Of a stretch of 64,000 nucleotides of DNA, positions 1-64,000 are shown piece after piece. The stretch's first letter is position 1. Every line of letters begins with the position of its first letter. The notes under the pieces were generated by a model, which was not told the DNA's origin, did not search any database, and saw nothing but the letters and a program-made list of their open reading frames with translations. Both the position numbers and the translations under genes were made by a program. The stretch spans positions 1,568,001 through 1,632,000 of the forward strand of contig CBDCTJ010000007.1 of NCBI GenBank assembly GCA_965222115.1. The letters run 5' to 3'. Origin of the DNA: Planctomycetota bacterium. Lineage in GTDB: Bacteria; Planctomycetota; PLA2; JAEUHO01.

Positions 1-3000
1 GAAGAAGTGCTGACTCATAACCTGGTCACGTTTCCGGGCGTCGGCCTTGATCTGACGCTGAGCCTCACCTACCGATCAAGGAGAGACTACAAGCACCGCT
101 ACGGGAACAATTGGTTCTTCAATCACGACGTCCGAGTGCATCCAGAGACAAATGGTGATGTGACGTATCAAAGTCCGTATGGGCGACTGGATACGTACAA
201 GACGATCGGCTCCGGGAGCTTCCAGTCGCCGGTGCATTACGATACTACCTTGGTTGTGCTGCCCGGCATCGGCCACCAAGTAACCGATCGCTTCGGCACA
301 GTAAGCACATTCGATCTCCTCGGACAGCGCATTAGTCTGGCAGATCGATACCAGAATACGATTGCATACACGTGGCAAAACGGGCTATTGACAGGGATCA
401 GGGACACCCTCCTGCGGGACTACGTACTCAACTACGACGCCAACGCAAGGCTCTCAAGTATCGTGGACTACGGCGGTCGTATTTGGACGTTCAACTATGA
501 CTACATGGGGAACCTTAGAACCATCAGTGCACATGGCTCAAACGGGGTCGCCGGCACGTTCTTCTCATACACCAGTAACGATCCTCAGGTGAAGTTCCAG
601 GGGAACCTCCTGCATGTCACGAATCCCAACGGTGAGCGGGCTCAAACGCTTGAGTATGACGAACACGATATGGTCGTGAGGGAGAAGCTGGGAGATGGTG
701 AATACTTCTTTAGCTACGACACCAATCTTCAGCAGACAACCGTCATAGACAGAGTCGGTACCAAGACGCGGTGGACATTCGGCGCCTTTGCCGTTGCTAC
801 TGAAAAACGTATTTACAATCAGGGTATTCGCCCGAACGCGCCGGTCGGAAGCTGGGAAGACACGAAATGGGAAGTCGACCCCAACACCGGAATGGTGGTC
901 ACTGAGTCCTACTACGCAGGCGGGCGAACTGAGTTCATCTATGATAACAAACTAAACCTGACTAACGTTCGCCGCAAGTTGATCGATACCGCTACGGATA
1001 GTTCTACCGATCTCGTTACGACATACGAATACGCCGTTCAGAAGTTTAATCAGCTGAAAGGGATTACCGATCCCATGGGCAACTACACTGCCATGACGAT
1101 CGATCTGAGCGGGAACACTATCTCTACTACGCGACCTACCGTGACGCAGCCCGTTTCGCAGACGGCGACGGAGGGCGCGACATTTGATACCCGAGGGCGG
1201 ATCACATCCTCAACCGACTCCGAGGGGCGCCTCACGACGTTTACTTACTACAACACAGGTGTTCAGTTCGGCTATTTGTATCAAGTCATCCGCGATCCAA
1301 GTGGACTCGCTCTCACGACGACGTTTGATTATGACCAGTACGGAAATGTGATCGCCGTAACCGATCCGCTAGGCAAGAAGACGGAAATGACGGTGAACCT
1401 AGGAAACTACGTCACCGAGATCAAGGCGCCTGCACCGCTCAACTACCGAAAGAAGCTGAGTTACGACAAGAACGGGAATCTGACGCTTGTTGAGACGGAG
1501 AACATTGATAAGGACGGCGTACTTGACGCGACGACCCCCTGGATTGAAGAGAGCTACACCTACAACGAGCTGGGTTGGCGTCTATCGTCAACCAGGAGCC
1601 TCACCGCGACAGAGGCAGCCACCACGTCGTTTGAGTACGATTTTGAGGGACGAGTAGTCCGGGTGGCTGATCCGACCGGAATTTGGACGAAGTTTCAGTA
1701 TGACGAGCGGGGGTTCTTGTTCAAGATCAAGCGCGCGGTGCAGGATGCCCCGAACACAACAACGGTAACGACGCTCCATGACGCTCGCGGCAATTTGATT
1801 AGCACGACTGACGCCGAAGGAAATACAACAGCCAGTATCTATGACAACTATGATCGCATTACTAGGCGAACGAACGCACTAGGAAACTATATAGCGTGGA
1901 CGTATGACAAGAACGGGAACGTGTTGACTTCGGCTGCGTACGACGCATCCGCCGTTCTCCAGTCTCAGACGACCAATCACTTTGACGAGCGCGATCGAAT
2001 TTGGAAGCGCGTGCGAAGCCGGTTTGGGCCGGGGCTTACGCCAAGTTATCCAACGATGACGATTCAGCACGATATGACGAACCGTGTCACTGAGATCAGA
2101 GATCCACTCAACAACAAGACGACCTACTCGTACGACGCCGTAGGACGGCAAGTCTTGGTCCAAGACGCCATCGGAAATGAAACCGAGTGGATTCTCGATG
2201 CGCGCGGGCAAGCTACAAAGATCAAGCGCAAAGACATTCCTACCGCCGGTGGATCGGAGACATTTGAGACGGAGTTCGTCTATGACGTGCTCGGGCGCAT
2301 GACTTCGCGTCGTGAGATCGATCGACTTAACGCATCCAATATTCTCACGACCAATTTTTCCTACGATAGTCGTGGGAATCTGACGTTCCGAGTTGACGCC
2401 GAGGGCAACCCGGTGCGTTGGACGTACGATCTGGCCAGCCGTCAGACAAGTTACGAGCGCGCGTTGGCAACGGGTACGGGTATTGAGGACTTTACGAACA
2501 GCATTCTTGAGACGGCGACCTATGACGCGGCGGGTCGGCTTAAGACGATTTCCGATGACAACCTGAACACGACAATCTACGCGTACGACAGTCATGGGCG
2601 GATGCATCAGACGACGTTTGCCGACGCCAAGACGGTTTCGCTCACATTTGACAAGAACAACCTCGTAAAGACCCGTACGGATCAAAACGGTACGGTTGTT
2701 ACCAATTCGCGTGACGTTCTTGGCAGGCTGACCTCCCGATCGATTGCGAGGGCCAGCGGGGTCTTGGGAGATTCCTCAGAAGTCTACACTTACGACGCGC
2801 TCAATCGCGTTACGAAGGCGTGGGATTCAGACTATCAGGTGGTGTTCACTCGTGACAGCATGGGGAACCTTCTGTCGGAGAAGCAAGGATACTCGGTTGC
2901 CGGTCAGGAGAAGTGGAAGACTGTAACGTCTTCGTATACCGACGCGGGTTCTCGGAGCGTATTGAGTTATCCCAGCGGATTCATTGTTTCCTATCAGCGT

Positions 3001-5025
3001 GACGCGATTTACCGCATGACGATCATGACGGATGCGTTGGCGTCGGCAAATATCGCCACCTTCACGTTCCAGGGGGCGAATCGGCTTGCTAAGACGACGA
3101 ACCAAAACTCGACCACGACCGATCACGGCTACGATGGCTTTGCGCGACTCTCGCAACTTGATCACAAGAATGGTTCGAGCCAGAGTTTCCACATGTTTGA
3201 TTATTTGTATGACAAAGTGCACAACCGGCGAATGGAGAAGAATTCGTTCAATTCCACCTGGATCAACGCGCTGCCCTCCGGCATTCAGCCGTTCCTAAAT
3301 GGGAGAAACGGCAAGGGCGATGTCTATGCCTACGATATGGCCTATCGCATGGTGGACACGCGATATGACGTGACTAGTCCTGCGGCGGAGGTGGCCACGC
3401 CCGGTTCGCAAACCTACGTCACCAAGCAGATCTACACGCTTGATGGGCTAGGTAATCGTAGCCAGACACAACAGACGCCTTGGGGAGGCTCAAGTTCGAC
3501 GACAACCTACACGTTCAACGCCATGAACGAGTACACGGCGATCGGAAGCACCTCGCGGACACACGACAGCAACGGCAGTCTGACGAATGATGGCACCCAG
3601 ACGTATCACTATGACTATCAGAATCGTTTGATCGAGGTCAGGGCCGTTGGGCCGAGTACGCTTATCGCAAGGTATAAGTACGATGCGCTGGGTCGGCGTG
3701 TAGAGAAGTACGTCGCGTCAGGAACGGCCACCACACGCTATGTGCTTGATGGCTCGGACATAGCCGAGGAGTACGACGGCGCGGACACTTGGGCAGCGCG
3801 ATACTTCCATGAAGACCGCATTGACCATCCGCGGGCGATGGATCGTGCTGACATCTCGGATGTAGATGGGGATAGCGATACGAGCGAAGTGCTACGCTTT
3901 CATTATCACCAGAATGCACTGGGGAGCGTAAGCGAGGTTTCCGCTCCCGGTGGCGGTGTGGTTGAGTGGGTGACGTATGACGTCTATGGAAAGGCGACTG
4001 TTCGCAACTCGGCTGGAACGACGCAGGGCTCAAGCTTTGTCGGCAACCCGTTCCTGTTCACGGGGCGAGAGTTCGACGCCGAATCGGGAATGTATCACTA
4101 TCGCGCGAGAGCGTATGACCCCGAGGCGGGGAGATTCTTGCAGAGAGACCCGTTGGGGTATGTGGATGGACTCAACTTGCTAGCCTACGTTGCTAGCAAC
4201 CCTGTAACACTCAATGACCCGTTGGGGCAGGCGATTCAGCTGCACAGTGGGGTAGGTGGAGGTGCACCATTCAGCCATTTTAGTGCCGTCGGTTGGGGGA
4301 CAAAACCCGTAAGTGAGGTTATTGGAAGTATCGGAAGCAGTCTACAAGGAGGATTTGAGACGCTCGGCAATTTGATGGCAGATGTGGGCGAAGAGATGGC
4401 GAGCAGCGTATCGTTGGTCTTGAGGCCGGTCACAGAACTCGGGAATGGCATCAATAGCGCTCTTGGAATAGATGATGAACTCGCGGCTGCTGAGGAGTAC
4501 GTAGGTAAGAAAGTTGAGGCGGGAATGAACTGGGCGGGCAGTAAAGTAGGTCTATCTGGGCGAGCACTAGGTGGACTTACGGGTGCCTTTGGCGGAGGTA
4601 CGGCTCTGGCCAGGCGGTTAAGGAGTCGTGGCGCAAGGTCAGCTCCCTCACCAGTCGACTTTGTGGATGATCCTACTCCTCCGACGACTGTCGTGACGAC
4701 TGGGACGAGCGCTGCTAAGAAGGCAAAGTGCCCAGTTGTAGTAAAAGAGAGGGTGAGCAAAGGCGCGGATGGCGCAACGTCGAGGCATATCATTGAGAAG
4801 GACGCTGGCGGAAACACTAATTCAAAGACTCATGTCGTAGAAAAGGATGGTGAAATCATCCACCAGCATCAAGAGCATGTAGGTAAGGAAGGGAGTACTC
4901 GGAGATTTCCCGATTCATGGACGGGGACGAAAAGTGTGAATGCGCGCGATCACGTAAAGACTGGCCCAAGAATGCGACCCGATCCATCCAGGCCCGATGG
5001 GAAAGAGGGTCCCCATGGGAGATGA
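1..5025 (+). CDS. RHS/YD-repeat polymorphic toxin, N-terminus outside the window
   Basis: Frame is open from base 1. Dozens of YD/YDxxGR repeats. RHS core signature PFLFTGREFDAESGMYHYRARAYDPEAGRFLQRDPLG...NPVTLNDPLG. A ~265-aa variable C-terminus follows the DPLG (from 4228). Confidence 0.95.
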   Translation, partial: EEVLTHNLVTFPGVGLDLTLSLTYRSRRDYKHRYGNNWFFNHDVRVHPETNGDVTYQSPYGRLDTYKTIGSGSFQSPVHYDTTLVVLPGIGHQVTDRFGTVSTFDLLGQRISLADRYQNTIAYTWQNGLLTGIRDTLLRDYVLNYDANARLSSIVDYGGRIWTFNYDYMGNLRTISAHGSNGVAGTFFSYTSNDPQVKFQGNLLHVTNPNGERAQTLEYDEHDMVVREKLGDGEYFFSYDTNLQQTTVIDRVGTKTRWTFGAFAVATEKRIYNQGIRPNAPVGSWEDTKWEVDPNTGMVVTESYYAGGRTEFIYDNKLNLTNVRRKLIDTATDSSTDLVTTYEYAVQKFNQLKGITDPMGNYTAMTIDLSGNTISTTRPTVTQPVSQTATEGATFDTRGRITSSTDSEGRLTTFTYYNTGVQFGYLYQVIRDPSGLALTTTFDYDQYGNVIAVTDPLGKKTEMTVNLGNYVTEIKAPAPLNYRKKLSYDKNGNLTLVETENIDKDGVLDATTPWIEESYTYNELGWRLSSTRSLTATEAATTSFEYDFEGRVVRVADPTGIWTKFQYDERGFLFKIKRAVQDAPNTTTVTTLHDARGNLISTTDAEGNTTASIYDNYDRITRRTNALGNYIAWTYDKNGNVLTSAAYDASAVLQSQTTNHFDERDRIWKRVRSRFGPGLTPSYPTMTIQHDMTNRVTEIRDPLNNKTTYSYDAVGRQVLVQDAIGNETEWILDARGQATKIKRKDIPTAGGSETFETEFVYDVLGRMTSRREIDRLNASNILTTNFSYDSRGNLTFRVDAEGNPVRWTYDLASRQTSYERALATGTGIEDFTNSILETATYDAAGRLKTISDDNLNTTIYAYDSHGRMHQTTFADAKTVSLTFDKNNLVKTRTDQNGTVVTNSRDVLGRLTSRSIARASGVLGDSSEVYTYDALNRVTKAWDSDYQVVFTRDSMGNLLSEKQGYSVAGQEKWKTVTSSYTDAGSRSVLSYPSGFIVSYQRDAIYRMTIMTDALASANIATFTFQGANRLAKTTNQNSTTTDHGYDGFARLSQLDHKNGSSQSFHMFDYLYDKVHNRRMEKNSFNSTWINALPSGIQPFLNGRNGKGDVYAYDMAYRMVDTRYDVTSPAAEVATPGSQTYVTKQIYTLDGLGNRSQTQQTPWGGSSSTTTYTFNAMNEYTAIGSTSRTHDSNGSLTNDGTQTYHYDYQNRLIEVRAVGPSTLIARYKYDALGRRVEKYVASGTATTRYVLDGSDIAEEYDGADTWAARYFHEDRIDHPRAMDRADISDVDGDSDTSEVLRFHYHQNALGSVSEVSAPGGGVVEWVTYDVYGKATVRNSAGTTQGSSFVGNPFLFTGREFDAESGMYHYRARAYDPEAGRFLQRDPLGYVDGLNLLAYVASNPVTLNDPLGQAIQLHSGVGGGAPFSHFSAVGWGTKPVSEVIGSIGSSLQGGFETLGNLMADVGEEMASSVSLVLRPVTELGNGINSALGIDDELAAAEEYVGKKVEAGMNWAGSKVGLSGRALGGLTGAFGGGTALARRLRSRGARSAPSPVDFVDDPTPPTTVVTTGTSAAKKAKCPVVVKERVSKGADGATSRHIIEKDAGGNTNSKTHVVEKDGEIIHQHQEHVGKEGSTRRFPDSWTGTKSVNARDHVKTGPRMRPDPSRPDGKEGPHGR

Positions 5026-5602
5026 TAAGAAGTTGGTTTCGCGAGAAGAGGAGCAGACAAGAGTGGAAGGTTGTGAAACGCTGCTGCGCCACTTGGTTCA
5101 GATCGCAATGGGACTGGCAAGAGTACCTCGGGCCGGCGATGTATATATGCAACGGATCTTGAATTGCGCCATAGGATGGCTCAACGATGAGAGTGGTCTT
5201 AGGGGCATCCGCGATGCGTTTCTTGAATTGTATGCAGATCTTCATTCGAGCACTGACAGCCGAAAGCCGTACGAAAAATTCATGAATGCTGTGCTCCATG
5301 ACCCGGCCGCCGAGGTCAGGGCACCTCTGGAGTTTGCTACGTACTATCTCAGTGCCGCGTGCTCTGATACAGAGATGGACTTGACGACCCGTTTTGAATT
5401 ACTAGATGCAATCTTGTGGGATTCGGTAATTCCAAACACTCAAGATTCAGTTCGAACGCACTGCGATGATTTTCGATCGTTGGTTGAAGCTGCAAGCCAC
5501 GACTTGGAAGATGGATTCGAGATCGCGGACATGCGCTTAGACGAATTACTGAGAGAAGGACGAAATCTCTTAGCTGTCATACGAGAACTTGCTAGCTCGT
5601 AG
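5015..5602 (+). CDS. Putative cognate immunity protein (acidic, helical, ~195 aa)
   Basis: Start overlaps the RHS stop (ATG 5015 after AAGAGGG; alternative ATG 4997). Lower GC, like the toxin tip. Classic toxin-immunity arrangement. Confidence 0.7.
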   Translation: MGDDKKLVSREEEQTRVEGCETLLRHLVQIAMGLARVPRAGDVYMQRILNCAIGWLNDESGLRGIRDAFLELYADLHSSTDSRKPYEKFMNAVLHDPAAEVRAPLEFATYYLSAACSDTEMDLTTRFELLDAILWDSVIPNTQDSVRTHCDDFRSLVEAASHDLEDGFEIADMRLDELLREGRNLLAVIRELASS

Positions 5603-5616
5603 AGATACGGAGTACG

Positions 5617-5658
5617 GGCAAAATCCACACTTTTCGGGGAAGTGCCGGATTCATTGCC
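5617..5658 (+). terminator. Imperfect hairpin after the immunity gene, possible terminator
   Basis: GGCAA-AATCC-ACACTT...AAGTG-CC-GGATT-CA-TTGCC; no strong U-tract. Confidence 0.35.
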
Positions 5659-5743
5659 AGAGGCCGAGCAAGGACTAGGTCCTCATCCTTCGACAACAAG
5701 AACGGCGCCTGAGCGCATCTCCCCGCCACGGTAAACTAGCACC

Positions 5744-6592
5744 ATGCCCGGTCGCCCACTGCCCCACCGCTTGCGTCGCCTGACGTGGATGGCCTGTGTT
5801 CCCGTAGCGGTCGCCGTGATCCTATTGACCATTGATTTCGTGGAAGACAAGCAGCGCGCAACACCGGCGCCATTCACCCGGATTCGACCTCAAGCGCGAA
5901 CACCAGTAACGGTAATGGCGCCCACCGACAACACGTTGCTCCGTCTCGTTGAACAGATGTATCCAGATTCACCCAGAGCAAACGCGCCAATAAGCAATCA
6001 AGAATCTGCACCGACCATTCCACCCCTCCGCGCCTTCGCCATCTCCATGTGGATTCACGGTGATTCTGGAACCACATTGACATTGCGTTGCAAAGATCCA
6101 GCCCACGACATCGCCTATTGCATTGGCACCGACAACCCTGATCGAGACGTGAAGTTGGTAGGAGTGGATGTGGACGACAAACTTGCGCGCTTTACTGTCA
6201 GTCGCGGCGATGAGCAGTACACCTTCGAGTTCGATCGAAGCCGTGAGTTCCACAGCCCCGTCATTCGGTTCAGTTCGCCTGGAACAGTGCTAGGCGCTCA
6301 AGGCTATCACTCCCAAGTGGCCGCAAGCGCCAAGCACCCAGACCTCAAGGCGGTTCCTTACTTCGATAACCGCGGCAAGTGCATTGGCATGCGTGTCACC
6401 GGACTTCGCTCGGATTCGTCATGGGCGAACCGTGGGATTGAGCGTGGTGACGTGCTACTCGCGGCAGATGACATCGCGATGCACCAGCCTGCCGTGTTTC
6501 GCAAGCGAGTGAAGGGCGGATGGGCGCCAAAGAGTCTCAAGATCGGGAAGATCGAAGGTGGCGGGCTTCGTGAGGTAGAGCTGGGCGGGTAG
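5744..6592 (+). CDS. Membrane-anchored PDZ-domain protein, GspC (T2SS protein C)-like architecture
   Basis: N-terminal TM helix and central beta-rich domain. The C-terminal PDZ AVPYFDNRGKCIGMRVTGLRSDSSWANRGIERGDVLLAAD resembles GspC PDZ domains. Confidence 0.6.
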   Translation: MPGRPLPHRLRRLTWMACVPVAVAVILLTIDFVEDKQRATPAPFTRIRPQARTPVTVMAPTDNTLLRLVEQMYPDSPRANAPISNQESAPTIPPLRAFAISMWIHGDSGTTLTLRCKDPAHDIAYCIGTDNPDRDVKLVGVDVDDKLARFTVSRGDEQYTFEFDRSREFHSPVIRFSSPGTVLGAQGYHSQVAASAKHPDLKAVPYFDNRGKCIGMRVTGLRSDSSWANRGIERGDVLLAADDIAMHQPAVFRKRVKGGWAPKSLKIGKIEGGGLREVELGG

Positions 6593-6593
6593 T

Positions 6594-6669
6594 TGGTAGG
6601 GGCAGAGGGATTCGAACCCCCGACCAATGGATTAAAAGTCCACTGCTCTACCGACTGAGCTATGCCCCC
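6594..6669 (-). tRNA. tRNA-Lys(TTT), CCA encoded
   Basis: Reverse complement GGGGGCATAGCTCAGTCGGTAGAGCAGTGGACTTTTAATCCATTGGTCGGGGGTTCGAATCCCTCTGCCCCTACCA folds into a 76-nt cloverleaf with anticodon TTT. Confidence 0.97.
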
Positions 6670-6741
6670 ACGTCGGAATTGGGGCGGTCAGTGTAGCGAC
6701 GGGGCGGGCGGCGTCGAGGTGGAGAATAGGGCCGGAATCAC

Positions 6742-7740
6742 CTACTGCGAGATCAGGTGGTCGGCGAGTGCGTGCGCGCTGTCCCACGCGAGGGCCGGCG
6801 GGTTGTCGTTTCCGAGGCACCAGCTGCCTACACAACCCAAGTTCTCTTCCGCGTCGAACAAGTACGGCGCGCCCAACGCGACTTCAGTGTGGGCGAAGTC
6901 CCAGCGGAACGTGCTTGCGTGAATCAGATCGGGTAGCGACGAGCGACCCAGTGCTCGCGCAAACGCTTCAGTAAGTAAGGGCAACGTCTCGGCTTCGGTG
7001 CGCAGCTGCTGTGGAATGCTCCATGACGTTGTCGCGTGTGCCATCCATAATTCTGGGAGCTGTTCGCGGCCCGGCTTATGGGATTCACACACGAGTAGCG
7101 CCAAGGGGGAGTTGTTGATGTGGGCACAGTCGTAGGGGACATCAAGTGAGTTTTCAAAAGCCACAGCGAGCGTCCATCTCGGGTGGGCCGAAACGCGGTC
7201 GAGCTGAGCAACAACGCGAGGCACCGCGTCCATGACCGACGCTGCCTGTGCTGCCGGAATGGCCGTGATCACGCCATCAAACGGGCCCGCATGTTGGTGA
7301 TCGATGTCCATCAAGTGCCATGCGTCACCACCACGCATGACACGCGCAATCCGTCGTCCCCGCTGAACGTCGACGCCCTCCAACAATGAGGCAACGACTC
7401 TCGACGCATATGGCCCGGCAGCATTCGGATCGCGTACCTCGATTGCAACCCGCTTGTTGACGCCGTTTTCGAATTGTGGATTCCACCACGTGAGGAGCCC
7501 CTCGCCGCACCATCGATCGATCTGTTTGTCCAGCGATCGATTGGATTGCCAAAGCCATGGCAGGTGGCGCCCAACATGCAACTCGCCGCGGGTCGTAGGA
7601 CGTAGCGTTCCGCCAACTGCTAAGTCTTTTTCAAAGACGGTAACGTTGCGCCCGGCGTCAACCAGGCGACGTGCCAGCGCCGCACCCGCAAGGCCGGCAC
7701 CAATGATTGCAATGCTTGATTGGATTGAAGGCTGAATCAC
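6742..7740 (-). CDS. FAD-dependent oxidoreductase, renalase-like (COG3380 type), divergent
   Basis: Rossmann motif IAIIGAGLAG...VFEK; FDGVITAIPAAQA; CESHKPGR; C-terminal RW...GSWCLG. Confidence 0.8.
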   Translation of the reverse strand: MIQPSIQSSIAIIGAGLAGAALARRLVDAGRNVTVFEKDLAVGGTLRPTTRGELHVGRHLPWLWQSNRSLDKQIDRWCGEGLLTWWNPQFENGVNKRVAIEVRDPNAAGPYASRVVASLLEGVDVQRGRRIARVMRGGDAWHLMDIDHQHAGPFDGVITAIPAAQAASVMDAVPRVVAQLDRVSAHPRWTLAVAFENSLDVPYDCAHINNSPLALLVCESHKPGREQLPELWMAHATTSWSIPQQLRTEAETLPLLTEAFARALGRSSLPDLIHASTFRWDFAHTEVALGAPYLFDAEENLGCVGSWCLGNDNPPALAWDSAHALADHLISQ

Positions 7741-7770
7741 GCCGAGAGCATACGGCCTAACCGCTGCGTG

Positions 7771-8199
7771 TTACGCGCATTCTGCGCAGCGACCGCGAAT
7801 CTCGATGTTGTAGGCGCGTGCATGAAAGTCGCTGGGCGCCAGCGCGTCGATGTCCAACGACTCCAGCGACTCGTGTTGAATGTCGCGCACCGCGCCGCAA
7901 CGGTCACAGAGCAAATGGTGGTGACGCACGGGGTTGGCGTCATAGCGCGCACTGCTACTGGGATGACTGATTCGATGCACAAGCCCAAGCTCGGCGAATG
8001 TTTCGAGCGAACGATAGACGGTTGTACGGGACATTCCTGAGAGGCTGCTCGACACCGCATCAAATACCATGTCGGCTGTGGGATGATCCGTGCGCGATGC
8101 CAACTCGCGATAGATCGCCAAGCGCTGCACCGTGACGGGAATCCCGCGTTCGCGAAACAGCCGCTTCAGCGCATCGGTGGCGAGGGCGCCTTGTTGCAT
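7771..8199 (-). CDS. Fur-family transcriptional regulator (PerR-like)
   Basis: VTVQRLAIY, HPTAD, SRTTVYRSL, HHHLLCDRCG and C-terminal CAEC. Start at ATG 8199 or 8262. Confidence 0.92.
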   Translation of the reverse strand: MQQGALATDALKRLFRERGIPVTVQRLAIYRELASRTDHPTADMVFDAVSSSLSGMSRTTVYRSLETFAELGLVHRISHPSSSARYDANPVRHHHLLCDRCGAVRDIQHESLESLDIDALAPSDFHARAYNIEIRGRCAECA

Positions 8200-8306
8200 G
8201 GAAACGATCCTTCCGTCCAGGGCGGTTGGCGCGATCTTCCGGTCGTCGCCCACCGGATCCATAACGTACCTTGCACGTTGCCCGCGCAAAATCCGTGGTC
8301 GGGCTG

Positions 8307-11300
8307 TTACTTGGCCATAGGCAGTTTGAGCACCAGCATCTTGTCGTCCTCGGCGCTTGCCGCGAGGCGCGAACCGGGTAGCAGGCTGGGCGCAAATGCG
8401 GGCGATCCCTTGAGATCGGCTTCGATCGATACAGCGCCTTCGTGGGCGTTGTAGACCCACAGTCGTCCATCTGCGCGATGCGCAATGAAGTGGCCGCTCG
8501 TTCCCAGCAAGCCGCCTTGCGATACGCCGCCAAGTTCTTCGACGGACCGCGGCGTTCCATCGCGCATATTGAACATGAATACGCGCCCGCGTCGGTCACT
8601 CACCGCGGCAACATGGCCGGCTTCGGCAGGCGCACCCACGAGGTCTCCGATGCCCTGCTTCATCCAACGAACACGACCGTCTTCCGCAAGCGCAATCAAG
8701 GAGCCGTTGTGAGTGACAGCGAGTACGCCGCTCGGTCCCGAAACCACGTCGCGAATCGAGGAGCGATTGCCCTTGAGGTCAATCACCGACTTGGTGCCCG
8801 TGCGCGCCAGAACGCGAACGATCTTGCCACTTCCGGTTCCTACCCATAGGGCACCGTGACCGTAGGCCGCTCCTGTGCTGGGCTGTACACCGAGTTCAAT
8901 CTGCTTGTCGATCGCGCGCGACCCAATGATGAATAGCGTGCCTTTAGAACTCACAAGGCCCACGGACGAACCCATGGGGGCGAGTTTGCCTATGGGACGA
9001 TCGCAACGAAGTGTGTGAATCTTGGATCCATCACGCTGACTCAGAATATCGACATTGCCACTTACGTAGGCGACGACCAGGCCATGCGGTGTAGCGATGG
9101 GCGACGTGCGCAACCCCTCCACGCCGGAGTGAGACACCGACCACATGATGTTGCCCGTGTCTCCGTTGTGCAGCGACACCCGTCCCGATCGTTCTGCGGT
9201 GGCCACATGATTGCCAAACGGCGAAACGGGAAAGGTCACACGGTTGCCAACGGGCTGTTTCCACGAGGTCTCAGGAATCAGGCGGAAGTTAAGCGTGGTC
9301 ACCGGTTTTTCGGCCGCCGTTTCCACGAGCAAGCTCTGAGGTGTAAATCCAGGCGCGCTTACGCGTACGCTGGTGTTTTGGCCCCAGCCATAACGAATCA
9401 CCATGGGCGCTTTGCCAACTTCCTGTCCATTGACGGTCACCGTGGCACCGCGCGGACTGGATTCAACGCGGAGTGGTAAGGTAAACACCTGCTCGAATCG
9501 CACGAACATGTACTTGCGAATCAAGTTGACGTAGGCCTGGGCCGCTCCGTCCAGATTGCCCTGCTCTTCCAGGCCGCGAGCCACGTCAATATTGCGCCGA
9601 ATCTCGGCAATGCGGCTTCGGCGGCCTTTGACCCAGTTGGGAATGCCACGGCGCTGCAACGCTGTCCATTGTGACGCGAACGTCTGGTCTTCCGCGGCAC
9701 GACTCAGGAGCGATTCAAACTCCTTGTAGACGGCGTCGGCCTCTTCGAGGTCGCCATTGACCATCAGCTCGGGCCCGCGCTCGCGGCAGCGTCGTTCCGC
9801 GGTTGTCAAGTCGTGGCCAATCACAATGCGTCGGCACTCGGCGATATCGGATTCGATGGTCGTCGCCATGTCACGCAACGCCTTGGAACTCGCGCCCAAC
9901 TTAGCAGTCGCACTCCGCAGCGCATCGTGATCTGCCAGATCGGCGAGGCGTTGCATGGTTTCGGTGGCGCTTAGGAGATTCTCCGGATACGCGGGATCGC
10001 GAACGCCTTCGGCTTCGTGGATCAAACGCTCAAGTGAACGGGGATCGTTCTTAAGCAGTCTCGGCGCCTCGCGAATTCGTTGCAGCGTATCCATGCGCTT
10101 GGCCGCATCGCGCTCCATGCGAAATGCGTTGTTGCGCGCGGCACCTGCCACGCTGGCAAGGCGCTTGGGCAATACGGTGCGCAGTTCGGTGAGATCAATC
10201 GAGTCGAGAATCGTCGTCATCTTCTTGCTGACGTCGGGCTTGGGCAGTTCGGTGAGCAACGGTGCGAGTTCGCCGGCGGACATCTTGAGACGCTTGGACA
10301 ACTCGGGGCTGATCTTGTTGCGCTTGGTACGGCCCAGGTCGGGATTCACGATGCGTGCCTGAAGCAACCAGGCCTCTTCGGCTTCCACCGACTCCGGAAA
10401 CTCTTCAATAATTTTGGCAATGATCTCGCGCGCTTCACCCGTGCGGCCCGCTTGGGCGGCCGCGCGAGCATTGTCGAGGAGTTTGGTGGGTGATTTGGGC
10501 CAGAAGACGACGCCCGCGGCGGCCACGAGGGCCAGCAACGCGCCCATGATCGCAACGCGGCGGCGGCGCCCCACAGGGGGAGAAAGCAAAGCACGGAAAT
10601 GATTGAGCGTTGCCGTTTCACTCGGCGCAACTTCTTGGAGTGAATCCCGGAAAAACAGGGCGAGTTCGCGCTCATCGCGGTTGGCACACGTCTTGCCAAT
10701 CAAGCGCGCAACTTGCTTGCCTTGTACCGTTAGCTCTTCGGTGTTGCGCGCGCGCAAGAGTGCATGGGCATAGCGCAATCGCGCCGCCAAATTGTTGGGA
10801 TCGCGCGCAACAATGGGCGCCAAAATCTCTACCGCACGCTCGGGTTCGTCCGAGTCCATGGCATGACGCGCAAGGCGAATCGTGGAGTCGTTGTAAACCT
10901 CGTTATTGCCAGCGACTTCAGCCGCGTGTTGCCGCGCGCGAAGAATCGTGAGGCTCTGCGGGTCACGATCGAGCGCCAGATTGAGCGTGTCCACCGCGGC
11001 GCTGGCTCGACCGGTGTGAATTTGAACCGATCCCAAGGCGAGTAGCGATGCGAGCTCCGCCTTCGTGTTGCCGCTTTGCTTTGCAATGTTTACCAGCGCT
11101 TGAACCGGAACTTCGTTACCTGGTTCCACTTCACCCCATTGAAGCAAGAGACGACGTGCGCCACGGAAGTCACCGCCATTGGCGCGCACTTCGGCGGCGC
11201 GCTGCAACTCTTCGGGTTGTGCCAAGCGCGCTGCGCCGGAATCCACCAAGATGTGTGCGGCGCGCACCGCACGGAAGCGGGAGATACCGAGGAAGAGAGC

Positions 11301-11927
11301 AATCTCGCCAATAAGCGCATGGCCATCCAGGCATGCATGCACGCCGGAGATCGGATCTTCTTCGTCTTCTGGGGCTGGCGGTTCTTCTCCGGGCGTCACA
11401 ACAAAGAGCGCGGCATGGCGACCGAGTGACGCATTGATCTGGCGCCGTTCATCCAGTCGTTGTGCAGCGCGCAGCATCAAACCCGTGGGGTCAACGAGCA
11501 CGCGGCCCAGGAGCCCGAGTTTCGACTCATCCAATTCGCGCTCGTCGAAACTAAACTCGCCAGTGTTCCACGTGAGCAGATCAATGACGGTGTCGTGGGC
11601 AGCACTGCTAATGAGGAGGTTGACGTCTTGCCTCGGCAGTTGACCACTCTCCAGCAACGCGTCGAGCAGGGCTTCGCCGTCGCCGTGTTCCGTGCGCGCC
11701 ATCTTGACGACATCGGCCGTCACCACGCCACGCATGGTGAATGCGTGAATCAAATCTTCCGTGTCGAGTGACTCGGGTTCGAGCACCATGAGCCCTTCGG
11801 GACTCACATAGAGGGCCGCACGACTCGCGCCGTCTCGAAGTTGGAGGATGCCCGCCCCCTGACCCGTCAAACCCGTTTGAAGGAGGTCGGCTAGGCCAAG
11901 ATTGCCAAGATCACCTGTAAGCGCCAT
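8307..11927 (-). CDS. Large membrane protein: DUF4388-type N-terminus, TPRs, TM helix, TPR/coiled region, PEGA domain, PQQ/BamB-like beta-propeller
   Basis: MALTGDLGNLGLADLLQ...WNTGEFSF (DUF4388-like); TPR helices; TM helix near aa 460; VESSPRGATVTVNG (PEGA); W-containing propeller repeats at the C-terminus. Confidence 0.75.
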   Translation of the reverse strand: MALTGDLGNLGLADLLQTGLTGQGAGILQLRDGASRAALYVSPEGLMVLEPESLDTEDLIHAFTMRGVVTADVVKMARTEHGDGEALLDALLESGQLPRQDVNLLISSAAHDTVIDLLTWNTGEFSFDERELDESKLGLLGRVLVDPTGLMLRAAQRLDERRQINASLGRHAALFVVTPGEEPPAPEDEEDPISGVHACLDGHALIGEIALFLGISRFRAVRAAHILVDSGAARLAQPEELQRAAEVRANGGDFRGARRLLLQWGEVEPGNEVPVQALVNIAKQSGNTKAELASLLALGSVQIHTGRASAAVDTLNLALDRDPQSLTILRARQHAAEVAGNNEVYNDSTIRLARHAMDSDEPERAVEILAPIVARDPNNLAARLRYAHALLRARNTEELTVQGKQVARLIGKTCANRDERELALFFRDSLQEVAPSETATLNHFRALLSPPVGRRRRVAIMGALLALVAAAGVVFWPKSPTKLLDNARAAAQAGRTGEAREIIAKIIEEFPESVEAEEAWLLQARIVNPDLGRTKRNKISPELSKRLKMSAGELAPLLTELPKPDVSKKMTTILDSIDLTELRTVLPKRLASVAGAARNNAFRMERDAAKRMDTLQRIREAPRLLKNDPRSLERLIHEAEGVRDPAYPENLLSATETMQRLADLADHDALRSATAKLGASSKALRDMATTIESDIAECRRIVIGHDLTTAERRCRERGPELMVNGDLEEADAVYKEFESLLSRAAEDQTFASQWTALQRRGIPNWVKGRRSRIAEIRRNIDVARGLEEQGNLDGAAQAYVNLIRKYMFVRFEQVFTLPLRVESSPRGATVTVNGQEVGKAPMVIRYGWGQNTSVRVSAPGFTPQSLLVETAAEKPVTTLNFRLIPETSWKQPVGNRVTFPVSPFGNHVATAERSGRVSLHNGDTGNIMWSVSHSGVEGLRTSPIATPHGLVVAYVSGNVDILSQRDGSKIHTLRCDRPIGKLAPMGSSVGLVSSKGTLFIIGSRAIDKQIELGVQPSTGAAYGHGALWVGTGSGKIVRVLARTGTKSVIDLKGNRSSIRDVVSGPSGVLAVTHNGSLIALAEDGRVRWMKQGIGDLVGAPAEAGHVAAVSDRRGRVFMFNMRDGTPRSVEELGGVSQGGLLGTSGHFIAHRADGRLWVYNAHEGAVSIEADLKGSPAFAPSLLPGSRLAASAEDDKMLVLKLPMAK

Positions 11928-12209
11928 GTCGTTTCCACCCGCGGAGGGAGCCCGAGCCCGGGCATTGATTTGGCTCTCCTATCGACGCGGATGGACGTGC
12001 ATCTGTAGTGTTCGTGTGTGGCGGTGTGCAGAAAAATCGTCAAATAACGCCTGCGCGTACCCCAGTACTTCAGCTAGGCGCGAACGCGTTTCTGGCATCC
12101 GCTCTAACGACCTAGAACGTAAAGGGTTAGGTCGGGCCGCAGGAGATGTCACGGGCGCTGTTTGTCGTCGTGTGAGTCCCTACATGTTCATTCGGATGAA
12201 CGGTCGCCG

Positions 12210-13133
12210 CTACGTTTGCTGAGACGTAGAGGTCGCCTGAGACGTAAAGCTCGACCCCGTGAGTCGTTCGTAGATCTCGCGATAGGTGTTTGATGTTTGT
12301 TGCACGACTTCATCGGGAAGCGTGGGGGCCGGTGGATTGCGATCCCATCCATGGTCGTCGAGCCAATTGCGCACGAGTTGTTTGTCGAAGGACTTCTGAG
12401 ACTTGCCGGGCGCGTAGAGCGAGGCGTCCCAAAAGCGACTCGAATCAGGCGTTAACACTTCATCACCCAACGTGAGCGTTCCCTTGTCGTCGGCGCCAAA
12501 CTCAAACTTGGTGTCGGCAATGATGACGCCGCGTTCCGCCGCGATGGATCGCGCACGTTCGTACACCGCCTTGGAGACGGTACGCAGCGCTTCGGCCAGT
12601 TCCTTCCCTACGATGGAGATCATGGTGTCAAAGTCGATGTTTTCGTCGTGGCCCTCTTCGGCTTTGGTGGCTGGCGTGAAGAGAGGCGGAGCGAGTTTGC
12701 AACTCTGCTCCAATCCGGCAGGCAGTGCGTGCCCACAAACCGCTCCGGTGCGCGTGTAGTCTTTCCATCCGCTACCGACCAAGTATCCACGAACCACACA
12801 CTCAACCGGTGCCATCTTGAGACGCTTGACCAACATGCTGCGGCCGGCCAAGACGGAACGATGCGCGCGAACCTCGGGCGGCATGGCGTCGACATCGGCC
12901 GTAATCAGATGATTGGGCGTGAGATCGCTCAGTTGATCAAACCAAAATAGTGAAAGCCGCGTGAGGATTTCGCCCTTGAAGGGAATCGCCGGCGACAAGA
13001 CGACGTCATAGGCGCTGAGCCGGTCGGTGGCCACCAAGAGCAGGTCTTCGCCAACCTCATAGATGTCGCGCACCTTTCCGCGTTGCACGAGTTTCAATCC
13101 ATCAAGCGTGGTGCTGGATACGGCGGTGGTCAT
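12210..13133 (-). CDS. purC: SAICAR synthetase
   Basis: GKVRDIY, ATDRLSAYD, ECVVRGY, DTKFEFG, DEVLTPDSSRFW, SFDKQ; AGGAG RBS. Confidence 0.97.
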   Translation of the reverse strand: MTTAVSSTTLDGLKLVQRGKVRDIYEVGEDLLLVATDRLSAYDVVLSPAIPFKGEILTRLSLFWFDQLSDLTPNHLITADVDAMPPEVRAHRSVLAGRSMLVKRLKMAPVECVVRGYLVGSGWKDYTRTGAVCGHALPAGLEQSCKLAPPLFTPATKAEEGHDENIDFDTMISIVGKELAEALRTVSKAVYERARSIAAERGVIIADTKFEFGADDKGTLTLGDEVLTPDSSRFWDASLYAPGKSQKSFDKQLVRNWLDDHGWDRNPPAPTLPDEVVQQTSNTYREIYERLTGSSFTSQATSTSQQT

Positions 13134-13246
13134 GGTGTCTCCTGCTATGGGCTTGTCGTGATTGCGAATCACGTTTTTGCCCGGCGAAATGCGCGTCACT
13201 CGACGCCAAAATACGGTCCGAATGAGCGCTTCCTATACTCGCGCGC

Positions 13247-14515
13247 GTGCAATGGCATGTACCTAGAATTCGCGGACCCGTCGATGTGCGTGTGGCGGTT
13301 CCGCCCTCCAAGTCTCAGCATCAGCGCTACCTCATTTTGCAGGCGCTAGCCGACACGCCGGTGCCCATTCACTCCTCAGGCGATGCCGAACCTTCCCAGG
13401 ACGTCGTGGCGCTATGGCGTGCGATGCAGTGCCTGGGCACGTGGGCGGACGGTGCGCTTGGGGCGAGTCGCGAGTCCCGCACACTAAACTTGGGCTATTG
13501 CGGCGCGGGGTTTCGATTCTCGATGGTCGCCGCGGCACTCCGGCCGGCGGGTAGCCGAACGCTCGTCACGGGTAGACCCGCACTGCTTGCGCGTCCTCAT
13601 CGCCCACTTCTAAGATCGCTCATCCGACTGGGTGTCGCTGGCAAACGACGCGGAAGCGGGGCCATGCGCGTGCTTTCGCGAGTCGTTCCGCCAGACTCCC
13701 GCGTGTGGGCGGACGCAACGACCAGTAGTCAGTTCGTGTCGGCACTTGCCCTGGCTGCGCCGCGCTGGGGTGGACTTCGCATCGACATGGTGAAGGATCC
13801 CGTATCGCTGCCCTATATCGAAACGACGCGCGATGCGCTTCGTAGCGCCGGCATTGGGTCGGCGTGGGTACTTGAGACCGATCGTCGTTCGCTCTTGATT
13901 GATGGTGGCGCGCCCGCGGCAACGAGCTTTGTCGTCGAGCCCGATGCATCGAGTGCTGCGGTATGGTGGGCGCTCGCCGCAATGCGTGGCGGACGCACGC
14001 AGGTGCAAGGACTTACGTCCACCAGCCTTCAGGCGGATATGAATCTGCTGGACGTACTCGATCTTCGCAGCGCCGTGGAGCCCAACGCAAACGACGGGTT
14101 CGTGCTCAATGTGTCTACGCCGCTCCGCGATCGAACACTTCCGAAGACGTTTGATCTGCAAGCAAGTTCGGACCTAGTGCCCATCGTCGCTGCCGCCGCC
14201 ACGCAACTGCCCGGTCACACGCGCATCGTTGGCGCGTCCCACGTGCAGTGGAAGGAGAGCCGTCGGCTCCACACCATGGCGGAGGGGATCTGCGCGCTCG
14301 GCGGTGAGGCGGATGTAACGAATGGCGTACTCACGGTCGGCGATGCTCCACTCTCCGGCGGCGTTGTCGATTGCCATGGGGATCATCGTTTGGTCATGGC
14401 GTTTGCGCTCCTGGGTGCGGGGCGCGGGGATGTCGTCGTGCGTGGAGCCCAGGCAGTTGCGAAGTCCTACCCCGAATTTCCGAATCACTTCCTGCACATC
14501 GCGCAGGCGTCGTAG
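13247..14515 (+). CDS. aroA: EPSP synthase (3-phosphoshikimate 1-carboxyvinyltransferase), divergent
   Basis: PPSKS, SSQFVSAL, SLPYIETT, EPDASSA, KESRRL, DHRLVMAF, KSYPEF. Confidence 0.85.
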   Translation: MQWHVPRIRGPVDVRVAVPPSKSQHQRYLILQALADTPVPIHSSGDAEPSQDVVALWRAMQCLGTWADGALGASRESRTLNLGYCGAGFRFSMVAAALRPAGSRTLVTGRPALLARPHRPLLRSLIRLGVAGKRRGSGAMRVLSRVVPPDSRVWADATTSSQFVSALALAAPRWGGLRIDMVKDPVSLPYIETTRDALRSAGIGSAWVLETDRRSLLIDGGAPAATSFVVEPDASSAAVWWALAAMRGGRTQVQGLTSTSLQADMNLLDVLDLRSAVEPNANDGFVLNVSTPLRDRTLPKTFDLQASSDLVPIVAAAATQLPGHTRIVGASHVQWKESRRLHTMAEGICALGGEADVTNGVLTVGDAPLSGGVVDCHGDHRLVMAFALLGAGRGDVVVRGAQAVAKSYPEFPNHFLHIAQAS

Positions 14516-14572
14516 CCGTCAAATGGGGCAGGGAACCTGCGGTTTTGCCCGTCCACAAAGTACGATTTCCTG

Positions 14573-16387
14573 ATGCGACGCTACCGCAGCCTTGGGGCCC
14601 TTGCGCTTCCGACCGTACTCGTCTTGCTTTGCATGCCGCCCGCGCATGCCAAAGAGGGGAACCGTCCGTACTTGATGGGCCTTCCTTGGGAGAGCGCCGT
14701 TGTTCGTGGCATCGATCGTCAAGACCGAGATCGACGCCGCTTGCAGGGTGCCGGCTTCGACTCGATGGTGCGTAAGTACGCCACCGCTGCGCGCCGGGAT
14801 CCCAGCCTGGCCAACCTCTACTTGCTGGGCCGAGGCAACGCCCTTCGCTATGTCTGGCGCAGGAATCGAATCAAGAACGAGAAGAACGTCTTGGAGCGCA
14901 CGAATCACGAACGGCGGGCACCTCGCGATTACTCCGATGCCGTTGCCGCCTATCGCGATGTTATGAAGAAGGAGCCGCGCTGCTACTTCGCCTATCACGA
15001 TCTCGGCATGCTTGAACTTGCGCGCGCCAAACCCAATCGTCGGCGCGCGTTTGACTACCTTGTGCAGGCGCTGCACATCAACGATCGTTATATAGACGCT
15101 CGCCGCAAGCTGATTTTGATGTATTTGGAAGGCAAGCAGTTTCCCGAAGCGATTCCACTGCTCGTGCGGTTGATTCAACAAGAGCCCGCAGATCGTATCG
15201 CGCGCGTTCAATTGATCAATGCGTATGCGAAAGTCGGTCGCTATGACGTGGCGCGATCACATTTGTCACCCTTGCTACAAACCGAACCCAACAATCCGGT
15301 GTTTCGCGACCTGTCCGCGCAACTCGATTCCAAGGTGGGACGCGCCGACCAGGCAATCGCAACGTACCGCGGTCTTGCAAAAGAGAATCCCACGTCCCCG
15401 GCGCCCTTCCTTGGCATCCTTCGCATCATTGAAAGCAAGCGTACCGCTAAGCAGCAATTCAAATTGGAAGACTACCATTTTGCATTGAGCGGCATCATGC
15501 GTATTGAGCGAGATCCTGCGCGACGCGCGGCCCTGCAAAGGGATCTCGAAAAGCTCGAACGCGCCATGGCAGCGCCCAAGACGCCGCGCGATCCCAATAA
15601 ACCGCCATCGGAGTCAGAGATCATCGCTGTGTTGGATCGTGGGACATTGGAACAGCGTCGTCAGGCGCTGCTCTACGTGTTGACGCGTGAGGAGAATCCG
15701 TCTCCCGCCATCATGAAAGCCGTCATGCGCCGTATTGCCGCGCGAACAGAGAGCGATCCGGCGAGCCGCGTGATTGCGGTGCGCACGCTGGGGCGCCGCG
15801 GCGGTTCAGCGCTAATTCCCCTCATTCGATTGGCTCTGCGGGATGCAAATGAACACGTGCGCAGTCAAGCCGCCGACACCTTGACCCGGATCGCCGAGCG
15901 CGACGGTCGCGTCAGTCGGTCCGTCATGATCATTCTGGGCCGTCATGCGTTGGCGCCCGAGATTGAGTTTCCCGCTGCGGTCCGCCTGCACATTCTGCGG
16001 TTGGCGGAAGCCCACTTGGATGTGGATTCGAAGAGTTCGGACCGTGAGCACCGCGAGGCCTTCCGCACGTGGTGGCGCACGCCCCGAGTCGAGGACTTGA
16101 TCATTCAGGGTCTGGATGGCTATGACCGTCTGGGTGATCGCTTTGCCGAGCAGATACTTGGACCGTTCGTCCGCTCGCCTTCCTTCTTGGTGTTCAAGAC
16201 GGCCTGGCGCGCGCTTGAGGCCCATCGCACGGTCATGATGGCAGATGGTGGCGCGAAGGCCGGAGGTGCGACACGTTTGGCGTGGTTTCGCGCGATGCCT
16301 CGTTACGTTGAGTCGTCGTGCGTCCCCGCCAATCACAACACCGGGCGTACGGCGTTGGAGGCATGGCTTGCGCGTGCCCCTCGTTGA
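14573..16387 (+). CDS. Exported TPR + HEAT repeat protein
   Basis: Signal peptide (...PPAHA-KE), multiple TPRs, HEAT-like LRDANEHVRSQAADTL, FRTWW cap. Confidence 0.75.
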   Translation: MRRYRSLGALALPTVLVLLCMPPAHAKEGNRPYLMGLPWESAVVRGIDRQDRDRRRLQGAGFDSMVRKYATAARRDPSLANLYLLGRGNALRYVWRRNRIKNEKNVLERTNHERRAPRDYSDAVAAYRDVMKKEPRCYFAYHDLGMLELARAKPNRRRAFDYLVQALHINDRYIDARRKLILMYLEGKQFPEAIPLLVRLIQQEPADRIARVQLINAYAKVGRYDVARSHLSPLLQTEPNNPVFRDLSAQLDSKVGRADQAIATYRGLAKENPTSPAPFLGILRIIESKRTAKQQFKLEDYHFALSGIMRIERDPARRAALQRDLEKLERAMAAPKTPRDPNKPPSESEIIAVLDRGTLEQRRQALLYVLTREENPSPAIMKAVMRRIAARTESDPASRVIAVRTLGRRGGSALIPLIRLALRDANEHVRSQAADTLTRIAERDGRVSRSVMIILGRHALAPEIEFPAAVRLHILRLAEAHLDVDSKSSDREHREAFRTWWRTPRVEDLIIQGLDGYDRLGDRFAEQILGPFVRSPSFLVFKTAWRALEAHRTVMMADGGAKAGGATRLAWFRAMPRYVESSCVPANHNTGRTALEAWLARAPR

Positions 16388-16423
16388 GGCAGGTGTCGTT
16401 GCCTCGTTGGAGAGAGAGTTCCT

Positions 16424-18439
16424 ATGCGATCGCGAAAGCCCCGCACTCGAATCTCAACCGTCATCCTCATCGGGTTTGTTGCTTGCATGCTGTTCACGGC
16501 GCGCGGCGGACCCACGTGCTTTGCCGATGACGCCTTGGACGCGCGCGTAGAACGAGCGCGCGCCTCCCAAGATGCAGAACTTCGGCAGGCGCGCAAACGC
16601 GATCCGAAGCGCGGCGTCTACTCTTATGCCCAAGAAGTGGTCAAACGAGCCATTGAGCGACCCAACGATGCCCTGTTGCTCTACATGGCGGGCCGCGCGG
16701 CGTTTTACGCCGGACAAAAGGACCACGCCGCCACGTATATGCGTCGCGCACACAGCATTCGCCCGGATCTTTGGCACGCCGCGTTGTCCATGGCGCAGTT
16801 GAGCTACGCAAGCAAGTCTTGGGACGTGCTCGACCAGTGGCTCGCGGAAGTCTACAAACACAACCCGGAGAGCATTCGCGCACGAGACATCGAAGTGCAG
16901 GGCCTCATTGCGCGTGGGCGACATGCGGACGCGATTCCAATCCTAAAGAAGCTCGTGGCGGCCCATCCCACCGAGTTGCGCCTACGCGCGCTTCTTGCGG
17001 AGAGCCATTTCAAGGAGAAGGACGCGAAGAACGCCATCTATCACCTGGAAAAGCTGCGAGGCTCGGCGTTGTGGAACGCGGACGCGCGCGTGCGCTACCT
17101 CCTGGCCCGCTGTTATGCCGCCTCGTCCCGTTGGGACCAAGCGCTTTTGGTTATGGAAGAGTTGCGTCGCGAAGGCGCGTTTGAGAAACAGCGCGAGTTG
17201 CACCAGCAGTACGTATTTATGCTCTGGCAAGCGAAGCGAACCGAAGACTTTCTTCGGGAGGCTGCGGCCTACGTGCGGGTCGTGCCCAAAGACGCTGGGA
17301 TGTGGGCCCACTTGGAAGCCATCTATGCGACACGAAAGGAACATACCAAACGCGTGCATGCGCTCCGACAGCTCTTGACCCTTGCGAAGGACGACAAGGC
17401 GAGGAAACAGATCGCGCAACTGATCAAGAACTTTGAGCGCGCATTTGCCGACGGATTGAAGGACGGCGACCCACTGCCGGATAGTTCGGCGTCGGCCAAG
17501 ACGCCAAGCACAGGCGTGATGAAGAATTCGCTCATGGAGCTTATGAGTCGCTGCATTCACAAAGACGTGAAGGTGCGGCGTGCCGCGTTGCGCGAGTACT
17601 ACGAGTATGACATTGGTGGTGTGTACCCGATCGTCTACACGCGCTTTGATCACTCGATCGAACCCGATCCCGAGTGCCGCATATGGGCGTTGAAGATTCT
17701 GGGGCGGTTCGGCGTGTCGAGCGTCTCCGACGCAAGCCTCGTACAGGACACTGCGTGGCGCCTGGCTACAGCGCTTACCGATCCCGATAGCGGCGTGCGA
17801 AGGATCGCCGCCGAAGAGATTGGCAATCTTGGCGTGAAGTCCGCCAGTCTCTATGTTCTTCCCTACTTCTTTATTCTTCCTGTGACGAACGTGCCCAGTG
17901 TTGAGGAGCACAAAAAGTCATTGGAGGCCGAGTACAACGCCGCTCGACTGACGCTTCGAGAACTGATGGGGTTCCGCGATACGAGTGTTGGCGAAGAGAA
18001 ATGGATCAAGTTGGCCGATGCCGCGGCCAATCGCTCCACGTGGGAAACATGGCTTTCGAGTCCCGCCGGTTCTGAGGCCAAGCTTGAGGCGATTCAAGAC
18101 ATCAAAGACCTCAAGGCACGCTCGTCGCATGTGCGTCATGCCCACTGGTTGGCGCGCTACCTTAACTCCTACATTGTTGCCCCAGGGAGTCCTCCAGCCG
18201 TCGCCCGCGCGGCATACAAAATCGTGCGAGATGCGCGCGTTGCGATTCGCACTTCTAAGGAAAAGGACACGTTCTTCTCCGGATTTCCCGTCGTACGCGA
18301 TGCTGAACTCACCGACGACGCCATGGCCAATCTTGGCAAACAAATTCAACAGTGGCGCCTTGCCGCGAATCGGCGTTTGCAGAAGAAGGCGCCGCGGGCG
18401 CCCGCCGATCCACCGGCGGGTTTTCCCGGTTCAAAGTAG
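16424..18439 (+). CDS. Exported TPR + HEAT repeat protein
   Basis: N-terminal hydrophobic signal, TPRs, HEAT LTDPDSGVRRIAAEEIG, WETWL cap. Same architecture as the upstream gene. Confidence 0.75.
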   Translation: MRSRKPRTRISTVILIGFVACMLFTARGGPTCFADDALDARVERARASQDAELRQARKRDPKRGVYSYAQEVVKRAIERPNDALLLYMAGRAAFYAGQKDHAATYMRRAHSIRPDLWHAALSMAQLSYASKSWDVLDQWLAEVYKHNPESIRARDIEVQGLIARGRHADAIPILKKLVAAHPTELRLRALLAESHFKEKDAKNAIYHLEKLRGSALWNADARVRYLLARCYAASSRWDQALLVMEELRREGAFEKQRELHQQYVFMLWQAKRTEDFLREAAAYVRVVPKDAGMWAHLEAIYATRKEHTKRVHALRQLLTLAKDDKARKQIAQLIKNFERAFADGLKDGDPLPDSSASAKTPSTGVMKNSLMELMSRCIHKDVKVRRAALREYYEYDIGGVYPIVYTRFDHSIEPDPECRIWALKILGRFGVSSVSDASLVQDTAWRLATALTDPDSGVRRIAAEEIGNLGVKSASLYVLPYFFILPVTNVPSVEEHKKSLEAEYNAARLTLRELMGFRDTSVGEEKWIKLADAAANRSTWETWLSSPAGSEAKLEAIQDIKDLKARSSHVRHAHWLARYLNSYIVAPGSPPAVARAAYKIVRDARVAIRTSKEKDTFFSGFPVVRDAELTDDAMANLGKQIQQWRLAANRRLQKKAPRAPADPPAGFPGSK

Positions 18440-18525
18440 AATCAATCGCTGCACCTCGGCGCGCTCCTGAAGCGTCGATCTGCCAGAGAGACACTCAGTC
18501 ATTTTATTTTCATGATGGAGATTCC

Positions 18526-19062
18526 ATGTCCGATGGTTCGTTCCTGAGCGATATCAAAACGCTGCGTGAGCGCGCGCGTAAACACATCGAGAAGGGTGCT
18601 CTTACCGAAGGCTACCGCGCCGATGTCGATACGATTCTCAAGTTACTCAATGAAGCGCTGGCCACGGAGATTGTCTGCGTGCTGCGCTACAAGCGCCACT
18701 ACTTCATGGCGGAAGGCATGAATGCACCCGCCGCGCAGGCCGAATTTCTTGAGCATGCTAACGAGGAGCAGATGCACGCGGACCGACTTGCGGCACGCAT
18801 CGTGCAGTTGGGTGGAGAACCCAATTTTAGCCCCGAAGGCTTGGCCACGCGCAGTCACTCGGAATACGTTCCCGGCGAAACACTCAGAGAGATGATCGAG
18901 GAAGACCTTGTCGCGGAACGCATCGCGATCGAGAGCTATGGCGAGATGATTCGCTATATCGGCGATAAGGACCCCACAACCCGCCGACTGCTTGAAGACC
19001 TATTGGCGATTGAGGAGGAGCACGCAGACGATCTCGTGGGACTTCTGAAGCAAGAGGCGTAG
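18526..19062 (+). CDS. Bacterioferritin-like / ferritin-like protein
   Basis: Ferroxidase-type motifs EIVC...EEQMH...DLVAERIAIESY...EEEHADD; GGAG RBS before ATG 18526. Confidence 0.9.
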   Translation: MSDGSFLSDIKTLRERARKHIEKGALTEGYRADVDTILKLLNEALATEIVCVLRYKRHYFMAEGMNAPAAQAEFLEHANEEQMHADRLAARIVQLGGEPNFSPEGLATRSHSEYVPGETLREMIEEDLVAERIAIESYGEMIRYIGDKDPTTRRLLEDLLAIEEEHADDLVGLLKQEA

Positions 19063-19160
19063 GCACCGAAGTGGCCCCACGACGAGCACGCGTCGGCGTG
19101 ATCAACATGTTTAGGCGCCGTGCGCTACTCAGCGAAGCGCTACCGCGTGGGGCAGCGTTT

Positions 19161-19400
19161 TTACGGGAACGTGGTGCCATCCGTTTTGTAGCCAGGCGTA
19201 AAGTTGACACCCACTTCTACGTTGTAGTGTTGGTCAAACATAGCGGGCGTGGACCATGTGCCCTCGTCAACACGCTGCAGGCTCACGCCGTCTTCCCACT
19301 CTGGACCGGGTCCGCCTGAACCGAAGTAGTCGTAGCGGAAAAGCTCCGTCGACTGATCCGGCGTGAGCAACATGACGCTGTCTCCCGGTGAGCTGTTCTC
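19161..19400 (-). pseudogene. Probable C-terminal remnant of a lamin-tail-domain-like protein (or a 70-aa small protein from ATG 19373)
   Basis: GDSVMLL...YDY...GVSLQR...W...FTPG pattern with no N-terminal half upstream. Confidence 0.4.
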
Positions 19401-19602
19401 CTCATTTACCCAGCGGACTCGTCTGTTCAGAGGCCTGTTATGCTGCTGAAAGGCACGACAAGTCGCGGACTCGCGTGTTGCAGGCAAATCGGCACAGAAT
19501 TCACATCAGCCTCCTTGAGACTTGATCGACGTTATGCTCGTCTGTGCTTAACTCACGTTGAGGATCCCCCGACGGATTGGGCGAAACGTAGGAGATAGTT
19601 CG

Positions 19603-20637
19603 ATGACTGAGTCAACGCCCGCATCGGTGGACAAGTCCGCCATCAATGAAACGGACGCCGGTGGCAAGGCGGGCCCCTTGGCCGACGTCGATAGTGCGGC
19701 GATAGATGGCAGCGCCGCTATCGAAGCTACCGCGCGTGTGAGCGATGATTCCAAAGCGAAGAGGGGGTCGGCGCGTCCTTCCGACGATCGTTCGAAGCGC
19801 AAGAAGAATCGCAAGGTTGAGCATGCACGCCGTCGAGACGTCTTTCGCAACGGCATCTATCCGTACGCGACCAAGCTCAAGCGCAAAGAATATGAGAAGC
19901 AGAAGGCCGACCTTCAGATCGAACTGCTCAAAGTCATGTCCTGGGTCAAGGAAACCGGTCAGCGCGTCGTCGCACTCTTTGAGGGGCGTGACGCCGCAGG
20001 CAAGGGTGGCACCATCAAGCGCTTCATGGAGCACCTCAATCCGCGCGCGGCGCGCGTGGTGGCGCTTGAGAAGCCCACCGACATGGAACAGGGGCAGTGG
20101 TACTTCCAACGTTATGTCCAACACCTACCCACCCGCGGCGAAATCGTTCTTTTTGACCGCAGTTGGTACAACCGCGCCGGGGTCGAGCGCGTCATGGGAT
20201 TTTGTACGTCAAGGCAGTACCTTGAATTCATGCGTCAAGCTCCGCAGTTGGAACGGATGCTTGTTCAGGATGGTGTGCACATGTTCAAGTACTGGTTCTC
20301 GGTCTCGCAAGCCGAGCAGACCCGGCGGTTTCAGTCCCGCGAGCATGACCCGCTGAAACAGTGGAAGCTGAGTCCCATCGACCGTGTATCCCGTGAGAAG
20401 TGGGCGGAGTACACATCCGCCAAAGAGGCCATGTTCTTCTACACCGATACGGCCGATGCGCCCTGGACGGTAATCAAATCGGACGACAAGAAGCGCGCAC
20501 GCCTCAATTGCATGCGTCACTTCCTTTCGGGACTCGATTACCCTCAAAAGGACGTATCGATCGTGGGGCAGCCCGATCCCTTAATTGTGGGGACACCGGA
20601 TTTGGTGTTGGAGCTTGATCGCCACCAAATTTCGTAG
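19603..20637 (+). CDS. ppk2: Polyphosphate kinase 2 (class I)
   Basis: FEGRDAAGKGG, FDRSWYNRAGVERVMGF, WKLSPID, DDKKRARLN; AGGAG RBS. Confidence 0.97.
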   Translation: MTESTPASVDKSAINETDAGGKAGPLADVDSAAIDGSAAIEATARVSDDSKAKRGSARPSDDRSKRKKNRKVEHARRRDVFRNGIYPYATKLKRKEYEKQKADLQIELLKVMSWVKETGQRVVALFEGRDAAGKGGTIKRFMEHLNPRAARVVALEKPTDMEQGQWYFQRYVQHLPTRGEIVLFDRSWYNRAGVERVMGFCTSRQYLEFMRQAPQLERMLVQDGVHMFKYWFSVSQAEQTRRFQSREHDPLKQWKLSPIDRVSREKWAEYTSAKEAMFFYTDTADAPWTVIKSDDKKRARLNCMRHFLSGLDYPQKDVSIVGQPDPLIVGTPDLVLELDRHQIS

Positions 20638-20724
20638 GTGTCTCGCGCACCGTAGACTCTTTGCCTGAGGCGGCTCTTCCACGTTATGCCCGCCTCAGGT
20701 CACTCCGTGTTCAAGGAGCCACGC

Positions 20725-21204
20725 GTGCGAGTCGGCATTGGCTACGACATTCATCCATTTGAACCAGGGCGGGTCCTCGTGCTCGGCGGCATCAAGATGG
20801 ACGGTGCGTGGGGACTTAAAGGTCATTCCGACGCCGACGTTGTGCTGCACGCCATTGCCGATGCGCTGCTCGGTGCGGCGGGGCTTGGCGACTTGGGAGA
20901 CCACTTTCCCGATACCGATCCGCAGTGGAAGGACGTGCCGTCCGCCGTGCTGGTTTCCGAAGTCATGACGAAGGTGCGGGCGAAGGGGTGGCGCGTCGTG
21001 AATGCCGATGTGACGGTTATCGCCGAGCGGCCAAAGATAGCGACCTATCGACACGCCATGATCGAGCGCATCGCTGCACTTCTCGATGTGACGGCTCGAG
21101 AAATCAATGTGAAGGCCACCACACACGAAGGGTTGGGCGCCGTGGGTCGGGGCGAGGGCATTGCCACACAGGCCGTGGTGTTGCTCGCGGACGCAGATGC
21201 ATGA
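20725..21204 (+). CDS. ispF: 2-C-methyl-D-erythritol 2,4-cyclodiphosphate synthase
   Basis: RVGIGYDIH, GHSDADVVLHAIADALLGA, NVKATTHEGLG; AAGGAG RBS before the GTG start. Confidence 0.97.
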   Translation: MRVGIGYDIHPFEPGRVLVLGGIKMDGAWGLKGHSDADVVLHAIADALLGAAGLGDLGDHFPDTDPQWKDVPSAVLVSEVMTKVRAKGWRVVNADVTVIAERPKIATYRHAMIERIAALLDVTAREINVKATTHEGLGAVGRGEGIATQAVVLLADADA

Positions 21205-21734
21205 TTCGCTATGTTGTGCTCGCGACTTGCGTCAGCTTGGTTGCTGTGTGCGGTTGTAGCGGTATCTCCGACAATACGCGCGAGATCATCGCCAATGTGA
21301 AGAGCCTTCGTTTTGGATCCATGACGCAACTACGCGAGAGACGGGATACGGGCCCGTTTCGAACTTACGCGGTTGCACCACGCGCCATGTTGGACATCCT
21401 CGAGCGGGCCGCACGTAAGGCGCGCGGCGAAGGCGGAAAGCCCGTTAAAGCGGTATTCGTCTCAGAACGAAAGCTTGAGGTCGTCGCGAAAGAGCGTGAA
21501 CCCGAGTTCTCCGAGCAGACTGGCTACAGCGATCAGTTCGTGTCGGCCATGCTCGCCGTGGTGCATCCTGTAGCAAGTGACCCCAATCAGTGCCGCGTTG
21601 AGATACACGAGATACGCGGCGGGCCGCTCCACCGCGGCGTAGTCAACTGGGAAGCCGACATGCCTCGCTGGATTGATGAAGTCATGCGCGAACCAATCTC
21701 GAATCCACACACAGAGCAGCCCGCACCGAAATAG
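21201..21734 (+). CDS. Putative lipoprotein
   Basis: ATGA overlap with the ispF stop; signal peptide with lipobox-like AVCGC-SG. Confidence 0.65.
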   Translation: MIRYVVLATCVSLVAVCGCSGISDNTREIIANVKSLRFGSMTQLRERRDTGPFRTYAVAPRAMLDILERAARKARGEGGKPVKAVFVSERKLEVVAKEREPEFSEQTGYSDQFVSAMLAVVHPVASDPNQCRVEIHEIRGGPLHRGVVNWEADMPRWIDEVMREPISNPHTEQPAPK

Positions 21735-21741
21735 CCGACGT

Positions 21742-22197
21742 TTACGTTTCTTTCGCGGTGATCTTGATCATCCGGTCGCCTTGTCCAATGGACGTCACGA
21801 CGTCCAGTCCGTCGGTGACCTTGCCAAACACCGTGTGATTGCCGTCCAAGTGAGGCGTATCCCTAAGTGTGATGAAAAACTGGCTACCGCCCGTATTTCG
21901 GCCCGCGTGGGCCATGCTCAAGATGCCGGCCGATTCGTGCTTCTTGGGATTGTTGTCCACCTCGCACTTAATCTTGTAGCCGGGACCGCCTGTGCCGGGC
22001 ATGCCGCTCGCGCCTTCACGGGTGTTGGGGCACCCGCCCTGAATCACGAAGTTTGGCACCACCCGGTGAAACGTAAGTCCGTCATAAAAGCCCTTCTGTA
22101 TCAGGGTCACGAAGTTTTCGACGGTCTTGGGGGCCTCGGCATCGAATAACTCGAGTTCGATGTTGCCCTTGCCGGTTTCAATCGTTGCGGTCCACAT
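21742..22197 (-). CDS. Cyclophilin-type peptidyl-prolyl isomerase
   Basis: [43 protein letters not shown]. Confidence 0.96.
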
Positions 22198-22601
22198 GCG
22201 TTTGGGTCTCCTGGCACCCCGAAGCCTCGCGGGGGCAGTTAATGGCGCAGGAAGGTTAACCGCTGGCGCAGCCCCCTCGATGGTTTTCCCTGTAACCTCC
22301 CCAAACTTGCGGCGTTCCAGGGGTAGGGCGCCGACGCGCGACCGGATCCAAGGAGCCTCGGATCCAGCGAGCATCGGAAGCTGCGATGTCCTCGTGGCGG
22401 CGCCCGCCTATCAAACCATTCAAGCCATGGTCTGTTCGGGGTCATGGTCCAATGAGGACGCGCCCTTGTGAGGCGAGACGTTTTTTGGATCCAATCGTTT
22501 TGTTCGATCAAAGCAATTGCGGGTCCATTGGCCGGAGTCGGACGTTGATTCGAATCGTGCGAGAGATCTTGAGAACCCCAGATGCTCCGCGTCTACGTTC
22601 C

Positions 22602-23828
22602 ATGGCGTCCATGGGCTGTGCTTGCGCACTGACCTTGTTCTGCATTGCGGCCTCAAGTCATCGGTCGATCAGCGCCTCAGAAGAGCAGGTTCCCGCGAAC
22701 AAGTCCTCGGCGAATGATGACGCCGACGCACTAAAGGCTGTCAAGGACGACGCCGTGGCGGCGTACCGGCTTGCCCTGCGCGCTGAGCACAACCAGAACA
22801 AGGCGCTAGCCACGAAAGCGCTTGAAGCCGTGATTAAGCTCGATCCAAATCACCGCGCGGCCCGCCGCGCCCTCGGCTACGAAAAGGTGGACACTCGTTG
22901 GCTTCGCGGCGCCGAACTCTATCGTGCGCGTGGATTCGTTCACTACAAACAGCGCTGGATGACGGCGACCGAGTTTGCCGACGCCACGCGACCGCAACGT
23001 GAAGCGGCAGAACAAAAGCGCGGTGAAGCCCGTGTGTTGATCCAGTTGGCTCGTGTCACCGATGTAAATCCCGATGTCGTCGCCTCGGCCAAGCGTGCAA
23101 TCGCCACGATGGACGATCGCTTCAAGTTGGCGCCCATGGCGCAGGCGCTTCGATGTGAACCGCCTGCCCTGCGCATCTACGCTGCTGAGACCCTGGGGCG
23201 GATGGGGAACCCGCTGGCTGTTCCCGCATTGCTCAAGCGTGCGATTCACGACGATCAAGAATCCGTGCGTGAAATTGCGGTGGATGCACTTCGCGCCATT
23301 GATTCGCCGGCCACCGTCGTGCCGCTGGGTCGAGCACTTCAGAGTCGTCATCTCGCGGTGCGTGTCAATGCGTCCAAGGCGCTCGCGCGACTCGGCGACA
23401 TTGGCGGCATGCCCTTGATCATCAAGCGGTGGGTCGGTCGCTCGGGCGATTTCCCCCGCGTCTACTTCGCGCAGATGAATCAGGTGAGTTACATCCAAGA
23501 CTTCGACGTGGAAGTTGCGCAGACGTCATTCATTGCCGATCCCATTGTGGGCGTGTTGCAAGAAGGCGTCGTTCATTCGCATAAGATTTTGGCTACCGAG
23601 TACAGCTTCACCACGGTTGAAGCGCCCGCTTACCGCGGTGCATTGGCAAAACTCGCCGGCGTTGATGAAGGCCACCAAGTCGGCGCCTGGGTGAAGTTCT
23701 GGCAGAAAGAGGGCGAGCGCCTCATGACCGAGCGCGCCGAAGCCTACGACAAACGAGCCAAAGTGCGCGAGCGTTCGAAGCGCCGACGATCCGGTGAGCG
23801 AGCACGAGGCGCACCCGCCGCGCGGTAG
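22602..23828 (+). CDS. Exported HEAT-repeat protein with conserved YIQDFDVEVA insert (paralog 1)
   Basis: Signal-like N-terminus (exact start uncertain), DPNHRAARRALGY...W motif, 3-4 HEAT repeats, conserved beta insert. Confidence 0.75.
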   Translation: MASMGCACALTLFCIAASSHRSISASEEQVPANKSSANDDADALKAVKDDAVAAYRLALRAEHNQNKALATKALEAVIKLDPNHRAARRALGYEKVDTRWLRGAELYRARGFVHYKQRWMTATEFADATRPQREAAEQKRGEARVLIQLARVTDVNPDVVASAKRAIATMDDRFKLAPMAQALRCEPPALRIYAAETLGRMGNPLAVPALLKRAIHDDQESVREIAVDALRAIDSPATVVPLGRALQSRHLAVRVNASKALARLGDIGGMPLIIKRWVGRSGDFPRVYFAQMNQVSYIQDFDVEVAQTSFIADPIVGVLQEGVVHSHKILATEYSFTTVEAPAYRGALAKLAGVDEGHQVGAWVKFWQKEGERLMTERAEAYDKRAKVRERSKRRRSGERARGAPAAR

Positions 23829-23837
23829 CGCGAAACG

Positions 23838-24842
23838 ATGAAGAATTCGAGATTCTTAGGAGCGTTCTGTATGTACCACCTGAAGCTACGCACACACGCG
23901 CGACTCATTTTCGCGTGTGTCATCTGCCTATCGGCCAGTGCATTTGCTGGTGCCGACCGGGAAGCCCCAGCAAAGGGAGTTGCTGACGCGCCGACAAACC
24001 GGCAGGGTGCATCCAGCGCGAAGGTGTCAGCCGACGAAGGCTCAACGGAGGCCGCAACCCGGGTGGCAATCAACAAGAGTCCTGCGGTGCGGCGCGCGCG
24101 CGTCTTTCTCGCGTGGATGGCGGGAAAAGACGAGCAACTCAAGGCCCAGGGCAAGGCGTCACTTGAGAAGGAGACCGAGGCGGTTCAATACGCGCTGCTT
24201 CAGGAAGCACTGCGCCACAAGTCGCCTGTTTTGCGTTCGTATGCGGCCAAGCGCCTGTCCAATGTTTCGGTTCCCAAGGGATTCAAGACGCTCCTAACCA
24301 CCGCGCTGCGTGATACAGATCCGTCGGTTCGCGTTACGGCGGCGAAGGCACTCAAGCACCCTGCCTATTCGCGCGCGGTGCATGTGTTTGGGCGGGGTCT
24401 ATTCACCGCGTCCACGGCCATTCAGCGTCGGTCATTGGCAGCGTTGACGTCGATTGGCGACGAGCTCGCCGTGGGCTACATCGTTCAGCGTTGGGAGAAG
24501 CGCAGCGGTGATTTCACCCGCGTCTATTTCATGCAGATGAACCAACTCGGCTACATCCAAGACTTCGATGTTGAGGTTGCGAGTACGTCGTTTATCGCAG
24601 ACCCTGTGGTCGGCGTCTTGCAAGAAGGCGTCTTGCAAGACGTCCGCATCCTTGCCACGTCCCAAGAAGGAACCACCGTCCGCGCCGCCACCTATCGCCG
24701 CGCGCTATCTTCAATCGCGGGCATAGACAAAGGCGCCAAGGTCAGCGCCTGGCGCAAGTACTGGGACACCAAGAAGCACGACCTCGCCACAAAGCGCGCC
24801 AACCGCCTCCGCACCGCCAATCGCCCAACCACTGAACGCTAG
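23838..24842 (+). CDS. Exported HEAT-repeat protein with conserved YIQDFDVEVA insert (paralog 2)
   Basis: Signal peptide (...SASAFA), HEAT repeats (LRDTDPSVRVTAAKAL), same insert as paralog 1. Confidence 0.75.
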   Translation: MKNSRFLGAFCMYHLKLRTHARLIFACVICLSASAFAGADREAPAKGVADAPTNRQGASSAKVSADEGSTEAATRVAINKSPAVRRARVFLAWMAGKDEQLKAQGKASLEKETEAVQYALLQEALRHKSPVLRSYAAKRLSNVSVPKGFKTLLTTALRDTDPSVRVTAAKALKHPAYSRAVHVFGRGLFTASTAIQRRSLAALTSIGDELAVGYIVQRWEKRSGDFTRVYFMQMNQLGYIQDFDVEVASTSFIADPVVGVLQEGVLQDVRILATSQEGTTVRAATYRRALSSIAGIDKGAKVSAWRKYWDTKKHDLATKRANRLRTANRPTTER

Positions 24843-24881
24843 CTTCCTCATGCGCCACAGAAACCAGGTATTTTTGGCGCA

Positions 24882-27800
24882 TTAGCGTTGGTTTCCCGGC
24901 AGTAGCGTGCGCTCGATTCGCCATGCGCGGTCGATTGGCGCAAGCATCAGCTCGTCGAGTTGCGGGGCACGTGCCTCGTGCCACCATGACGACGTATCCT
25001 TCAGGAATTCGTCATCAACGAATTCGACACCGCTACCACTTCTGAGCGCCCATCGTCCCTTCCCTGCGACCGTCGATGTTTGACCCTCGATTAGTCGCAG
25101 GCCGAGCGTTACACCCGTTCCGTCTGTGTCGCGTGATGCAATGATCGAAACACCGGCCACAACTCGCGTCCGATTGACAGCGACGTGTTGTAGTACTGAC
25201 AATACGTCCTTACCCCGCAGCGGTTGACCAATCAATGACTCTGTGAGCTGCTTCAACTTGTCACTGGGTGAAGCACCTGGCGTTTCCCAGTGAACGTCAT
25301 GCACAATGCATGAGAGGCGTCGAATGAGCCAGTCGAGTTGCTCTGCTTCACTCGATGTGGGAGCCTTCACTTGTCTGAGGACGGGAATCACACCTAGCCC
25401 GAGACGTACGAGTACACCCTCCGCACGTGAGCGCTCTTTGTCGTCTGAGGCGCGCTGCCAATGTTGCAATGCAGCCTTTACTCGCTGGCCAGAAACGGGT
25501 TTGGGTTTCGGACGCGTAGGTACCGCTACCGCTTCCAGGTTGTTTGCCTTCCGCCATGTGTTCAGAAAGCGGTAGCGCGTAGTCAACGAAGATGCCATGT
25601 AGGCCGTTTCGTCATAGAGGTAACGATTCGGCCAAAGGAGTCCCAACCGCTTTGCGGCTAGATCGCCGACTCGCTTGGGGTCGAGGTGACGCATATTCGA
25701 CGGTCCGGTATGTGACGTGATTATGCGACGGTCCCGAAGCATTTGGACAAGTAGCGCTTCAAGCAGCATTGACGTCTGTTCTGGGACGAAGACGTCAGAA
25801 AAGAGTATGTGATTGGGCGTCGTTTCCGGCGACAAAGGCGCTTCGCTATTGTCTCGTACGGCAATCTCCCTCGCGACGTAGGCGCAAAGAGCAGGTGAGG
25901 CCTTTTCGATCGACTCCTTCATACGTCGTAGCGACCGTTGCGGATCCGCCTTGCACATAAAACGAATCAGCTCCCTGGGCTCGACGCCCTGCTTCGCCGG
26001 CCCCAAGCTCACAAAACTCACCGTCAACGTGTCACTGGCAAGCGTGTACCAGTCCGGGAGAATCGCATTCAATCCACTGACATCGTCCCGAGCAAGAAGC
26101 GTCTCCGCGGCGGCCAATCGTGGTGCGGCATCACCTTTGCGCGCAAGCGACCGTAGAAGCGCGCTCGCCTCCTTTGTCCGGATCGGTGCCAAGGCACGAG
26201 TTAGCGCACTCGCTCGAAGTGGACCCTTGCTGGCCGCGATCGCGTCTCGTATTGGATCAAGAGCCTGTTTTGGAAAACGAAGCGCGAGTCGCTCAGCCTG
26301 TTTGACAGACGCGGAGGTCCCAGCGCGAATCCCGTCAATGAGGACGGCGGCCTCACCCTTCTTCTTTGCGGACTTCCACCAGTGTTCGACGATCTCTCGC
26401 GGCGTGGGTGACGTATCGTCGACTCGTCGAATGTTGACATCGAATTCTATCCGAGGCGTCTCAACGAACTTGCGTCCCGCAATGTGTTCGAGGAGTGCGT
26501 GAGCAAGTTCATTGACTCGGACGACTCTGAATTGAAAGGGGTGCCAAGTCTTCCATCGACGATCTTGTATCGCCACCCGTGTAAATCGAGTGTCTTCCAG
26601 CGCCTCTATGAGCGCAGGCACCGCTTCATAGCCAAGGCGCTTAAGATGTGTTACGGGCGCTTGGCGCCCCTCTACGATTCGATTGTGAATCGTGAAGCGG
26701 TCTGACAAAAACAGCTTGCCAACGCACCATCGTTGCACATTGGGTAGCGCGCGAACAAGGGTCTTTGGGTCCAGGGTAGCCCCTTGGACGGCTCCTAAAT
26801 CAGGTAGCTTGTAGTGCACCTCTTCAGCCGCCATCGCGCGCAACGTCTCAACGTCCTGAGAATAGTCAACTTGCATTCGTCGCTGAAGATCCTCAAGCGC
26901 TTTCAAGGATTCCCGCCACGTCTTGTGCTCCCTCACAAGGTCGTGCTGCCAACTCGTGTGCAGGCGGTGAATGACGCCACTGCGAAGCTGCTCTACGACG
27001 CTCCACGTGCCGTATCCCGCGTGAAACCGAATGTCGATGCTTCCTACGTGCTTCCAGATTCGCAGCGCAAGCTGCTTCTGTCCTCGACCGTATAGCGCCA
27101 TGGCGATTAGAAATCCTCGCCGTCGGTTGAAATCTGCGAACGCGAAGTCCATAAAGGGGTTGTTCTTTGTCTTCTTCGCCGAATGCTCAAGGCGGGCTAG
27201 TGGTTTGGCTATCTCCCGATCGATCGCTAGCGACTCAATACGCGGGTACCTGCTCGAGCCCGGCAGCTGCTTTGGGAACTTTGCGCGCCGCATCATGACG
27301 TCGAACACCGTCGTGTGAGTAGGCGTTTCGCTAACGACAAATCCATGAACGACGTCGCCCGGTCCGTCGTCTCCCGCAACCCGTGATGCATGGGTAACTT
27401 TGACCATTGGAATCGAACTGACGTCCGGAAGTCCCGTCGTCTTCCACCAGGCGATGGCGCGTTGAAGTCCGGCTTCATCCGCGTCAACGGGAAATCGCAG
27501 TGCGTGTACTTTTCGCCGATTCTCACGCCATTCGTCGGCCTTGAGATTCGTGTACCACTCATCCCACGCTGGTCGATTCCATCCTTCGCCCGATCCCCCA
27601 AACCGTTTTCCCGACACATCTCGAAGGTAACTCCAACCCAAGTGACCAGTTACATTGAGCGAATCGATCAGTATCTTCAGGCCGCGTCGTTCGCCCTGTT
27701 CCGCCAAGGCCCAGGCCAGCGCCAAGCGAACATGGAAGTCCTTTTCGCTTGTCAATTGCTTTGTAAGCCATGGGACCAGTTGATCGGGCGCATAGTGCTC

Positions 27801-27989
27801 GCGCGCAATCGACTTCGCTGATTGCTCGCGAGTTCGTGTGTCATTCGACTCAAACTGCAAGAGCAGCGCCTGCAACTTGGCGTGTGCCGCATTCTTGGCC
27901 GCAGCCTCGTCTTCCTTTGCCCACACAGTCCCGGTTGTCGAAACTGTGAGCACCCCAAACATCACCAAGCACGCGACTACACGCTTCAT
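24882..27989 (-). CDS. Large exported HEAT-repeat-containing protein (~1035 aa)
   Basis: GGAGGT RBS, signal peptide MKRVVACLVMFGVL...VWA-KE, HEAT-like segments (VRLALAWALAEQG; LGYEAVPALIEALED). Confidence 0.75.
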   Translation of the reverse strand: MKRVVACLVMFGVLTVSTTGTVWAKEDEAAAKNAAHAKLQALLLQFESNDTRTREQSAKSIAREHYAPDQLVPWLTKQLTSEKDFHVRLALAWALAEQGERRGLKILIDSLNVTGHLGWSYLRDVSGKRFGGSGEGWNRPAWDEWYTNLKADEWRENRRKVHALRFPVDADEAGLQRAIAWWKTTGLPDVSSIPMVKVTHASRVAGDDGPGDVVHGFVVSETPTHTTVFDVMMRRAKFPKQLPGSSRYPRIESLAIDREIAKPLARLEHSAKKTKNNPFMDFAFADFNRRRGFLIAMALYGRGQKQLALRIWKHVGSIDIRFHAGYGTWSVVEQLRSGVIHRLHTSWQHDLVREHKTWRESLKALEDLQRRMQVDYSQDVETLRAMAAEEVHYKLPDLGAVQGATLDPKTLVRALPNVQRWCVGKLFLSDRFTIHNRIVEGRQAPVTHLKRLGYEAVPALIEALEDTRFTRVAIQDRRWKTWHPFQFRVVRVNELAHALLEHIAGRKFVETPRIEFDVNIRRVDDTSPTPREIVEHWWKSAKKKGEAAVLIDGIRAGTSASVKQAERLALRFPKQALDPIRDAIAASKGPLRASALTRALAPIRTKEASALLRSLARKGDAAPRLAAAETLLARDDVSGLNAILPDWYTLASDTLTVSFVSLGPAKQGVEPRELIRFMCKADPQRSLRRMKESIEKASPALCAYVAREIAVRDNSEAPLSPETTPNHILFSDVFVPEQTSMLLEALLVQMLRDRRIITSHTGPSNMRHLDPKRVGDLAAKRLGLLWPNRYLYDETAYMASSLTTRYRFLNTWRKANNLEAVAVPTRPKPKPVSGQRVKAALQHWQRASDDKERSRAEGVLVRLGLGVIPVLRQVKAPTSSEAEQLDWLIRRLSCIVHDVHWETPGASPSDKLKQLTESLIGQPLRGKDVLSVLQHVAVNRTRVVAGVSIIASRDTDGTGVTLGLRLIEGQTSTVAGKGRWALRSGSGVEFVDDEFLKDTSSWWHEARAPQLDELMLAPIDRAWRIERTLLPGNQR

Positions 27990-28219
27990 CGTCAAGACCT
28001 CCATGCGCCCAATAAACCAGGCTTTCTTGACGCAATTGTCACCGTGCGCCACAAAAGCCTGGCATTTGTGGCGCGTACCCCGTGGAGAGGGGGAAGTTGC
28101 GGAGAAGTGGGATAGGTGTTTGACGGATTGGGCGGGCAACTCTTAGGGACTGGTTGGGTTTCAAAACGCAACATCGAACGGCGAACCGGCCGCGACGATC
28201 CCGCGAAAGGAACAGTCCC

Positions 28220-28927
28220 ATGAAAAATCAACGAGAACCTCGAACAACTCGCACGCTACGCATTGGCGTTGCAGCAGGAGCAGCACTCGCTCTTGCGCTC
28301 CTAACGGTAGCTCCCACGTCTGCTTCGGCGGAAGAGGGTGCGCGCAAGGGCAAGCGCGGACGCGCTGGCAAGTGCCACAAGCGTCCCTTCAAGAAACTTG
28401 ATACGAATGGTGATGGCGTTCTCACGAAAGATGAGGTGCCCGAGCGTGCTTGGAAGCGTCTCGCCAAAGCCGACAAAGACGGCGACGGAAGTGTGAGTCG
28501 CGAGGAAGCGCGCGCGGCCGGCAAGAAGCGCCGTGCCAAACGTGGTAAGCGTGGCAAGCGACGTGCGCGTCGAGGGCACATGCGCCGTCGGCTCAAGCAA
28601 GCCGACACGAATGGCGATGGCGCGATTGGCAAGGACGAAGTATCGGCCGAGGCATGGACACGATTGGCCGCACTGGACACGGACGGCGACCTTGTTGTTA
28701 CCCGTGCAGAAGTTCGCGCCAAGGCGAAGGAACGCGCAGAAGCACGTTTCGCCAAGAAGGATGCGAATGGCGACGGTGCACTGAGCGAAGATGAAGTCGG
28801 CGAGCGGTTGTGGAAGCGCATCGCTCGTGCCGACAGCAATGCCGATGGCGTCGTCACGCTTGACGAGCTCCGTGAGGCCCGCAAGGCCCGTCGTGCGAAG
28901 CGCAAGGCGTCACGCGACGCCAAGTAA
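28220..28927 (+). CDS. Exported EF-hand calcium-binding protein (6 EF-hand loops)
   Basis: DTNGDGVLTKDE, DKDGDGSVSREE, DTNGDGAIGKDE, DTDGDLVVTRAE, DANGDGALSEDE, DSNADGVVTLDE; signal peptide. Confidence 0.9.
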   Translation: MKNQREPRTTRTLRIGVAAGAALALALLTVAPTSASAEEGARKGKRGRAGKCHKRPFKKLDTNGDGVLTKDEVPERAWKRLAKADKDGDGSVSREEARAAGKKRRAKRGKRGKRRARRGHMRRRLKQADTNGDGAIGKDEVSAEAWTRLAALDTDGDLVVTRAEVRAKAKERAEARFAKKDANGDGALSEDEVGERLWKRIARADSNADGVVTLDELREARKARRAKRKASRDAK

Positions 28928-28932
28928 CGCTG

Positions 28933-30180
28933 TTACACGTCTTCTGATTCGACAGGGTTGGATTCGATAGTGACGGGTTCGCTTGATGGTGCCGGTACGG
29001 CGGGTGTGGCCATGCGTGTCATGCCCGCCGCTTCCAGAGCACCCATCTTACGCTCGTAGTCGGCAGCTTCATTCGTTCCGATGAAGGCTTTGGATGCTGC
29101 GTACTGCCGACTCAAGCCAGCCAGCATGTAGTCAGAGGCAACGGCCATCGTGAGTAATAAGTTGGCGCCTGCCAAGACGAAGAAGTTGAGCGCCGAAAGA
29201 AAGTCGATGCCCTCCATGCTAAATACGTAGATCGCTATCAACACGACGCCAAGTCCGCTAAACACCATGGATATAAATCCAGCGGATTGAACGCTACGAA
29301 TCGCTTCATCTTTGCTGTGAACACGAACCAAATCGCGCGCACGGATTAGGTAGATACCCGCACTCAGCAGTAGGCAAAGTAGCCCCAACATGATTGTCCA
29401 CTTGCCCTCAAGCTGAATCATAGTGGAGAACATGATGAGCAGCATCATCATAAAGACTGGCGCCGCCAGCACAGTGACATAGGCGGGCGTTGGGCTTTCG
29501 TGAAACATGGTTTTGAGCATCATCCCCGCTCGCATGAGGCCAGGGAAGATCGACACAAGCTTCGGTGCCAGTGCGAAGAACACTTGTAGACTAAATAGGA
29601 ATGCAAGCGTCTTTGTCATCATCTCTGCTTTCGGACCAAGATGCGTAAAGTCGAGTAGCGAAGACCAGGGAATCACGCACAGTGCGAGAGGCGTAATCAA
29701 GGACACGAAGAAAGCGCTCCGCGCGAGGCGTCTCGAAGCGGCAACGTGGAGCCACTTCCATGCGGCAAGCACAACCAAAATAGCGATCGCCACGGCCGCG
29801 AGTGCGGAAACGACGTTCCATATTTCAAGCGTTGAGAGATTTCCATCTCCGACGTTTGCTACAACATTTCGGCGCACGTGCTCGATTTGTTCGGCCGATA
29901 GTTCTCCGTTTGCACTTTGCTCTTCAACGGCACCGTCTGTCATGATTGACTCGAACGACGAGTAGTTGACGAGCAGAAATATGGCGTGGAGAACAAAGAG
30001 GACGGCCGCTAAGAGAAGGAGTGATCGCCGCCACACGACATAGTCTTGCACGTGGGGCTCTTCGATGGGCGGGTCAAGTTTGCTAAGCGTCGAGCGTTCC
30101 CCGTCCACCGCCATGGGCGTAAAGAATTCGCCTTGCGTCACTCGCCGAATTGCCAATTCGAAGTCCTTTCCGGAAGCCAT
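28933..30180 (-). CDS. Polytopic membrane protein of unknown function
   Basis: About 8 hydrophobic helices in a 415-aa ORF. Confidence 0.75.
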   Translation of the reverse strand: MASGKDFELAIRRVTQGEFFTPMAVDGERSTLSKLDPPIEEPHVQDYVVWRRSLLLLAAVLFVLHAIFLLVNYSSFESIMTDGAVEEQSANGELSAEQIEHVRRNVVANVGDGNLSTLEIWNVVSALAAVAIAILVVLAAWKWLHVAASRRLARSAFFVSLITPLALCVIPWSSLLDFTHLGPKAEMMTKTLAFLFSLQVFFALAPKLVSIFPGLMRAGMMLKTMFHESPTPAYVTVLAAPVFMMMLLIMFSTMIQLEGKWTIMLGLLCLLLSAGIYLIRARDLVRVHSKDEAIRSVQSAGFISMVFSGLGVVLIAIYVFSMEGIDFLSALNFFVLAGANLLLTMAVASDYMLAGLSRQYAASKAFIGTNEAADYERKMGALEAAGMTRMATPAVPAPSSEPVTIESNPVESEDV

Positions 30181-30238
30181 AGCTAGTTACCCTTCGCCAA
30201 CGAAACGCTGCGCACATGTCTACGCATCGACCGTGAGT

Positions 30239-30931
30239 TTACTTGGGGCCGTTCACGGGACGCATCGCAATCATCCGCATCATGCTGGGGGGCAGCCCGT
30301 CATCATCGTTTTCGATAGTGAAGTGCTCGCGTGCGATGGTTGTCAAATCTCCCAGCCCCGAGAGCTCATCGGGATGAAGCGGCCATGGTGGACCCTCTGG
30401 AGGCGCAACATCGGCACGTACGCGTGTGGCCAATGCGAGATAGCCGCCGGGTGAGAGCAGTGAACGAACGCAAGCCACGGCGCGCTCTCGCATACCCACC
30501 GGTATAGCCTGCAACGTATAGACCTCGAACACCAGGTCGAAGGCGCCGGCCCATGCATCGGGAAGTTCGAACAGGTCTTCAACCCGGTAGTTGACCTGTG
30601 AATCGGGAAAGCGCTCACGGCACCAATCGATGGCCGTAGCAGATACATCGAATGCGGTCACCGACCAGCCGTGTGCCGCAAGGTGTTCGGCATCGTCGCC
30701 GAGTCCGCAGCCAATCACGATGGCTTCGCCGGGCGCAACGCCTTCGAGTTGCTCAAATATCCAGGGAAATAGATGCCGACTTGGGCCCAAGTCAGCCCAC
30801 GGAATCCCATCGGGATTGCCGTTTGCCCTAGCATAGAGTTCCTCAAACCATCCCAGCGCGTCATCCTCGGCGATGGCGCGATGGGCGAGATCGCGTGCCT
30901 CGTTGCGGGCGGGGTCGTGTTCGTCTGCCAC
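30239..30931 (-). CDS. Class I SAM-dependent methyltransferase (thiopurine S-methyltransferase-like)
   Basis: IVIGCGLGDDA, AFDVS, FDLVFEVYTLQ, GPPWPL. Confidence 0.88.
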   Translation of the reverse strand: MADEHDPARNEARDLAHRAIAEDDALGWFEELYARANGNPDGIPWADLGPSRHLFPWIFEQLEGVAPGEAIVIGCGLGDDAEHLAAHGWSVTAFDVSATAIDWCRERFPDSQVNYRVEDLFELPDAWAGAFDLVFEVYTLQAIPVGMRERAVACVRSLLSPGGYLALATRVRADVAPPEGPPWPLHPDELSGLGDLTTIAREHFTIENDDDGLPPSMMRMIAMRPVNGPK

Positions 30932-33609
30932 TACTTAGATTCGTCCTTCGGTTCTTGAAATAGCACATCAATGTCACTGCGCCCGCGCAGCGACTCGAAT
31001 GCGGGGTCGACGCGCGCAGTCTCTCGCAAGTCGGGGCTCTCGGTGAGCGCGCGCACCACGTGGTCGCCTGCTGCGCCCTTCTTGTTTAGCCCAATTAGCG
31101 CCTTTGCTAGTGCCAAGCGTGCTCCGCCGTTGGTCGGATCTTCTTCAACGACCTTTGCAAGCAGGCGTTCGGCTTGTTGCCACTGCTTCGCGGCCAACAT
31201 CTCCGCGCCCAGCAGCATGTGCCCCTGATGGAAGTAGTTGCGCGCCAACTTGGCGTCGAAGCGTGCCGCGGCCTTGGCCGCCGAGATCAGCCAGTCGGCG
31301 CGCTTCGCACTCGGCACCACCGATTGTCCGCGGTCATCCGTTATCGTTGTGAGCACAAGCAGTGCGCGCCACCACGCCACGCTCCGCCGAAAGCGTCGTT
31401 CTTTGCTCAGTTCCGTTGCTCGAGAGGCTACGCGATCCGGATGAAACCACCCGGCCAATGACAATGCCGCCAGTCGAATGGTTGCAGCCCGAAAGGCGCG
31501 ATCTGCCCCTTGGGTATCGAGCTTGGGCCTCTCGATGGACACCTCTTTGCGTGCTGCTTCGATGCGCGCTTCGCCGATATCAAGGAAGCGTGTAGCCTCG
31601 CGCTCTATACTCCCGCACACGCGTCGGTCTTTCTCAAGACCCAGTTGCAAAATGCCCGCCAGCATGGGTTCCGAGGCCCGCCCCTCGGTTTCTGCCAATC
31701 GAAACGACTCAACGACGATCTCGGTGGGGGCGTCGGGACTCTCGACGCCGAGTCGTTTGAGGGCCTCGCGTAGGCGTCCGCCCGCCTTCTCTACATTCTC
31801 CTTTCCACCGCTGCGGCGCAACTGGCGTGCGTCCGCCACGAGGTTTTCAAATCGCTCGGGCGCAAGGGCGCGCGCACGGTTGTACGCCATCAAAACGTCT
31901 GCCGATGGGTTCGCTTCGGGTGGATCGCCCGGTACGGGTTCCGGCCCGAGTTCAAGATGGGCAAGTCGAATCGCAACGTCGAAACGCGTGGGGTCGTGTT
32001 CTCGTGCTTCGCGAAGCACGTTCTTTGCATCTTCGCGACGACCCAAAATTGACAACACCTCCGATCGGTCCAGGCGCGCTTCCGTTCTACCTGAATCGAA
32101 TTGTGTGGCCCGGCGAAAGGCCGCGTTGGCCTTGTCGAGTTCTGCGATTCGAGCAAAGGAAACGCCGCGAATGTAGTGTGCTTCTGCATTGTCGTTTCGC
32201 GCCGCAAGCGCCTGATCGGCGCGTGCAATCCGCCGCCGTTCAATGTCGGCATAATCTTTGGACAACGTGTCGTCGTCGTGCGGCCCGCCGGTTTGACGGG
32301 CGAGCATGACGTACCGATCGGAAACCATGTCTCGCTGGAGATGCCAGCCAACAAAGAACATTGCCGCCGCGGTACCCAACCAAAGTAGTCGTGGCGGAAA
32401 TGGACAGTCCATCTCGCGATCGGGGTTACGCGTCCCCAGTCCAATCGCAACGGCTGCGCAAAGCGCGGGGGCCGGATCAATAAAGACGCCTTCGGAAAGT
32501 GCAGCAGCGGCTAACGCGGCGAATGAACCAGTTGAAGCCACGCGAATCAATCTGCCGCCCGGCGACTTGGCGCCGTCCACGGCTTGTAGGAATCGAATCA
32601 ACGCGATTACGACAAACAAGACGAGCGCAAGACCCGCCAACACGCCGCCTTCAGTAGCAACATGCATGTAGTCATTGTGCGCGTGAGTTGGGCGACGTCC
32701 CGTTTCAAGGCGTGCTTCATTGAGATCTCGTACACGCAACACTTCTGGGGCGAATGATCCTAGGCCATGACCTGTAACGGGCGCCTCCGAAATCAGCCGC
32801 GAACTCGCTCGCGCCAGTCCCGTTCGTACGTCCAACGTGTCGGTATCACCGGGAACCGGAATCTTGTGTAGGAACGCGAGCGTAGCAAGTACGCCTACCG
32901 CGACGCCGAATCCCAAGACGGGTAGCCTCAATCGCTTTCGCAGGGACGGTGCGGCCATGGCGAAGAGCAATACGACGAATCCAATACACGTCGCCAGCCA
33001 CGCTGTTCGACTACCTGTGGCGATGAGTGCCAGTAGCAGTGGGAGCAAAAACAGCGCGCGTGTGAGTTGACGGCCCGGCGCGAACGCCATGGCCCATGGC
33101 ATGAAGCTCGCGATCACAACGCCGGCAACACCCGGACGTCCAAACGGACCTACGGGGGAGCGACCGCGTATTCCATCCGAGAAAATCCACGCGGCTGCTA
33201 CAACGCCCGCAAGCATCCAGATGCGCATGACGGCTGCGGCGTGCAGATCGCGCCGTATCAACTGCAGCAAGAGCCACGCCTGAATCGCAAGGGCGATCCA
33301 AACATATCCGTGTCGAATGGCGGCGGCGGCGGATTGCGGTCCCGCGAGCAGGCCTAGCAGCGCGACGAGAATCGGAAATGCGAGCCAAAATTGCCGACAA
33401 CAACTTCCGTGTGACGGCAACAGTCGAAAGGCGACGATGCTGGTCGTGATGAGCAGCGCAAGGCTCCATACGAATCCGCGCAGGACATAGCCACTCGTAA
33501 AGAAACCCGGTAGACCAACAAGGAGCACGAACGCAACTGCGAATCCAAGCCACGTGGGAAGCTTTGTATGGACATCCGCGCTCTCGTCGTAGTCGGCCAC
33601 GTCGTTCAT
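30931..33609 (-). CDS. O-antigen ligase/Wzy_C-family membrane protein with C-terminal TPR domain
   Basis: Multiple TM helices, TGSRTAWL, GHGLGSF, HAHNDYMH; TPR repeats in the C-terminal half. Start uncertain (33609 or 33639). Confidence 0.82.
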   Translation of the reverse strand: MNDVADYDESADVHTKLPTWLGFAVAFVLLVGLPGFFTSGYVLRGFVWSLALLITTSIVAFRLLPSHGSCCRQFWLAFPILVALLGLLAGPQSAAAAIRHGYVWIALAIQAWLLLQLIRRDLHAAAVMRIWMLAGVVAAAWIFSDGIRGRSPVGPFGRPGVAGVVIASFMPWAMAFAPGRQLTRALFLLPLLLALIATGSRTAWLATCIGFVVLLFAMAAPSLRKRLRLPVLGFGVAVGVLATLAFLHKIPVPGDTDTLDVRTGLARASSRLISEAPVTGHGLGSFAPEVLRVRDLNEARLETGRRPTHAHNDYMHVATEGGVLAGLALVLFVVIALIRFLQAVDGAKSPGGRLIRVASTGSFAALAAAALSEGVFIDPAPALCAAVAIGLGTRNPDREMDCPFPPRLLWLGTAAAMFFVGWHLQRDMVSDRYVMLARQTGGPHDDDTLSKDYADIERRRIARADQALAARNDNAEAHYIRGVSFARIAELDKANAAFRRATQFDSGRTEARLDRSEVLSILGRREDAKNVLREAREHDPTRFDVAIRLAHLELGPEPVPGDPPEANPSADVLMAYNRARALAPERFENLVADARQLRRSGGKENVEKAGGRLREALKRLGVESPDAPTEIVVESFRLAETEGRASEPMLAGILQLGLEKDRRVCGSIEREATRFLDIGEARIEAARKEVSIERPKLDTQGADRAFRAATIRLAALSLAGWFHPDRVASRATELSKERRFRRSVAWWRALLVLTTITDDRGQSVVPSAKRADWLISAAKAAARFDAKLARNYFHQGHMLLGAEMLAAKQWQQAERLLAKVVEEDPTNGGARLALAKALIGLNKKGAAGDHVVRALTESPDLRETARVDPAFESLRGRSDIDVLFQEPKDESK

Positions 33610-33659
33610 GCCCGGCGCGAAACTCCTCGAATGGTTCAATCTGACTATAGAGGTTGAAA

Positions 33660-34571
33660 CTACTCGAACATTGCTTCGGCAAACGCGTCCGGATCGAACG
33701 GTTCAATATCGTCGATCCCTTCTCCCAGGCCGATGAACTTGACGGGGAGGCGTATCGTGTCGCCAATCGCCAGGACGGCGCCGCCCTTTGCGGTGCCATC
33801 GAGCTTCGTGATAAAGAGCCCCGTGACATTGGCGATGCCGTGAAAGAGCTCGGCTTGGCGGACGGCGTTTTGTCCTGTGGTGGCGTCAAGTACGAGCAAC
33901 ACTTCATGCGGGGCACCGGGAATCGCTTTCCCGGCCACGCGTCGAATTTTGCCGAGTTCCTGCATGAGGTTGTCTTGGGTATGCAGGCGCCCCGCCGTGT
34001 CGATAATCACATAGTCCGCATTGCGTGCCGTGCCCGCTTGGCAGGCATCAAAAGCAACCGCCGCAGGATCCGAACCGGTGGACTGCTTCACAATATCCAC
34101 GTTATTGCGCTCGCTCCAAATGGTGAGTTGCTCAACGGCGGCTGCGCGAAAGGTATCGGCGGCGCCAAGCACGACTTTGTTCCCCTGTTGACTCAGATAG
34201 CGCGTGAGTTTTCCAATTGACGTTGTCTTGCCCGCGCCATTGACGCCGCACACCAGGACAACCGTGGGCGAGTCATCGCTCCTGGCCAACTCGGTACCCT
34301 GCGAACGAAGTCGATCGGCGACGACCTTCTTGAGAAATCCTCGCACATCGTCGGCCGTTTTCAGGCGTCCCGCCTTTGCGCCTGCACGCACGTCATCGAG
34401 CAGCGTTGCGGTGGCCTGTGGGCCAACGTCGGATAGCAGTAAGACCTCTTCGAGCTCTTCGAGCAGTTTCTCGTCAACGGCGCGCCCTAGGGTCAATACG
34501 GTTTTCAGACCGCCCGAGAGCTTGCTGCGCGTCTTGCTCAGGCCCTTCTTGAACTTGCTAAACACACCCAT
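33660..34571 (-). CDS. ftsY: SRP receptor FtsY
   Basis: GVNGAGKTTSIGKL, DTFRAAA, DTAGRL, TKLDGTAKGG. Confidence 0.97.
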   Translation of the reverse strand: MGVFSKFKKGLSKTRSKLSGGLKTVLTLGRAVDEKLLEELEEVLLLSDVGPQATATLLDDVRAGAKAGRLKTADDVRGFLKKVVADRLRSQGTELARSDDSPTVVLVCGVNGAGKTTSIGKLTRYLSQQGNKVVLGAADTFRAAAVEQLTIWSERNNVDIVKQSTGSDPAAVAFDACQAGTARNADYVIIDTAGRLHTQDNLMQELGKIRRVAGKAIPGAPHEVLLVLDATTGQNAVRQAELFHGIANVTGLFITKLDGTAKGGAVLAIGDTIRLPVKFIGLGEGIDDIEPFDPDAFAEAMFE

Positions 34572-34618
34572 GGCCGTGCCACCCTATATCGTTGGAAACC
34601 GAAGCGAAACGATCCAGC

Positions 34619-35041
34619 TCACGATAGACCTCGATCTTTTCGAATCCGATCCAATATGCCGTTGATGAACGCACCCGACGCTTCGGATGAAAACTTCTTG
34701 CCCAAATTGATGGCTTCGTTGATGGCGACGCGCGTGGGAATGCTCTCATCGAATAGCATTTCGTAGCAGCCGATGCGCAGCGCATTGCGGTCCACCGCCG
34801 CCATACGGGCCACGCTCCAGTTGGATGCTGCCGACGCCAAGACCTTGTCGAGTTCGTCGCGGCGCTCATATACACCTTCCACCAGGGAGCGCGCGTAGCG
34901 CTTGGCTTCGTCCTCGCCCGAGCGGTCGCGCAGGTTTTCGTCGAGGAAGGCCTCCAACTCAAAGAGGTAGCCCTCGCCGTGGAAGTCGAGCTGAAAAAGA
35001 AACTGAAGCGCAAGTTCTCGCGCGTGGGTCCGGATGCGCAT
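34619..35041 (-). CDS. nusB: Transcription antitermination factor NusB
   Basis: RTHARELALQFLFQ, DRNALRIG, VAINEAI, FINGILD. Confidence 0.96.
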   Translation of the reverse strand: MRIRTHARELALQFLFQLDFHGEGYLFELEAFLDENLRDRSGEDEAKRYARSLVEGVYERRDELDKVLASAASNWSVARMAAVDRNALRIGCYEMLFDESIPTRVAINEAINLGKKFSSEASGAFINGILDRIRKDRGLS

Positions 35042-35053
35042 CGGATGAGCCTG

Positions 35054-35578
35054 CTACGTGGCCCGACGCTTGCGTTCGAGGTCGCGGTACAGCTTGATCA
35101 TGTCGAGCGCCGCTTCCATGGCCTCCACGCCTTTGTTGCCGCCTTTGCCGCCTTTGCCGCGCTTGTCCGACGAACGCGCTTCGGCTTGGGCCAACGTCTC
35201 GGCCGTGATCACGCCGAGCCCCACCGGTATGCCCGACTCGCTCGCCACGCGCGAAAGGCCGTCAACGCATGCACGTGCCACGTGATCGAAATGCGATGTC
35301 TCGCCGCGCACAATGCAGCCCAGGGCAACCACGGCGTCTACGCCTTCTCCACGTGCAAGCCAGCCGGCGGCTTGAGGAAGTTCAAACGCTCCCGGCACTT
35401 CCGCGCGAATGAATTGTGACTCGGTGATGCCCGCAGCCAACGCAGTCGCAACGGCAGCCGCTTCCAAACGCTTCGTAATCTCGGGATACCAACGCGACAC
35501 GACAATACCGATGTGTGTGTTGGCCCATTCGTGCGCGGCGTCGCGGGGTTCAGACGTGGCGGGTTGGAAAGGGGGCAT
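35054..35578 (-). CDS. ribH: 6,7-dimethyl-8-ribityllumazine synthase
   Basis: VPGAFELP, LGCIVRGETSHFDHV, NKGVEA; upstream of nusB. Confidence 0.95.
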   Translation of the reverse strand: MPPFQPATSEPRDAAHEWANTHIGIVVSRWYPEITKRLEAAAVATALAAGITESQFIRAEVPGAFELPQAAGWLARGEGVDAVVALGCIVRGETSHFDHVARACVDGLSRVASESGIPVGLGVITAETLAQAEARSSDKRGKGGKGGNKGVEAMEAALDMIKLYRDLERKRRAT

Positions 35579-35684
35579 GACACCTCGTCGGGCTACATGG
35601 GAAAGAACGGCGATCCACGGAATGCTACCCACGACGAAGCGACCCGGAGCAAGGAACGCACGCCACTTCCGCTACTATTCCTCG

Positions 35685-36926
35685 ATGATCTTGTTTGACG
35701 AGGCCATCGCGCGGATTGCATCCGCCTTCCCACGGCGAGTCGCCGCCACCGAACGCGTTGACCTCGCCGATGCCTCGGGACGCGTGTTGGCCGAGTCCAT
35801 CACCATGGATGCTGACATGCCGCCGTTTCGGCGCTCCACCATGGACGGGTTTGCGATACGTATCTCGGATCGCCGTGTGGGCGCTACGCTCGATGTCGAC
35901 GGGCGGATCACCGCGGGCGAAAACGTCAACGCGGCACTTACTCCCGGCCACGCCATTCGGGTGATGACGGGTGCGCCCGTCCCCGCCGAAGCCGAAGACG
36001 TGATTCCATTTGAGTGGACCAACGCATCGTCTACGGCGGGCCGCGTCGGTGAGCACGTGCGGATTGAACGTCTTCCGCGGGATGGTGCCAATATTGTCGA
36101 GCGCGGGTCGTTTTATAAAGCGGGCGCTGAAATCTTGACGCCGGGAACGAGTTTACGCGCAGCACATATGGGGATGTTGGCTTCTGTGGGACGTTCACAG
36201 ATTGACGTGTACGTGCGTCCGCGTGTTTCTATTCTTCCGACGGGCAACGAACTCATTCCCATCGATCAGCCGCCTGTGCCGGGCAAGATCCGAAACTCCA
36301 ATGCGTATGCGCTGCGTGCTCAGGTTACGCGTGAGGGCGCCATCGCCTCGGCGAGCGACCCTGTGGGTGACGATCGCGAGGCCTTGATTCGTGCAATACG
36401 TGCTGGTCTCGACAGCGAACTCTTGTTGCTGAGTGGCGGCGTGAGCAAAGGGGACTTGGACTTGGTCCCAAGCGCGCTCGAAGCGGCGGGTGTTCGATGT
36501 CTATTCCACGGCTGGGCACTTCAACCGGGCGGACCGATGTGGTGTGGTGTTACCGACACGACGCTGGTGTTGGGGTTGCCCGGCAATCCCGCGGCGACAT
36601 TCGTGGGCTTCGAACTGCTTGGCGTTCCAGCCCTCCGTGCGTGGATGGGTGCGCCGTTCTGTGCGCGCAAGACGCTCTCGTGTCGGCATCAACTGGAGGA
36701 CATTGGCATGTCGGCCCGTCGTCGGATTCGTCCCGTGCGCTTGATGGCCCGCGCTGCGAGGGGGCTGGAGGCTGTGCCGCTCCGGTGGCACGGCAGTGGT
36801 GACCCGCTCGCGTTTGGGGACGCAGACGCCCTGGCCGTCCTGCCTGCAAACACACCCCTCGGTGACCGGGTGGACGTCATTGTGCTCGGCCCCATGTCGG
36901 TCGATTCGATGGAGCAAGCCTCGTGA
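35685..36926 (+). CDS. moeA: Molybdopterin molybdotransferase
   Basis: PPFRRSTMDGFA, MTGAPVP, TGNEL, SGGVSKGDLD, GLPGNP. Confidence 0.95.
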   Translation: MILFDEAIARIASAFPRRVAATERVDLADASGRVLAESITMDADMPPFRRSTMDGFAIRISDRRVGATLDVDGRITAGENVNAALTPGHAIRVMTGAPVPAEAEDVIPFEWTNASSTAGRVGEHVRIERLPRDGANIVERGSFYKAGAEILTPGTSLRAAHMGMLASVGRSQIDVYVRPRVSILPTGNELIPIDQPPVPGKIRNSNAYALRAQVTREGAIASASDPVGDDREALIRAIRAGLDSELLLLSGGVSKGDLDLVPSALEAAGVRCLFHGWALQPGGPMWCGVTDTTLVLGLPGNPAATFVGFELLGVPALRAWMGAPFCARKTLSCRHQLEDIGMSARRRIRPVRLMARAARGLEAVPLRWHGSGDPLAFGDADALAVLPANTPLGDRVDVIVLGPMSVDSMEQAS

Positions 36927-38803
36927 ACGCGTCGCCCCGCAAGTCCGGTTCACGTTCTCCGCTTCGATTCATCCCGTGGATCCACCGGGGCGCCTCGATC
37001 TACATCATGTTCATCGCGTTGGGCATGACGCTGCTCGCATTGCATCTACCGCCCGGGCCGTTGCCCTACGCCGTGTTTATCGCCGACGCTCCCTTTCTTT
37101 GGCTGCTGTTTTTCTCCGGCGGTGGCGATCGATGGAAGCGCTGGGCACTTGTCTATGGCGCCGTTCACTTTGCCTTTGCCATGCGTTGGCTCTACGAAGT
37201 ACAGCCCATGCAAGTGCTTGCTTCGGCCGTGATCTTGGGACCCACATTTCTGGTTTGGGGCAGCGCACTTCGCATGCTTGTTCGTCGCGGCGTTCCCCTT
37301 GCGATTGCTACGGGCACTGTGGTTGTGCTCGAAGAGATCATGCGCACACGTTGGATGGGCGGCATGCCTTGGCCCGCGCGTTCCCTTGCCTTTGCTTCCG
37401 ATCAATCGATCGCGGCACCCATGGATGCGCTTGTGTCCTCCAGCGCCTTCTTCGGTTCCTATGCGCTGTCCTTTTTCGCTGGCGCGACGTCGGCTGTTGT
37501 CGCGCGAATTCCGTTTTGGCTCATGAGTCAAGGTGACGCGCGCACGGTTACGCGCCGTTCGGTGATTCGCGAGGCGGTATTCGTTCTCTGTGTTCTCGTC
37601 TTGCTGGGCGTACTAGGGAGTGTGCGTCGCAGTGGATTCCGCGAGCGTGTTGAAAACGGGCAGTGCCACAAGACTCAGCACGAGTTGTTGGTGATTCAGG
37701 CCGCCATTCCTCAGTCCCTCAAGAATGCGCGCGACGATTGGGATGGGCTCAAACAGATGTTTGCGCGCCACGAAGAGATTTCGAAACAGGCGCTCGGTGC
37801 CGCGCCCGGAGGGAACGCGCCCTATTTTGGCGTTTTATGGCCGGAAACGATGATTCCCTGGCCGTTTCTGTCTCCCGATCTCGCCGCGCGCTTTCCCCGC
37901 AAGTGGATGGACCAAGTCAATGTGATGCGTCGCATCAAGGCAATTCCGAGTGGCGAGGACCTGCATTGGCTGATTGGTGCCATTCAGTTGGTGCGCCGCG
38001 GGGATGAGCGTCACGAAAACATGTGGGCCTACGGCACGCGTGACAGCGTCTTCTACGTGCGTCCTCGTTATGCGCCCGGTCAAGGCGAGAAACCGCCACT
38101 TCCGGATCCACTCAATCCGCATTGGATTCCACCGTGGACCACCAAAAACGCGCGCCACGACAAAGTTCGACTCGTACCGGGTGGTGAATACACGCCGCTG
38201 GGTGATTGGATTCCGCCGCTCAAGCTCTTCCGCGAGTGGGTCGCGGGCATTCCCGAACTCGATCCTGGCGATGTCAATCAACCGCCGTTTCGACTCCACT
38301 TTGAAGGCGCACATCTTGAGCATCTCAATGACGGTTCTGACCTCGTCATGCCGGTGGGAACGGTGATCTGCTTTGAGATTGCGTTTCCCGCGCGTTGCCG
38401 CAAGTGGCGATCGCTTGGCGCGAAGGTGCTGCTCAACGCCGCCAACTATGGATGGTTTGGCAAGACTGATTTTCGCAGTCAGGTGCAGTCCATGGCGCGC
38501 CTGCGAAGTGCGGAGTGTGGTGTAACCACAGCCATGGCCGGCAATACGGGCCCCAGCGCGTTCTTCGATCCCATCGGGGGTCGCTATGGCACATTCGTGG
38601 ATGCCGAGACCGGTGAGAGCGAACCCTGTGGTCCACTTGAGACGACCCACCGTGCGGGGTGGGCAAGAGCACCGCTCTATCTAGATGCCAAGGTGCCGCT
38701 ATACGTGAAGATCGGTGACCTTCCCTGGTTCGCCCTTGGTGCGGCGCTGCTCGCTTGGGCCTTCCTCCGATCGAGACGCGTGAAAATTCGCGGCACCGGC
38801 TAG
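36923..38803 (+). CDS. lnt: Apolipoprotein N-acyltransferase
   Basis: TM helices plus a nitrilase-fold triad: WPET, KVRLVPGGEYTP, ICFEIAF. GTGA overlap with moeA. Confidence 0.92.
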   Translation: MNASPRKSGSRSPLRFIPWIHRGASIYIMFIALGMTLLALHLPPGPLPYAVFIADAPFLWLLFFSGGGDRWKRWALVYGAVHFAFAMRWLYEVQPMQVLASAVILGPTFLVWGSALRMLVRRGVPLAIATGTVVVLEEIMRTRWMGGMPWPARSLAFASDQSIAAPMDALVSSSAFFGSYALSFFAGATSAVVARIPFWLMSQGDARTVTRRSVIREAVFVLCVLVLLGVLGSVRRSGFRERVENGQCHKTQHELLVIQAAIPQSLKNARDDWDGLKQMFARHEEISKQALGAAPGGNAPYFGVLWPETMIPWPFLSPDLAARFPRKWMDQVNVMRRIKAIPSGEDLHWLIGAIQLVRRGDERHENMWAYGTRDSVFYVRPRYAPGQGEKPPLPDPLNPHWIPPWTTKNARHDKVRLVPGGEYTPLGDWIPPLKLFREWVAGIPELDPGDVNQPPFRLHFEGAHLEHLNDGSDLVMPVGTVICFEIAFPARCRKWRSLGAKVLLNAANYGWFGKTDFRSQVQSMARLRSAECGVTTAMAGNTGPSAFFDPIGGRYGTFVDAETGESEPCGPLETTHRAGWARAPLYLDAKVPLYVKIGDLPWFALGAALLAWAFLRSRRVKIRGTG

Positions 38804-38908
38804 CGGCACTCGCACTCTTTCCGATCCAGCTTGTGCTGGCATTGTTAGGCAGCACCCACCAATCCGCGAATTCATGAGTTCTGGAGGGGCTAGCGGAGCG
38901 CAAATCGT

Positions 38909-38937
38909 TTGACTCGACCGGGTAGTTTTGTCATAAA
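38909..38937 (+). promoter_or_regulatory. Putative sigma70 promoter for the 39181 operon
   Basis: TTGACT-N17-CATAAA, with TG one base upstream of the -10 (extended -10 like). Confidence 0.45.
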
Positions 38938-39180
38938 ACGGCAACCACAGCGGTATCGCCGATCCTTGAGGGAGGGTCGTCGGGAGTCCCAGCGCGTCGA
39001 ATGGCCCCAAAAAATGCGGGCCGGGATGGCGCGCTGCGGGCGTGCAGGGAGGGCATCACGGTAGGATTGGATCGACGCGGCGTGGTGTCGCGGCGAATCC
39101 GTCGCCGAATGCGCGTTCTTAGTTACGAGCGCTCGTTATGGTTCGAGCCGTCGATGCGTTGACCGACAGGAGAGTTCTCA

Positions 39181-40020
39181 ATGAGTACCTTTGGCAAGAT
39201 TCTTGTCGTCGTGAACTTGGGCTTGGCAGCCGCCTTCTTGGGCAGCGCAGCCAACTACCTGGGTCACCAAGACACCGTGGCGCATAAGTTTGATGCGTTT
39301 AAGAAGAAGACCACCGACGAAAAGTCGTTGATGCAGGAAGAGATCGACAAGAAGAATCGCGACCTGCAAGCCGCCAACACCAACTTGCGCAAGGCGATTT
39401 CCGAACGCGATATCGCGCAGACGGCCGCCTCGCGTTCCGACGCACAGTCAAAGAATGACCAAGAGGCCTACAAGGTCCTTGCGGGCAATCTTTCCGTTGC
39501 GCAGCGCGCCGTGGACCGCATGTCGGCCACCGCCAATGCCGACAAGGCCATGATCAGTAGTCTTCGTCAAGATCGCGACCAGATGAAGACGGCTTGGGAC
39601 GACGCCAAGGAACGCTTGAATAGCGCCTTGAGCCGACTCGCCGCCGCCACACGCAACGTTGAGAAGCTTGAAAACATAGGCCAGATCACGGCCGCCAAGC
39701 TCGGTTCACTTGAGGAAGAGAACCGCCAGCTTCGCTTCCAACTCGAAGGCGTGGCCCGCAAGGCGCCCAGCCTCGTGAAGTTCAATCAGCCCGCCCAGCA
39801 AGGCCGTGTCGTAACGGCCGGTGGCGATCTCGTCACGATCTCGCTCGGCGAGGAAGATGGCGTCAAGCGCGGCTACCGCTACACCGTTGCGCGTGGTCGT
39901 GAATACATCGCCACCATTCAAATCGAAGACACGCAGGCCAAGCAGTCCTCGGGTGTTATCGTCCGCAACATGTCCAAGGGCGACGTCCAACAGGGCGACT
40001 CGGTCATTAACGCCAACTAG
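39181..40020 (+). CDS. Membrane-anchored coiled-coil protein with C-terminal MreC/FlgT-C-like beta domain
   Basis: AGGAG RBS; N-terminal TM helix; ~170-aa coiled coil; VTISLGEEDGVKRG...IATIQI...GDSV. Confidence 0.8.
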   Translation: MSTFGKILVVVNLGLAAAFLGSAANYLGHQDTVAHKFDAFKKKTTDEKSLMQEEIDKKNRDLQAANTNLRKAISERDIAQTAASRSDAQSKNDQEAYKVLAGNLSVAQRAVDRMSATANADKAMISSLRQDRDQMKTAWDDAKERLNSALSRLAAATRNVEKLENIGQITAAKLGSLEEENRQLRFQLEGVARKAPSLVKFNQPAQQGRVVTAGGDLVTISLGEEDGVKRGYRYTVARGREYIATIQIEDTQAKQSSGVIVRNMSKGDVQQGDSVINAN

Positions 40021-40158
40021 GAACCCGGCTCGTTGCGTCGGGTCCCTCGGGATCCGGCAGACGAGAACCACAAAGGCAATAGCGGCGAAGCAGCCGTACC
40101 CGCTCGTTCCGAGAACTCCGGGCGGCAAGGCGCAGCGTCGAGAGAGGATTCTTGAGTT

Positions 40159-40356
40159 ATGGCACGCGGTAGAGATCGATTCGAAGATTACGATGAGCAC
40201 AGCCCCGAGCCCAAGCGCGACGGGCTGGCCACGGGACTCGTCTGCTTGACCACGCTGGTGTTGCTTGCAGCGGTCTTCTTTATGCAGAAGGCCCTGAAGG
40301 ACCACTTCAACGCGGGCATGTTCAAAGACAAGGGCGCCGCCACAGGCACCCCCTAA
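40159..40356 (+). CDS. Small single-TM protein (65 aa)
   Basis: Acidic N-terminus, one TM helix, host-like codon usage, lies before a terminator. Confidence 0.65.
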   Translation: MARGRDRFEDYDEHSPEPKRDGLATGLVCLTTLVLLAAVFFMQKALKDHFNAGMFKDKGAATGTP

Positions 40357-40429
40357 CTCCTGAATGTAGCTTCTACGCACTCGTCCACGCATCCCTGCGA
40401 TGAGGCGATCAGCTTCAATTCCTGATTGA

Positions 40430-40470
40430 GGGCGGGCACGATGTCGATCGCGTCCGCCCCTTTTGCGTTT
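40430..40470 (+). terminator. Intrinsic terminator
   Basis: GGGCGGGCACGAT-GTCG-ATCGCGTCCGCCC followed by CTTTTGCGTTT. Confidence 0.65.
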
Positions 40471-40732
40471 TGGGGTCTACCCCGAGAGCCCATCGAGACG
40501 AACGAAGGGCCAATTTGCCAACTTCGGACATGCGTGAGCACCGCCCCTGCCGATCTACCGTTCGTAGCGGCCCAGCCCGCGCCGCGACGCAAACCGCGCG
40601 ACCTGGTCGTCTTGGCGCTGCCGCGGCTGTCCGCCGTCCCCACGCGCCTGTATATGGTGGGCATTCTGCGGCCGCGAATCTAGGGATCGCTGCGCGGGGT
40701 GAGCATAGGTTCCAAGAAGAAGGCGGGCGTGC

Positions 40733-41785
40733 ATGGCCAAACTCTTTGAGTGGCTGATCGGCAAGTTTTCAGTCGACATGGGTATCGACTTGGGAACCGC
40801 GAACACGCTCGTTTGTGTTCAAGGTCGCGGCATCATTCTTAATGAGCCAAGCGTTGTGGCCGTAAAGAAGGGAACCAACAAGGTTCTGCTCGATGGTCGC
40901 GCCGTCGGTGACACCGCCAAGGAAATGCTTGGAAAAACACCGGGCAATATCGTGGCCATTCGTCCCTTGAAGGACGGCGTAATTGCCGACTTCGAGATCA
41001 CCGAAGCCATGTTGCGCTATTTTATCTACAAGGTACACGACCGCACCTGGGCGGTGCATCCCCGTGTGGTCATTGCCATTCCGTATGGCATTACACCGGT
41101 TGAAAAGCGCGCTGTGATCAACTCGGCCGAACGCGCGGGCGCACGCAAAGTCTACTTGATTGAAGAGCCCATGGCCGCTGGCATTGGCGTGGGGTTGCCC
41201 ATCACCGAACCGCAGGCCTCCATGATTGTTGACATTGGTGGCGGTACTACTGAGGTGGCCGTGATTTCGCTGGCCGGCATTGTCAAAGCCAACTCGCTGC
41301 GAACTGCCGGTGACTCGATGGACGAAGCCATCGTCACGCATATGCGCAACACCTACAACCTGCTCATCGGCGAGCAGACAGCGGAGAAGGTAAAGATCGG
41401 CATTGGCAGTGCGTATCCCCTCAAGCGTGAAATGACCATGGACGTGCGCGGGCGCGACGTGAAGCAGGGCTTGCCCCGCAAGGTCGTGGTCACCAGCGAA
41501 GAGATTCGCGAGGCGCTGCAAGATCCTGTGCGCGGCATTGTGGACACGGTCAAGAACACCCTCGAGCAGACGCCGCCCGAGTTGGCGGCCGATTTGATCG
41601 ACAGCGGCGTGGTGGTGGCGGGCGGCGGCGCGCTACTGCGAGGGCTCGATCGCGTGCTCGCCGAAGAAATCAACCTTCCGGTGCGCGTGGCCGAGGACCC
41701 ACTCACCGCGGTGGCCCGTGGCACAGGCGTATTCCTCGAGAAGATCAAAGACCTCAAAGTGGCCATGGACTCGGCGGAAGACTAG
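40733..41785 (+). CDS. mreB: Rod shape-determining protein MreB
   Basis: [46 protein letters not shown]. Confidence 0.98.
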
Positions 41786-42012
41786 CCGTTCCAGGCGGCG
41801 CGAAATCGTTGCACAGAGCTTGCAATCAGATGCGGCTCGAATGGCTAGACTGTCTAGCGGTTGGGGGATAATCGGGAAAGGTCCCCAAGGTCTGGTGTGA
41901 GGCGAATTCTCTGCGATTGCAGGGTCGTCATTACAGCCCACCACGCGGGGACGGGCGTGGCAATAGGTCATGAGTCGATTCGTTTTGAATCTTGGAGGCA
42001 CAACGGTTCTGC

Positions 42013-42918
42013 ATGCGACTCCATCGTCAACATGCCTGGGGTGCATTCTTGCTGGTGCTCTTCGCATTGCCGCTCATCAAGCCGAACGGACTCGAGCTTA
42101 TTGAGCGTCCGGTGGGGGCCGTGGACTCGTGGTTTGCGGAAGTGCCGGGTCTCAATCCGCGTTTGCTCAAGTCAACGGCCGAGTCAGCGGACGGTAATGA
42201 TCAACGTACCAAGACGCTTGAGCGCGCCTTGCAGCAGTTGTGGCATCACGTGCAGCGAGTGCGTGCGCAGGCCGCAAAGGCCAATGAACTTAGCCAAACG
42301 CTGTCGCGCAGCGAGTTGGATCGCCGTCCATTGGTTGTTCCGGCGCGTGTGCTTCGTGCTCATGATCCCGCACGGCGCCGGCGCTCGATTTTGATCGATG
42401 TGGGGGCCGACGATGGGGTGGTGGAGGGGCACCCAGTTGTATTTGGCAGTACCTATTTCGGTCGCGTGCGCGTTGTTCGCGCGCGTTCAGCACGCGTGCA
42501 GCTCATCACCGACCGCGACAGTCGCTTGGAGGTTCTGATCCCCACCACGAGCGGAGAAATGGTGCGTGGGTATGCGCGGCGCATGGGTCGGCGAGACGGC
42601 GCGGATGTGCTTTCCATCGACTTTGCGCGTATGAAGCGTTCCTATGGTTCGATTCCCGAATCAGCGCCCGTCTTTACGGCCAATTTCGATGAGCGCGTTC
42701 CTGCCCACCTGTTGGTGGGTCGCATTGTGGAGATGACCGACGCCGACGGCGACGGCATTCCATCCATTCTGGTCGAGCCCGCGATGGATTTGGACACCAC
42801 AACGGATGTGTTCGTGCTCAAGACGCGTTCGCCTCTGGCGGGGAGGGCCACGCGGAATACAAAGCCAGCGAAGCGCACCGAACCCGGTCTTCATCGCAAC
42901 GCGAAACGAAAGCAGTAG
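42013..42918 (+). CDS. mreC: Rod shape-determining protein MreC
   Basis: TM helix, coiled coil, IDVGADDGVVEG...GRV...VQLITD, PAHLLVGRI; follows mreB. Confidence 0.88.
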   Translation: MRLHRQHAWGAFLLVLFALPLIKPNGLELIERPVGAVDSWFAEVPGLNPRLLKSTAESADGNDQRTKTLERALQQLWHHVQRVRAQAAKANELSQTLSRSELDRRPLVVPARVLRAHDPARRRRSILIDVGADDGVVEGHPVVFGSTYFGRVRVVRARSARVQLITDRDSRLEVLIPTTSGEMVRGYARRMGRRDGADVLSIDFARMKRSYGSIPESAPVFTANFDERVPAHLLVGRIVEMTDADGDGIPSILVEPAMDLDTTTDVFVLKTRSPLAGRATRNTKPAKRTEPGLHRNAKRKQ

Positions 42919-42922
42919 CTCT

Positions 42923-43435
42923 GTGGGTGCGGTCATGCTTTTCATGCTGCTTCTCTTGGCGGCCGCCATTCCCGATGTAGCGCCCTCCTTCTTGGGGCTC
43001 GCGAGCTACCCCCCCGACGTTTGGCTCGCACTCACCATCTACTTGGCCGCGCGAGCCAAGGGCTTCCGCGCTGTGGGATGGGGCATCACCATCGGGCTCA
43101 TTCGCGACTGCCTCTCACTCGACCCGCTGGGCACCAACGGCTTTGTGCTTGGCGCCGTGGCGCTCATCTTCGCGGAGGGAGCGCGGTCGCGGGGGCGTAT
43201 GGACTCGGCGAGTCGCTTCGTTTCGCTGTTCGCGGCTTCCGTCTTGGCGAGCTGGATCTATGCACTGCGCGTGATTCCGCTAGAGGGGGCATGGCCCTCC
43301 TTTGCCACGTGGCTTGAAGCGTTTCCCGTTGCGCTGTGGACCACGCTTTTCGCGGGGTTGTTGTTGTATCCCTTGATGGATCGCTTTGCGCTCCTTGACG
43401 ACTTGTGTGGGAGGTCCCATGCGTTTTCGTCGTAG
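42923..43435 (+). CDS. mreD: Rod shape-determining protein MreD
   Basis: Hydrophobic, PDVWL, GLIRDCLS..PLG; lies between mreC and PBP2. Confidence 0.85.
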   Translation: MGAVMLFMLLLLAAAIPDVAPSFLGLASYPPDVWLALTIYLAARAKGFRAVGWGITIGLIRDCLSLDPLGTNGFVLGAVALIFAEGARSRGRMDSASRFVSLFAASVLASWIYALRVIPLEGAWPSFATWLEAFPVALWTTLFAGLLLYPLMDRFALLDDLCGRSHAFSS

Positions 43436-46055
43436 GTTGATGGTGCTCTATCTCGCCTTTGCGTGCGCGCTCAGCATCGTGTGGATTCGCGTGGCGCATA
43501 TGCAGTGGGTCGAAGGCGCCGCGTGGACCGAGAAGGCTGACAAAGCGCGGCAGACCGAACGCATGCTTGAGGCCCGGCGAGGCGCCATCGTGGATCGCCA
43601 AGGCGTGGTCCTGGCCGAAGATGAACCGGTGTTTCAGTTACTACTCATTGCGCGCGACTGGAAGCATCGCGATCGCGGTCGCAAACGATGCACGGCTTGC
43701 GGGGTTGTTCACTTCCCCGGCTACGGTGGGCGTTTCTCCAAGACGTGTTCATGCCAACGCTATCGATCCGGTAGCAAGAAGCCCTATCAACCCGAAGCCG
43801 GATCTCGGGGGCGCAAGGACACGCTGGTTGATCTGGCACCGGGCGATGTGTGGCCCATTGAGAAGGCGCTCGGTATGCCGCGCGGTGAACTCGAGGCGCG
43901 TGCCCAACGACGTTTGACAGAGATTGAGAAACTTGTCAAGGCCCATAAGCGCACGTGGATCGAGGCCGGAGCACGCGAGTTCGTTATCAAGGAAGCCGTT
44001 CGGCAACGACGCGACGACCTTTCGGCGCGGCCCCATGTGCTTGCCACGGATGTCGATGAATCGGTGGTGCGCCTGATTCAACTCGATGAAGAGGGGGGCT
44101 ATCGCGGACTGTCGGTGCGCGTTCAGCAGCGACGCCGCTATCCGAAGGGCGACTTTGCGCCGCACTTGCTTGGATTTACGAGCAAGGTGGCCACGTACGA
44201 CGAACTGGCCGAGCTCCGCCAGCGCTACGGACACGACATGGTCACACCCGATTCACGCGTGGGTCGCCGGGGTGTGGAGCGTGCGCAAAACGACCACTTG
44301 CATGGCAAGCCCGGTGTGCAGGTGCGCCAACTCGATGCGAATGGCAGTTTCGCCACCATCGTGCATGAATCGCCACCCGAGTCGGGCAACACAGTTCAGT
44401 TGGCGGTGGACTGGAAAAAGAGCGTGGCGGCGCAAAAGATCTTGGAAGAGATCGCCACACGCGACAAGTACTACCCCAAGGGTCGGCCGTCCGCGGCATT
44501 CGTCATGATCGACGCCGTTAGCGGTGAGATTCTGCTTTGGGCGGAGACGCCGCGCTTCAATCTTGATGAGGGACTCGACGAACTCTTTGCCACCGCCACG
44601 GGCAGTGCCAAAGCCAACATCGATGTGGGGCAGTGGTTTCCTGTCGATGCGAAAACGGCGAGTGGCATGGACTTGACGTTTTGGCGCGCCAACCTCGTTG
44701 TCCCGGCGCCGTTGTCGATGAGCCGAGTATCGCAAGTTGCGGTGGAACCCGGAAGCACGTTCAAGCCATTGATTGCTCTGGCGATGCTTGAAAGTGGAAC
44801 GCCGCTTCCCTTCCCGCATTACACATGCAGCCGAGGTGATCGTCGTAAGCCCGCGTGTCGCGGTTGCGGAACGATGGACTTGGCCAACGCCACCTGTGTG
44901 TCCTGCAATAAGTTCTTCGCACGAAACTTTCGTGCGGGCAAAGCGTGGTCGCGGTATCGCGCGTTTAGTGGAGGCTTCCTTCAGCGGTTGGGCATCGGTC
45001 AAACACCGAGTCCAGAACTTCGTGAAGCGGGCTCGGGGCGTTGGCTTCGTCGGGGATACGACTTTTCTATCGAGCGCGTCGTTCACAGCGTGGAGGAGCA
45101 GTTGCGCGACGAGCACGCCGCCGCGCTCGAACGCAAGTCCGAAGAAGAGACGATTCACACCGTAGCGCCCGACATCGTGTTTCAGCGCAGTCGCCACTGT
45201 CCGCCCACGGCGGGAGGGGACCCGAGTTACGTGCGCAAACGACTCGTGGAAATCGTGCGCTACGTTGCTCGTGAGAGCCTTTCTTCACGCGTCGAGGTGT
45301 CTGTAAAGCGACTTAAGGGCGGCAATCGACAGTTGCGCCTGCGCTTTGAAGTGCGCGCGTTGGATCCTCCGCGCTGGTATGTATTGCGCGGCGGTGCGCC
45401 GGCGATTCCCAAGTTGTGGCAGAAATACGTTCGTCGCAAGACGCTTGGCATTGAAGGGCACGTGGCCTACGGCGGACGCGTGTGGTTCGAAGACGGATTT
45501 GATCTCAAATTCGGACGCGCAACACCCCAGGCCCATCCCATGGTGCACAACGAGGACGGAAGCAATGTGGCGCTGGGGCAAGGCCCCGTGCTCGTTACGC
45601 CGCTGCAAATGGCGCGCGCCATGGCGGTGCTTGCCAATGGCGGTCGGCTCGTGAGCGCGCATGTGGCCCATGCGATCGGTGGGGAGCGCGTGCCGCATCG
45701 CTCCGAATCGTTGGGTTTGAGTGGGCACCATATCGAGCGTGTGCGAGGCGGTATGCGCATGGTGGTGAGTCATCCGCGAGGCACGGCCTACCACAAGGGC
45801 GCGTGGGCTGCGGTGCCCGCCACGGTGTATGGAAAGACCGGAACGGCTCAGTTGAGCAAGGCGTGGGCGCCGTGGACGCGCAGTGGCGAAAAGGCGCCCG
45901 CGTGGCACCACTGGTTTGTCGGCTTTGCAGAGCGCGCGGGGGCCAACCCCGTCGCATTCGCATGCGTTTTCCATTCACGCACTGAGAAATCGGGATCCGG
46001 ATCCACGGCGGGTGTCGCCGGTCGCAAGATTCTCGAAACCTGGTTTACGAAGTAA
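43419..46055 (+). CDS. mrdA: Class B penicillin-binding protein 2, with insertions
   Basis: ARRGAIVDR, RRYP, catalytic STFK (SxxK), SCN (SxN), GKTGTAQ; GGAGGT RBS. Confidence 0.9.
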   Translation: MRFRRRLMVLYLAFACALSIVWIRVAHMQWVEGAAWTEKADKARQTERMLEARRGAIVDRQGVVLAEDEPVFQLLLIARDWKHRDRGRKRCTACGVVHFPGYGGRFSKTCSCQRYRSGSKKPYQPEAGSRGRKDTLVDLAPGDVWPIEKALGMPRGELEARAQRRLTEIEKLVKAHKRTWIEAGAREFVIKEAVRQRRDDLSARPHVLATDVDESVVRLIQLDEEGGYRGLSVRVQQRRRYPKGDFAPHLLGFTSKVATYDELAELRQRYGHDMVTPDSRVGRRGVERAQNDHLHGKPGVQVRQLDANGSFATIVHESPPESGNTVQLAVDWKKSVAAQKILEEIATRDKYYPKGRPSAAFVMIDAVSGEILLWAETPRFNLDEGLDELFATATGSAKANIDVGQWFPVDAKTASGMDLTFWRANLVVPAPLSMSRVSQVAVEPGSTFKPLIALAMLESGTPLPFPHYTCSRGDRRKPACRGCGTMDLANATCVSCNKFFARNFRAGKAWSRYRAFSGGFLQRLGIGQTPSPELREAGSGRWLRRGYDFSIERVVHSVEEQLRDEHAAALERKSEEETIHTVAPDIVFQRSRHCPPTAGGDPSYVRKRLVEIVRYVARESLSSRVEVSVKRLKGGNRQLRLRFEVRALDPPRWYVLRGGAPAIPKLWQKYVRRKTLGIEGHVAYGGRVWFEDGFDLKFGRATPQAHPMVHNEDGSNVALGQGPVLVTPLQMARAMAVLANGGRLVSAHVAHAIGGERVPHRSESLGLSGHHIERVRGGMRMVVSHPRGTAYHKGAWAAVPATVYGKTGTAQLSKAWAPWTRSGEKAPAWHHWFVGFAERAGANPVAFACVFHSRTEKSGSGSTAGVAGRKILETWFTK

Positions 46056-46121
46056 GTCGCGCGTCGCCTTTCGGCGATCGCCAAGAGTCGAAGACGGGCA
46101 GCAAGTCGCAAAGGAGAACTC

Positions 46122-47252
46122 GTGGATCGTGCCCTCGGCCTCGGAGACCGCATCAAGCGAGCCAACTGGTTCTTGCTTGGTTTGGGATGTCTGCTGGCCT
46201 TGGCGGGTGTGATCACCGTGGGGGCCGCGTCGCGCCAGGGCGGCGTTCAATTTGGCGCCGTGCAAATGAAGTGGTTTGCAGTGGGCGTCACGCTTTGCTT
46301 GTTAACCCTTTCGGTGCCGTACCGCCGCATCGTGGCGCTGCGCTATTTTTGGTATGCTGTGGGCCTCGTAGCGCTCGCACTGTGTCTGGTGATTGGCCGC
46401 GGACCCAACGTGGCACGGTGGATTCAAATCGGATCCTTCCGCGCGCAGCCCAGCGAGATCATGAAGGTTGTTATGGTGATCGTGCTGGCAGGGTACTTGC
46501 GCTACGGTCGTAGCTATCGCGAAGTCTCCGGACTCGTTCGACCTATCCTGCTCACGCTGATTCCCATCGCGCTTATCTTCAAGCAGCCCGACCTCGGTAC
46601 GGCCATGTTGTTGCTGCCCGTTTTGCTGGTCATGTTGTATGTGGCGGGGGCCCGTCGGCGTCATCTCATTGGCTTGGTGTTGATTGGCTTGCTGGGTGCC
46701 GCTGTGCTCGTGGCCACGGGCATGATCAAGGAGTATCAGCTTAAACGCGTGTACTCGTTCTTGATGCAGTCCAATGAGAACAAGGTGCTATTGCGTGGCG
46801 ACGGGCATCAGGTCTACCACAGCAAGATCGTCGTGGGTTCGTCGTCGCTCACGGGCAACGGTACGGGGGAAGCGGTTCGCGATGCCGTACGCTTCTTGCC
46901 CGAGCGGCACAGCGACTTCATCTTCCCCGTATTCGTTTCTGCGTTTGGCTTAGCCGGTGCGTCGCTTTTATTTCTGGGCTATCTGCTATTCATTGGACTC
47001 TTGCTACGAACGGCGATCCACGTGCGAGAACCTAGTGGACGGTTGCTGGCCGTGGGCGTCGCCACGCTCTTCGCCTGCCAATCCGTCATCAATCTCGCTA
47101 TGACCATCGGCCTCCTGCCCATCGTCGGCATGCCGCTCCCCTTCCTCAGTTACGGCGGCAGTTCCATGCTCACCTCCTTCGTCGCATTGGGCCTCGTCCT
47201 CAACGTCGGCGCCGACCACCCCGTCGAGTTCGGCCGCGGCGACTTCGATTGA
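46122..47252 (+). CDS. rodA: SEDS glycosyltransferase RodA
   Basis: RWI...QPSE.MK, QPDLGT, LPERHSDFIF, GMPLPFLSYGGSS. Confidence 0.93.
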   Translation: MDRALGLGDRIKRANWFLLGLGCLLALAGVITVGAASRQGGVQFGAVQMKWFAVGVTLCLLTLSVPYRRIVALRYFWYAVGLVALALCLVIGRGPNVARWIQIGSFRAQPSEIMKVVMVIVLAGYLRYGRSYREVSGLVRPILLTLIPIALIFKQPDLGTAMLLLPVLLVMLYVAGARRRHLIGLVLIGLLGAAVLVATGMIKEYQLKRVYSFLMQSNENKVLLRGDGHQVYHSKIVVGSSSLTGNGTGEAVRDAVRFLPERHSDFIFPVFVSAFGLAGASLLFLGYLLFIGLLLRTAIHVREPSGRLLAVGVATLFACQSVINLAMTIGLLPIVGMPLPFLSYGGSSMLTSFVALGLVLNVGADHPVEFGRGDFD

Positions 47253-47332
47253 TCCAATTCGATGGATCCGAAATGCGCGTTATGCTTGAGGATCGCATAG
47301 ACCGAAACGCAATCACCCGCAGGAGCGCCTCC

Positions 47333-48690
47333 ATGAAAGCAAGTACTGCGCTTTTGATTACGGTGGCGATGATTACATTGCTCGCGGCCTTCTTGATCGC
47401 GACGAAGCGGGCGGGCGCGCGTGTTTGGGGCGACGATCAGTGGGATGAAACGGTTGAGGAGTTCGTGCGCAATCGTGTGGCGGCGACGTATGTGGATCGC
47501 TTGGATCCCGAACGTGGGCGCGAAGCGTTCTATCGGGCCATGGATGCCTATGTCGACTTCGACCAATACTGCGATTTCATTCCGCCCGAAGAGCTAAACG
47601 AGTGGCGCGAAGATACGCAGGGTCGTTACGCCGGCCTCGGCATCAAGATCAATGAGGTTCCGGAGGGGTTGGAGATCATTGGTGTGTTGCCCGGTGGTCC
47701 GGCGTCACGTGCGGGCCTTGTGATTGGGCAGACAATTGTGCGTGCCGATGGCGTGTCGCTCGCGGGCAAAGATGCGATGGAAATCACGCGCATGCTGAAA
47801 GGGCCCGCCGACTCAACGGTGCGCGTAGGCATCATGCCCGGTCCGCGACCGGAGAGTGGCCCGCCGATGGGACCCGAACAAGAAATCGTTGTCACTCGTG
47901 GGCATGTCACACCGCCTACCGTGTTTACGAAACGCGTTGGGCCCCGCAAAGACATTGGCTTGATACGACTCAAGGACTTTAGCGATGAGTCGGCCGATGC
48001 CTTTGACCGAGGCATTACGCAACTCGTTTCGACCACGCCACCCGTGCAGGCATTGATCCTGGACTTGCGTCACAACGGTGGCGGCGTGTTGGAAGCCGCC
48101 ATTCGCGTGGCCGATCGCTTTCTTGATACCGGCGACATTGTTCGCATGGAGGGTCGCGTGGCGGCCACCAATCGTCGCCGCGGTGCCGCTCGCGATGACA
48201 ACGACGTATTGCATGTCCCGCTGGTCGTACTCGTGGATGGCCACAGCGCGAGTGCAAGCGAAGTCGTTGCCGGTGCACTGCAGGATCACCGACGTGCGGT
48301 CATAGTGGGTTCGCGCACGTACGGGAAGTTCTTGGTGCATCGATTACCGAGATTCCTTCGCGCGGCGTAGCCGTCAAGCTCACAACATCGCGTTACTACA
48401 CCCCCTTGGGCCGCTCGTATCAGGCCAAGAAAACGCGACCGGGTGTGCGTCCCAAGCCCGCAGGTCTCTTGCCCGACGTAATTGTCGCTCTGGACAAGGA
48501 ACAGACCAAGAAGCTTGAAGAACACTGGGAAGACGAAGAATCGCAATCTTGGGGGCGCAACGACGTTCTCGACGATCCTGTAACCAGTGGCGTCGATCCC
48601 CAGTTGGCGCGTGCCATCAAGCTCCTTCGCGGCGAACTCGCCCTTCAGCGCATTCGCAAGAGCCGCCGAACCGTTCCCCGAAACGGGTAG
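47333..48690 (+). pseudogene. S41 C-terminal processing protease (CtpA/Prc-like), split by a 1-base deletion near 48339 (real lesion or sequencing error)
   Basis: PDZ domain, LILDLRHNGGG, SASASE and TYGK in the first frame. KLTTSRYYTPLGRS, GLLPDV and DPQLARA continue in the second frame. Confidence 0.85.
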
Positions 48691-48734
48691 CTAGCCAACG
48701 ATCCATACGTTGTCAGAGCGCAAAACCGAATTGT

Positions 48735-49763
48735 CTACCCGGCTCCATCGGGCGAGCTGGCGAATACATCGATTTCTAGGTCCCCGCGTTGTCCGGCCTC
48801 GTAAAGTTGGGCGCCGCGCAGCGCGATCATGGCGCCGTTGTCGCAACACAGCGGCATGCTGGGCACGTGCACGCGCAGGTGTTCTGGCGCGCGCTCCGCA
48901 AGCAACCGTCGCAGTTCGTTGTTGGCGGCCACGCCTCCACCAATGGCAACGTCCGAGATGCCCAATTGTTCTGCCGCGTTCAACGTGCGATCGCAAAGTA
49001 CGTCAACCACTGCGCGTTGAAACGAAGCCGCGACGTCGGCGTAGCTACATTCCAAGTCGTCTCGTGTGGGGGCGTTGCGTTTGCCACCCGGGCCTTTGAG
49101 GAAGTACAGCACCGACGTCTTGACGCCCGAGAACGAGAAATCTAAGGGACGTCTCTTCACGCGCGCCCGCGGAAAGCGCACGGCCTTCGGATTGCCCGTT
49201 TCTGCAAGGCGGCTGATTGCGGGGCCGCCCGGTTGGGAAAGCCCGAGCATCACAGCCACCTTGTCGAAACATTCGCCCGCTGCGTCGTCGATGGTGGAGC
49301 TCACAAGCACTACGGTTGTCGGATCGTGGCACGCATAGATGGCGGTATGCCCGCCCGATGCAACCAACGAAAGAAAGGGAAACGACAGCGTTGGCACGTC
49401 GGCCATGGCCGACACGCAGTGGGCCTCAATGTGGTGCACGCCGAGTATGGGAATGTCGTGTACCCACGCCAACGACTTCGCGGCGGCAACGCCCACCATG
49501 AGAGAGCCAATCAGACCGGGTCGATTGGTAACCGCGATGAGGTCGATGTCGCCCATCGTCGCGTTGGCGTCGCTCAGGGCGCGATCGATGATCCACGTCA
49601 TGCGTTCAGCGTGGGCGCGGCTCGCAATCTCGGGCACCACGCCACCAAAGGCCGCGTGCAAATCGTGTTGACTGGCGATGACATTGCTTCTCACATGTCG
49701 CGGCGTCTCCAGCACGGCTGCCGCGGTGTCGTCGCAGGAAGTGTCGATACCCAGAACCAGCAT
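48735..49763 (-). CDS. tsaD: tRNA N6-threonylcarbamoyladenosine synthesis protein
   Basis: LGIDTSCDDT, GGVVPEIASRAH, HHIEAH, SGGHT, DDAAGECFDK, FSFSG, DNGAMIA. Confidence 0.97.
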   Translation of the reverse strand: MLVLGIDTSCDDTAAAVLETPRHVRSNVIASQHDLHAAFGGVVPEIASRAHAERMTWIIDRALSDANATMGDIDLIAVTNRPGLIGSLMVGVAAAKSLAWVHDIPILGVHHIEAHCVSAMADVPTLSFPFLSLVASGGHTAIYACHDPTTVVLVSSTIDDAAGECFDKVAVMLGLSQPGGPAISRLAETGNPKAVRFPRARVKRRPLDFSFSGVKTSVLYFLKGPGGKRNAPTRDDLECSYADVAASFQRAVVDVLCDRTLNAAEQLGISDVAIGGGVAANNELRRLLAERAPEHLRVHVPSMPLCCDNGAMIALRGAQLYEAGQRGDLEIDVFASSPDGAG

Positions 49764-49848
49764 GCGATAAGCGTACTCGACGCGCGCTTCATGAATAATC
49801 CAGGGTACGCGGGTTGCGCCGCGTTGGCTTCCGTGGTCCGATTGCACC

Positions 49849-50859
49849 ATGCCGCGCAACGCACGATTTGCGAGTTATCTGACGGGGATGGTCCTCATGT
49901 GCTGCGCGTTCCGCGCAGTATCGATGCCCGCTATGGCAAAGGAGCCGGCTCCCGAAGGCAGCGCAGCGTGCGAACTCTCCGCCCTAATGTTGCGGTCGTC
50001 CCACGCGTGGCGTGCCGCCTACGACGGTGTGCGAGCCGGCCTCGAACGTGCCCGTCTCCCGCGCATTTGTTTGGACGCCGTGGACACGCCTGATGCGCGC
50101 ACGGCGTTGGAGAAACGGCTGCGGGATTCCGGCGATGAACGCAAGGCGCACGGCAAATCGCGATTCCCAGTCTTCTTGGTTGGTAATGGGACGGTTCGCG
50201 AACTCTCGACGTTCGCCTCGCGCGAGCCGCGAATTGCCATTGTTGAGCGCTATGCGGCCGGCGATTCGCTTATGGAGCCCCTTCCCACACTCTCAGCGGA
50301 CACCGCCATCGTTTTCGCCCGTCGCGATGCGGCGCGCGTCGGACGTGTATTGCGACTCTTGGCAAGTCAGCAAAGCCGTGCCGCCGTGCCGGTGTACATG
50401 GACGCGACGTCTGCGTCAGCGCGCAAACAGGCCTCGACATTTCTGCATGCTGCGGGCGCGCGTTTGGTGGGTGCCGGTGAACGTCCATTGGCTGTTCTTC
50501 ATGTGCGACTCACCGATCAACCGCGCGAGTCCGTAGATCGGTCCTACGAACGTGCAAAGGCACGAGCCACGTCGTGGCGCGTGCCGCTCATTGCTGATGA
50601 GCGCGAGCGCTGGAATCAAGGGGCAAGCATTGTGCTCATGCCCGACTACGAGCTGGTGGGACGAATTGCCGCCAATGTTGGTCGACTATTGACTGCTGGG
50701 AACCCTCCCCCCAAACAACCCACCGCGGTGCACGGCCTGTTGATGTGGATCAACTTGGCCGAGGCTGACCGCGCGGGACTCACGTTGCCAATGGTGTTGC
50801 TTGCGCAGGCCGATCGAATTCGCAAAGGGCTGGCGCATACACGAAAGCCCAAGCGATGA
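49849..50859 (+). CDS. Periplasmic ABC_sub_bind/YfiR-like protein coupled to a sensor kinase
   Basis: Signal peptide; C-terminal DYELVGRIAA...INLAEADRAGLTLPMVLLAQAD; ATGA overlap with the kinase. Confidence 0.6.
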   Translation: MPRNARFASYLTGMVLMCCAFRAVSMPAMAKEPAPEGSAACELSALMLRSSHAWRAAYDGVRAGLERARLPRICLDAVDTPDARTALEKRLRDSGDERKAHGKSRFPVFLVGNGTVRELSTFASREPRIAIVERYAAGDSLMEPLPTLSADTAIVFARRDAARVGRVLRLLASQQSRAAVPVYMDATSASARKQASTFLHAAGARLVGAGERPLAVLHVRLTDQPRESVDRSYERAKARATSWRVPLIADERERWNQGASIVLMPDYELVGRIAANVGRLLTAGNPPPKQPTAVHGLLMWINLAEADRAGLTLPMVLLAQADRIRKGLAHTRKPKR

Positions 50860-52361
50860 GTCGCTCGCTCGTCATTCTCACGTGCGTGCTCGTGGGGGGC
50901 GTTGTGTTGGTGTTGGGCGCATTGATTCTTCAATGGATCGCCGCCGATGATCGCGCCATGGATCTTCGCCAAGCCGAACGCATTCAACAGTCAACCGAAA
51001 GCGAGATGAAAGTGCTCGCGAAGCGACTCGTGGAGGAGTCGAGCGAGCTTGCCAAGGGCGTGAGTCGCCATCGCGATGAGGCGCTTCGGGAGTGGCTGGA
51101 GCAGGAACCCCTGGCGCTGTACCGCGAGGCGAGCAATCCGGATGTTGTTGATGTAGAGGCATTGATCAATGACCTGATTCCGCGGCTGCGTCTGTGGGGA
51201 CGCGACGAGCAAGATCGCGTGGCGCTCTTGGTGGACCGGCTGGAATTGGTTGGGGACCGCCGCATTGAGACGGCGATGTCGGAGCTTAGTGCGCAGGCCG
51301 CTGCGGATCGCGGACGCGCTCGTGAGCAACGAAGCCGTCGATTGACGTCGCGATTGCTCTGGCTGTTGCTGGGGATGGCCACGCTACTGGCGCTTGCACT
51401 GTGGCGACTGGTGGCGCGCCCGGTTGAACAGACCCGTCGATCCGTGAGACGCATTGCCAGTGGCGACTTGAGTACGCCCGTGGACGTGCCCACGCACGGT
51501 GCGCGTGAGTTTCAGTCGCTTGCCACGGATGTTGAGTCGATGCGTACGCAACTCAAGGCAAGTACCGAGGGTCTCGAACAAGAAGTCGCGCGCAAGACCG
51601 CCTCGCTACAACAGAGTCTTGAGGCGCGCACCAAGACGTTGGATGAACTGAAAGAGACGCAACAACGACTTGTTCAAGCCGCAAAGATGGCAGGGCTTGG
51701 CACCCTGGCCGGAGGGTTGGCCCACGAGTTCAACAACCTGATCGGCGGCGTTCTCGGTTGCATAGAGAATGCCATGGCAGAAACCACGCAATCCGATGTG
51801 AAAGAAGATTTGGTTGTGGCCAAGCGCACTGCGCAGCGAGCCACGAAGTTGGTTCAGGCATTACTTGATGTTGCGCGACCCGGCGACCGCGAGATGACGG
51901 CGGTGTCGCTGCGCGAAATTGCCGATGACGTGGTGCGCGCCGCGCGTCCCACCGCAGCACGCGACGGAAAATCGATCGAGTGGGAGACGCAGGATGAGGC
52001 CGTTGTGCTCGGTGATGCGGGCCAACTCCACCAAGTCACCCTCAATCTGCTTACAAATGCCCTGCAGCACGCCCAACCCGGTGGACGTGTCGTCGTCTCC
52101 ACGATGACGTCTGGCGGTGACGCCGTGGTGCGCGTTCAGGATGATGGCCCGGGCATCCCCGTGGAGCTTCGCGAGCGCATATTCGAGCCCTTCTATACGA
52201 CTCGGCCGGAGGGTACCGGCTTGGGTCTTTTTGTGTCGTATGGCATCGCAGAGCGCCACGGAGGCGCTATTTCGGTCATCGAGGTGCCCATCGGCGCGTG
52301 CGTGGAACTCCGAATCCCGCGCCACCAGCAGTCCACGCGGCCGTCCGACTCCGGAGATTGA
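50856..52361 (+). CDS. Membrane sensor histidine kinase (HAMP, HisKA, HATPase)
   Basis: Two TM helices, HAMP, LAHEFNN, NLLTNA, DDGPGI, FEPFYTT, GTGLGL. Confidence 0.95.
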   Translation: MSRSLVILTCVLVGGVVLVLGALILQWIAADDRAMDLRQAERIQQSTESEMKVLAKRLVEESSELAKGVSRHRDEALREWLEQEPLALYREASNPDVVDVEALINDLIPRLRLWGRDEQDRVALLVDRLELVGDRRIETAMSELSAQAAADRGRAREQRSRRLTSRLLWLLLGMATLLALALWRLVARPVEQTRRSVRRIASGDLSTPVDVPTHGAREFQSLATDVESMRTQLKASTEGLEQEVARKTASLQQSLEARTKTLDELKETQQRLVQAAKMAGLGTLAGGLAHEFNNLIGGVLGCIENAMAETTQSDVKEDLVVAKRTAQRATKLVQALLDVARPGDREMTAVSLREIADDVVRAARPTAARDGKSIEWETQDEAVVLGDAGQLHQVTLNLLTNALQHAQPGGRVVVSTMTSGGDAVVRVQDDGPGIPVELRERIFEPFYTTRPEGTGLGLFVSYGIAERHGGAISVIEVPIGACVELRIPRHQQSTRPSDSGD

Positions 52362-52443
52362 CTGGCTACAACAGGTGTCTGGCGCGGCAGTTGCGTTTCC
52401 CTCGGCTGACCTCTCCCTCAGCTGACCAAGGCAAGGAGTCCCC

Positions 52444-53355
52444 ATGGAACCGGCACGCTCCCGTCCTCCCGCACCCTCATCCAGCTACGATCAACCCACG
52501 CTGAGTCGATTGGGGCAGCCCACGGTACTGGTAATCGACGATGAGGAGTCGATGCGTTACTCGCTTGCGCGCGGCCTTCGGCGTGAGGGCTTTACGTGCG
52601 TCACGTCTGAGACGGGTCGCGCGGGTGTTGATCGGTTCATGGATGGCGGCATCGACGCGGTGCTCACCGACGTTCGGCTGCCCGACCTGTCGGGGATCGA
52701 TATTGTCTCTGTGTTGGGCGAAATCAATCCCGATGTGCCGGTCATTGTTATGACCGGTTACGGCACGATGGACACGGCCCTTGAAGTCATGCGTCGCGGT
52801 GCCGTGGACTTTGTCGCCAAGCCCCTCGTCGTGGAAGATGTCATTCGCACCATTTCGCGCGCCATCGAAGAACGGCGCAGTAAACACGAGAATCGCCGAT
52901 TGCGCGCAATCGTTGAGCGCACCATGTCGCCCGAGAAGTTCCGCGCCGTGCAAGACGAACTGGCGGCCCGCGATGTCTCCGCCACCCACAATGTGCCGCC
53001 GACACATATCAACCGGGCGATATCACAGAATGGCTACTCTGCATCTCCATCACAAGGGACCGATGCCCAGACACCTACGCGGCGTGAAGTCGATGCCAAG
53101 ATTACGGAGCGCACGTTTCGCGCCGCCATGCCGGTGACGCCGTCGGGTCAGCCCTGGCCCCTTCGAGATGCCGTGCGACTCTTTGAAACGGCCTATGTGA
53201 AGGACTTGCTTCGACGTGCCGAAGGCAATATTGCCGCTGCGTCCCGTCTGGCGGGCATTAGCCGCCCCAACTTTCACAAGAAGCTAAAGAACCTGGATGT
53301 GGATGCACAGCCGTTCAAAGATGCCGCAAAACGTGGACGGTCGCAGTCCATGTAG
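52444..53355 (+). CDS. Response regulator, REC + Fis-type HTH, no AAA+ domain
   Basis: VLVIDDE, TDVRLP, MTGYG, AKP; C-terminal GNIAAASRLAGISRPNFHKKLK. Confidence 0.88.
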   Translation: MEPARSRPPAPSSSYDQPTLSRLGQPTVLVIDDEESMRYSLARGLRREGFTCVTSETGRAGVDRFMDGGIDAVLTDVRLPDLSGIDIVSVLGEINPDVPVIVMTGYGTMDTALEVMRRGAVDFVAKPLVVEDVIRTISRAIEERRSKHENRRLRAIVERTMSPEKFRAVQDELAARDVSATHNVPPTHINRAISQNGYSASPSQGTDAQTPTRREVDAKITERTFRAAMPVTPSGQPWPLRDAVRLFETAYVKDLLRRAEGNIAAASRLAGISRPNFHKKLKNLDVDAQPFKDAAKRGRSQSM

Positions 53356-53458
53356 TCATCTCAGAGACGCCCCGTACCCTTTCTGCTGACGTTGCGGGGT
53401 GTCCACGGCGTTACCCAGTGGATACGTTTTCGCTGACTGAGATTGCGCGGAGGGCTCA

Positions 53459-54535
53459 ATGCGCGGACTGATTGTTTTGCTCCTTTTGGCGCTCGTGGGA
53501 TGCGGGCTGTGGCTTTTGCTTGCGGAGGATGGGAGCGACGTCGTGCTCTACTGCGGCGTGGACCAAGATCAAAGTCGACCGATGGTCATGAGCTACGAAA
53601 AAGCCACCGGAACAAGCGTTGATTACGTCGGCGAAACCGAAGCGATGCGCAGTGTGGGTTTGCCCCAAAAGCTGCTTCTTGAAAAAGATCGCCCGCACGC
53701 CGATGTGTACTGGTCCAACGAGATCATGCACATGGTGCATCTCGCCGATGTTGGCGTGATCGACGCATTGCCGGATGGATTGGCATCTCAGTTTCCCGAA
53801 GCCTGGCGCGATCCCAAGGGTCGTTTCATTCAGTTTGGCGCGCGAGCGCGCGTGCTCATGATCAATACCGAACTGTTGCCCGATCCTAAGGATCATCCAA
53901 CGTCGATCCGCGATCTGTTGAATCCTAAATACGCCGAGATGGGGCTCGTTACGTGCATGGCGCGACCCACAACCGGTACGTCCTACACGCATGCGGTCGC
54001 ACTTCTCACGAACGATGAACAAGGCACGCGCGCGTTTTACAAAGACATCATGGCGCACGCGTCCAAGGGGCACCTAAAGCTCGTGGAGTCCAACGGCCAA
54101 GTCATGCGCATGGTGCGTGAGTCGGGTCCCGACAGCCAAACCAAGGTGGCCTTTGGATTGACCGACACCGATGATGCGTGGATTGCATTGTCCGAGCTCG
54201 GCGCGAAGGCGGTTATCGTGTATCCGGATCAGGCGGACGAAGAATTTGGCGCGGTGCTGATACCCAATACGGCGGGACTCATCCGCGGGAGCGCAAACCG
54301 CGCGACCGGTGAGAAGCTCCTTCGTTGGCTTGCAAGCGAGGACGTCGAGGCCCAACTTGCCGCAAGTCGGTCCGCCCAAATTCCCGTACGTCCCGGCGTG
54401 TCCGTGCCGAAGGATGGTCACGTCAAACGCCCCGGCATCGATTTTCGTGCCGCGCGAATCGACTGGTACGCCGTAGGGGCCAATGTGGACCGCTGGCGCG
54501 ACGAACTCACCCGCACGTTTCGTCCGGCGAAGTAG
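53459..54535 (+). CDS. Extracellular solute-binding protein (Fe3+/AfuA-like cluster)
   Basis: VVLYCGVDQ, ADVYWSNE, ARARVL, GLTDTDD, VYPDQ, IPNT. Confidence 0.85.
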   Translation: MRGLIVLLLLALVGCGLWLLLAEDGSDVVLYCGVDQDQSRPMVMSYEKATGTSVDYVGETEAMRSVGLPQKLLLEKDRPHADVYWSNEIMHMVHLADVGVIDALPDGLASQFPEAWRDPKGRFIQFGARARVLMINTELLPDPKDHPTSIRDLLNPKYAEMGLVTCMARPTTGTSYTHAVALLTNDEQGTRAFYKDIMAHASKGHLKLVESNGQVMRMVRESGPDSQTKVAFGLTDTDDAWIALSELGAKAVIVYPDQADEEFGAVLIPNTAGLIRGSANRATGEKLLRWLASEDVEAQLAASRSAQIPVRPGVSVPKDGHVKRPGIDFRAARIDWYAVGANVDRWRDELTRTFRPAK

Positions 54536-54629
54536 ATTTCGAGCACACGCTGCTGCGCGTAACTTCGCTTGCGGCCCATGAAACATGGGGAAATCCCGTG
54601 GCGTCGAGTACCGTGTGCGCCGCAACTGC

Positions 54630-54702
54630 GCCCCCATCGTCCAGTGGTCTAGGACACCGGCCTTTCAAGCCGGAGACACGGGTTCGAACCCCGTTGGGGG
54701 TA
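54630..54702 (+). tRNA. tRNA-Glu(TTC), CCA not encoded
   Basis: GCCCCCATCGTCCAGTGGTCTAGGACACCGGCCTTTCAAGCCGGAGACACGGGTTCGAACCCCGTTGGGGGTA folds as a cloverleaf with anticodon TTC. Confidence 0.96.
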
Positions 54703-54950
54703 TTTCGAGTGTGGATGGTTTCTGTTTCGGTCGGAAGTGCGGACCGATGGATGCTCGGTCCTGCACGCACTCGTCAAGGCTCGCGTGACAAAGCCACGCC
54801 ACGCTTTCCTCATGCGCACATTACCTTCGCCCCAACGATCCGATTGCGAGCGGACGGTGCTTAAGACTTGCAGCGGCGAATCACAAGACCCGGGACGCTT
54901 CAGTCGCCGCGGCTTGGGTGAGTAGAACGGTTGGTAGTGTTAAGCGGATA

Positions 54951-55120
54951 GGCGTGACGGACGGTGCTACGCGCTACATATTCTAAGGGGAGCGCGTGCT
55001 CGCGAATTCTTGCTCCCCCTTCTCCCGAAGGGAGAGAGTAGACACGACTTTGGGAGAGGGGGGAGTAGGAGAAGACGCGCTTTACCCGACCTCACCAAGT
55101 AACCGGCGTCAAGTCACGCC
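54951..55120 (+). ncRNA. Candidate structured RNA (long hairpin with central bubble; 6S-like or REP/MITE-like)
   Basis: GGCGTGAC/GTCACGCC closing stem; GAGCGCGT/ACGCGCTT stem; 23-bp stem 55008-55030/55048-55070 whose 4 non-Watson-Crick pairs are all G.U on the + strand. Confidence 0.45.
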
Positions 55121-55131
55121 AAAGATTCAGA

Positions 55132-55827
55132 TCAACTTTGAGGCAGCGTACGCACACGCATCCCATGCTCTTCTTGCGAACTGATGACGTGCAGCTCGTG
55201 GCGGAGGCGGCGGCCGAGGGTTCGGGCGGAGAGGGGGTGGTGGGCGCAAATGAGGACGCGGTTTTCCCAGGCGTCGAGGGTGAGGACGACGGCGTGGGGG
55301 AAAGGTGTGCGGAGGGTGTGGAGGAGGTCGGTCCAGGGGATGCCGGGTACGGGCAATACGTTGGTGACGCAAACGCCGTCTGGAGTGAGTTGGGTTGCCA
55401 TGCATGCGGGCAGTGCGTCTATGGAAACCGGCGGCTTGGTGAGTTCGCCGTTTACGTCGGCGGAGAGATCTTCAAGGATCAAGTCGAAGGGCTGCGTTTC
55501 TTTGCGAAGCCACTTGAGTGCATCGGCTTGAACGAGCGAAACCTCGCCACACCACGCGTCACACAGTTCGCGAAAGATGGGCTCGCCTTCAAGTGACAGA
55601 TCAACGCCGTGAATTGCGTGCCAACAGCCCATCGCTCGTAGGGGCGCGATCAGTCCGCCTCCGGCAAATCCCAGCATGGCCACGCGCGGTCCCGGCGAAA
55701 GACCGGCAATCGTGGCGGCCAACACATCGAAGAGTGAGTGGGTTGGACCGGGGCGGCTGCGAATCTCGCTGAGGACACAGCCGCCTTCTTCCATGCGCAC
55801 GCCGTGGCGCGTTTTGACGACCCTCAT
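55132..55827 (-). CDS. Spermidine synthase-like SAM-dependent transferase
   Basis: VAMLGFAGGG, GVDLS, ADALKWL, FDLILEDL, LTPDGVCVTN; ATGA overlap with the upstream gene. Confidence 0.78.
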   Translation of the reverse strand: MRVVKTRHGVRMEEGGCVLSEIRSRPGPTHSLFDVLAATIAGLSPGPRVAMLGFAGGGLIAPLRAMGCWHAIHGVDLSLEGEPIFRELCDAWCGEVSLVQADALKWLRKETQPFDLILEDLSADVNGELTKPPVSIDALPACMATQLTPDGVCVTNVLPVPGIPWTDLLHTLRTPFPHAVVLTLDAWENRVLICAHHPLSARTLGRRLRHELHVISSQEEHGMRVRTLPQS

Positions 55828-56912
55828 TCGCCCGCTCGTTTCCAAAACCACTGGTGCGGCGGTCGGGGACGTAGTCCAACGCGCGCACGGGCATCGGTTT
55901 CGAAGCCATCCATCCATGCTTTTTGTGCGCGTTGCAACCGGACTCGCACGCCGTCGGGATCGGGCATTTTGCCGTAGATCATCGGGTCCATTCGTTTGAC
56001 ATATGCCTTCAGGAGTACGACGGCGTCATTGTCTCCTTCCAAGAACTTGTGATTGGGAATCGTATCTACGCGTCGCTTAAGTTCATTCGCGTCGCGCGGC
56101 TTGCCATGCCAAAGGGATAGAGCGAGCTTTTCCGTCGCAATCAATTCATCGAAAAACTGATCCGCCGCCGACTGTGCTCCGGCCGATGCCATGACTGGCA
56201 CCTGCTTGGCCAAACAGAATCCTGCACCGAGTACCGCGAGAACGGCGAGTCCCGTTGCGACTCCGTTCAGTTGATCTCGCGCCGGAAGTAGGAATACCAA
56301 AGTGCCGCCGCCGGCGGCCGCCACCACCATGGGCCATGGGTCACTTAGTGCGTTGGCTTCATCCGAGTCGGGCAAGTTGTGGGTGAACGCCCAATGGAGG
56401 ATGGCAAATATGACAAACGTCACGAAACACGATCGACGTACGGCCTTTCCGTCGGGCCCTGCGCGGATGCCCCACGCAAAGAGACCGCCCAACAAGGCAA
56501 CCACGGTTAAGAACCCGTGTGTTTGAGAAAAGACAGAATCGGGATGGCGATAGGCATGAAATGCCGCCGCGGCAGCGCCTCCAACCAACAGTACGACAAG
56601 CGTACGTGCCGCTCCTACGCGCATGAGCAACTGCGATCCCACGCTCCATGCGATCCACAGGGCAAAGATGAACCCTAACAACGATTGGAATAGCCAAATC
56701 GACGAGCCGATGCGCCACCACGCGCCTTCACCAACGACGCGATCCGGTATGGACGCGCCAAAACGGCTAAGCACCGACGCATCGGGCGTACCGGTTGCAA
56801 GCAACGGTCGGCCCGAAAATGGCTGACCGCTTTGCAGCAACATCCAGCCGTAGAGCGCGGCCCACACCAGGCAAATCACGACAAGAGGAAGACGAGGTTT
56901 GGTGCCAATCAT
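55824..56912 (-). CDS. Rhomboid-like membrane protein, apparently catalytically inactive, with C-terminal soluble domain
   Basis: L.RFGA...GAWWRI rhomboid L1 loop and TM layout, but no GxSG and no TM6 His. Confidence 0.65.
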   Translation of the reverse strand: MIGTKPRLPLVVICLVWAALYGWMLLQSGQPFSGRPLLATGTPDASVLSRFGASIPDRVVGEGAWWRIGSSIWLFQSLLGFIFALWIAWSVGSQLLMRVGAARTLVVLLVGGAAAAAFHAYRHPDSVFSQTHGFLTVVALLGGLFAWGIRAGPDGKAVRRSCFVTFVIFAILHWAFTHNLPDSDEANALSDPWPMVVAAAGGGTLVFLLPARDQLNGVATGLAVLAVLGAGFCLAKQVPVMASAGAQSAADQFFDELIATEKLALSLWHGKPRDANELKRRVDTIPNHKFLEGDNDAVVLLKAYVKRMDPMIYGKMPDPDGVRVRLQRAQKAWMDGFETDARARVGLRPRPPHQWFWKRAGE

Positions 56913-57817
56913 GATGCAGCTCGCGGATGGGCTTGCTTGTACACCGTCATCAAGTGATCCAATGTGAGATGCGTATATACCTGTGTGCTTGCCACACTCT
57001 TGTGTCCGAGTAGTTCCTGCACTTCGCGCAGATTGGCGCCAGCTTCAAGTAAATGCGTCGCAAAGCTGTGACGCAGCGTGTGGGGGCTGATGGAACGCGT
57101 CAATCCGGACACGCGCACGCGCTTTTCAAGCAAACGCGCAATGCCACGTGTACTCAAGCGTTTCCCGAAGCGATTGAGAAAAACGGGGCGAGGTGCAACA
57201 CGAATGCCACTCTTCTTGATCGCCTTGAAATAGTGATCCAGTGCCTCGAGGCAGGGACGACCGAGTCCTGCTAGGCGCTCCTTGCGTCCCTTGCCGCGCA
57301 GCAGCACCGTGCCGTCGTGGGTGTCTAGGTCGCCCATGTCCATCGCTGCCAGTTCAGCGAGACGCGCACCTGACGAGTAGAACGTCTCCAGCACTGCACG
57401 ATCTCTACAGCCTTGCCATGTGTCGGAGGTTGGCGCGCTGAGCAACTGATTGATTTCCTCTCGCGTTAACACGTCCGGTAGCGTGCGTCGTTTTCGAGGT
57501 TGCCGCAATCCCTCTGCGGGATTGGACCCAATGTGGCCCTCGCTCGACAGCCAACCAAAAAACGCGCGAATTGCGCTCACTTTTCGCGCGATGGTTCGCG
57601 GCGCCAGCTTGCGTTCACCAAGGGTTACGACGAACTTGCGCAGTGCGAATAGGTCCACCGCATCAACCGACGTAGCACCGAAGGTCGCGAGCCCGCGCGC
57701 AAGTTCATGCAAGTCACCCTGATATGCCCGCACAGTGTGAGACGAGAGATTTCGAACGCCCTCGATATAGACAAGAAAATCGTGTACAGCGTCCGTTGTG
57801 GATGATGCGCGGCTCAT
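56909..57817 (-). CDS. xerC: Tyrosine recombinase XerC-type
   Basis: SHTVRAY, RDRAVLETFYSSGARLAEL, GKGRKER, HTLRHSFATHLL, LLGH, TQVYTH. Confidence 0.88.
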   Translation of the reverse strand: MSRASSTTDAVHDFLVYIEGVRNLSSHTVRAYQGDLHELARGLATFGATSVDAVDLFALRKFVVTLGERKLAPRTIARKVSAIRAFFGWLSSEGHIGSNPAEGLRQPRKRRTLPDVLTREEINQLLSAPTSDTWQGCRDRAVLETFYSSGARLAELAAMDMGDLDTHDGTVLLRGKGRKERLAGLGRPCLEALDHYFKAIKKSGIRVAPRPVFLNRFGKRLSTRGIARLLEKRVRVSGLTRSISPHTLRHSFATHLLEAGANLREVQELLGHKSVASTQVYTHLTLDHLMTVYKQAHPRAAS

Positions 57818-59232
57818 GTGGGATCCTCGCGACCCGCCAGCGCCGCAAATAGCCCCTTGCCTTTGTCCAGTGTTTCGCGCCACTCGTCGACTGGATCGCT
57901 GGCAAGGGTGATGCCGCCGCCAACGCGGTACGTTGCGCGAGATCCCGATACGAGAATCGTTCGAATCGCCACACTTAGATCCATGCCACCCGCGGCATCC
58001 AGCCAACCGAGCGCACCGCAATACGGTCCGCGTCCTTCGCCTTCCAGCTCGTCAATGATCTCCATGGCGCGCACTTTGGGCGCACCCGTGACGCTACCTG
58101 GCGGAAACGCTGCAATCAACGCATCGATACGATCCAGTCCTTTACGCAGGCGTCCTTGTACGACGCCTATCGCTTGATGCACACGGGCGAAACGAATCAG
58201 CTTACGCGCCTGCAACACACGAATCGTGCCCGATGTGCAACTTCGTGCGAGATCATTGCGAGACAGATCAACAATCATGGCCAGTTCCGCGCGGTCCTTT
58301 TCGCTCATCTCTAACGCGCGTCGAAGTTCGCGATCTTCCTTGCGTGTCTTGCCGCGCGGGCGCGTGCCCTTCATGGGATCCGTCTCGACTGTGCGTCCGC
58401 GCACACGCAAAAAGCGTTCGGGACTGGCCGAGAGAATCGCGCGGTCGTCACCGAGCTCGAGGTAGGTCATGTACGGCGCCGGTTGCGACTCGGCGAGTCG
58501 TTCGAACAACACATGGGGTGGCGCGTGCACACGGGCGTCAAAGCGTTGGGAGATGTTGGACTGGAAAATGTCGCCTCGCAGCACAGCTTGCTTGGCCGCA
58601 CGAATCAGTGAGGTGTACTCGTTCCGTGGCACCGCGGGTTGGGGCGACGTGTTTGGTGGAGATGCTGCGTCCATCGACTTGCCGTGAGTTTTGGCTTTTG
58701 CAACGCGTTTTGCGATGCGTCGGAGACGTTGGGCAGCATCTCGCTCGTTGGCTCCCAATGTGCAAACGAACGCAACGTTTGAGCGATGATTCCACGCCAC
58801 AACATGTTGATAGAATCCGAACCATAGCGCCGGAAACCCCAGCGGACTTCGACGCACCTTTGGTTTGCTCTCAATACCTGAACGGGCCTCATAGCCGAGC
58901 ACACCAGCCCAGCCGCCAATAAATGGCACGCCCTTTCGATCGCCCTTCATGTTGTCCGGGCGGAGTGGATCCAACGCGCGTTCAAGTGTGCGCCTGGAAC
59001 GAATGGTCCTGACCGTGGTAACGTCCGTGGGCCCCCAGCTTAGGAATGACCACGGCGTTCCCCGCGCGCCCCCGCCTGACGCGTGTCGGAGAAATACATG
59101 GGCTTCGGACGCGACCGCACGAAACACGTCAAGCGGAGGCGGGCAGTCACGGAGGGGCTCGACGGCGCAGTGCCATGCCCGCGAATTCGCATGTGGTTGG
59201 TTCACGGCGCTTTGCGCCGCCACGCGCGACAT
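57814..59232 (-). CDS. pabB: Aminodeoxychorismate synthase component I
   Basis: GDIFQ, SASPERFL, PMKGT (Lys of PabB rather than the Ala of TrpE PIAGT), MIVDLSRNDL, GSVTGAPK. Confidence 0.82.
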   Translation of the reverse strand: MSRVAAQSAVNQPHANSRAWHCAVEPLRDCPPPLDVFRAVASEAHVFLRHASGGGARGTPWSFLSWGPTDVTTVRTIRSRRTLERALDPLRPDNMKGDRKGVPFIGGWAGVLGYEARSGIESKPKVRRSPLGFPALWFGFYQHVVAWNHRSNVAFVCTLGANERDAAQRLRRIAKRVAKAKTHGKSMDAASPPNTSPQPAVPRNEYTSLIRAAKQAVLRGDIFQSNISQRFDARVHAPPHVLFERLAESQPAPYMTYLELGDDRAILSASPERFLRVRGRTVETDPMKGTRPRGKTRKEDRELRRALEMSEKDRAELAMIVDLSRNDLARSCTSGTIRVLQARKLIRFARVHQAIGVVQGRLRKGLDRIDALIAAFPPGSVTGAPKVRAMEIIDELEGEGRGPYCGALGWLDAAGGMDLSVAIRTILVSGSRATYRVGGGITLASDPVDEWRETLDKGKGLFAALAGREDPT

Positions 59233-59560
59233 GTCAGGCCGACCGCGGGTGGTGCGCACACCTTTCGCCGTCGCTTGCGGGGACTTGAGGTTGCGAGTCG
59301 AGCGAGGCACACGGCGGATTGTAGGTGTCTACATGCAGTACCCCGCGAGCTCCGTGTCTCGTTGGCGCAATTGACTATCAATACACAAACAAGTGGATCG
59401 GCTTGCCCATAGTTTTGGGGACTGACGGCCACCTACGTGGCCAGCGAATCGTCTAGGATAGGCGCGCCGGCTGCGTGAGCCGCCGGAGGCAGTTCCGGAC
59501 TGCCCCATTGCCATGGCGCGTGTTTGTGTCACGGCAAAGTCAGCAACGTTGGAGGTTCCC

Positions 59561-60586
59561 ATGAACCGCGCCGCATCCCTTCTCCTCCGAGTCACCCGCC
59601 ATGACGTGGCATTGCTCTCCCTGCGTGGGCTTGCGCTGTGTGCGTTCGCCATGCTGGTCGCACTTCCCTCGGCCTACGCCAAGGAAGAAAAGAAGAGTCA
59701 AGAACCCGCCGTGTTGATTGCCGACGCGATGAACGACCTCAACGAACTCAAGGGGTTGATCAAGAAAAAGAAGTCGAAGAACGACGAGATTATCACCTAC
59801 TTGGATTTGCTGGGCAAAGCGTACGGAAATCTACAAAAGCCTGAGGCACCCGCCGAAGACGCCGACGAAGAGTTTAAGAAGGTCTATAAGAAGGCTATGG
59901 GCGATTACGAGAAAGACGCCGCAAAGTTTCGTGGTGATGCCGTGAAACAACTCAAGTCCGCCCTCAAGCTCACGAAGGTGAAAGGCTCGGTCAACGAACG
60001 CAACGATGTCAACATCAAGGCGGCACAAGTGCTTGGTTCCTTGGCACCGACGCTGGATGAAAAGGGTCGTAAATCGATCTCCAAGACCGTTCGAACGACT
60101 ATCGAGAAAAGCTTCCAAAAGGCCAAGCACGACATGGATACGGACCTACTCAACGCTGCGTTCGGCGCGTTGGGCAGTTTGGGCGACATCGATAGCCTCA
60201 TGTGGATGGCCGACAACTTCACGCACTCCAATGAGGTCGAGAAGGAGTTTTTGATTGCGGCGCAGTCTGCGATGCGAAAGTACCCCGCGAAGGACGTGCC
60301 TGGGAAGGTTCGCTACGCCATTTGCAAGCAGATGATCACAACCTATGCGGGTGTTGAAGCCCAGGCCGAACAGAACTCCACCGATCAAAAGGTTCAAGCA
60401 AAGAAGCGCTTCTGGGACGACATCAAGACCTACACCATTCCTGCGGTGCAGCACTTCACCAATAACCCGTTGGATGAGGAAGACGAACCCATCGCCTCGA
60501 TGGCCGGATTCCAAAAGTGGTGGCGCGCACACAAGCGGCCGGGCGATGCCGTTTGGAAGGGTGAGAAGAAGAAAAAGAAGAAGTAG
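59561..60586 (+). CDS. Exported all-helical protein with poly-Lys tail
   Basis: GGAGGT RBS, signal peptide ...PSAYA-KE, HEAT-like helices, FQKWW, ends GEKKKKKK. Confidence 0.8.
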   Translation: MNRAASLLLRVTRHDVALLSLRGLALCAFAMLVALPSAYAKEEKKSQEPAVLIADAMNDLNELKGLIKKKKSKNDEIITYLDLLGKAYGNLQKPEAPAEDADEEFKKVYKKAMGDYEKDAAKFRGDAVKQLKSALKLTKVKGSVNERNDVNIKAAQVLGSLAPTLDEKGRKSISKTVRTTIEKSFQKAKHDMDTDLLNAAFGALGSLGDIDSLMWMADNFTHSNEVEKEFLIAAQSAMRKYPAKDVPGKVRYAICKQMITTYAGVEAQAEQNSTDQKVQAKKRFWDDIKTYTIPAVQHFTNNPLDEEDEPIASMAGFQKWWRAHKRPGDAVWKGEKKKKKK

Positions 60587-60687
60587 TAGTCGTTGCGCCT
60601 CGTTCGCGAAGGCCTCGTCCCAAGAAGGGCGCGCGTACGAATCACATTCCGCCTTCGGGGCACGCCCAGGGGCATCAAAGGGAATCC

Positions 60688-61347
60688 ATGGCAGCACGCG
60701 ATTGGACGCCCTCCGTCATCATCACTGCCATGGCATCGCTGGCGACTGTGCTTGTGGTGTGGGTCGCTGCGCCCGATGGCGCGAGCTTCGATGCCCGGCG
60801 ACCCAATCGCCCGCGACGGCACGCACCCACTGAAGTCGCGGTGTGGGTTGGCGACATTGCGCCCGACGTACGCGCCGTTTTGGCGCCCGTGTGGGGTGAT
60901 CCCGGTGCGGATCGCGATCACGATGCGGCACTCAACAAGCGTTTGGGTCTAGGCGGTGACCAATCGCTGACATTTTTCCGATTGATGCTGTTCAACGTGG
61001 GTGGGGGTCCGCACCGATTCAAGATGGGAGAGGGTCTTGTGACCGTCGATGTCGGTGAGACGCGGGCGTTGCGCTCCGTCTGGGACATGGTCGAGCGCGG
61101 GTCACTCACGCTCACGGACGATCTTCGCTTCTCCCTGAAGGGATTGGGGCTGCTCGCCCGTGACGTTGAGATTCCTCCTTCGCAGATGGTCAACCTCGTC
61201 GTCGCTTTCGATGCGGGAACGTCGCTTGGAAAGGCGACATCCGTCCATACCGTGAAGGGCGGCGCCCTCCGGCGTCGTCAGATGACTCGGGAGCGTCTTC
61301 ACGCATTGATGGAGCGACCCGACGAAGAGCGAATTCGAAACCTCTGA
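60688..61347 (+). CDS. Membrane-anchored hypothetical protein
   Basis: N-terminal TM helix, beta-rich body, operon position. Confidence 0.7.
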   Translation: MAARDWTPSVIITAMASLATVLVVWVAAPDGASFDARRPNRPRRHAPTEVAVWVGDIAPDVRAVLAPVWGDPGADRDHDAALNKRLGLGGDQSLTFFRLMLFNVGGGPHRFKMGEGLVTVDVGETRALRSVWDMVERGSLTLTDDLRFSLKGLGLLARDVEIPPSQMVNLVVAFDAGTSLGKATSVHTVKGGALRRRQMTRERLHALMERPDEERIRNL

Positions 61348-61473
61348 TCGCGCCGTCGCGGGAGAGGCCTCGAAGACGCCCACCCCGAACTTACCCCTTG
61401 TTGTTTCGTTGCGGACGCGTCTAGGGAGGCGCCCAAGACAAGCACACGCCGGGGATCAACGGAACCAAACGTC

Positions 61474-63225
61474 ATGATTCACCCCGAAGGTGCCCAGCCT
61501 CCCGAAGGGACGCCGGTTGACCCCTATATCGGTCGACGCGGATTCGACAGCGAGCGCGGGCAGGCGCCAACCGAAGTCGTGCTTGCCGGAGGCGAACGTG
61601 GCTCGAGTACGGGTATGCCGGTGCCAACTGAGGGCGGCCGGGGTCTCCATCCCCGCGAGGTTCACGCAAAGGAAATGGCCCAAGCGTTTCGCATGAACGC
61701 AGAGGCCCTGAGTCGTCTGCAGAAGATGCAGGAAGATCTCGCCAAGTCGGTACGCCGCTCCGATCGATCCGAAATGGTGCTCCAGTCCACCGAGGCGCTC
61801 AATGACACGTTTCGAAATCTCACGTATGTGCAAAAGGAACTGCTAGATCGTATTGACGAAGGCAAAAGGGCACGCGCACGCTCTCCGTTGATTCCGCTCA
61901 TGATTCTGGGTGTCTTGGCTGCAGTTATCGGTTGTACCTACGCGATCATAAAACGCATCGAGAGCGCCGCCGGCACGCGGGAAGACACAGAGTTAACGGC
62001 TGAACGATTGATGGAGTCGTTTCAGGATGGTCGTCGCGATGCGATGACACTGAGTGAGACGCGACTCGAGTCACTGAAGTCGGAGTTGGACGAAGAGCGC
62101 CGTCGACGCCAGGAACGCGTGGACGAATTTGAAGAGCAGTTGGCTAAGAAAAAGTCCGAGAGCGAAGAGCTTCGTCGCCAGAACGACCGTCTGCAAATCG
62201 AGCAGGCCGAGATGGCACAACAAGTCAAGCGCGGACATCATCTTGCAGTTGAGAAACAGGTGCTCGAAGACCAGCTCAAGCAAGTGGCAACGAAACAAGC
62301 TACGGTGGATAACGTAATAGGTCGCCTTCAAGCCGATCTTGCGCGGGCGAAGCGCGACAACACGGAGCTCCGTTCACGATTTGCTGCGCATGGCCTCGGC
62401 CTACCCCCCGATCCGAACTATGGCGATGAGGCCGACAATTATCCGCCGCCGCCGTCCACCCTTGACTTGCGAACAGGCAAGAATCGTTCGGTGGGCGACG
62501 ATGTGCCCGCTGCCAACCGTTCGTCGAACCGTTCCCGCGAGGACAAGATTCGAGAGGCGAAGAACATTTTGCGAGATATGGAACGTCGCGGTGACCCGCG
62601 CGTCTCACGTTCGAATACTCCGCTGCGCTCGCCCAGAGCAGGAGCCGTGGCGCCGGTTGCCCCATCGTCGGGAAGGGCAGCCAGCACAAAGCGCGACACC
62701 CCCGTGTCTCGTCCCGCAGCAGCACGTGTCGTTGGTTCCGGGGATCTTGATTCGCCGCCTGGACTCGCGAGCCGTTCGTCATCCCGCGCTGGGCCCCGCC
62801 AACCCATCATGAATGCACCGCGCGTCGATCGCGCGCGTGCGGGGTCGTCCGTTCAGGCCGCCGAATCCACGCGCATCAAAAAAATGCTGAATCGCTTGCT
62901 CGCCGCAAGTACGACGTCGCGAACCGGCGAATTTTGGCAACTCAAACAAGTACGTTCGCTGCGCGCAGATTGTTTTGAGGGTATCGAAGCTTGGCGTTAC
63001 GACGAGTCCGGACACGTGGTTGAGAAAATCAATGCTGGGGAGATGCGCGTGTTCGTTGACCGATCCCGTCACGTCGTCGAGTTCGTTTTCCGCGCCGGCC
63101 AGCGCACGATGGGCCCCCGTCGCGAAGCACTAAACGTTCGCGGCCACACGGCGCTCATAGCTGAGGGCAAAGATCAGGCGCAGTCGTGGGTGTCTTCCGG
63201 CCTAAAGATGATCCGCGTTCGCTAG
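61474..63225 (+). CDS. Single-TM long coiled-coil protein with disordered linker and C-terminal beta domain
   Basis: TM helix at aa ~140-160, ~140-aa E/Q/R coiled coil, P/S/R-rich linker, beta-rich C-terminus. Confidence 0.78.
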   Translation: MIHPEGAQPPEGTPVDPYIGRRGFDSERGQAPTEVVLAGGERGSSTGMPVPTEGGRGLHPREVHAKEMAQAFRMNAEALSRLQKMQEDLAKSVRRSDRSEMVLQSTEALNDTFRNLTYVQKELLDRIDEGKRARARSPLIPLMILGVLAAVIGCTYAIIKRIESAAGTREDTELTAERLMESFQDGRRDAMTLSETRLESLKSELDEERRRRQERVDEFEEQLAKKKSESEELRRQNDRLQIEQAEMAQQVKRGHHLAVEKQVLEDQLKQVATKQATVDNVIGRLQADLARAKRDNTELRSRFAAHGLGLPPDPNYGDEADNYPPPPSTLDLRTGKNRSVGDDVPAANRSSNRSREDKIREAKNILRDMERRGDPRVSRSNTPLRSPRAGAVAPVAPSSGRAASTKRDTPVSRPAAARVVGSGDLDSPPGLASRSSSRAGPRQPIMNAPRVDRARAGSSVQAAESTRIKKMLNRLLAASTTSRTGEFWQLKQVRSLRADCFEGIEAWRYDESGHVVEKINAGEMRVFVDRSRHVVEFVFRAGQRTMGPRREALNVRGHTALIAEGKDQAQSWVSSGLKMIRVR

Positions 63226-63279
63226 TCACCTCGTCCGACTACTCAGCGGCCGCGCACACTCACGTAGCACTCCGCGCAC

Positions 63280-63466
63280 TTCCCCAATCTGAAACCGAAT
63301 CTTAATCTGTTTCCTGACCCGGTTCTTACGCCGCCTTGCCCTCACACAGGTTCATGCTGACTTGACGATTGAAGGCGTTTGGAACAAGGTTAGGTGAAAA
63401 GTTCAGATTCGGAGAAGGATACGGGCGCAAGCGAAGAGGATTGGGGCATATTGTCGGATTGGGGAA
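63280..63466. repeat. Inverted, degenerate hexamer-periodic repeat element
   Basis: Terminal IR TTCCCCAATC/GATTGGGGAA; both arms are built of CYnnnn hexamers. Confidence 0.6.
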
Positions 63467-63500
63467 TAGCGTCGGGCTTTGTATTCAGGAACAGCCCTCG

Positions 63501-63851
63501 CTACATATCGTTCGGATTCACCAACTGAAACCAGTACCCGTCCGGGTCGCGGAATGTGAGACATTTGGGGGAGCCGTCGGTGCCGTCCATGGTGACACCG
63601 TGCGCTTCTAATGCTGCGCGAGTTGCGGCAAGGTCGTCCGTGTAAAGCACCAGCGCGTGACCGCCGACGCCGTAGCTGGATCCCGTGGGTGGGGATGTGC
63701 CCGGTCGCAGGAGCAGTTCCGTTTCGCCAAGCGAAATCCATGCAACGCCTCCCTGCATGGGGACAGCGTCCTTAAAGCCAAGCGCGCCTATGTAGAACTC
63801 GCGAGCGGCTACGACGTCGCGAACAAAGCGTTCAATGTGTCCTAGTTTCAC
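63501..63851 (-). CDS. VOC/glyoxalase-family protein
   Basis: LGHIERFVRD...AREFY...LG, DDLAA...L, FRDPDGYWFQL. Confidence 0.88.
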   Translation of the reverse strand: MKLGHIERFVRDVVAAREFYIGALGFKDAVPMQGGVAWISLGETELLLRPGTSPPTGSSYGVGGHALVLYTDDLAATRAALEAHGVTMDGTDGSPKCLTFRDPDGYWFQLVNPNDM

Positions 63852-64000
63852 GGGTCGGATTCTAGTTCGAACTCGACGCCCAGAGCATCTATTCGGCAAC
63901 GCACTCAGTGCACAAGTTTCGCTGGCCAAACATCCTGATAGTGACGTGCAAGTTTGGTCCACGATGCGTCCCTGCTTTCGGTCACCTTACGACCAGGTAT

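Follow-up and report, generated by a model that had tools for sequence, protein, structure and literature searches.

HEAT-repeat proteins of Planctomycetota carry a copy of the secretin Gate 1 loop that co-varies with the gate of a single secretin of the same genome

Two adjacent genes within a 64,000-nt window of a Planctomycetota genome (the whole stretch of DNA that was analysed) encode HEAT-repeat proteins, here called HEAT_A and HEAT_B, which carry a copy of Gate 1 of secretins. What is new here is that this gate copy co-varies with the gate of a single secretin of the same genome, suggesting a type of secretin partner that has not been described before. Judging from sequence comparisons, we put the probability at roughly 0.5 that the HEAT proteins are periplasmic partners that use gate mimicry to engage their cognate secretin and serve as its assembly cap, plug or gate regulator.

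HEAT_A (P0001, 408 aa; 22602..23828) and HEAT_B (P0002, 334 aa; 23838..24842) are open reading frames on the forward strand, with 9 nt between them; the start of HEAT_A is uncertain because its frame is open back to position 22386. HEAT_A consists, in order, of a signal peptide predicted from the hydrophobic N-terminus (22602..22679), a TPR-like N-terminal part, HEAT repeats of the PBS/alphaRep-like kind (residues 145–266; 23034..23399), the Gate 1 copy and C-terminal helices. HEAT_B is a short paralog that lacks the TPR-like N-terminal part. Both are HEAT repeat proteins by the Pfam profiles HEAT_2, HEAT and HEAT_PBS (PF13646, PF02985 and PF03130), with HEAT_2 scores of 57.6 bits for P0001 and 48.0 bits for P0002 against a cut-off of 27.7, and a PDB profile search returned alphaRep proteins as matches to the repeats. 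HEAT-type repeats were the only Pfam matches of either protein; at E ≤ 1 nothing matched the block described below, nor was there a whole-domain match to PF00263. PADLOC matched its generic HEAT-ARM model alone, PHROGs gave no match, and a promoter and terminator scan near the two genes found no signal above shuffled sequences.

HEAT_A and HEAT_B align without gaps over 237 aa (BLASTP, E 2e-58), with 102 identical residues (43%). As can be seen from this alignment, identity is concentrated in 44-aa blocks at exactly 23439–23570 (HEAT_A) and 24501–24632 (HEAT_B), where 38 of 44 residues agree, compared with 64 of 193 outside. The first-pass annotation had described divergent paralogs with a near-identical block containing many synonymous differences, and both observations were borne out: the block DNA is identical at 102 of 132 nt, and different codons are used for 16 of the 38 identical residues. 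The block is not confined to HEAT_A and HEAT_B. No other part of the HEAT family is as strongly conserved: nine of the ten invariant columns of a 73-row alignment lie in the block, where the commonest residue of a column has an average frequency of 0.85, compared with 0.65 in the HEAT part and 0.58 in the C-terminal part. This indicates strong selection on the block itself.

The block is homologous to Gate 1 of secretins (PF00263; GspD, PilQ, InvG and phage pIV), together with the adjoining inner-barrel strands. Comparison by hhalign with a TPR-lipoprotein secretin of the same genome, SEC_1, gave a probability of 99.6% and an E-value of 2.4e-24 over 50 columns, which correspond to residues 225–274 of HEAT_B (24510..24659) and 802–851 of SEC_1; carried over by the ungapped BLASTP register, the same segment is residues 283–332 of HEAT_A (23448..23597). 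The first-pass annotation had proposed that planctomycete secretins carry this segment at the position of the central gate. This proved to be so: two Secretin-domain proteins of the window's genome, 972 and 1088 aa in length (PF00263, 90–96 bits), bear the block, as does a 406-aa mini-secretin, and alignment of SEC_1 to phage pIV (7OFH) and to GspD (phmmer) places the segment on Gate 1. With the hinge residues given in the pIV structure report (PMC8563730), the block covers Gate 1 in full, between the hinges Gly267 and Gly297, together with two flanking inner-barrel strands. In the same account the Gate 1 tip lies at the pore centre, and hydrogen bonds join Gate 1 and Gate 2 of neighbouring subunits. 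The hinge-to-hinge length is 30 residues in the HEAT block and 31 in pIV, and the glycine of the second hinge is invariant in the HEAT family. In HEAT_A the hinge-to-hinge copy comprises residues N293–G322 (23478..23567).

The AlphaFold2 model of HEAT_B agrees with the earlier expectation that the block would project as a hairpin between the last HEAT repeat and a helical cap. Its HEAT solenoid (residues 65–222; 24030..24503) is helical, with pLDDT mostly above 90, and the sole strands of the model, 229–241 and 257–269, form one predicted beta-hairpin with a 15-residue tip at 242–256 (24522..24644). Confidence in the hairpin region is moderate, with pLDDT means of 71, 82, 63, 70 and 74 for successive 10-residue blocks over residues 221–270. 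Behind it come two C-terminal helices, 281–294 and 302–327 (24678..24818), a cap that is not secretin-like. The model is thus all-helical plus one hairpin, and an N0-like alpha/beta fold is not seen in it. A Foldseek search of the PDB with this model gave four matches at E ≤ 0.001, all of them alphaRep or HEAT chains; neither Foldseek nor the PDB profile search found a PDB analogue of the whole HEAT-plus-hairpin architecture.

Homology to secretins stops after the 50 columns, and the HEAT_B model has two strands; the outer barrel, Gate 2 and the fourth inner strand are absent from the HEAT proteins. The suggestion that these proteins build a beta-barrel of their own therefore found no support, as so small a part of them is secretin-like. 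More broadly, in line with the second idea of the first-pass annotation, the HEAT hairpins might oligomerise, independently of any secretin, into a gate-like ring or small barrel with a HEAT collar. Gate 1 and the inner-barrel strands of secretins do make lateral contacts between identical subunits, according to the pIV report (PMC8563730), and the tandem arrangement of a long and a short HEAT gene, which recurs in 7 of 77 loci, could allow hetero-oligomers. We nevertheless regard such a ring as highly improbable: besides the missing barrel and Gate 2, resemblance to secretins is lowest in the flanking strands of the block, and a self-assembling ring leaves unexplained why the hairpin tracks one secretin of the same genome.

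That tracking is the central observation. The window's genome has seven Secretin-domain loci, among which this gate type was found only in SEC_1, SEC_2 and the mini-secretin. It also has a further HEAT paralog, HEAT_C, unlinked to the tandem pair. From the sequences, each HEAT gate has a single secretin as its counterpart: SEC_1 for HEAT_A and HEAT_B, and SEC_2 for HEAT_C. Over the 30 hinge-to-hinge residues, the cognate identities within this genome are 26 (HEAT_A with SEC_1), 23 (HEAT_B with SEC_1) and 26 (HEAT_C with SEC_2), compared with cross identities of 18 (HEAT_A with HEAT_C), 16 (HEAT_B with HEAT_C), 17 (HEAT_A with SEC_2) and 19 (HEAT_C with SEC_1). The same pattern is found in relatives. 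Among 21 related genomes, 20 of which contain both the HEAT family and such secretins, as the co-occurrence anticipated in the first-pass annotation would have it, 19 of 20 HEAT_C blocks resemble a SEC_2 block more than they do any of the blocks carried by the other HEAT scaffold. In one family of genomes (f2), all seven HEAT_A blocks are nearer to SEC_1 (29–36 of 44 residues) than to blocks on the other HEAT scaffold (24–28).

In 43 genomes from 19 families, the match keeps up with substitutions that are specific to a lineage. HEAT_C and SEC_2 blocks share on average 31.4 of 44 residues within a genome and 25.4 between genomes, a difference reached in 0 of 10000 permutations overall, in 1 of 10000 within family f1 and in 60 of 10000 within family f2; since related genomes are not independent, these counts overstate the case. 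Non-cognate HEAT–secretin control pairs showed no same-genome excess, and neither did HEAT_A and SEC_1 within family f1 (7098 of 10000 permutations). When each of the 19 families was represented by one genome, own-genome identity was 26.25 compared with 22.29 for other genomes (0 of 20000 permutations), and the own secretin exceeded the mean of the other genomes' secretins in 19 of 19 families; the own genome was strictly the best match in just 7 of the 19, with one tie, several genomes being represented by a single secretin block. Signatures common to the HEAT protein and the secretin of one genome include VDVANSAFIANPN, DFDPEIAQ and ADPEIG, and in Rohdeia mirabilis an AQ-to-AT change is present in both. 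The match is strongest within Gate 1: identity to the own secretin averages 0.73 at block positions 7–38, compared with 0.26 and 0.42 in the two flanks. At the variable tip positions 22–24, where no residue has a frequency above 0.59, it is 0.74, 0.94 and 0.75.

Scaffold and gate type are uncoupled in the HEAT family, as far as sequence comparison can tell. Three genomes (G002, G006 and G010) have a HEAT_C-type scaffold with a SEC_1-type gate; with the block masked, these scaffolds score 251–278 bits to HEAT_C and 107–124 bits to HEAT_A. AU tests on 44 columns allow one common origin for every block on a HEAT_C-type scaffold, these three among them (p 0.082), and likewise for the HEAT_C blocks (p 0.215) and for all HEAT blocks (p 0.118), none of which was rejected.

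These results bear on the possibility that the match arises by concerted evolution, in which a secretin gene occasionally overwrites the HEAT gene over the shared 130–150 nt. Functional coupling would then be lacking, and the HEAT hairpin would have a separate role and tolerate any secretin-type gate. Apart from the AU tests, this is consistent with identical runs of 29–47 nt in some cognate pairs and with a database protein, P0223, in which a SEC_1-type N-terminus and a HEAT_A-type C-terminus are joined inside the block. Together the runs and P0223 make recombination between HEAT and secretin genes possible, and old gene conversion events are likewise possible. P0223, the sole database relative longer than usual, may however be an assembly chimera. 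The codons argue against overwriting as the general cause. At sites with the same residue, codons are identical at 911 of 1253 sites in cognate pairs and at 585 of 817 in non-cognate pairs, and same-genome values equal other-genome values; with no excess in cognate pairs, recent gene conversion is not the explanation. Shared derived residues are encoded by different codons or lie next to synonymous differences: in G003 a shared derived Leu is CTC in one gene and CTG in the other, with an adjacent Ser as AGC and TCG, and in G017 a shared Ser is bordered by synonymous differences. In the window's genome the longest runs shared by HEAT and secretin genes are 8–11 nt, and the block is under the strong selection of its own described above. 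We consider concerted evolution improbable.

On the preferred reading, gate mimicry, HEAT_A, HEAT_B and HEAT_C would be exported periplasmic HEAT-repeat proteins with a grafted Gate 1 hairpin and stubs of two inner-barrel strands, and selection on the protein would keep each graft matched to Gate 1 of one secretin of the same genome. The hairpin would act as a subunit mimic, replacing the Gate 1 contacts of a neighbouring subunit, both at other Gate 1 tips and at the neighbour's Gate 2, so that a HEAT protein would dock exclusively on the secretin whose gate it matches. Docking on unassembled or partly assembled secretin subunits would make it an assembly cap or chaperone; alternatively, docking beneath the closed gate of a finished channel would make it a plug, a lock or an opener. 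Physical binding of HEAT protein to secretin, its place and its effect on the channel are what we infer from the match. It counts against this reading that the HEAT genes are not found beside the secretin genes: none of 84 blocks in 77 loci has a secretin-type block within 6 kb. The AU tests, the lack of a same-genome excess for HEAT_A and SEC_1 within family f1 and the moderate confidence in the hairpin weigh against it as well.

The gate-to-gate tracking would be accounted for equally well if a common third partner recognised the hairpin of the HEAT protein as well as Gate 1 of the secretin, without direct contact between the two, both keeping the same epitope. Such a partner might be a substrate or a fibre tip, a factor for assembly or quality control in the periplasm, or the force transducer of the ExbB/ExbD cluster described below, and the HEAT protein would then serve in the periplasm as a receptor, decoy or hand-over station. 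Its HEAT and TPR parts, being general-purpose scaffolds for protein binding, suit such a role, as does the secretin locus. SEC_1 and SEC_2, lipoproteins with a fused TPR part, lie elsewhere on the chromosome from HEAT_A and HEAT_B and flank a cluster of ExbB, two ExbD, TPR proteins and a sulfatase-like protein; the cluster is kept in 11 of 11 relatives, which implies that further partners exist. Against this, no candidate factor co-varies with the HEAT genes or is linked to them. No conserved neighbour of the HEAT genes was found, the best non-self cluster being an ABC ATPase in 13 of 78 loci. In solved secretins, moreover, Gate 1 tips contact mainly other gate loops, as stated in PMC8563730, making a self-type contact the simpler reading. 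A third partner is, in our estimate, rather unlikely.

A bolder form of the idea, tentative and rather unlikely, sees in the HEAT proteins the trans-encoded gate modules of an envelope machine not described so far, the hairpin joining the ring of Gate 1 tips like with like and its tip carrying selenocysteine in some lineages. Two TPR-lipoprotein secretins would flank a proton-driven ExbB/ExbD motor with TPR proteins, and a dedicated soluble protein, not a pilus or pseudopilus, would set the opening or sealing of the channel. Neither secretin matched the NCBIfam equivalogs GspD, PilQ, MshL or SctC above cut-off; the best scores were 99.9 bits for SEC_1 (MshL, cut-off 250) and 97.6 bits for SEC_2 (Amuc_1098 family, cut-off 750). 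The tip residue of HEAT_B is Ser249 (AGT, 24582..24584), where HEAT_A and almost every secretin have Gln. Some relatives have a paralog with an in-frame TGA at the same codon (eight distinct blocks). The frame past it stays open for 41 to 323 codons in six complete loci, five of which end in the W-containing motif of the family, and SelB and tRNA-Sec score above cut-off in 5 of 5 genomes. Selenocysteine at this position of the relatives' paralog, as distinct from the genes in the window, is possible. A candidate 6-pair hairpin lies 15–33 nt past the UGA, and at least five pairs are formed in 7 of 8 U-type compared with 16 of 59 Gln-type HEAT blocks, the candidate having been derived from the same set and overlapping conserved codons. 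No Rfam SECIS model matched, and Cys occupies the tip position in 0 of 146 HEAT-type blocks. Were the tip residue selenocysteine, the gate could be sensitive to redox state or metals.

The HEAT proteins can be set beside known secretin partners. Those covered in a recent survey (PulS/AspS, MxiM/InvH, PilF/TadD/Tgl and TsaP) are small, exported and specific to one secretin each, some are TPR proteins, and they bind the channel periphery, at the S domain or outer surface; most pilotins are lipoproteins, and for none of these partners does the survey describe a gate copy (PMC12531336). The HEAT proteins resemble them in their proposed role in assembly or stabilisation. Unlike most pilotins, they have ordinary signal peptides, and the lipoprotein is the cognate secretin itself, with its fused TPR part. 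BfpG/TcpQ of type IVb pili is an N0-like accessory protein that joins the complex by beta-strand pairing, BfpG sitting outside the N3 ring at 17:17, in the account of the same survey (PMC12531336). It too is an accessory protein resembling a piece of a secretin; its copy is of the periplasmic N0 domain, whereas the HEAT proteins copy the central gate loop and maintain identity to the cognate channel. The HEAT proteins differ from secretins themselves in that an outer barrel, Gate 2, N domains and a lipid anchor are all missing, and the gate is borne by a soluble helical repeat protein. A matching beta-strand sequence is also kept between two proteins in PapD-type donor-strand complementation and in the short beta motifs of NLRs and effectors in amyloid signalling; the folds are unrelated, and the analogy extends only to selection of identity over complementarity.

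How the central gate of a secretin is held shut, opened and assembled is only partly understood. If gate mimicry is correct, secretins could be addressed in a new way, by a soluble protein that bears the gate loop and keeps it the same as in one channel, and the swappable tip residues would supply a natural specificity code. The analysis further draws attention to two lipoprotein secretins, uncharacterised and phylum-wide in Planctomycetota, that are coupled to an ExbB/ExbD motor. The envelope of this group is unusual, and no machinery is known for its uptake of large molecules. No description of the HEAT family was found in the literature on secretins, Planctomycetes, HEAT repeats, ExbD/TPR and selenoproteins, mostly in abstracts. 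The family is present in a cultured strain, Rohdeia mirabilis Pla163, with one HEAT protein and two such secretins, so the gate-mimicry idea is testable.

With regard to export, a crude pattern search found a hydrophobic run of at least nine residues within the first 45 in 70 of 73 family rows, most runs ending in A-x-A-G. A lipobox-like pattern, equally crude, occurred at varying positions in only 6 of 73 rows, so that there is no conserved lipobox. Fused long forms suggested by open frames of 1065–1540 aa in five genomes were rejected; three of the five were inspected, and in G053, whose translation was read, the extension is GC-rich DNA without stop codons that lies upstream of a normal gene of ~430 aa. 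Adjoining HEAT_B on the minus strand (24882–28139) is a 1085-aa HEAT protein, which has a relative in one of five related genomes, on another contig.

The tandem HEAT-repeat paralogs HEAT_A (22602-23828, 408 aa, in a frame open from 22386) and HEAT_B (23838-24842, 334 aa) are encoded on the forward strand, 9 nt apart. The two proteins are 43% identical across 237 residues. As the first-pass annotation had described, they diverge everywhere except in one block, located at 23439-23570 in HEAT_A and 24501-24632 in HEAT_B, where 38 of 44 residues match compared with 64 of 193 over the remaining alignment; codons differ at 16 of the 38 identical residues. Pfam and NCBIfam models detected only HEAT-type repeats and, in HEAT_A, a weak TPR; none matched the block of either protein.

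The same annotation had placed a similar segment in planctomycete secretins, and this link proved to be real. A genome search with the last 119 residues of HEAT_A matched seven places. Three are HEAT paralogs: HEAT_A, HEAT_B and a further one of 469 aa, HEAT_C. Two are the secretins SEC_1 (972 aa) and SEC_2 (1088 aa), in which TPR repeats at the N-terminus precede a Secretin domain (∼95 bits) at the C-terminus; the others are a mini-secretin and a 595-aa protein with a weak, double match. A profile of the HEAT family aligned to one built from 45 SEC_1 relatives with a probability of 99.6% (E 2.4e-24) over 50 columns only (HEAT_B 225-274 against SEC_1 802-851). Among solved secretins, phmmer matched SEC_1 best to phage pIV (7OFH) and GspD, and in this alignment the block falls on pIV residues ∼Gly267 to Gly297. 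Since these glycines are given as the Gate 1 hinges in an account of pIV (PMC8563730), we conclude from homology that the HEAT proteins hold all of Gate 1 from one hinge to the other (30 residues versus 31 in pIV), with stubs of both neighbouring inner-barrel strands but no other secretin part. In an AlphaFold2 model of HEAT_B built on a 73-row alignment (mean pLDDT 79.5, pTM 0.69), residues 65-222 form a helical solenoid with pLDDT above 90. A single long hairpin follows, with strands at 229-241 and 257-269, a 15-residue tip and pLDDT block means of 63-82, in agreement with the β-hairpin first proposed for the block; two helices make up the C-terminus. Foldseek searches with this model returned alphaRep/HEAT proteins only.

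At the sequence level, the block is a hallmark of the whole family and no peculiarity of the HEAT_A/HEAT_B pair. Nine of the ten invariant columns of the 73-row alignment fall within it, and it is the best conserved part of the family (0.85 versus 0.58-0.65 elsewhere). The 101 proteins listed in a word-based search with HEAT_B are nearly all from Planctomycetota, without a name or called just 'HEAT repeat' or 'hypothetical'; two are Secretin-domain proteins matched through the block alone. Of 201 Planctomycetota genomes sampled, 76 had a match, taxonomic families being nearly all-or-none. Relatives are encoded on 400 stretches of species-level genomes, and the 78 loci kept from the best 80 of these all come from Planctomycetota or unnamed bacteria. 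Because 70 of 73 rows have a hydrophobic signal-like N-terminal run, mostly ending A-x-A-G, and just six have a lipobox-like pattern, at no fixed position (both by crude patterns), the HEAT proteins are most likely exported, soluble and periplasmic. The tandem long and short arrangement was seen again in 7 of 77 loci. Across these loci, no secretin-type block lay within 6 kb of the HEAT genes (0/84 blocks) and no conserved neighbour of any other kind was found. Downstream in the window, a 1085-aa protein (24882-28139, reverse strand) has one HEAT_2 match near its N-terminus and belongs to no other family; it was rejected as a module part, a relative being present in one of five related genomes, on an unrelated contig. 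It is followed by a gene (28154-28927, forward strand) for an exported Lys/Arg-rich protein with several calcium-binding EF-hand motifs (Pfam EF-hand_5, _1, _6, _7).

Judged by residue identity, the gate of each HEAT protein tracks one particular secretin. Over the 30 hinge-to-hinge residues, HEAT_A and HEAT_B share 26 and 23 with SEC_1, and HEAT_C shares 26 with SEC_2; the cross pairs HEAT_A-HEAT_C, HEAT_A-SEC_2 and HEAT_C-SEC_1 share 18, 17 and 19. This comparison was extended to 85 distinct blocks from the same genome and 20 relatives in two families (f1 and f2), sorted by their flanks with the block not used. HEAT-type and full secretin-type blocks occur together in 20 of the 21 genomes, the exception being 57% complete, which bears out the expected phyletic co-occurrence. 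Nineteen of 20 HEAT_C blocks are nearer a SEC_2 block than any block on the other HEAT scaffold, and all seven f2 HEAT_A blocks are likewise nearer SEC_1. The SEC_2 gate differs at many positions between f1 and f2, with matching differences in the HEAT_C gate, and in a block tree f2 HEAT_C groups with f2 SEC_2 (SH-aLRT 99), separate from f1 HEAT_C. At the tip, an Ala-to-Leu change in genome G003 and an Ala-to-Ser change in G017 occur in both the HEAT protein and the secretin, and in those genomes only; QTSF/QTAF variants agree between SEC_1 and HEAT_A in 7/7 f2 genomes having both. Same-genome HEAT_C-SEC_2 identity averaged 31.4 versus 25.4 for other genomes, a value reached by 0/10000 permutations (1/10000 within f1, 60/10000 within f2), although permutation counts overstate, here and below, as related genomes are not independent. 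Non-cognate control pairs had no same-genome excess, nor did HEAT_A-SEC_1 within f1 (7098/10000).

Adding 24 genomes gave 145 blocks and 43 genomes with both kinds, from 19 families. When each family was represented by a single genome, identity averaged 26.25 within genomes versus 22.29 between them (reached by 0/20000 permutations); the own genome exceeded the mean of the others in 19/19 families and was strictly best in just seven, with one tie, several genomes being represented by only one of their secretins. Lineage-specific signatures common to both proteins are plain in the block listing and also in Rohdeia mirabilis Pla163, whose HEAT protein and both secretins read AT at the tip instead of the usual AQ. 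By position, the match centres on Gate 1, with identity to the own secretin averaging 0.73 across positions 7-38 versus 0.26 and 0.42 in the flanks. Even at the variable tip positions 22-24, where no residue exceeds a frequency of 0.59 in either class, it is 0.74, 0.94 and 0.75.

Such matching could also stem from recombination between the genes without functional coupling. Some pairs contain identical runs of 29-47 nt, and P0223 (856 aa, from a 6595-bp public metagenome contig) reads as a SEC_1-type TPR-secretin to mid-Gate 1 and then as a HEAT_A-type C-terminus, the switch at the shared block reflecting natural recombination or an assembly artefact. In AU tests on the 44 columns, one origin was not rejected for all HEAT blocks (p 0.118), for HEAT_C blocks (0.215) or for all HEAT_C-scaffold blocks including those of genomes G002, G006 and G010 (0.082). 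At same-residue sites, however, identical codons are as frequent in cognate (911/1253) as in non-cognate pairs (585/817), and same-genome pairs equal both other-genome pairs and the plateau that orthologues reach (0.65-0.78). The printed alignment for G043 has seven synonymous differences within a stretch of 31 identical residues; over the whole block 26/34 same-residue codons are identical, with 19/25 and 21/26 in non-cognate pairs there. In G003, the shared derived Leu and the Ser that follows it are encoded by CTC and AGC in one gene but by CTG and TCG in its counterpart; around the shared derived Ser of G017, synonymous differences lie two codons upstream and in both of the next two codons. 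In G002, G006 and G010 (loci L024, L025 and L026), a second HEAT_C-type scaffold bears a SEC_1-type gate; with the block masked, the three proteins score 251-278 bits to HEAT_C versus 107-124 to HEAT_A, and no HEAT_A-type scaffold was found there with the query used. Given the absence of a codon-identity excess, the synonymous differences and these HEAT_C scaffolds with SEC_1-like gates, we favour selection on the protein over gene conversion, and consider uncoupled recombination quite unlikely.

The simplest reading of a soluble protein keeping its gate identical to that of one channel is that the HEAT loop makes the contacts of a neighbouring secretin subunit's Gate 1, to which we assign a probability of about 0.5. 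The HEAT hairpin would take these contacts on its cognate secretin, where it might cap or chaperone assembly intermediates or else act on the closed gate by plugging, locking or opening it. A third partner common to both proteins could likewise hold their loops alike, down to the lineage-specific signatures; we think this unlikely, since the tracking extends to the tip, whose positions point only at other gate loops in the solved secretin structures, favouring like-with-like contact. A ring made by the HEAT proteins themselves, envisaged when the hairpin was first noted, would use the same hairpin; with each gate following a particular secretin, we regard it as very improbable. Neighbour-type contact would differ from the secretin partners surveyed in PMC12531336, which bind the channel periphery and none of which is described there with a gate copy. 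The literature searched contained no description of this HEAT-gate family.

In relatives, one paralog carries an in-frame TGA exactly at the Gate 1 tip codon (window 24582-24584), a Gln codon in most of the family and AGT (Ser) in HEAT_B. This paralog lies just 3' of a HEAT_A-like gene in G081 and G103, the place of HEAT_B in the window. The TGA occurs in 8/146 distinct HEAT-type and 0/65 secretin-type blocks (L013 position 2619 in G001, L224 in G081, L225/L116 in G103, L226 in G013, L229 and L230 in G018, L081 and L100), and none of these 146 and 65 blocks has Cys at the tip. Each of the six complete loci has an open frame of 41 to 323 codons past the TGA, which in five of them runs on to the family's C-terminal Trp-containing motif, and SelB and tRNA-Sec scored above cut-off in 5/5 genomes tested. 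A candidate hairpin 15-33 nt past the TGA, defined on those same copies and overlapping conserved codons, forms at least five of six pairs in 7/8 TGA copies versus 16/59 Gln-type HEAT blocks. Selenocysteine at the gate tip, and with it a new selenoprotein subfamily, is possible; we treat it as a lead because of how the hairpin was defined, the lack of Cys forms and the dN/dS after the TGA (0.5-0.9 in six of seven pairs and >1 in the seventh, over 30-44 codons).

The cognate secretins are encoded outside the window, unlinked to the HEAT genes, in a reverse-strand cluster at ∼2,210,200-2,227,440 of contig C7 (L008:14206-L009:11440). Its order is SEC_2, two TPR proteins (1239 and 490 aa), ExbB, two ExbD, a sulfatase-like protein and SEC_1; the ExbB, ExbD and sulfatase-like genes lie between both secretins in 11/11 relatives examined. 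By gene content, the cluster putatively couples two secretins to a proton-driven motor; TPR-tolQ-tolR-tolR modules without known function have been noted in this bacterial group in PMC12204202. SEC_1 and SEC_2 score far under the cut-offs of GspD, PilQ, MshL and SctC models. The SEC_1 relatives are probably lipoproteins, as an invariant Cys ends the signal sequence in 45/45 rows, with a lipobox-like pattern in 29/45.

Of the seven Secretin-domain loci of the genome, only three have this gate type: the mini-secretin, SEC_1 and SEC_2. A gene for a T2SSE-family ATPase is found within 6 kb of two of the remaining four loci. The mini-secretin (L005:1099-2319, contig C1, reverse strand; 406 aa) matches Pfam Secretin positions 4-92 only and has its own Gate 1 variant. 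Similar genes are found in G004 (L077), G003 (C1:108307) and G001 (C4:35303), and 10-13 kb separate such a gene from that of HEAT_A in three relatives. The 595-aa protein (L007:937-2724, forward strand, contig C3 at ∼448 kb) is exported and without a match in Pfam, contains two degenerate Gate-1-like segments and is directly preceded by a HEAT-repeat ORF (L007:2-904, forward strand); another secretin and a T2SSE ATPase are encoded ∼14 kb away.
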